This document shows positions 1-25,850 of a stretch of 25,850 nt of DNA, in pieces. Source of the stretch: an uncultured bacterium. Its GTDB lineage: Bacteria; Muiribacteriota; Ozemobacteria; Ozemobacterales; Ozemobacteraceae. The notes under the pieces were generated by a model. It was given only the letters and a program-made list of their open reading frames with translations, did not search any database and was not told where the DNA came from. Both the position numbers and the translations under genes were made by a program. The DNA lies in NCBI GenBank assembly GCA_964483805.1, contig CAZADH010000034.1, positions 1 through 25,850 of the forward strand, in the 5' to 3' direction. Position 1 is the first letter of the stretch; each line of letters starts with the position of its first letter.

Positions 1-324
1 CTTGATCACGGCTTTGATCAGGTAAGGATCGATGCCTTCGCGATGGGCTGCCTCGTTGATGATGCTCGAAAACGCCTCATCGTTGGGCAGCATGACTTTC
101 TGGGATTCGAAGCGCATGACGGTCTGGCCCGGTGCCTCGCCTTGCGGGTTGTCCATTTCAGCCCGGTCTTTGCGCGTGGTGACGACGATCCGGTATTTGC
201 TGTTCGGGGGTTGATCGGTCAGATAGAGATGGCCGCGCTCATCACGAAAAGCGTAGATCGCGCCCTCGACCGGCACCACCGCCGCAACGAGCAAGCTGAG
301 AATCAATGAGACCTTGCGAATCAA
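1..324 (-). CDS. Secreted lytic transglycosylase-like protein, N-terminal part only (DUF4124-like module followed by the start of an SLT domain). The gene runs off the left edge of the window.
   Basis: This reverse-strand frame has no stop in the window, so it is absent from the ORF track. A TTG start at 322-324 is preceded by an AGGGGG ribosome-binding site. It translates to MIRKVSLILSLLVAAVVPVEGAIYAFRDERGHLYLTDQPPNSKYRIVV...EAAHREGIDPYLIKAVIK. That is a signal peptide, then a 'Y.F.DE.G..Y.TD.PP' DUF4124-type motif, then a 'GIDP.LI.AVI' onset typical of SLT/MltE-like transglycosylases. Third codon positions are strongly G/C. Confidence 0.5.
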   Translation of the reverse strand, partial: MIRKVSLILSLLVAAVVPVEGAIYAFRDERGHLYLTDQPPNSKYRIVVTTRKDRAEMDNPQGEAPGQTVMRFESQKVMLPNDEAFSSIINEAAHREGIDPYLIKAVIK

Positions 325-671
325 GCGTCTCCCCCTTTTTATCGGGCGCGAGGCCCGAAAACGAGTGCCGGGTCCCTTGCGACTGCGCCATCGTGGCCGC
401 AAGGGCCCACTTCGCGCATCCGTGCGCTTGGGTCGTGAGCAGCCCAACGTTCACTTTGCCCATCCCGGGCGGGCGTCACCGAGCGAAAATACAAGTAATC
501 ACATTCCTCATCGGCGCAAACATGCATTCGGTTTAGTCTTGCTTCATGTTACCACGGGATCGCGGTGACCATAGGGGAGCGTGGCAGGCTGGGACTGTCG
601 TGGCAACAAGCAACGGCGCCCCACCGAAGACTCACGGATGGGGCGCCGGGTAGGCGGTCGAAACGGACTGT

Positions 672-1043
672 TTATGCGGCCGGGGCGAGGGCGTGCTCCT
701 GGGGCGTCGCCGGTGTCGGCACCGGGGTGGCGGGTGTTGCCTGCGCGGTCGTCGTTGCGCCGGCGATTGGCGTCGTGGCGCGGACCACGGCCTGCCAACC
801 GGTAACACAGGTCTCGAGATGCCACTGGTCATCTTTCGACGGGGCCTTGCCGGCCTCGATGGCGGTGGCGGCGTTGTGGCACATCCAACACGTGCGGTTC
901 TGCGCCCGAAAAGCGGCGGCCCACTCTTGCGGTGTGGTTGGCAGAAGTTGCCCGGTGATGGGGCGAGGGGTGACCTGGCTGGTGGGGTCCGACATGGAGT
1001 GTGCCTCGCTGATTGGGAGTGGCATCAGGAAAAGTGGGGCCAT
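672..1043 (-). CDS. Hypothetical small protein with a single CWMCH (CxxCH / CxxC) motif and a Thr/Ala/Pro-rich C-terminal tail. The start is uncertain; an internal ATG at 995 with a GAGG upstream is an alternative.
   Basis: This is the only ORF in the 330-1300 gap whose third codon positions are almost all G/C, as in the bona fide genes here. It contains the motif RTCWMCHNAATAIEAGK. No N-terminal hydrophobic signal is visible, so c-type heme attachment is not assured. Confidence 0.3.
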   Translation of the reverse strand: MAPLFLMPLPISEAHSMSDPTSQVTPRPITGQLLPTTPQEWAAAFRAQNRTCWMCHNAATAIEAGKAPSKDDQWHLETCVTGWQAVVRATTPIAGATTTAQATPATPVPTPATPQEHALAPAA

Positions 1044-1243
1044 TAAAACAACGGTATGACGGTCAGCGCAAGCGACGAGCCGAAGTCGAAATCAGCCACT
1101 GGACCGGTTTCTTGTCAAAGGATGGGGGACACTGTACCGTCGGTGAGCCAATGAGAGACTTTTTCGTGTACCCCGCGTTTTGGCGGGCTTTCGGTGGCGA
1201 TCAGGTGGACGCACCCGCACCTGCAATGCGCGGGGCGGCCGAT

Positions 1244-1275
1244 GAAAAACCCCCGATGCACGAATGCATCGGGGG
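1244..1275 (-). terminator. Rho-independent terminator of the hppA-like gene
   Basis: A perfect 11-bp inverted repeat, cccccgatgca (1250-1260) / tgcatcggggg (1265-1275), has a 4-nt loop. On the minus-strand transcript it is followed by UUUUUC (complement of gaaaaa, 1244-1249). It lies 27 nt downstream of the hppA stop at 1302. Confidence 0.6.
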
Positions 1276-1301
1276 TCGACGAATACTGCTATGTCTGGGG
1301 C

Positions 1302-4300
1302 TTAGAACGGGTCGGCGTCAACCTTGGGACTGGCGGAACCCGAACCGGAACCGTTGGCCGGGGCTGCCGCACTGCCGCTACCGGCCGGTGTTGCGCTGCC
1401 TGTGCCGGATCCAGAGCCGGTCGGCGTCACGGCGCTGCCGGACCCTGCCGCTGCAGCGCTACCCGAGCCGGAACCGCCAGCAGCGGGGGGCGTCGTGGGG
1501 GCAACCGGAGCCGTGGCGCCCGAGGCCGAGGCACTGCCGGATCCGCTGCCGGTCGCAGTTGTCTGGTCGGAACCCGTTGCGGCTGGAGCGGCGGCGCTGC
1601 CGGAGCCCGCAGCGGATGCGCTTCCTGAACCGCTGCCCGCGGCCGCAGCACTGCCACTGCCGGCGGCGGCCGGACTGCCGGAACCGCTGCCTGCAGCAGG
1701 TTTGGGTGTATCGTCAAAGCCACCGAACCCGCCGTCATCGGCGGGTTTGCCGCTGGCTTTGCCGGAACCGCTGCCTGCAGCGGGTTTGGGCGTATCGTCG
1801 AAACCACCGAACCCACCGTCATCGGCGGGCTTGCCGCTGGCTTTACCGGAACCGCTGCCGGCAGCGGGTTTCGGGGTGTCATCGAAACCGCCGAAGCCAC
1901 CGTCACCGCCGGAAGTCGGCTTCACACCAGGCTTCGCCGAAGCATCGCCACTGGCCTTGCCGGAACCGCTGCCGGCGGCCGGCGGCTCGACGGTAGCCGA
2001 GCCGATTGCCTCGGTGCCACTGCCGGTGTCGCCGAGCAATGCTTCCTCGTCGTCGGGAATCAGACCCTGCTCGGGGGCGAGCAACGGATCGTCTTCTTCC
2101 ATGTTGTCGTAATACTCATCGCCACCGGTGCGCGCAGTACCGCTGGCAGCGCCGACGTCACCGGGCAGGAAGATGCCGGCCTGGCGACCGCTGGTGTCGT
2201 ACTTGTTCTTGAACTCGTCGCGCAGGCGGGTGTTGGCAGGGCTGAAGCCGAGCAAGCCCTGGATGCTGGGCGAGTAGGAAACGATCAGGCCGGCCACGAC
2301 GATCGAGACCAGGCTCATGACCTTGATGAGTGAGGTCAATGCCGGTCCGGATGCGTCTTTGAGCGAATTGCCGACGCTGCCCGACAGCACGACCGCTTTG
2401 TGACTATCGGACCCCTTACCGCCGCACTGGCCGCCTTCGATGTACTTCTTGGCGTTGTCCCAGGTGCCGCCGGTGTTGGTCAGGAAGCCGGCGAGAACGA
2501 AACCGGTGGCGAGTGCGCCTGCGAGCAGGCCCATAACGCCGTTGGCGCCGAGGAGGAGACCGACGAGGATGGGTGCTGCGAGAGCGGTGACAATCGGGAG
2601 GACCATCTCGTTCTGGACACCCGCGGTTACAGCGGTGATGCACTGGGCATGGTTGGCCTTGGCATTCGCATCGCCCTTGAGGAGCCCGGGGTTGTCGTGG
2701 AACTGGCGCTTGACCTCGGCAGCGAGCGCTTTCGCCGCGAGACCCACGGCTTTGAGCATCATCGATGCGAAGAGCGATGCCAGCATGGCACCCAACAACA
2801 GGCCACCCAACACCTGCGGGTTCAGCAGCGTGACGTCGAAGTAGCTCATGAAGTCGCCGACGACGGCCTTGTCGAGAGCCACGGCCTGGGTCGAGCTTGG
2901 GAACACGCACTTGTCGAAGCGGTCTCCGGTGGAATCGGCGTAGCGAATGAGTCCGGAGCGAATCGACTCGACGTAGGCCGCGAGCAGAGCGACGGCCGAG
3001 AGGGTGGCCGCAACGACGGCGTAACCGCGGCTCGACGCGGCGGTCGTGGCACCAAAAGCCAGGGCGTCGGTGCGTTTGCGCACGTCGGGGCCGGCCTGGG
3101 TCATTTCGGCACAGCGTGCTGCATTGTCGGCGATCGGGCCGTAGGCACCGGCCGTCAGGACCAACGACAACGGGGCCAGCATGCCGACTGCGGCCAGAGC
3201 GATGCCATAGAGGCCACGCGCAAAGGCGAAGTTGATCGGACCGGAGGCTGGATCATAGCCACCGGCGAACAGGAAGGCCAGAACCATACCGACGATCACC
3301 ACGATCAGCGTGGGGCCGACCGTGGAGCCCAAACCGATGGTCAGACCGGCGAGCAACACGGTATTGGGCCCGCTCGAAGCCTGCGTGGCAAGCTCCTGGG
3401 TGGGCGGGAACTCGGTCGAGGTGTAGTAATCGGTCGACCAGCCAATGACGATTCCGACCAGCAGGCCGACGCCGATCGATCCGCACAACTTGAAGTAATC
3501 GGGCATCATCGCATAGACGGCAAAGACGGCGATGGCCGCGAGCACTGCAGAAGAGATCAGGAGGCTGCGGTTGACGGTGCCGGCGAGGTCTTTCTGGGTC
3601 GCGTCTTCGGTGGCCCGAATCGACAGGACACCGAACAACGACGCGATGACGCCGGCGCCGGCAAGCACCAAAGGCAGGATGATGGCAGCAATCTGGAGGC
3701 TTTCGATGGAGGCCTTCTGGGCGGCGTCTTTGATTGCAGCGGTCTCAGGGCGGAACGCCGTGGCGCCGAGCGCGGCGGCAGCCAGGATCGCACCGAGATA
3801 CGACTCGTAGAGGTCGGTGCCGAGGGCCGACACGTCACTGACGTTGTTGCCCAGTTGAGCGGCGACCACGGCCGGATTCCGCGGATCGTCTTGCGGCGCG
3901 CCGGCTTCGTTCTTGGCAACCAGTTCGGCGCCCAGTTCGGTGGCCTTGGCAAACACGCCGCCGCCGGCACGGGCGAACAGGGCGTGAATACTGGCACCGA
4001 TCCCGAAGGTGAGCAGAATCGAGGTCAGGTCGACGTAGTCGCGAATGCCGAACCGGACCATGTAATTGCTATTGGGCCCGAATACGCCGGCATCGTTGGT
4101 CTGCGACATGGCCCAAGACAGAATCTTGAACCAGATCGAAATGTCGGCGAGCGCGAGACCCGCGGCGAGAAAGCCGATGACGGCAGCGCCGCGAACGGCC
4201 ATGTTCATGCCCGCCGCGAGCGATTGCTTGGCAGCCTCGGCGGTGCGCGCATTGGCATGGGCAGAAGCGATCAACCCCGCGTAGCCGGCGATCAACGAAA

Positions 4301-4589
4301 ACAGGCCGCCGAACAGAAACGCGATCGGGGTCCAGGCGCTCTGAGCCTTCAGTACATAGGCCAGGAAGGCAAAGAACAGGAAGCCGAAGAAGTAGCACAT
4401 ACCCACGGCGCGGTTCTGCTGCGAGAGGTACGCGACAGCACCGTCGTAGGTAGCCGTGGCGATGCTCTGGGCCTTGTCGTTGCCGGCCCCGGCCCGGATC
4501 ATCGCATCATAGAACCAGTAGGCAATGGCCAGGCCCAAGACGGCGCCAATAGGTGCCAACCAAAAAAGGGTTTCAGGCGATACATTCAC
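1302..4589 (-). CDS. hppA: Membrane-integral pyrophosphatase homolog (H+-translocating PPase / HppA family) with an atypical ~325-aa low-complexity C-terminal extension
   Basis: The 1095-aa ORF uses a GTG start, with GAGGAGG 12 nt upstream. M-PPase signatures are present: DDPRNPA, GPIADNA, DYYTS, GGTWDNAKKYIEGG, HKAVV...LKDASGP and about 16 hydrophobic helices. Canonical M-PPases end about 15 aa after the last TM, whereas here a ~325-aa G/S/A/T/P-rich tail follows. Several conserved acidic residues appear substituted (see findings). Confidence 0.85.
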   Translation of the reverse strand: MNVSPETLFWLAPIGAVLGLAIAYWFYDAMIRAGAGNDKAQSIATATYDGAVAYLSQQNRAVGMCYFFGFLFFAFLAYVLKAQSAWTPIAFLFGGLFSLIAGYAGLIASAHANARTAEAAKQSLAAGMNMAVRGAAVIGFLAAGLALADISIWFKILSWAMSQTNDAGVFGPNSNYMVRFGIRDYVDLTSILLTFGIGASIHALFARAGGGVFAKATELGAELVAKNEAGAPQDDPRNPAVVAAQLGNNVSDVSALGTDLYESYLGAILAAAALGATAFRPETAAIKDAAQKASIESLQIAAIILPLVLAGAGVIASLFGVLSIRATEDATQKDLAGTVNRSLLISSAVLAAIAVFAVYAMMPDYFKLCGSIGVGLLVGIVIGWSTDYYTSTEFPPTQELATQASSGPNTVLLAGLTIGLGSTVGPTLIVVIVGMVLAFLFAGGYDPASGPINFAFARGLYGIALAAVGMLAPLSLVLTAGAYGPIADNAARCAEMTQAGPDVRKRTDALAFGATTAASSRGYAVVAATLSAVALLAAYVESIRSGLIRYADSTGDRFDKCVFPSSTQAVALDKAVVGDFMSYFDVTLLNPQVLGGLLLGAMLASLFASMMLKAVGLAAKALAAEVKRQFHDNPGLLKGDANAKANHAQCITAVTAGVQNEMVLPIVTALAAPILVGLLLGANGVMGLLAGALATGFVLAGFLTNTGGTWDNAKKYIEGGQCGGKGSDSHKAVVLSGSVGNSLKDASGPALTSLIKVMSLVSIVVAGLIVSYSPSIQGLLGFSPANTRLRDEFKNKYDTSGRQAGIFLPGDVGAASGTARTGGDEYYDNMEEDDPLLAPEQGLIPDDEEALLGDTGSGTEAIGSATVEPPAAGSGSGKASGDASAKPGVKPTSGGDGGFGGFDDTPKPAAGSGSGKASGKPADDGGFGGFDDTPKPAAGSGSGKASGKPADDGGFGGFDDTPKPAAGSGSGSPAAAGSGSAAAAGSGSGSASAAGSGSAAAPAATGSDQTTATGSGSGSASASGATAPVAPTTPPAAGGSGSGSAAAAGSGSAVTPTGSGSGTGSATPAGSGSAAAPANGSGSGSASPKVDADPF
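1684..1935. repeat. Three tandem 84-bp (28-aa) direct repeats inside the hppA 3' region
   Basis: Unit ccgctgcctgcagc(a/g)ggtttggg(t/c)gtatcgtc(a/g)aa(g/a)ccaccgaacc... recurs at about 1684, 1768 and 1852. It encodes GGFGGFDDTPKPAAGSGSGKASGKPADD three times. The first two copies are near-identical. Confidence 0.8.
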
Positions 4590-4694
4590 GATGAACCGAG
4601 ACCTCCTCGCGCGCTAGAGATACCATCCGCACCGGATTCTGCACGAACGGCTGCGGAAACCGCTCGCTTTGTGCAACTACTCCGAGAACCTGAA

Positions 4695-4724
4695 AATATA
4701 GTGGTAATGCAAAGATACTGTCAA
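4695..4724 (-). promoter_or_regulatory. Sigma70-type promoter for hppA (-35 TTGACA, 18-nt spacer, -10 TATATT)
   Basis: On the minus strand, TTGACA is the complement of 4719-4724 and TATATT the complement of 4695-4700. The spacing is exactly 18 nt. It sits in the AT-richer divergent intergenic region 4590-4787 and predicts a 5'UTR of about 95 nt. Confidence 0.45.
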
Positions 4725-4787
4725 TGGCGTTGGCGCTGTTTTCACAATCTAAATGTGGCGGGTTGGTGAGCGTGGTATCATCGGCGT

Positions 4788-7097
4788 ATGGACAGAACAC
4801 AGACGACAAGACGGCAGCGTTTCGTTTCTTGGCTGGGCGTCGTCACGTGGGTACTGTTGGGCGTGGTGTCCGGATGGGCTCAAACCCCGGCGGTTCCGAC
4901 GACCATTGATGACGCAAGTGCAGCGGGTGAGGCTGCGGGTTCTCCGCGGGCCTTGTATCGACAGGCCCACGCCGATTTTACGGCCGGCCGAATCGATCAG
5001 GCCTGGACCACGGCCATCGGGGTGTTTCGCCAGGGACATCGGTCGGTCAACTTGTTGAACCTGTTGGCGGCGATCGAGTTGAAGGCTGGCCGTCAGGCGA
5101 TTGCCGGCTTGTGGCTGAAGAAGGCGTTGTGTTTCGATCCGGGCGACTCGACGGCGCGGCGTTTGCTGGCGCAGATGCCCCCGTCCCCGCGGCCGGTTCC
5201 CTTGCGGCCCAACCAGACACGCGAACACCTCGACGAGATCAGCCGGCAACTTCCGGAGTTGCTGTCGCGCCTGAACAATCCCCAGACCTTTGCGCGGCGG
5301 ATTCTCGAAGAGTTGCAGTTTGGTCGCTTCTATCACGCGTTGGCGCTGGCCGAAGAGTACGAGAAGCGGCATCCGGGGCCCGAAGCGCAGGGGTTATCGG
5401 CACTGGCGGCGATGTTTCTCGGGCAGAACCGCGAAGCGCTGGCCATGGCCGGCAATGCGCTGAAGACGGCGCCCGATCAGCCGATTGCAGCGACCGTGGT
5501 AGCCATGCTGACCGATACGAATCCGCTGTCGTCGACGTCGAGCAATGCGCGTTCGGCATACGATCGTGACCGATTCGGCGAAGCAATCGCGGCGGCCAAC
5601 CGACTCGTACAGATCGATGCGCGCAGTGCCGAAGGCAACCTGGTGCTGGCGCGAATCGCGCTCGATCGCCTCGACATGGCGACGGCAGACAAACAGTTGG
5701 CCGAAGCTCTGAAACGTGACCCGGACCACCCGTTGGCTCATTTGTACAACGTCGAGCTGGCGATGAACACCAACAATGCGTCGGCAGCCGCGCGCAGTCT
5801 CGATTTTGCGTGGCGTCGCGGTTACAACCTCCCGTCGGTCCGGTTGCGCGCCGGTCTTGTCGCGTTGGCAGGTGGCCGGGTGACCGAAGCCCGTCAGATC
5901 CTCGCTGATTGTCAGCAGATGATGCCGTTCGTTGACCGCGATGCCTGGCCGCTTTGCGTGCAACTTGGCATCAACGTCGATCCGGCCCACGTGAGAAACG
6001 TCCTGAAAACCTGGCGTGAGCGGTTGGGTACCACGGCTCTGTCGTGCTACTACGAGGCGCTCATCGAGCGCAACGCCAACAATATGGAGCGGGCTGTGGC
6101 GCTGATCAAGCAGGGCATGGCGGCGAACCCCGATCTCATCGCGCCGCTTCCTGCCGTGTCGTTAATCGCGAATCTCGCTGGTGATGCGGAGTTGGCCCGG
6201 GCCGTATTGGAACGGGTGGTGGCAGCCCGCCCCGACGATCAGGAGTTGCGTCGCCAGTTGTCGATGCTCACCACCAAGGTTTCGACCGAGGCGTCGATGG
6301 ACAAGCGTGACACCGGGCCGTTTACGGTCGAGCATCCGAGTGAGTTGTCGTCGGCGCTGCTCGACGCCGTTCTGGCGATGTTGAACCGGACCTACGGTGA
6401 TCTGACCCGTCTGTTCGGGATTTCACCCAAGCCGGTGCCGGTTCGCCTCGTCGTGACGCCGGGTGCCGGCGATCGCATTGCCTTGTTCGATCGGGCGTCG
6501 GGCAAACTGACGCTGTCGGTCATTCTCGGAGATGCCGACGGCATGGCCAAACTCGTGGCCGACATGTATCCCGAAGTGGCCAACAGCGAGCAGAAAGCAT
6601 TCGGTGAGCAGTTCGCCCGGCACACGCTGTTTCACGAGTTCAGTCATCTTCTGGTGGGCAAGGCGCTCGAAGGAGTCAAGCCCACCGGCATCCAGGCTAC
6701 CTGGTTGCATGAGGGCCTGGCCGAGGTCATTGGCGGTGAGTCCTCGGTGTTGTCGGTGCGCCTGAAACGCCTGCAGCAGGCGCGGCGCGACGGTAAATAC
6801 AAGATATTGGCACCGCCGGCGCTGAACGCGCTGTTGACGGCCACGAAGGCCTCCCCCGTCGAACTCGAGGGTGCGTATGCCCAGTCGTATCTGATGGTGT
6901 CGCACCTGCTCAAGAAATCGGGTGGATTGCTGGTGGGGCTGTCGTTGTTGATCGAGGCGATTCGCCAGCAAGAGACGGGCAAGTCGTTGAGTGAGACGTT
7001 GACGAACATCTACCAGGAAAACGCCGAGGTCTTTGCCCAGTCGTGGCAAGAGGCTGGCGAGCCGTGCATCGAAAAAGGACAACCGTTCACGTGGTGA
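4788..7097 (+). CDS. Secreted TPR-repeat protein with a C-terminal peptidase-MA-like (HExxH ... EGLAE) putative zinc metallopeptidase module
   Basis: The 769-aa protein has an N-terminal signal peptide (RRQRFVSWLGVVTWVLLGVVSGWAQT). Its middle portion is Ala/Leu-rich helical repeats (TPR-like). The C-terminal region carries HEFSHLLVGK...WLHEGLAEVIGG, matching the HExxH plus downstream EGxAE arrangement of Peptidase_MA_2-type domains. Confidence 0.6.
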   Translation: MDRTQTTRRQRFVSWLGVVTWVLLGVVSGWAQTPAVPTTIDDASAAGEAAGSPRALYRQAHADFTAGRIDQAWTTAIGVFRQGHRSVNLLNLLAAIELKAGRQAIAGLWLKKALCFDPGDSTARRLLAQMPPSPRPVPLRPNQTREHLDEISRQLPELLSRLNNPQTFARRILEELQFGRFYHALALAEEYEKRHPGPEAQGLSALAAMFLGQNREALAMAGNALKTAPDQPIAATVVAMLTDTNPLSSTSSNARSAYDRDRFGEAIAAANRLVQIDARSAEGNLVLARIALDRLDMATADKQLAEALKRDPDHPLAHLYNVELAMNTNNASAAARSLDFAWRRGYNLPSVRLRAGLVALAGGRVTEARQILADCQQMMPFVDRDAWPLCVQLGINVDPAHVRNVLKTWRERLGTTALSCYYEALIERNANNMERAVALIKQGMAANPDLIAPLPAVSLIANLAGDAELARAVLERVVAARPDDQELRRQLSMLTTKVSTEASMDKRDTGPFTVEHPSELSSALLDAVLAMLNRTYGDLTRLFGISPKPVPVRLVVTPGAGDRIALFDRASGKLTLSVILGDADGMAKLVADMYPEVANSEQKAFGEQFARHTLFHEFSHLLVGKALEGVKPTGIQATWLHEGLAEVIGGESSVLSVRLKRLQQARRDGKYKILAPPALNALLTATKASPVELEGAYAQSYLMVSHLLKKSGGLLVGLSLLIEAIRQQETGKSLSETLTNIYQENAEVFAQSWQEAGEPCIEKGQPFTW

Positions 7098-7132
7098 CAC
7101 CTGCTCGATGTCGGTTTGATGTCGGGTCGGTC

Positions 7133-15700: not shown

Positions 15701-18700
15701 GTTCCTCTCATCGGCTTCGCGCTGCAACACCTGATGTTGTGCCATGTCGGCACTTGCGAGAGACCGCCACACCACGATTGCTGGTGTCGTTAACAGCAGG
15801 AATCCGGCGAGAAACAGCGCAAAGCGGAAAGTCGCAGTATGGTGTCTTGCTACTGGGGTCGTCGGTTGAGTTGTGAAGCCAGCGTCCCGCGCGTTGGCTC
15901 GCGGAGCGCCCGGTTCGGGTGCGCGGTGGGGAGAAGCCGGTTCGGCGTTACCGGGCATCGACCATCGGGTGGTCGTATTGCTGGTGTATGTCTCCTGTGA
16001 TGCTCTTGCCCCGGGTTCGGTAGTGCCTGCAATATCCGGCGCAACGGCCAGGGCCGCCATTGGTGCCGCGATGGTCGTGAGGTCGGCGGGGTCTACTCCC
16101 GCAAGATCGGCAACGGTCCGGCTGATCACGAGAGGCCACGACGGACACTGCTTGCTGGCCGCTTCCAAACGGGTGGCTTCCTTCACGGGTTCACCAACCA
16201 TCGTGAAGTCGAGTCGCGAGGTGGGGCTGCCGATGCCGCCGACCACGAGGGAGCCGGCCGCGATACCGATGCCGATCGCGTAGGGAAACTCCCGGCGGGC
16301 GGTGCGCGCGGCGTTGATGCGGGCCAGTTCGTGCAGCATCGCATGCCCCGCGCGGCAGGCGGCACGCGCTGTCTGCTCGAGCCCGGCATCCGGCCCGGAC
16401 GGTTCGAAAATGGCTTGAATGGCGTCGCCGATGAATTTGTCGACGCGACCGCCATGCGCCGAAATGATTGCATCCATGCGCGTGTAGTGCTGGTTCAACA
16501 ACGCGGTCATGACCGCGGGGGGATGGTGTTCGCAATGGGTGGTGAAGTCACGAATGTCTGAGACGAGGACGACGGCCTCTAGTCGATGGCCGGCCCCGAG
16601 ATGGGCCAGATCACGCGTCGAGGCGATGGCGTCCAGAGCTTTGCCCGAGACCAGCGCGGCTAGGCGCCGGCGGGTGCGCAGACCGGCGATCATTTCGGTG
16701 AAGGCGCACGTCAGTTGACCCAGTTCGTCGGGGCGGGCCAGATCGATCGATTGGTCGAGATCACCGACGGCGACGGCGTCGAGTGCCGCTTTGAGTTTAG
16801 CGATGGGCGTAACGATGCGGGTGCCCATCCAGAGTCCGAGCACGATCATGATGCCCAGGCTGACGACCAGAGACAGCCAGAGGTGACGTGCCATCTGGGC
16901 GAGATCCTGAGTGACCGGCGTCAATGGTGTTCCCATGGCGAGGATCATGTCGTTCATTTCGCGTGATGGCTGCGCGATCGAGACATACTGCCGGGCCTCG
17001 TCGACCACGAACACCGAGCCCTGCCGCACCGACGCGGTATTGGCGGTTGCATCGAGCAGGTGGCGGGTGAGGCGGGTTCCGCCGCTGACCGGTTCGAGTT
17101 GTCCGCGAACCCGGCGAAATGCGACAAAGTCGAGATCCGGCTGAGTGGCGCGGAGATGCCCGCTGGTGGTTTGCATGGCCGAGCGATCGAGATCGTTCTG
17201 CTGCCAAACCACGACCAGGCTGAACCTGGGGCGCCCGGCCACGGTGATGAAGTCGTGCAACTTGACGGTTTGGGAACGGCCGACCCGCATCAGTTCAGGC
17301 ATGCCGCAGGTGGCGAGGAGCGACGAAATTGCATCGGAACCGCAACTTTCCTCGTAGGCAGCGAGCAGGGCACGATCCTCTGTCGACAGCGGATCTGGAG
17401 GCAGACGCACGGTGGGATCGTGGTTGAGCATCATGTGTCGCAAGGTGCGGGTCATCGAACTGCGGTAGAAACGAACCATGGGTCGGACGTCGTCGAACTG
17501 GATCTCATTGGAACCGGTGGCGATGTACTGTCCGTTGCTGTCGTAGAGACAGATTGCCGCGACCGAGAGGGCCGGTGAAGCGGTGCGAAAATGCCAGGTG
17601 AGTCGATCGCACACCGACGCTCGTTGACGGTGCGGGCCAATCTGCAAAGCCGCCAACAACTCGGGATCGGCCAACGTGCGGCCAAATGCTGCCAGATAGT
17701 TTTCCTGCAGTTGATTGCGCCGGTGCTCGATTGCGCCGATCTCGGCCGTCAAGCGTGCTTGCATGTTGGCCAGCAACGTGGCTTCGTGTTCCTCCAGGGT
17801 GACGCGGGCCGCGATGAGTCCCAGGCCGATCGGGAGTGCGGAGGCGACGACGAACAAGCCGGCAAAACGCCATGACAGGCCGATGCGCATAGGTCTGCCG
17901 GCGACGGCATGGCGTGAAGCCAGGAGGAACAACAACAGCGCCGCAAGCACGTCGAGAGCGATGATCCCCGGTGCGAGTGGTTGTTGCGGTATGATGGGTA
18001 GCGCAATCAACGCGAGGTGACGTGCATCAGGAATGTACCACGTAAATACGCGATATTGACCGAGTCGCTTTCCCCAGGGAACCCCATCGCGTTCAATCTG
18101 CTCGAAGGGAAGACCATCCTTGCGGTTGGCCAGTTGCCGGCGAAAATCGGCCAGCCAGCGTCGGAACGTGGGCGAGCGGGCGAACGCGCTGGCCAGGACG
18201 TCGCAGCGCGGCCGTCCGACGAGTTGCACGAACCCGGTGAGCGGAAGTCCTGCGGGATTGCCTGGTCGGCCGGCCAAACCCGCGGTGCCGTGCGTGCTCG
18301 AACCAGACAGGCCGGCGGCAAGGCTGTCGGCCAGTTGCCGTCGGGCCAGACGCAAGCCGACGACCGTCGTCGTTGCGTTGTCTGGGGTCAGGAGAAAGTA
18401 GCCGCCGAGCGGACGTCCGGCGCGATCGCGCCAGACATCCCAGATCAACCAGTGAAAGCGGTTGGTGTAGACGATGCGTGTCGGCACGCCGCATTGCGTG
18501 CGGGCCAGCAGTTCGATGGGGATCTGGCCGCCGAAAAGGGAATCGATCAGTTTCTGTCCGCGCTGCCGTTCCGCACCGGTCGCCCGTCGCTCGGACTCGA
18601 GCACCAGATGGGCGAATGCGGTGGCCATGCTGCGTCGGCCCGTGCGGCTGCGCTCGGGTCCCAGGAGCAGTTCCGGGGCAACCGAGCCGGCAAGCCGATC

Positions 18701-19144
18701 TTGCGGCAGGCGGAACACCCACAACTCATGCGCCGGAAACGGGGGCTGCAGGACGGCCCGGGCCACGGCAGGGAGCAGGTCGGGACGTGCTTCGCCGGCG
18801 GTGTCGGTCGGTGTCCCCGTGGCCTGGTTGTGGTCCGCTGGCGGGTTGATGAACCCCAGCGGTTCACCCAGTTTCTGGTGGAGTTGGCCATGAAACCGCA
18901 CCAGTTGTCGGTGGAAACGCCAGGTCTCCCCCAGAGCGGCCAGCAACTGTCGGGCCTGTTCCTCCTGGGCAACGCCGGCCCGTCGATACGCCCGCTCGTT
19001 CTTGACCTTCCAGCCGATATTGATGACCAGTAACGGCACGACGGCCATCAACATGGGTAATATTACGGTAATGCTTCGTTTGGGGACCTGTGGGCGTCTG
19101 GTGGTTGGTGGTTGTGAACCCGCGGGAAAAACGCCTGGCACCAC
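12779..19144 (-). CDS. Giant (2121 aa) membrane receptor-type class III adenylate/guanylate cyclase made of two tandem modules. Each module is TM, periplasmic domain, 2 TM, periplasmic domain, TM, HAMP, cyclase homology domain.
   Basis: Two HAMP-like segments are present: PIAKLKAALDAVAVGDLDQSIDLARPDELGQLTCAFTEMIAGL and PIEALGEGMRAIDAARYDHRLPEERADELGDLCRTFNQMARGL. There are two cyclase homology domains. CHD1 (about 16060-16600) carries VVLVSDIRDFT ... GGRVDKFIGDAIQAIF ... GEPVKEATRLE. CHD2 (about 12817-13372) carries LTVLFLGVPGFA ... GGDVDKMIGDKILAVF ... GDTVNTAARVE. Eight predicted TM helices are arranged 1+2+1 per module, with a Pro/Ala/Thr-rich inter-module linker. The annotated GTG start lies 4 nt after the MMPL stop; an internal ATG about 90 nt downstream (MLMAVVPLLV) is an alternative. 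Confidence 0.8.
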   Translation of the reverse strand: MVPGVFPAGSQPPTTRRPQVPKRSITVILPMLMAVVPLLVINIGWKVKNERAYRRAGVAQEEQARQLLAALGETWRFHRQLVRFHGQLHQKLGEPLGFINPPADHNQATGTPTDTAGEARPDLLPAVARAVLQPPFPAHELWVFRLPQDRLAGSVAPELLLGPERSRTGRRSMATAFAHLVLESERRATGAERQRGQKLIDSLFGGQIPIELLARTQCGVPTRIVYTNRFHWLIWDVWRDRAGRPLGGYFLLTPDNATTTVVGLRLARRQLADSLAAGLSGSSTHGTAGLAGRPGNPAGLPLTGFVQLVGRPRCDVLASAFARSPTFRRWLADFRRQLANRKDGLPFEQIERDGVPWGKRLGQYRVFTWYIPDARHLALIALPIIPQQPLAPGIIALDVLAALLLFLLASRHAVAGRPMRIGLSWRFAGLFVVASALPIGLGLIAARVTLEEHEATLLANMQARLTAEIGAIEHRRNQLQENYLAAFGRTLADPELLAALQIGPHRQRASVCDRLTWHFRTASPALSVAAICLYDSNGQYIATGSNEIQFDDVRPMVRFYRSSMTRTLRHMMLNHDPTVRLPPDPLSTEDRALLAAYEESCGSDAISSLLATCGMPELMRVGRSQTVKLHDFITVAGRPRFSLVVVWQQNDLDRSAMQTTSGHLRATQPDLDFVAFRRVRGQLEPVSGGTRLTRHLLDATANTASVRQGSVFVVDEARQYVSIAQPSREMNDMILAMGTPLTPVTQDLAQMARHLWLSLVVSLGIMIVLGLWMGTRIVTPIAKLKAALDAVAVGDLDQSIDLARPDELGQLTCAFTEMIAGLRTRRRLAALVSGKALDAIASTRDLAHLGAGHRLEAVVLVSDIRDFTTHCEHHPPAVMTALLNQHYTRMDAIISAHGGRVDKFIGDAIQAIFEPSGPDAGLEQTARAACRAGHAMLHELARINAARTARREFPYAIGIGIAAGSLVVGGIGSPTSRLDFTMVGEPVKEATRLEAASKQCPSWPLVISRTVADLAGVDPADLTTIAAPMAALAVAPDIAGTTEPGARASQETYTSNTTTRWSMPGNAEPASPHRAPEPGAPRANARDAGFTTQPTTPVARHHTATFRFALFLAGFLLLTTPAIVVWRSLASADMAQHQVLQREADERNRAALRLVKAQDFAESLIDQRMREFAEEIARRVASSGPSLTREKLGLTGSETLLAGDRSNSAIRPVAVAVVRPRHDRWAAPAEVCMVGVASADARDLGRLVAYLADWSANVLPSWEVSETERSLQSFVNTQLGMNLPVRDLTARNRGHCRAGFLSGRPVWWFWQTLAITDPQAVTTTILSQAAQEGVTPRIAPILTQIPKVIGAAMIAIPREPITARRKAHMLMANYDDGDTALVLLSPDGNERYPSPQWGHGALARWLTTADFANPPSGWVIASDQVTLGNPYRVIAATRRAEPQTVFGLSPGTARALNLAALGGTLLAAVILWILTVYFDAGIAVSLSRQLWFGFLLAALLPLATTFALAATLIQEHRDTTVREVRTAMRNKIDDAHRRKTAYRAWLVENLFNLARSPKMLAVARRVHQQAMASGKNASAANDRLLATFDALAHHVYRRPIVKISFSSSVLVGPHGFRRSYRYAGMRGHVGNSDQLAESLSFIGGSRLLLLNPDLPHRDDARTLTETTKQELTTSAGLDIMRSIYGPDLFFHLLAGWHEPMRMVSSVGMTFIAPILSPSEQKPEYLFIWIFAVSMPDWHAILRVANAQSGTHPFFTSRLDYLGEPPTPRGSVALPTIGAVAQLTALINAPVSLRISEVNTRYLAESVLDPHGQQLVTVGISPEIPIDEASRRLAQTFNLLLSLALLATVLLAMSASRDLLAPIEALGEGMRAIDAARYDHRLPEERADELGDLCRTFNQMARGLEERELLGRMVSASARKAVLSDADADRSRTGESRDLTVLFLGVPGFAHICATADPVTLIANLNRQAGVICSEIERAGGDVDKMIGDKILAVFHHLNSSPAAATQGALDAGQRLLAAAARGDMPYPVALGIHAGPVLIGLLGAGDRQDHTVIGDTVNTAARVEALAEDLHQEPRLIMTSTACDLLGAAAPPSRPLAVTAVKGKRRAVQLFQPIGTVRGDA

Positions 19145-19148
19145 CGTA

Positions 19149-21548
19149 TCAGTCCTTGGGTTCTGTCGGTGACGCGGGCGGAATGGGGATCGGGCGGAAC
19201 AACTGCAGTGCCACCGGCGTGATCAGGAGCTCGCAAACCAGGTCGACGGCAACGCCGATTGAAATGAAGATGCCGAAATACCGCGTCGGCGAAAATGTTG
19301 ACAACGTCAATACAACAAAGCCGGCGCAGAGGGTCAGCATGGTCAGGAAGGTGGCCCTCCCCTTGTGGACCATGGTGCGCACCAGTGCCTCGTGTTCGTT
19401 GCCGTCTTTCTTCAACTCGTGCTTGAACTGGTGAATGATGTGGATGGTGTCGTCGACGGCCAGACCGATGGCAATCGAGGCAATCATGCCCGTGGCCGTG
19501 CTGAACGTGGTGCCGGTCAGTCCCATAATGCCGTACGTGTAGATGACCGGGATCACATTGGGGAAGATCGCGGTCAGTCCGACCTTCCAGGAGCCGAAGA
19601 ATATGGCCATCAGCACGGTGATGATCGCCAGCGACATCGAGAAACTGGTGATCTCGTTGTAGGCAATGACCTGGGCCACGTCGGCCCACATGGCCGCGCG
19701 TCCGGTGATCGTCGCTTTGATCGGCACGCCGGCGAATTCTCGGTTGATGTGGCCGCGGATCACCGCGAAGGCTTCGACCATCTCGCGGGACGTGCGATCG
19801 CGCATGCGCAGCGACACATGGGTCGTCATGGCGTTCGAGGCGATGAACTCGCCAAGCATGCCGCCGCTGGGAAACGCCGTAAACGTGCTGATCTCCAGGG
19901 GGCGCGCGCCGAAATTGAAGGTCTCGGAGGCGAAGCGGCGCCCGCCCGAGGCCACCGCCAGCTCGAGATCGTTCGCATCGTCGGCGAGTTCCTCGGGGTC
20001 GGACGCCGGCGTCGGCGAGTAGAAGTTCAGATAGTCGTGAATCTCCTGTTCGGTGGCCGGAATGTGATTGGGTTCGCCGCTGAACATGCGGTCGAAATCC
20101 TGCACCAGGTCAACATACGACAGCGACTTGTCGAGGATGCTGATGCTTGCCAGGCTGTCTTGCAAGCGCCGCACCCGATGCACCATGTCGACCTGCGTGA
20201 ACCGGGGGCCGCTGCTCTCTAGCAGAATCTCGACGGGGACGATGCCGCACAGGTTCTTTTCGACGTAGCGGTTGGCGTCCTGGATGGCATGATCGGCCGG
20301 CAGGAAACGAATGAGGCTGGTCTCGATCGGCAGAATCGAGATGCCATACAGAGAAATGGCCAGGAAAGCGAGAATCAGGCACCACACCTTGCGTGGATTG
20401 CCCAGAAGAAAGCGGGCGAGCCGCTCGAGATCGAGTTCGAGCCAGCGGATCGACCCGACATGCTTGCCGGTGCAGCGCGTGAGCATGATCAGCGCCGGCA
20501 CCAGGGTCAGCGCCAACAGCATGGCGAATACGGTGCCGAGTGCAGAATAGGCGCCAAACTGCGCGATCGCATCGACCGACTGGTAGATCAACGAACCGAA
20601 GCCGATCATGGTGGCCACGCCGGAGATCAAGAACGGGCGCAGCACATGCCGCATCGATTGGTGCAACAAGGCGGGGTCGAAGGTGTCGGTGTGACGCGTG
20701 CTTTCGAAATACTCTGTCAATACATGAATGACAAAGGTCAAGGCCACCGACAACACCATCGGTGGCAGGATCGAAGTGACGAAGTTGACCGAGTTGCCCA
20801 TCGCCATCATCGTTCCCTTGGTCCAGATCAGGGCGCAGATGATCGCCAACAAAGGCGCGAACAGACCGAAAGACGAGCGATAGAGCAGCCACAACACTCC
20901 GGCCATCAACAACACGGTCAATGGTGAGAACAACTTCTGATCGCGTCGGGTCATCTCGATGATCAGCCGGGTGATCTCGGGCACGCCGGTGAGTTGCGTG
21001 CCCAGCGGCATATTGCGGTCGAGGACTGCGCTCACCTCGGCGATCGAATCGGCGACCAGATCCCCCGTTTCCTGCTTCAGGCGGATGACCAGACCACCCA
21101 CCTTCCAGTCGGATGAAATGATGAGCCGGTCCATCGTCGTGGTCTTCTTCATGTTCTCGACGTAACGCTCGAGTTGGCGTTCGTCCTCGAGAAACTGCTC
21201 GAGCTGTTGCCATGTAGAAACGCCGAGATTCACCCGCAGGGCGGTGATTGGCGACAGAACTGTCTGCACATTGTGCAGTTCGAGCAGGGCCTGCTCGGTG
21301 GCGAACAACCGTCGCACCAGGGGGCGGTCGATCTTGTCGACCGGAAACGCCGCGAGCAGGATGCGGTCGTTGCCAAATGTGTTGAGAAACCGGTAATAGG
21401 CGGCGAGCGCTTCGTCGTGCAATACATTGTCTTCGAGCTTGTTGTCGATGCGCTCGAGGCGGGCGAACGGGGCCAGTTTCGCCGTGATCAACAGAACAAC
21501 GATCACGACCAGCCAGGCGAGACGACGGTTGCCGAACAATGTGTGCAT
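19149..21548 (-). CDS. MMPL / RND-superfamily exporter (COG1033-like, HpnN-type; 12 TM with two periplasmic loops)
   Basis: The 799-aa protein has two TM bundles separated by large loops. SSD/RND-like segments are LFSPLTVLLMAGVLWLLYRSSFGLFAPLLAIICALIW and GMIASIAIGLAVDDTIHIIHQF (the G..VDD.IH motif). Confidence 0.8.
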   Translation of the reverse strand: MHTLFGNRRLAWLVVIVVLLITAKLAPFARLERIDNKLEDNVLHDEALAAYYRFLNTFGNDRILLAAFPVDKIDRPLVRRLFATEQALLELHNVQTVLSPITALRVNLGVSTWQQLEQFLEDERQLERYVENMKKTTTMDRLIISSDWKVGGLVIRLKQETGDLVADSIAEVSAVLDRNMPLGTQLTGVPEITRLIIEMTRRDQKLFSPLTVLLMAGVLWLLYRSSFGLFAPLLAIICALIWTKGTMMAMGNSVNFVTSILPPMVLSVALTFVIHVLTEYFESTRHTDTFDPALLHQSMRHVLRPFLISGVATMIGFGSLIYQSVDAIAQFGAYSALGTVFAMLLALTLVPALIMLTRCTGKHVGSIRWLELDLERLARFLLGNPRKVWCLILAFLAISLYGISILPIETSLIRFLPADHAIQDANRYVEKNLCGIVPVEILLESSGPRFTQVDMVHRVRRLQDSLASISILDKSLSYVDLVQDFDRMFSGEPNHIPATEQEIHDYLNFYSPTPASDPEELADDANDLELAVASGGRRFASETFNFGARPLEISTFTAFPSGGMLGEFIASNAMTTHVSLRMRDRTSREMVEAFAVIRGHINREFAGVPIKATITGRAAMWADVAQVIAYNEITSFSMSLAIITVLMAIFFGSWKVGLTAIFPNVIPVIYTYGIMGLTGTTFSTATGMIASIAIGLAVDDTIHIIHQFKHELKKDGNEHEALVRTMVHKGRATFLTMLTLCAGFVVLTLSTFSPTRYFGIFISIGVAVDLVCELLITPVALQLFRPIPIPPASPTEPKD

Positions 21549-21559
21549 GGTAATGCTTC

Positions 21560-21587
21560 AGTCTATAGCGGCCCGGCGAATTTGCAA
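21560..21587 (-). promoter_or_regulatory. Candidate promoter for the MMPL-cyclase operon (-35 TTGCAA, 16-nt spacer, -10 TAGACT). This would give a near-leaderless transcript.
   Basis: It lies on the minus strand in the 120-bp gap between the tpiA terminator and the MMPL ATG. No Shine-Dalgarno sequence precedes the MMPL ATG, which is consistent with leaderless initiation. The match to consensus is weak. Confidence 0.25.
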
Positions 21588-21609
21588 AACGTGACCGCTC
21601 GAAGCGCCC

Positions 21610-21650
21610 GAAAAACAAACCCCGGCAGCCCGATGTCTCGGACTGCCGGG
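21610..21650 (-). terminator. Rho-independent terminator of the gap-pgk-tpiA operon
   Basis: A 14-bp stem with 1 mismatch, ccccggcagcccga (21619-21632) / tcggactgccgggg (21637-21650), has loop tgtc. On the minus transcript it is followed by UUUGUUUUUC (complement of gaaaaacaaa, 21609-21618). It lies 20 nt after the tpiA stop. Confidence 0.7.
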
Positions 21651-21670
21651 GTTGCGGTGTGCGCGTTCGG

Positions 21671-22423
21671 TTAGTAGAGTACCAGTTTCGCGAACGACTC
21701 CGGATCGAGGCTGGCGCCGCCAACGAGGCCACCGTCGATGCCGTCTTGCTCCATGTAGCTCTTGAAATTCTCGGGCTTGACCGACCCGCCGTAGAGAATG
21801 CGGATCTTGTCGGCCGCGGCCACGCCGTAGCGCGAATGGATGAACTCGCGGATCAACGCGATCGCATCCTTGGCGTCTTTGGTCGTCGCATTCTTGCCCG
21901 TGCCGATGGCCCAGACCGGCTCGTAGGCAATGACGAAGTTGGTCAGTTGCGTCTCGGTGACGCCCTGTAGACCTTTCTCCATCTGTTGCAGGATGACCTG
22001 CTCGGTCAGTTTCTTCTCGCGTTCTTCGAGCTTCTCGCCAACGCAGAGCACCGGATACAACCCGGCCTTCAGGGCGGCGTGCACCTTCTTGTTGATCAGT
22101 TCGTCGTTCTCGCCGAACACCCAACGTCGCTCGGAATGCCCGAGAATGACGTATTCACAATTGACATCTTTGAGCATTCCGGTCGAGACTTCACCAGTGA
22201 ACGCGCCTTTCTCTTCGAAGTACATGTTCTGGCCGCCAAGGCGGATGGACGTGTCGCGGCGGGCCTGATCGACCGCCGACAACAACGTGTACGGCGGACA
22301 GACCAGCACTTCGCGGTTGCGCACGTCGCGGATCTTGGGGGCGAGCGCGGCGATGAACGACTTCGCCTCGGCCGTGGTCTTGTGCATCTTCCAGTTGGCG
22401 GCAATCAGGGGCATACGGGCCAT
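21671..22423 (-). CDS. tpiA: Triosephosphate isomerase
   Basis: The 250-aa protein carries the canonical TIM motifs AANWKMHK, GHSERR, YEPVWAIGTGK and GGSV. It starts 5 nt after the pgk stop. Confidence 0.95.
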   Translation of the reverse strand: MARMPLIAANWKMHKTTAEAKSFIAALAPKIRDVRNREVLVCPPYTLLSAVDQARRDTSIRLGGQNMYFEEKGAFTGEVSTGMLKDVNCEYVILGHSERRWVFGENDELINKKVHAALKAGLYPVLCVGEKLEEREKKLTEQVILQQMEKGLQGVTETQLTNFVIAYEPVWAIGTGKNATTKDAKDAIALIREFIHSRYGVAAADKIRILYGGSVKPENFKSYMEQDGIDGGLVGGASLDPESFAKLVLY

Positions 22424-22428
22424 GGTGT

Positions 22429-23628
22429 TCAGGCTCCCATCATGTTCTTGATGTCGCGCGAGAAGATGGCAATGCCGGGCAGTTTCTTGCCTTCGAGGAA
22501 CTCGAGCGAGGCGCCGCCGCCGGTCGACACGTGCGTGAACTTGGATTCCATGCCCATGTTCTCGACCGCCGTGGCCGAGTCACCGCCACCGACGACCGTG
22601 GTTGCCGACAGACCGGTCAGCACCTCAGCCAACGCCTTGGTGCCGGCATCGAACGGTTTGGTCTCGAACGCGCCCATCGGGCCGTTCCACAACACGACCT
22701 TGGCCTTCTTCAGTTCGGCTGCGAACAACTCGATCGTCTTCGGACCGACGTCGAGACCCTTCTGGTCGGCCGGGATCGCCTTGATATCGACCGTCTTGAC
22801 CGGTACGCCCTCTTTGAGCTCGGCCGCGACAACGGCGTCGACGGGCAGGATCAGCTTGCGGCTCTTCGCCTTGGCCGTTTCCATGAGCTTTTTCGCGAGG
22901 TCGAGCTTGTCGGTCTCGCACAGCGACGTGCCGATCTCGAGACCCTGGGCCTTCAAGAAAGTGAACGCCATCGCGCCACCGATCAGGAGCGCATCGCACT
23001 TCTCGAGCAGGTTCTCGATGACTTCGATCTTGTCGCTGACCTTGGCGCCGCCGAGAATGCCGATCAACGGGCGATCGGGATTGTCGGTGACCTTCGACAG
23101 ATAGGTGATCTCTTTGTCCATCAAAAAGCCCGCGTAGGCCGGCAGGTAGTCGGCGAGGCCGGCGGTCGTCGCATGGGCGCGGTGGGCGGTGCCGAATGCG
23201 TCGTTGACGTAGATCTCACCCATGGCCGCCAGTTTCTTGGCGAAGGCGGGGTCGTTCTTCTCTTCTTCGGGGTAGAAGCGGACGTTCTCGAGCAGCAGCA
23301 CTTCGCCGTCTTTCAACGCCATCGCCATCTGCTTGGCCTCATCGCTGATGCAATCGGCGGCGAACTTGACCTCTTTGCCGAGCAACTGCGCCAGCCGCTC
23401 GCACACAGGCTTGAGCGAGGTCTTGGGGTCGGGATTCGACTTGGGCCGACCGAGGTGGCTGGTGATGATCAGCCGGCCGCCCTGGTCGATGATGTGCTTC
23501 AAAGTCGGGATGGTGGCGCGGATGCGCTTGTCGTTGGTGATCTTGCCCTCTTTGCACGGGACGTTGAAATCAACGCGGATCAGCGTGCGCTTGCCCTTGA
23601 ACTGGATGTCTTTGATGGTGCGGAACAT
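22429..23628 (-). CDS. pgk: Phosphoglycerate kinase
   Basis: The 399-aa protein carries canonical PGK motifs: RVDFNVP, the hinge and C-domain, and GGGASLE. AAGGAGGA lies 8 nt upstream. Confidence 0.95.
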   Translation of the reverse strand: MFRTIKDIQFKGKRTLIRVDFNVPCKEGKITNDKRIRATIPTLKHIIDQGGRLIITSHLGRPKSNPDPKTSLKPVCERLAQLLGKEVKFAADCISDEAKQMAMALKDGEVLLLENVRFYPEEEKNDPAFAKKLAAMGEIYVNDAFGTAHRAHATTAGLADYLPAYAGFLMDKEITYLSKVTDNPDRPLIGILGGAKVSDKIEVIENLLEKCDALLIGGAMAFTFLKAQGLEIGTSLCETDKLDLAKKLMETAKAKSRKLILPVDAVVAAELKEGVPVKTVDIKAIPADQKGLDVGPKTIELFAAELKKAKVVLWNGPMGAFETKPFDAGTKALAEVLTGLSATTVVGGGDSATAVENMGMESKFTHVSTGGGASLEFLEGKKLPGIAIFSRDIKNMMGA

Positions 23629-23698
23629 GGACTGGTATGGTCCTCCTTCGCCTGCAAATTTGCCGGTTGGGGAATGAAATACGTTGTATGCGATCGAT

Positions 23699-23735
23699 AC
23701 GGAAAGGTCGCGGCAGCCATTGGGCCGCCGCGACC
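23699..23735 (-). promoter_or_regulatory. Intra-operon stem-loop between gap and pgk (partial terminator or mRNA-processing/stability element)
   Basis: A 13-bp stem with 1 mismatch, ggtcgcggcagcc (23706-23718) / ggccgccgcgacc (23723-23735), has loop attg. On the minus transcript it is followed by UUUCC. It sits in the 117-nt gap-pgk spacer. Confidence 0.4.
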
Positions 23736-23745
23736 TTCGCGGTGA

Positions 23746-24786
<1,041 letters not shown>

Positions 24787-24838
24787 TTACGGAATGTGCC
24801 GGGGGTCCGGGATCGTTCCCTGCCCCCGAAGTTGTCGC

Positions 24839-24847
24839 ATCATACCA
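24839..24847 (-). promoter_or_regulatory. Candidate extended -10 promoter element (TGgTATGAT) for the gap operon
   Basis: On the minus strand, TGGTATGAT is the complement of 24839-24847, about 65 nt upstream of the gap ATG. No convincing -35 is present; an extended -10 could compensate. Confidence 0.3.
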
Positions 24848-24891
24848 CGTTCCCGCCCGAAATGGGATAGCCCCGGGCGAGGTCGTTGCGA

Positions 24892-25850
24892 TCAGTCGGT
24901 CATCGTGCTGACGGAGTGCTCCCGGAAGATGCGAAACTCGATGGCCGGCCACTCTTCGATGATGCGGGTGAGACGCCACGCACTCGGCGCGAGGAAGGTC
25001 AGGTGTCCCTCGGAATCGAGGGCCAGGCGCGACCGGTAGGCGCGTTCAAAGCGCTCCATCTCGCCTTTGTTGTCGCAGACCAACCAACGCGCTGTCTCAT
25101 ACTCGACCGGGTGATAAACGGCCTCGACGCCATACTCGTCGCGCAACCGGGCCATCGTCACATCGAACTGGAGCGTGCCGACGGCACCGAGCACGTACTC
25201 GGTCGGATTGTTCAGCGGCCGGAAAACCTGGACCGCGCCCTCTTCGGACAACTGCAAGAGGCCCTTCTGAAGCTGCTTGGCGCGCAACGGATTCTTGAGC
25301 TGCACCTGCTTGAACAGTTCGGGGGCGAAGTTCGGAATGCCGGTGAACTGCAGCGGTTCCTTCGTGCTGAACGTGTCGCCGATTTTGATCGTGCCGCGGT
25401 TGTGGATGCCGATGATGTCGCCGGGAAAGGCTTCCTCGACGTTGGTGCGATCCTGGGCCAGAAAGATGGTGGCGTCTTTGACCACGATCTCTTTGCCGAG
25501 CCGGTGATGCACCATGCGCATCCCGCGCTGAAAACGGCCGGAGCAGATGCGCAGAAAGGCGAGGCGGTCGCGATGGGCCGGATCCATGTTCGCCTGGATC
25601 TTGAAGACGAACCCCGAAAATGCCTCTTCATCGGGAGCGACCACGCGCGACAGGGCTGCGCGCGGTTGCGGCGGCGGGGCGAGTTCGATGACCGCATCGA
25701 GCAGTTCTTTCACGCCGAAGTTGTTCAGCGCGCTGCCAAAGAACACCGGCGTCTGATTACCGCGGCGGAAATGCTCGAGATCGAACGGATTGGCGGCGCC
25801 GCTGAGCAGTTCGACGTCGTTGCGCAGATCGGCGGCCTGATCGCCCAACA
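24892..25850 (-). CDS. prfC: Peptide chain release factor 3, C-terminal about 318 aa (5' part beyond the right edge)
   Basis: The segment [27 protein letters not shown] matches the RF3 hallmark [15 protein letters not shown]. The downstream domain content is consistent with RF3. The frame is open to the window edge. Confidence 0.85.

Follow-up and report, generated by a model that had tools for sequence, protein, structure and literature searches.

A long C-terminal tail under purifying selection on a divergent membrane pyrophosphatase homolog from an uncultured bacterium of the Ozemobacteraceae

Introduction

[quoted passage not shown] The stretch of DNA analysed here (the window, 25,850 nucleotides from an uncultured bacterium) contains a gene for an M-PPase homolog that continues for about 320 residues beyond its membrane core. 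This raises the questions of whether such an extension is real, whether it is maintained by selection, and what it might contribute to a pump of this kind.

M-PPases with C-terminal extensions, including one with an OmpA-like domain in Paucibacter sp. KCTC 42545 (810 aa), have been described in a 2024 review (PMC11210485). A literature search on Riflebacteria PPases, C-terminal extensions and pseudoenzymes returned this OmpA-like precedent only, and no report of an M-PPase pseudoenzyme was found in the literature searched. A sequence-only reading of the same DNA had seen no precedent for the extension in this enzyme family, a view that is overturned by the OmpA-like extension (PMC11210485) as well as by the phylum-wide tails of Riflebacteria described below.

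The gene and the reality of its tail

The gene lies on the reverse strand and is accompanied by the following signals:

1302..4589, reverse strand: whole gene, M-PPase homolog plus C-terminal tail (1095 aa, from a GTG start to a TAA stop; open reading frame list and Pfam)
4602..4608, reverse strand: Shine-Dalgarno sequence GAGGAGG, 5' of the GTG start, read from the sequence
4695..4724, reverse strand: promoter-like TTGACA-18-TATATT, found by a consensus scan (11/12 positions agree) and taken as a sequence match only
1243..1277, reverse strand: intrinsic terminator, a perfectly paired, GC-rich stem of 13 bp and then UUUUU, beginning 27 nt past the stop codon

A single open reading frame comprises the M-PPase core (residues 1 to about 779) and the extension. 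The Pfam profile PF03030 (H_PPase) is matched over its full length (profile positions 1-645/645, residues 17-765, E 3e-176), which together with the 16-TM fold places the protein in the M-PPase superfamily and bears out the claim of the sequence-only reading that the frame of an M-PPase homolog runs on beyond TM16. The point at which the extension was said to begin (window position ~2280, residue ~770) also agrees. The entire frame, including the tail, is bracketed by the ribosome-binding site, the promoter-like site and a strong terminator, whose RNA fold reaches -28.9 kcal/mol over an 80-nt region (z -2.9). The source bacterium is one of the Riflebacteria, related to the Ozemobacteraceae. 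With regard to the surroundings, GAPDH is 84% and PGK/TIM are 70-75% identical to those of Ca. Ozemobacter sibiricus and its relatives, and a gap-pgk-tpi cluster and a cyclase gene are found near the PPase gene in an arrangement common to other Riflebacteria.

Chance long open reading frames arise in high-GC genomes, and several overlapping frames are present in the other reading frames of positions 1302-2280, both of which would be compatible with a tail created by misassembly, by frameshifted read-through, or by the joining of a separate downstream gene through sequencing error. However, an independent assembly of a sibling strain with 96% nucleotide identity (L002) contains a 1095-aa open reading frame that is identical in length, frame and repeat copy number, and the differences between the two cluster at third codon positions of the tail frame. 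An in-frame tail was also found fused to the core in thirty other genomes and in more than 15 database proteins, and the terminator lies directly past the stop codon of the tail. By these comparisons the artefact explanation, which is almost certainly wrong, appears already effectively refuted, and neither the misassembly nor the gene fusion that had been raised as possible objections to the tail was found.

Architecture and topology of the tail

The tail can be divided into the following elements:

2157..2276, reverse strand: module A, juxtamembrane segment YSPSIQGLLGFSPANTRLRDEFKNKYD... (residues 772-811) with an amphipathic helix at residues 785-800, conserved in tailed relatives and modelled by AlphaFold2 (AF2)
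2028..2120, reverse strand: module B, acidic motif DEYYDNMEEDDPLLAPEQGLIPDDEEALLGD (residues 824-854), aligning with (E/D)DPL(L/M)GTEDIILPxDE of Riflebacteria M-PPases
1902..1982, reverse strand: partial upstream repeat copy PAAGSGSGKASGDASAKPGVKPTSGGD (residues 870-896), beginning PAAGSGSGKASG..., with AAGSGSGKASG in common with the full units
1818..1901, reverse strand: repeat 1, GGFGGFDDTPKPAAGSGSGKASGKPADD (residues 897-924), from TRF and sequence comparison
1734..1817, reverse strand: repeat 2 (residues 925-952), the same 28 aa as repeat 1, with 9 synonymous nucleotide differences
1677..1733, reverse strand: repeat 3, truncated (residues 953-971), its first 19 aa identical to repeats 1 and 2
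1329..1676, reverse strand: distal Gly/Ser/Ala/Thr/Pro-rich spacer (residues 972-1087), defined by composition, pLDDT 25-35, without a Pfam match
1305..1328, reverse strand: C-terminal end PKVDADPF-COOH; compared with the C-termini of 30 loci, the terminal Phe is kept and the family pattern GGF(D/E/G)x(F/L/M)-COOH is not

The acidic stretch (DEYYDNMEEDDPLLAPEQGLIPDDEE, residues 824-849) and the GS/A/T/P-rich sequence after the GGFGGFDD... repeats, both named in the sequence-only reading, are present, the latter being ~116 aa long and followed by the last 8 residues of the protein. A disordered tail of ~325 aa had been proposed; low complexity and predicted disorder indeed extend over residues 812-1095 (~284 aa, AF2 pLDDT <50), whereas residues 785-800 are modelled as a helix (pLDDT ~77). 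The tail has three GGFGGFDD units and a net charge of -17.

The alignment of the protein to TmPPase extends through TM16. M-PPases have their hydrolytic centre on the cytoplasmic side and their exit channel on the periplasmic side (PMC5150537, PMC6882861), and TM16, by homology to the solved structures, spans from the former to the latter. No hydrophobic segment was detected after residue 780 (the maximum Kyte-Doolittle 19-residue mean is 0.55), and a 17th TM helix in the tail was rejected on this profile. Homology and the hydropathy profile thus support the periplasmic placement suggested earlier, and we infer that the tail exits TM16 on that side and never re-enters the membrane, presuming an outer membrane in Riflebacteria.

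A Pfam search of the tails detected no domain even at E<=1, and several known kinds of extension were considered and rejected. RTX Ca2+-binding repeats are tandem nonapeptides of the form GGxGxDxUx; in GGFGGFDDT, position 6 is F rather than D, the units lie 28 aa apart instead of forming tandem 9-mers, and no Pfam match was obtained. C-terminal sorting signals (LPXTG, PEP-CTERM, GlyGly-CTERM and similar) consist of a signature motif, then a TM helix and, at the very C-terminus, a basic cluster; they were rejected on the lack of a hydrophobic segment past residue 780. An OmpA-like extension was likewise rejected, as neither a Pfam domain (E<=1) nor a folded domain in the AF2 model is present in the tail.

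The repeats had been described as three perfect 28-aa units, nearly identical at the DNA level and recently expanded. Two copies are indeed perfect, while the third matches over 19 aa only and an additional partial copy lies upstream; TRF reported 2.8 copies with 89% matches. Pairwise nucleotide differences are 9/84 between repeats 1 and 2, 12/57 between 1 and 3, and 5/57 between 2 and 3, all of them synonymous, at third positions and distributed over 13 variable codon columns. Thus, neither near-identity at the DNA level nor a recent expansion holds: the copies diverge by 9-21% at synonymous sites and are therefore old, their protein identity having been maintained by selection. Variation in copy number between strains had also been suggested as possible; in this lineage both of the strains sampled have the same copies, and such variation is seen in other Riflebacteria clusters, in which relatives of at least 90% identity range from 1098 to 1219 aa and from 1070 to 1122 aa. 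An exhaustive HMMER search of the repeat region against 1.84 billion representative proteins returned only the protein itself and two spurious matches, one to a protein with EGF repeats and one to a junk repeat; the 28-aa unit is lineage-specific.

Tailed M-PPases across Riflebacteria

Scanning genomes with the juxtamembrane module identified 30 species, of which nearly all carry a Riflebacteria/Ozemobacteraceae label; each has an in-frame M-PPase tail, 160-400 aa in length, with the same layout. The tails begin with a juxtamembrane helix, go on to an acidic (E/D)DPL..E..I.P motif and to multiple GGF(D/E) motifs set among Pro/Ala/Lys/Glu spacers, and close with a C-terminal GGFxx(F/L/M). Further tailed proteins of 943-1240 aa are present in the protein database, and the comparison covered loci L003-L032 and proteins P0002-P0011. 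The module A pattern YSPxIQxxxG[FL]xP occurs in the alignment of all tailed relatives, and the corresponding segments of the window protein, YSPSIQGLLGFSP for module A and EDDPLLAPEQGLIPDDEE for module B, align with all of them. GGF(D/E) motifs occur 3 to about 25 times per tail and hold most of the tail Phe, for which the surrounding consensus is G-G-F-D; Trp and Cys are nearly absent (37 tails). Net charge ranges from -9 to -47 in 36/37 tails, the exception being P0008 (+4).

Like the rest of the family, the window protein has several GGF(D/E) motifs, which lie in an acidic chain predicted to be disordered, and its tail layout, motif order and genomic neighbourhood are those of the other Riflebacteria genes. 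On the other hand, its spacers are Gly/Ser/Ala-rich rather than Pro/Ala/Lys/Glu-rich, its core is degenerate whereas theirs are canonical, and it ends in DADPF whereas they mostly end in GGFxx(F/L/M). Measured against the pattern GGF(D/E/G/S)x(F/L/M)-COOH, the end KVDADPF has the terminal Phe alone in common. The C-terminus of Ca. Ozemobacter sibiricus also deviates (GGGGAFDE). Taken together, the alignments indicate that the window tail is the local version of an M-PPase tail present in every Riflebacteria species sampled.

Between the tail and its L002 counterpart there are 60 synonymous and 6 non-synonymous differences in the same frame, which puts the feature far outside what chance would give and corresponds to a dN/dS of 0.030, next to 0.037 for the core and 0.034 for the whole gene; tail values in nine other species pairs are 0.05-0.17. 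These ratios show a translated tail that purifying selection maintains, both in the window lineage and across the phylum. The extreme composition, the lack of a Pfam match, a repeat unit without a homolog among 1.84 billion representative proteins, and spacers that differ widely in composition and length among species could be thought to reflect a low-complexity extension that is tolerated, functionless and drifting neutrally. This is very unlikely given the low dN/dS in the window lineage and in all nine species pairs, the unchanged protein sequence of repeats that have diverged at synonymous sites, and the phylum-wide conservation of modules A and B and of the GGF(D/E) and C-terminal motifs.

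A degenerate catalytic pocket in the core

The core carries a feature not mentioned in the sequence-only reading, namely a degenerate catalytic pocket:

2253..4589, reverse strand: 16-TM M-PPase core (residues 1-779) with a degenerate hydrolytic centre, from alignment to TmPPase (4av3) and AF2

The AF2 model superimposes on TmPPase, VrPPase and PaPPase with TM-scores of 0.86-0.93 normalised to target (0.87-0.89 for TmPPase). Residue numbering was taken from PMC6882861 (Table 3), and invariance was scored in 80 diverse M-PPases. The acidic residues of the hydrolytic centre are D5.61, D5.65, E5.76, D5.77, D6.35, D6.39, D6.43, D11.57, D15.61, D16.31, D16.35 and D16.39 (PMC6882861). Seven of these twelve are replaced in the window protein, all at positions that are invariant elsewhere (80/80): D5.61E (E218), D5.65E (E222), E5.76Q (Q233), D6.35A (A244), D6.39N (N248), D16.31G (G737) and D16.35N (N741). 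In the coupling funnel and TM12, the 80/80 invariant positions D11.50G (G481), K12.50R (R521) and Tm N492A (A514) are changed, the equivalent of Tm D488, also 80/80 invariant in the comparison set, is deleted, and N16.46, an Asn in 80/80 relatives, is T752. Overall, the core departs from 92/330 columns that are at least 97% invariant.

With regard to its type, the core has four of the five residues expected of a K+-dependent Na+-PPase (E6.53, S6.54, A12.46 and K16.50, as E262, S263, A518 and K756), with T752 at 16.46, where D or N is expected. Its E6.53 and A12.46 residues and nearest relatives are of this type, and the earlier H+-PPase label is not supported. Of 13 NCBIfam Na+-PPase equivalogs, a single one was passed (NF001960, 600.9 bits vs a cut-off of 546), and the other 12 failed. 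Canonical K+-dependent Na+-PPases (Thermotoga maritima TmPPase, PDB 4AV3/5LZQ; Bacteroidota Na+-PPases) have a homologous 16-TM core, and the window protein has their E6.53/A12.46 signature, their PPi-binding lysines and the greater part of their ion gate. By contrast, they stop ~20 residues past K16.50, whereas the window protein runs on for ~320 aa, and in the window protein 7/12 hydrolytic-centre acidic residues and several coupling residues are replaced.

The core is 50-53% identical to those of other Riflebacteria and 44% identical to those of the divergent gut lineages L023 and L031, whereas main-group Riflebacteria cores are 76-88% identical to one another. When metagenomes were scanned for proteins close to the divergent one, none above 45% identity was found, and within that scan the divergent form was seen only in the window and L002. 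These data, together with the dN/dS, indicate a pump core that has diverged sharply yet remains under strong purifying selection.

The PPi-binding lysines K5.58, K15.64 and K16.38 (K215, K714 and K744), the nucleophile-activating pair D6.43/D16.39 (D252 and D745), D5.77, D11.57, D15.61 and most ion-gate residues are retained, as are D6.50, E6.53, S6.54 and K16.50, and residual or altered catalysis is therefore possible. Two changes, both D-to-E, are conservative, and the low dN/dS of the core and the passed NF001960 cut-off would also fit a working Na+-PPase that tolerates its substitutions. This alternative, which concerns only the degeneracy of the enzyme, is conceivable and on balance doubtful: five hydrolytic-centre carboxylates have become Q, A, N, G and N, D11.50G, K12.50R, N492A and the D488-equivalent deletion fall at invariant positions, and the differences in near-invariant columns and the 12 failed equivalog cut-offs point in the same direction. 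PPi hydrolysis has probably been lost or much altered, and selection would now keep the membrane scaffold and the tail. A second, canonical M-PPase may be encoded elsewhere in the genome.

Possible functions of the tail

We propose a joint reading in which a genuine, selected tail would serve as a flexible periplasmic motif display or tether on a degenerate pump core; the case for and against this reading as a whole is evenly balanced. The tail would act as a flexible chain presenting short linear motifs in a multivalent manner, in which the spacers might give reach and the GGF(D/E) and C-terminal motifs binding, and it could tether the inner-membrane protein to, or recruit, a periplasmic, cell-wall or outer-membrane partner. 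Tethering or motif display is the most likely role, with tethering suggested by composition, length and analogy. Against it, no partner was found in ~540 kb of Riflebacteria loci, where neither GGF(D/E) repeats nor the C-terminal motif occur in non-PPase open reading frames; the conserved neighbours, which by sequence reading are aldo-keto reductase-like, aroA-like, cmk-rpsA-like and a cyclase, appear to be of housekeeping type and include no obvious partner. Searching the database with a GGFD-rich tail alone was uninformative, the candidates being dominated by Pro/Ala/Glu low-complexity proteins, and four weak matches (Akkermansia membrane proteins and a LysM lipoprotein) were rejected as having only the AEEAPKAEE spacer in common. 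Moreover, the window tail is atypical for the family, with Gly/Ser spacers, three double-Phe units only, and a DADPF rather than a GGFxxPhi end.

The prevailing negative charge of the tails and their emergence at the ion exit side of the pump would also suit a polyanionic cation binder that collects or buffers Ca2+, Mg2+, Na+ or H+ on the periplasmic side of the pump or on the lumenal side of an organelle, for example close to the exit channel or within an acidocalcisome-like compartment. We consider such a role unlikely, as it leaves the conserved Phe of GGF(D/E), the hydrophobic C-terminal residue and the neutral or zwitterionic spacers unexplained, the RTX nonapeptide is not matched, and the P0008 tail is net positive. 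An FG-like cohesive domain, an idea already raised in the sequence-only reading, would involve self-association of Phe-Gly motifs that clusters pumps or forms a periplasmic condensate or mesh. Phe is nearly the sole hydrophobic residue of the distal tail and is always Gly-flanked, with 3 to about 25 per disordered chain; however, the strong negative charge and the acidic residue after most Phe should counter cohesion, there is no sequence relation to nucleoporins, and the window tail has six such Phe only, all of which makes this quite unlikely.

Autoregulation, in which module B or the C-terminal motif would fold onto the periplasmic face or exit channel and modulate transport, draws on modules A and B being better conserved than any other part of the tail and nearest to the core. 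In PMC6530997 and related papers, ligands bound near the exit channel are described as affecting M-PPase catalysis allosterically, which is in line with such a mechanism. On the other hand, AF2 docks no tail segment past residue 812 confidently, and a plug has no need of 160-400 more residues with repeated motifs; we regard autoregulation as decidedly improbable.

Comparison with other long periplasmic or motif-rich extensions may help to place the tether reading. The Paucibacter OmpA-like M-PPase resembles the window protein in having an addition past TM16, and both extensions are therefore on the periplasmic side; its extension is a folded domain of ~110 residues, whereas that of the window protein is a disordered, motif-bearing chain of ~280 aa without a Pfam match. 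TonB and TolA are inner-membrane proteins tied to ion-motive force; their long periplasmic spacers, rich in Pro/Lys/Glu/Ala, can reach the outer membrane, and many Riflebacteria tail spacers (KPADKPAD, AEEAPKAEE) resemble them in composition. This is an analogy only: TonB and TolA have an N-terminal anchor and folded terminal binding domains, whereas the tailed M-PPases have a short terminal motif and no sequence homology to them. FG-nucleoporins, the DPF/FxDxF tails of endocytic adaptors and colicin translocation domains are disordered chains with sparse aromatic motifs. The tail can be likened to them as a Gly/Ser-rich chain with aromatic motifs for multivalent low-affinity binding, again by analogy only, since no homology exists and both its compartment (the periplasm) and its motif (GGF plus an acidic residue) differ. 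A bolder and rather improbable extension of the tether reading would make the Riflebacteria M-PPase the inner-membrane anchor of an undescribed envelope system, functionally TonB/TolA-like, in which a disordered, motif-bearing tail spans the periplasm and connects an ion-motive or PPi-driven membrane protein with a partner in the periplasm or outer membrane. In the window lineage the role that depends on the tail would have become dominant, and the catalytically degenerate pseudo-pyrophosphatase would be kept only as a scaffold, a passive ion path or a sensor.

Implications

A phylum-wide, selected periplasmic tail of 160-400 residues with conserved short motifs would imply that M-PPases have, on the membrane side opposite to catalysis, a partner or function so far left out of consideration. 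In the window lineage the hydrolytic pocket has lost invariant residues, yet the protein and its tail are strongly selected, and a function separable from PPi hydrolysis is therefore indicated; the window protein may thus represent a natural experiment on M-PPase function apart from hydrolysis. A partner of the tail, if found, would reveal an envelope connection of a new kind, in a phylum that is uncultured, and may also provide M-PPase research with a handle on regulation from the exit side.

Gene structure and tail layout

The window encodes a single-ORF membrane pyrophosphatase (M-PPase) homolog, which is spanned end to end by Pfam H_PPase over aa 17-765 (E 3e-176). By homology, the protein belongs to the M-PPase superfamily and, based on the signature E6.53/A12.46 (Ballesteros-Weinstein positions), probably to the K+-dependent Na+-PPase lineage, which replaces its earlier naming as an H+-PPase. 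In an AlphaFold2 (AF2) model using 39 aligned homologs as input, core pLDDT was ~75-90, and TM-scores (normalised to target) against the solved Thermotoga, Vigna and Pyrobaculum M-PPases were 0.86-0.93. With a promoter-like site, a GAGGAGG and a 3' hairpin of its own, the gene seems to be transcribed as a separate unit. The ORF runs on past TM16, and its extension starts where the sequence-only reading had placed it.

Features of the PPase gene and its tail (minus strand; tail parts read from sequence except the AF2 helix)
4724-4695 (-): promoter-like site TTGACA-18-TATATT, consensus match, 5' of PPase
5' of the GTG start (-): GAGGAGG, read from sequence
1302-4589 (-): M-PPase homolog, 1095 aa, GTG start
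1277-1243 (-): hairpin, 13-bp perfect GC-rich, with U-run, beginning 27 nt past the stop codon
After TM16: segment YSPSIQGLLGFSPANTRLRDEFKNKYD..., helix predicted at aa 785-800 (AF2)
aa 824-854: acidic stretch DEYYDNMEEDDPLLAPEQGLIPDDEEALLGD
aa 870-896: partial repeat
aa 897-924 and aa 925-952: two identical 28-aa units GGFGGFDDTPKPAAGSGSGKASGKPADD
aa 953-971: third repeat unit, identical over just 19 aa
After the third unit: Gly/Ser/Ala/Thr/Pro-rich stretch, ~116 aa
Extreme C-terminus: PKVDADPF

The three perfect repeats claimed previously were thus overstated: two units are identical, and the third matches over 19 aa only. Nor are the copies nearly identical at the DNA level, since they differ by 9/84, 12/57 and 5/57 nt (Tandem Repeats Finder: 2.8 copies, 89% matches). 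All differences are synonymous third-position changes across 13 variable codons, which contradicts a recent expansion; the units are old copies kept identical at the protein level.

Authenticity of the tail

An independent assembly of a sibling strain (L002; Logan SRR32844787, 96% nucleotide identity to the window) encodes a protein of exactly equal length with equal repeat copies. Substitutions between the two, counted by Nei-Gojobori, comprised 55 synonymous and 6 non-synonymous changes in the core (dN/dS 0.037) and 60 and 6 in the tail (dN/dS 0.030). The tail values show that it is translated in the PPase frame, under purifying selection as strong as that on the core. Misassembly, frameshift and gene fusion, which the sequence-only reading had raised as ways in which the tail might be an artefact, are ruled out by the same-length ORF and the dN/dS; the same values speak against the rival reading of the tail as functionless junk. 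Synonymous divergence was threefold higher in the tail (1302-2270; dS 0.28) than in the core (2271-4589; dS 0.096) at equal dN/dS, possibly reflecting weaker codon/mRNA constraints, repeat-associated mutation or gene conversion.

Distribution of the tail in Riflebacteria

The ten nearest database relatives of the window protein (943-1240 aa, 43-48% identical) all carry long C-terminal extensions, which are absent from the next-ranked matches (~730-770 aa). By scanning GTDB (one genome per species) with the aligned segment just past TM16, 30 loci were found, and almost all of them carry the label Candidatus Riflebacteria, Rifleibacteriota or Ozemobacteraceae. The M-PPase ORF is extended by 160-400 aa in 30/30, with parts in constant order: LTVSYSPxIQxxxGFNPTE and a basic/acidic stretch, then (E/D)DPL(M/L)GTEDIILPxED, then at least two units with GGFxGGFD-type motifs separated by Pro/Ala/Lys/Glu/Thr spacers, and, in 28/30 species, the end GGF(D/E/G/S)x(F/L/M)-COOH. 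Among 37 tails, Trp and Cys are almost missing, position-specific counts give the consensus G-G-F-D around the distal Phe, and net charge is -9 to -47 in 36 (the exception, database protein P0008, is +4). The acidity would also fit a less likely rival reading, a polyanionic cation binder, and the repeated Gly-flanked Phe another, FG-like self-association. As read from its sequence, the window protein has three of the four features of the tailed subgroup as defined here; its C-terminus, DADPF, deviates from GGFxx(F/L/M).

In nine related-species pairs, dN/dS was 0.05-0.17 for the tail versus 0.012-0.096 for the core. Within two clusters of database proteins at ≥90% identity, lengths were 1098, 1146, 1200 and 1219 aa (P0007/P0122/P0123/P0124) and 1070, 1094 and 1122 aa (P0011/P0125/P0126), and the differences represent gain or loss of whole GGFDSGFGGGFDSFD or AEEAPKAEE units. 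The copy-number variation suggested earlier therefore exists within the family, among ≥90%-identical relatives, but the window lineage shows none across its two sampled strains.

Typical Riflebacteria-type tailed PPases also occurred in three loci (L019, L021, L023) labelled Erysipelotrichia, Candidatus Methylomirabilis and Candidatus Avigastranaerophilus; these contigs are probably mis-binned, transfers being less likely.

A degenerate catalytic pocket

Across 143 relatives, 330 alignment columns were ≥97% invariant, and the window protein deviates at 92 of them. Each position listed next, numbered according to PMC6882861 (Tm, Thermotoga maritima M-PPase), was invariant (80/80) in a second comparison set, made up of diverse M-PPases from metagenomes with 34-45% identity to the query.

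Changed residues in the window protein
D5.61: E218
D5.65: E222
E5.76: Q233
D6.35: A244
D6.39: N248
D11.50: G481
Tm D488 equivalent: deleted
Tm N492: A514
K12.50: R521
D16.31: G737
D16.35: N741
N16.46: T752

Of the 12 acidic residues listed as lining the hydrolytic centre (PMC6882861), seven are altered, five of these being now uncharged, and the residues of the protein do not match those of a competent hydrolytic centre. PPi hydrolysis has quite likely been lost or strongly altered. The protein retains lysines K5.58, K15.64 and K16.38, the nucleophile pair D6.43/D16.39, D5.77, D11.57 and D15.61, and gate residues D6.50, E6.53, S6.54 and K16.50. A still-working enzyme with a remodelled metal cage is the less likely alternative.

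Main-group Riflebacteria cores are 76-88% identical mutually and 64-69% to outgroups; the window core is 50-53% identical to the main group, 44% to the divergent gut lineages L023/L031 and 48-49% to outgroups. These low identities, together with the core dN/dS, show that the core underwent a burst of change and is now conserved again. Searches of the protein database, the representative library and JGI metagenomes turned up no nearer relatives of this divergent form.

Source lineage and neighbouring genes

The window (GC 62%) derives from a Riflebacteria/Ozemobacteraceae relative, as protein identities and gene neighbourhood show. Its GAPDH shares 84% identity with the Ca. Ozemobacter sibiricus enzyme, and its PGK and TIM share 70-75% with homologs from several Riflebacteria. 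In those Riflebacteria, the tailed PPase has both gap-pgk-tpi and a HAMP/cyclase gene within ~10 kb, and so it does here, with the order rearranged (gap-pgk-tpi is downstream of the PPase elsewhere, upstream in the window). The window PPase is most simply taken as the positional ortholog of the tailed enzyme.

Other genes of the window
4788-7097 (+): 769-aa TPR protein, divergently transcribed from PPase, weak Peptidase_MA_2 match below Pfam cut-off
8575-11388 (+): 937-aa ORF matching eukaryote-type major vault protein (MVP) domains MVP_shoulder (E 1.9e-26) and Vault_3 (E 3e-8)
11456-12490 (+): PD-(D/E)XK nuclease-family transposase (PDDEXK_2, E 2.8e-45)
12779-19144 (-): 2121-aa giant protein, two HAMP and two adenylate/guanylate cyclase domains

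The linkage of cyclase and PPase is conserved: at least eight other Riflebacteria loci have a cyclase homolog of ~750 aa directly upstream of their tailed PPase. The transposase, between cyclase and PPase alongside the MVP-like gene, may be the trace of an insertion or rearrangement that sets the window apart from other Riflebacteria, in whose loci tblastn revealed no MVP-like counterpart. The TPR protein is 99% identical in L002, and no homolog adjoining the PPase was seen in other Riflebacteria loci. GAPDHs beside pgk-tpi fall into two classes, 75-84% (L014, L013, L009, L018) and 52-55% (L008, L015, L007, L029, L026, L031, L003, L005) identical to the window enzyme; L013 and L015 differ in class (17462-18463 and 17623-18621, respectively) despite 97%-identical PPase cores, suggesting in-situ replacement of gap by another type.

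Topology and possible role of the tail

Solved M-PPases have their hydrolytic centre on the cytoplasmic side, from which the funnel, gate and exit channel lead to the periplasm/lumen (PMC5150537, PMC6882861). In TM16, D16.31-D16.39 are at the cytoplasmic end and K16.50 is mid-membrane. The window protein is alignable throughout TM16 (K756 = K16.50), and its highest 19-residue Kyte-Doolittle mean past residue 780 is 0.55, which leaves no further membrane pass. From both observations, we infer that the tail is periplasmic, attached where this inner-membrane ion-pump homolog has its exit side; an autoregulatory plug is a further, less likely rival reading. The disorder proposed earlier is also predicted by AF2 (pLDDT 25-35 over aa 812-1095), and three tails tested had no Pfam match even at E≤1.

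Selection thus maintains an acidic extension that is conserved, also at its very end, carries GGF(D/E) motifs in several copies and is predicted to be disordered. Most likely this flexible chain would tether a partner in the periplasm, on the peptidoglycan or in the outer membrane, or display its motifs to it multivalently. The tether reading draws on tail length (the shortest, ~160 aa, would already suffice to span a periplasm), linker-like spacers, the conserved C-terminus and an OmpA-like precedent. F-x-x-hydrophobic-COOH ends are a type of feature bound by C-terminus-binding domains. In composition, many of the spacers (KPADKPAD, AEEAPKAEE) are similar to linkers of the TonB/TolA type and of lipoproteins, and one weak database match to such a spacer was the linker of a LysM lipoprotein. 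Outside PPases, GGF(D/E)/C-terminal motifs were absent from ~540 kb of Riflebacteria DNA; conserved PPase neighbours are apparently housekeeping genes, and no partner was found in either.

The supposed lack of precedent does not hold, as Paucibacter M-PPases are reported to carry a folded OmpA-like domain where the Riflebacteria tail sits (PMC11210485). It was the only precedent for M-PPase C-terminal additions in the searched literature, which contained no description of a Riflebacteria-type tail or an M-PPase pseudoenzyme. Three identities were rejected for the window protein: one with RTX repeats, one with a sorting signal, and a PPase with an OmpA-like extension (no Pfam match in the tail).

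Here the catalytic pocket decays, yet tail and membrane scaffold stay conserved, which suggests a tail-dependent role selectable on its own. For a pump family that has been studied in depth, the tail is a structural novelty, clear and well supported, with the degenerate member an unusual case and the function a proposal.

Follow-up and report, generated by a model that had tools for sequence, protein, structure and literature searches.

We describe a riflebacterial gene whose product, from a long-tail, K+-dependent Na+-PPase-type clade of membrane pyrophosphatases (M-PPases), appears to have been remodelled at its catalytic centre while being maintained by selection; to this explanation as a whole we give about an even chance. 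Judging from its active-site residues, the protein is a maintained homologue in which efficient PPi hydrolysis has most likely been lost. Few primary ion pumps are regarded as so uniformly conserved as M-PPases, whose catalytic Asp and Lys residues are 98-99.9% invariant.

The gene lies on the minus strand of the window, by which we mean the whole 25.8-kb stretch of DNA analysed; the genome is known from a 30.7-kb contig only. Its main features are as follows.

1302..4589 (-), whole gene, 1095 aa, from a GTG start codon (4589) to the stop codon (1302-1304); the product is M-PPase-like and carries a tail at its C-terminus
2250..4589 (-), aa 1-780, the 16-helix M-PPase-like domain (Pfam PF03030, AF2, Foldseek)
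4602..4608 (-), GAGGAGG, a Shine-Dalgarno-like element 12 nt ahead of the start codon, by direct sequence reading
4695..4724 (-), candidate sigma-70-like promoter TTGACA-18-TATATT, ~105 nt upstream of the start; an 11/12 consensus match only

The start is supported by the alignment of the N-terminus with those of relatives. Pfam PF03030 (H_PPase) matches residues 17-765 above its curated threshold (E 3e-176, 588 bits against a cut-off of 29.7), with all profile positions (1-645 of 645) covered. The AF2 model, with a pLDDT of ~80 over residues 1-800, gives Foldseek target-normalised TM-scores (TMt) of 0.85-0.92 against 8b21, 5lzq, 4a01 and 8b37, and the protein is predicted to have the two-ring, 16-TMH M-PPase fold with its scaffold intact. 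The sequence-only reading had bounded the feature at 2280-4589, which holds for the PPase-like domain and falls short of the whole gene, since this extends to 1302; the long C-terminal tail was overlooked, though it is clade-defining.

The hydrolytic centre

The protein was aligned with Thermotoga maritima 4av3 and Vigna radiata 4a01 with high posterior probability, and phmmer, MAFFT (17-30 relatives) and Foldseek gave the same register. The substitutions first noticed from the sequence are thus real and correctly registered, as structure-based and MAFFT alignments agree. An artefact, whether a mis-registered alignment or a sequencing or assembly error, is refuted by this shared register and by an independent assembly (SRR32844787) that encodes the same residues. 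The residue map below uses Ballesteros-Weinstein numbering, with numbering and residue roles from PMC6882861; motif coordinates were verified by translation.

3912..3947 (-), KATELGAELVAK, aa 215-226: K5.58 and K5.69 kept, D5.61 to E and D5.65 to E (KATELGAE)
3834..3860 (-), AQLGNNVSD for DNVGDNVGD, aa 244-252: D6.35 to A, D6.39 to N, D6.43 kept
3801..3815 (-), DLYES, aa 259-263: ion gate D6.50, E6.53 and S6.54 kept, of Na+-PPase type
3024..3155 (-), TM11-12 segment, aa 479-522, TAGAYGPIADNAARCAEM...TDAL-AFGATTAASSRG: D11.50 to G, D12.39 (the Asp of TDALD) deleted, N12.43 to A, G12.49 to S, K12.50 to R; D11.57 and A12.46 kept; new Arg at G492 (G492R); GATTAA within nt 3024-3053
2310..2483 (-), TM15-16 segment, aa 703-760: WDNAKKYIE kept (D15.61, K15.64, K15.65); in HKAVVLSGSVGNSLKD (nt 2355-2402) D16.31 to G and D16.35 to N, with K16.38 and D16.39 kept; in LTSLIKVMS N16.46 to T, with K16.50 kept

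Nine of the 21 hydrolytic-centre positions are changed (D5.61E, D5.65E, E5.76Q in PQDD, D6.35A, D6.39N, D12.39 deleted, N12.43A, D16.31G and D16.35N) and 12 are retained, so that about half of the carboxylate and amide ligands for its 4-5 Mg2+ are replaced. Counted on the 16 residues listed in PMC6882861 (D5.61, D5.65, E5.76, D5.77, D6.35, D6.39, D6.43, D11.57, D15.61, D16.31, D16.35, D16.39, K5.58, K15.64, K16.38 and the TM12 Asn), the centre is likewise incomplete, with eight changed (E, E, Q, A, N, G, N and Asn to Ala). Beyond the hydrolytic centre, the coupling funnel keeps R5.50 and D6.50 and has lost D11.50 (Gly) and K12.50 (Arg). Across the family, this four-residue network is 98-99.7% conserved. 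All substrate-clamping Lys and Arg residues, the nucleophile pair D6.43/D16.39 and, except for N16.46T, the Na+-type ion gate are intact, and D11.57, D15.61 and D5.77 are retained. Replacement acidic residues shifted elsewhere within the motifs were looked for and none was seen.

AQLGNNVSD, HKAVVLSGSVGNSLKD and GATTAA read exactly as the sequence-only reading had given them, and DDPRNPA, GPIADNA, DLYES and WDNAKKYIE are retained as it had said. Its loss of "four acidic ligands" stands as a loss but undercounts it: substitution has removed the charge from six conserved acidic positions, a seventh is deleted and two are D to E. It had passed over D5.61E, D5.65E, E5.76Q, D11.50G, the deleted TDALD Asp, K12.50R, G12.49S and N16.46T. 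Single substitutions at these Asp residues reportedly kill activity, as Nakanishi et al. 2001, Schultz & Baltscheffsky 2003 and Hirono et al. 2007 are said to have found.

The housekeeping enzyme with which the protein had been contrasted was an H+-PPase, whereas A12.46, E6.53, S6.54 and G6.57 mark its scaffold as that of a K+-dependent Na+-PPase (PMC6882861). The markers present are A517 (A12.46, K+ dependence), E262 (6.53), S263 (6.54), G266 and K756 (16.50), with the gate Glu at 6.53 and not at 6.57; at the Na+ site 16.46, T752 stands in place of D/N, the residue being N in 14/14 canonical clade members. Among 13 NCBIfam sodium-translocating pyrophosphatase equivalog models, only NF001960 was passed (600.9 against 546); the best-scoring, NF001954, gave 687.8, below its cut-off of 894.

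The T. maritima K+-dependent Na+-PPase (4AV3, 5LZQ, 8B21) shares with the protein the 16-TMH fold (TMt 0.87-0.89, phmmer E 1e-100), A12.46, E6.53, S6.54 and K16.50, the lysines K5.58, K15.64 and K16.38, the D6.43/D16.39 pair, D11.57 and D15.61. The protein differs from it in 9/21 hydrolytic-centre residues changed or deleted, in D11.50G, K12.50R and D/N16.46T, and in extra loops, a 315-aa periplasmic tail and an identity of ~30%. The Vigna radiata H+-PPase (4A01) shares the fold (TMt 0.85-0.87) and the catalytic motif framework, and its acidic-residue differences from our protein are those of the T. maritima enzyme; its gate Glu is at 6.57 (H+ type), whereas ours is at 6.53.

Over 187 columns that are >=97% conserved among 86 non-redundant canonical M-PPases, the protein deviates in 55, where other sequences do so in 1.3 on average (median 0); as aligned, this substitution load is far beyond chance. 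All 18 key residues are kept in 97/125 diverse 50%-cluster representatives, and all key residues in 14/14 canonical long-tail relatives. Family-invariant Asp columns are changed in 7/15 cases and invariant Lys/Arg columns lose their charge in 0/14, a retention bias towards basic residues of marginal significance (p ~0.03, small numbers) that could merely reflect early random decay. GC pressure (62% GC against 33-55% in relatives) was considered as the cause of divergence and is a contributor at most: of the 55 changes, 18 are towards G/A/R/P residues and 11 away, and D to N opposes it.

Selection on the gene

The copy in a second strain, from the independent sample and assembly SRR32844787, is 99% identical, has an ORF of identical length and carries the same substitutions. 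The two strains differ by 115 synonymous and 12 non-synonymous changes (127 in total), giving a dN/dS of 0.034 for the whole gene, 0.037 for the domain and 0.030 for the tail, with 0.033 for a neighbouring gene. Purifying selection acts as strongly here as on the neighbouring gene, which means that the protein is used; selection does not tell what for. The proposal of a functionally diverged homologue rather than a standard pump is borne out by the remodelled centre, a strongly accelerated branch and this dN/dS, which together make a pseudo-enzyme or altered-function reading reasonable.

A decaying gene under relaxed selection, an incipient pseudogene, would account for the many invariant positions altered domain-wide and for the 2/5 domain differences between strains that lie in degenerate motifs, but is effectively refuted by a dN/dS of 0.034 over 127 differences that equals the neighbouring gene's, by a 1095-codon ORF intact in two strains, by the Shine-Dalgarno sequence and near-consensus promoter candidate, and by an AF2 model confident across the domain. 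The motif positions that differ in the second strain are S251 (Asn) and G737 (Ser); as formerly invariant positions that vary between strains, they suggest relaxed constraint at 251 and 737.

The promoter candidate lies inside a 198-nt divergent intergenic region, 96% identical in the second strain. An Rfam scan of the window gave no match. Downstream, the ORF at 565-1059 (+) is 96% conserved in the second strain; with no coding-type constraint in any frame (best dN/dS 0.34-0.43, 12 differences) and no Pfam match, it was not called a gene.

The long-tail clade and its degenerate members

The PGK encoded in the window has its best named matches (70-74% identity) in Candidatus Riflebacteria, Ozemobacteraceae or Ozemobacter, and by this marker the host is a riflebacterium. 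Our protein falls in a Riflebacteria-specific long-tail clade (NJ bootstrap 77), defined here by a C-terminal extension of >150 aa after TM16, a (D/E)DPL(L/M)..(I)LP.D(E/D) motif and GF(D/E) repeats. The tails are 150-450 aa, disordered, acidic and periplasmic; ours extends 315 aa beyond the PPase-like domain, running on to 1302.

2031..2099 (-), EEDDPLLAPEQGLIPDDEEALLG, aa 831-853, the linear motif that defines the clade, in the periplasmic linker after TM16
1676..1912 (-), tandem repeat, 84-bp x 2.8 (TRF score 362), encoding three copies of (D/G)DGGFGGFDDTPKPAAGSGSGKASGKPA
1305..1675 (-), disordered Gly/Ser/Ala/Pro-rich tail end, finishing ...KVDADPF

The EEDDPLLAPEQGLIPDDEEALLG motif is conserved in 18/18 long-tail proteins, degenerate ones included. 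GF(D/E) repeats are common to our protein, which has three GFD repeats, and its relatives; the C-terminal GGFDx(F/L) end is absent (KVDADPF). AF2 pLDDT is <35 over residues 813-1095, and the tail has no Pfam match.

Fourteen clade members are fully canonical. These long-tail M-PPases of Candidatus Riflebacteria/Ozemobacteraceae (for example P0302 from GCA_015233155.1, and P0002-P0011), annotated as sodium-translocating pyrophosphatase and uncharacterised, share with our protein the clade, the post-TM16 linker, the DPLL..ILP..D(E/D) motif, the GF(D/E) repeats and, by PGK, the phylum. Their key catalytic residues are 100% retained; they are 73-80% identical among themselves and only ~52% to our protein, and end in GGFDx(F/L), whereas ours ends in DADPF.

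Three undescribed proteins, P0168, P0170 (GCA_015232575.1) and P0173, are far more degenerate, with 12-14/18 key residues lost against 8 in ours. Their ORFs, of 1023-1066 aa and in DNA of 33-42% GC, are intact and still encode the DPLLGTEDIILP tail motif. They share the clade, the tail motif and acidic losses in the same motifs with our protein; D5.65E occurs in ours, P0168 and P0170, and D5.61E in ours and P0168, and their deviating sites overlap ours significantly (p 1e-6 to 1e-8 for 2/3). Unlike our protein, to which they are 30-34% identical, they have lost the nucleophile D6.43, and each is without several clamp Lys, D6.50 and K16.50.

By synteny, P0170 and P0173 occupy the ancestral conserved locus of the canonical copies. 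Our gene lies ~17 kb from the gap-pgk-tpi cluster, on the same strand, and this cluster flanks the ancestral locus; together with the degenerate relatives at the canonical locus, this points to in-situ divergence of an ortholog and lends no support to the initial designation as a paralog. In the NJ tree, the four degenerate proteins group together (bootstrap 78) as sister to all canonical long-tail proteins, whereas linker and indel signatures link each of them to a different canonical subclade, so that the NJ cluster looks like long-branch attraction. A single old paralog, as the NJ grouping would have it, is contradicted by these signatures, by synteny and by PGK distances, and long-branch attraction is likely. 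The linker signatures indicate that the decay events would have been independent.

An improbable alternative is that the protein is the silent, non-catalytic partner of a canonical M-PPase whose gene lies elsewhere in the genome, so that the asymmetry of M-PPase homodimers would be fixed genetically. Dimerization is obligatory in M-PPases, which show negative cooperativity and half-of-sites behaviour (PMC6882861), and the sister position in the NJ tree (bootstrap 78) fits an old paralog; against this stand the ancestral locus of P0170 and P0173, the signatures tying the degenerate proteins to different subclades, and the absence of a second M-PPase gene from the 25.8-kb window. Dimer-interface positions are altered in our protein (13.59 E to A, 13.62 R to K, 13.40 F to S), and such positions vary even between canonical members. 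The canonical NCBI-sourced proteins looked up lie in other assemblies, with none seen co-resident with a degenerate copy. A GTDB genome scan with five query-specific peptides found no close relative among the 80 loci listed; the universal WDNAKKYI pattern gave at least 600 matches.

Possible functions and their meaning

About half of the metal-binding residues are lost, yet selection keeps the gene intact, and a different job has thus probably been taken on. With six charges lost, a seventh acidic position deleted and G492R placed in the cytoplasmic pocket, we infer that the canonical Mg cage cannot assemble, which makes an efficient Mg2PPi-hydrolysing pump very unlikely. PPi or another phospho-anion would more likely still be bound, with at most 1-2 metal ions, and its binding may be transmitted as a conformational change to the cation gate, which is retained; the protein could be a sensor, a Na+ path gated by its ligand, or a device that works slowly or uncoupled. 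In the binding-change model, ion movement requires substrate binding and not hydrolysis (PMC6882861). Alternatively, the scaffold and periplasmic tail may have a hydrolysis-independent role, such as evidently sustains the three more degenerate relatives. The catalytic site would have decayed repeatedly within the clade, our protein being the mildest and possibly a transitional case.

The competing account is a working PPi-energised Na+ pump with a rebuilt metal cage, in which Glu 5.61/5.65 and Asn 6.39/16.35 serve as ligands for Mg2+ or a different metal, activation takes fewer metals, and kinetics, metal or substrate preference are altered. Glu and Asn can still ligate Mg2+. Five changes are conservative or isosteric (D to E twice, D to N twice, E to Q), the substitutions being mostly of this kind; the protein retains D6.43/D16.39, D11.57, D15.61, D5.77, every phosphate-binding Lys and an intact ion gate, the domain dN/dS of 0.037 is typical for a functioning enzyme, and the NF001960 cut-off is passed. 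However, D16.31, D6.35, N12.43, D11.50 and D12.39 are non-conservatively replaced by Gly or Ala or deleted, and not one of the protein's changes, conservative or otherwise, is tolerated in the 14 canonical clade members or the 97 fully canonical cluster representatives. Positions 251 and 737, with their suggested relaxed constraint, and the 12 other NCBIfam M-PPase models below cut-off also speak against it. So does Arg at K12.50, a Lys reported as essential: PMC5150537 cites a K12.50 mutation in VrPPase that abolished hydrolysis and pumping. We judge a rebuilt pump unlikely, though well short of negligible; given the intact nucleophile pair and the Glu/Asn ligands, residual or altered catalysis may persist.

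Tentatively, and with rather less than even confidence, we extend the explanation of a maintained, remodelled homologue to the clade: long-tail M-PPases may have a second, hydrolysis-independent function of scaffold and tail, and the catalytic centre would, owing to that function, have decayed independently, at least three times. Our protein would be a transitional, phospho-anion-binding, non-hydrolysing, ligand-gated cation conduit or sensor, in which the metal cage is gone while selection still preserves the Na+ gate, the nucleophile pair and the clamp on the phosphates. Like pseudoenzymes generally (PMC10211241, PMC5106787), whose fold is under selection and whose conserved catalytic motif residues are missing, it falls, as read from its residues, within the sequence definition of a pseudoenzyme. 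Our literature search found no paper on a pseudo-enzyme member of the M-PPase family, and if the pseudo-pump reading is true, this would be the first natural pseudo-pump in the family.

In summary, the clade forms a natural graded series of fully canonical, half-degenerate (our protein) and fully degenerate members on a common scaffold with a periplasmic tail, with purifying selection demonstrated for the half-degenerate grade. Such a series would reveal a use of the M-PPase fold beyond PPi-driven pumping, and would provide natural variants for testing whether the ion is moved by the binding of a ligand and not by hydrolysis. Since the degenerate proteins are automatically named "sodium-translocating pyrophosphatase", they would also flag a systematic annotation error, and metabolic reconstructions that credit Riflebacteria with a PPi-driven sodium motive force would be affected.

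The M-PPase-like gene and its catalytic residues

The gene under study is the following:

1302-4589, minus strand: M-PPase-like open reading frame of 1,095 aa, with a GTG start and GAGGAGG upstream

Residues 17-765 of its product span the whole Pfam H_PPase profile (E 3e-176), and phmmer against PDB sequences aligned it with 4av3, the Na+-PPase of T. maritima (E 1e-100), and with 4a01, the H+-PPase of V. radiata (E 2e-91). By sequence and fold, the protein is a member of the membrane pyrophosphatase (M-PPase) superfamily. It exceeds one of 13 NCBIfam equivalog cut-offs, which suffices for the pipeline name 'sodium-translocating pyrophosphatase', and it fails the test of family-defining catalytic residues. 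Antisense ORFs of 789, 327 and 262 aa overlie the gene (window 2400-4769 (+) and 1013-2112 (+)); such frames are usual in DNA of 62-68% GC and were not regarded as genes.

The sequence-only reading had reported altered catalytic motifs, and its motif readings proved exact both in the phmmer alignment to 4av3 and 4a01, where the motif regions carry maximal posterior probability, and in MAFFT alignments with relatives; motif coordinates were confirmed by translation. Canonical DNVGDNVGD has become AQLGNNVSD, HKAxVxGDTVGDPFKD has become HKAVVLSGSVGNSLKD and GNTTAA has become GATTAA, while DDPRNPA, GPIADNA, DLYES and WDNAKKYIE are unchanged. The four lost acidic ligands that it had counted are genuine losses, but the residue lists of a review (PMC6882861), whose Ballesteros-Weinstein numbering we follow, revealed further changed positions. 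Substitutions in the hydrolytic centre are D5.61E, D5.65E, E5.76Q, D6.35A, D6.39N, D16.31G and D16.35N; the Asp of TDALD (12.39) is deleted, and the TM12 Asn (Tm N492 / Vr N534) is replaced by Ala. The coupling funnel carries Gly for D11.50 and Arg for K12.50, and Ser and Thr replace G12.49 and N16.46 in the vicinity of the K+ and Na+ sites. Retained are the basic residues K5.58, K5.69, K15.64, K15.65, K16.38 and R5.50, the nucleophile-activating pair D6.43/D16.39, the aspartates D5.77, D6.26, D11.57, D12.36 and D15.61, and the gate residues S5.43, D6.50, E6.53, S6.54 and K16.50, together with A12.46. Six acidic charges have disappeared from the cytoplasmic pocket through substitution (five Asp and E5.76) and a further one through deletion; one basic residue has been gained, a new Arg adjoining D11.57 (G492R).

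These deviations are beyond chance. We aligned 199 M-PPases (119 other database matches and 80 genes from GTDB genomes of many phyla) and reduced the set to 86 sequences sharing less than 80% identity, which yielded 187 columns conserved at 97% or more. The protein deviates at 55 of these columns; among the other sequences, the median number of deviations is 0 and the mean 1.3. At 18 key catalytic and gate positions it differs at eight; all 18 are kept in 97 of the 125 diverse 50%-identity cluster representatives covering them. The losses are charge-selective, as 7 of 15 family-invariant Asp columns are changed and none of 14 invariant Lys/Arg columns loses its charge (the sole changes being K to R and R to K).

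One reading of this pattern is a still active pump with a rebuilt metal site. Five changes are isosteric or conservative (D to E twice, D to N twice, E to Q); the remainder are to Gly or Ala, or deletion, and no replacement acidic residues were seen near the changed positions in the MAFFT alignment with relatives. We consider an active pump unlikely, although it is the strongest of the rival readings.

Constraint on the gene, fold and tail

A second copy of the gene, recovered from the unrelated sequencing run SRR32844787, also encodes 1,095 aa, is 99% identical and carries every substitution, which rules out an assembly error. The alleles of the two strains are separated by 115 synonymous and 12 non-synonymous substitutions; dN/dS is 0.034 for the gene as a whole, 0.037 for the PPase-like domain and 0.030 for the tail. 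The divergently transcribed neighbour has a dS of 0.107 and a dN/dS of 0.033; the gene is thus constrained like an ordinary gene of the same genome, which rules out a pseudogene. Pseudogene or artefact is accordingly a negligible explanation. Selection acts on the tail, where it is purifying, and strongly on the Lys/Arg clamp, Asp pair and Na+-type gate that are retained. Of five amino-acid differences within the domain, two, S251N and G737S (the second being 16.31), lie at motif positions that were once invariant, which hints that constraint is no longer present at these particular sites.

Between the strains, dS is threefold higher in the tail (0.29; window 1305-2249 (-)) than in the PPase-like domain (0.095), with dN/dS equally low; the cause may be mutation or conversion driven by the repeats, or a constraint on codons in the membrane domain. 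Separately, the region of a 164-aa ORF downstream of the gene (window 565-1059 (+); 5657-6139 in the second-strain locus) is 97.5% identical between strains, more conserved than the synonymous sites of the flanking genes. This ORF displayed no coding-type constraint in any frame and no Pfam or Rfam match.

An AlphaFold2 model, built on an 18-sequence alignment, reached a pLDDT of about 80 over residues 1-800 and stayed below 35 over residues 813-1095, and its only significant Foldseek matches in the PDB were M-PPases (target-normalised TM-scores 0.85-0.92). The model predicts an intact scaffold and a disordered tail, which includes the following:

aa 831-853: DPLL...IP..DEE motif
three 28-aa repeats, (D/G)DGGFGGFDDTPKPAAGSGSGKASGKPA, encoded by an 84-bp tandem repeat
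end of the tail: Gly/Ser/Ala/Pro-rich

No Pfam match was found in the tail. M-PPases have 16 helices with both termini non-cytoplasmic, as in TmPPase and VrPPase, and the tail is therefore predicted by analogy to be periplasmic; the homologue P0157, in which two CarboxypepD_reg domains and an OmpA peptidoglycan-binding domain are fused at the M-PPase C-terminus, supports this placement. Another protein, P0151, has about 75 extra residues inserted between WDNAKKWIE and GKSSDNHK, in the cytoplasmic loop that joins them. Nearly all long tails end in GGFDx(F/L), and that of the present protein ends in DADPF; as a speculation, the aromatic or hydrophobic residue conserved at the periplasmic C-terminus is reminiscent of the ligands bound by PDZ-domain proteases or of the beta-signal of outer-membrane proteins.

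Long-tail relatives and the origin of the degenerate genes

The best named matches of the phosphoglycerate kinase (PGK) in the window are Candidatus Riflebacteria, Ozemobacteraceae and Ozemobacter sibiricus, at 70-74% identity. Fourteen clusters (P0002-P0011 and P0299-P0302) are the nearest relatives of the M-PPase-like protein; some are labelled Candidatus Rifleibacterium or Riflebacteria, and each has a C-terminal extension of 150-450 aa, as in our protein. Their extensions share a linear motif, (D/E)DPL(L/M)GTEDIILP.D(E/D), GF(D/E) repeats and the GGFDx(F/L) C-terminus, and the long-tail proteins form a clade (bootstrap 77) in the phylogeny, which was by neighbour joining (NJ) only. The 14 relatives are 73-80% identical among themselves but only about 52% identical to our protein and, unlike it, all 14 keep every key catalytic residue.

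Three further long-tail proteins, P0168, P0170 and P0173, came from a HMMER search that covered all of 1.84 billion cluster representatives, and they show 30-34% identity to our protein. Of the 18 key residues they have lost 12-14, including the nucleophile Asp and several clamp Lys that our protein keeps. They are nevertheless intact ORFs of 1023-1066 aa in DNA of 33-42% GC, with a nearly unchanged tail motif. For two of the three, the deviating positions overlap those of our protein far beyond expectation (p ~1e-6 and 2e-8).

The genomic context of these proteins bears on their origin. Downstream of the canonical P0302 (Riflebacteria MAG GCA_015233155.1) lie EPSP synthase, cmk-S1, GAPDH and PGK; downstream of the degenerate P0173 lie cmk-S1, PGK and TIM; and downstream of the degenerate P0170 (GCA_015232575.1) lie a 225-aa secreted protein, 58% identical to the gene downstream of the canonical P0007, and then EPSP synthase. 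Because these neighbours match canonical loci, two strongly degenerate genes occupy the ancestral locus. The earlier description of our protein as a diverged paralog is supported as regards a diverged M-PPase homologue and not supported as regards paralogy.

Directly downstream of long-tail M-PPase genes is a conserved protein of 222-225 aa (13336-14004 in the P0007 locus; 13205-13882 and 13954-15357 in the P0170 locus, where it is duplicated). Its N-terminus is hydrophobic and resembles a signal peptide, and it has no Pfam match. This protein, absent from the window, is a possible partner for the periplasmic tail.

The present gene lies about 17 kb from gap-pgk-tpi on the same strand, a position consistent with a rearranged ancestral locus and weaker than the synteny of P0170 and P0173. 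A PD-(D/E)XK family transposase-like gene (window 11456-12490 (+); PDDEXK_2, E 2.8e-45) is possibly linked to the rearrangement separating the two. It sits between a 937-aa ORF (window 8575-11388 (+)), with Pfam MVP_shoulder (E 1.9e-26) and Vault_3, and a 2121-aa ORF (window 12779-19144 (-)), whose product has two HAMP domains and, at its C-terminus, an adenylate/guanylate cyclase domain. The former appears to be a major-vault-protein-like gene on a Riflebacteria contig, unusual in a bacterium; next to the latter, on the same strand, is an MMPL/RND-type transporter gene (19149-21548).

The NJ tree built on the domain groups all four degenerate proteins together (bootstrap 78), an arrangement contradicted by several lines of evidence. 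In the post-TM16 linker and motif region, our protein and P0170 are nearest P0005/P0302, P0168 is nearest P0300, and P0173 is nearest P0011/P0301, whose subclade shares its 9-residue deletion. The window PGK is 72-73% identical to the Ozemobacteraceae group and only 63% identical to that of the P0173 genome, and PGK distances do not group the hosts of the degenerate genes together. Given these conflicts, together with synteny, we read the NJ cluster as long-branch attraction and the catalytic centre as having decayed recurrently and independently; an old duplication with differential loss is a possible alternative.

Functional model and wider occurrence

In canonical enzymes, the carboxylates at the changed positions hold the Mg2+ through which PPi binds (PMC6882861), and mutation of K12.50 in VrPPase is described as abolishing hydrolysis and pumping (cited in PMC5150537). 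With so many ligands gone, the canonical Mg cage would be unable to form; with K12.50 replaced and not one of the changes at these sites tolerated in any canonical family member, efficient Mg2PPi hydrolysis is very unlikely. In the binding-change model, binding rather than hydrolysis is needed for ion movement (PMC6882861). The retained clamp, Asp pair and gate suggest that the pocket may still bind PPi or another phospho-anion, in a more direct manner that involves fewer metals, and that this binding may remain coupled to the gate. Alternatively, the protein may stand at an early point of the decay that has affected P0168, P0170 and P0173, in which case the selected function would be that of the scaffold plus the tail. 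A hydrolysis-deficient, neofunctionalised homologue, which covers both scenarios, is our leading reading, held at about even confidence. That the protein is a silent partner of a canonical subunit seems improbable.

Partly degenerate full-length homologues also occur outside the long-tail clade: the cluster representatives P0160, P0166, P0284, P0264, P0267, P0234, P0256, P0239, P0259 and P0286 lack 2-14 of the 18 key catalytic and gate residues. Several combine replacement of the TM12 Asn by Lys or Arg with K15.64R, and P0256 shares D16.35N with our protein; some could be chimeras or frameshifted genes. A full-text literature search found no relevant paper on a pseudoenzyme, inactive-homolog or non-catalytic M-PPase, and we know of no description of non-catalytic M-PPases. 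Collectively, these sequences suggest that degenerate M-PPases may extend more widely than the long-tail clade, as a phenomenon that, to our knowledge, has not been described.
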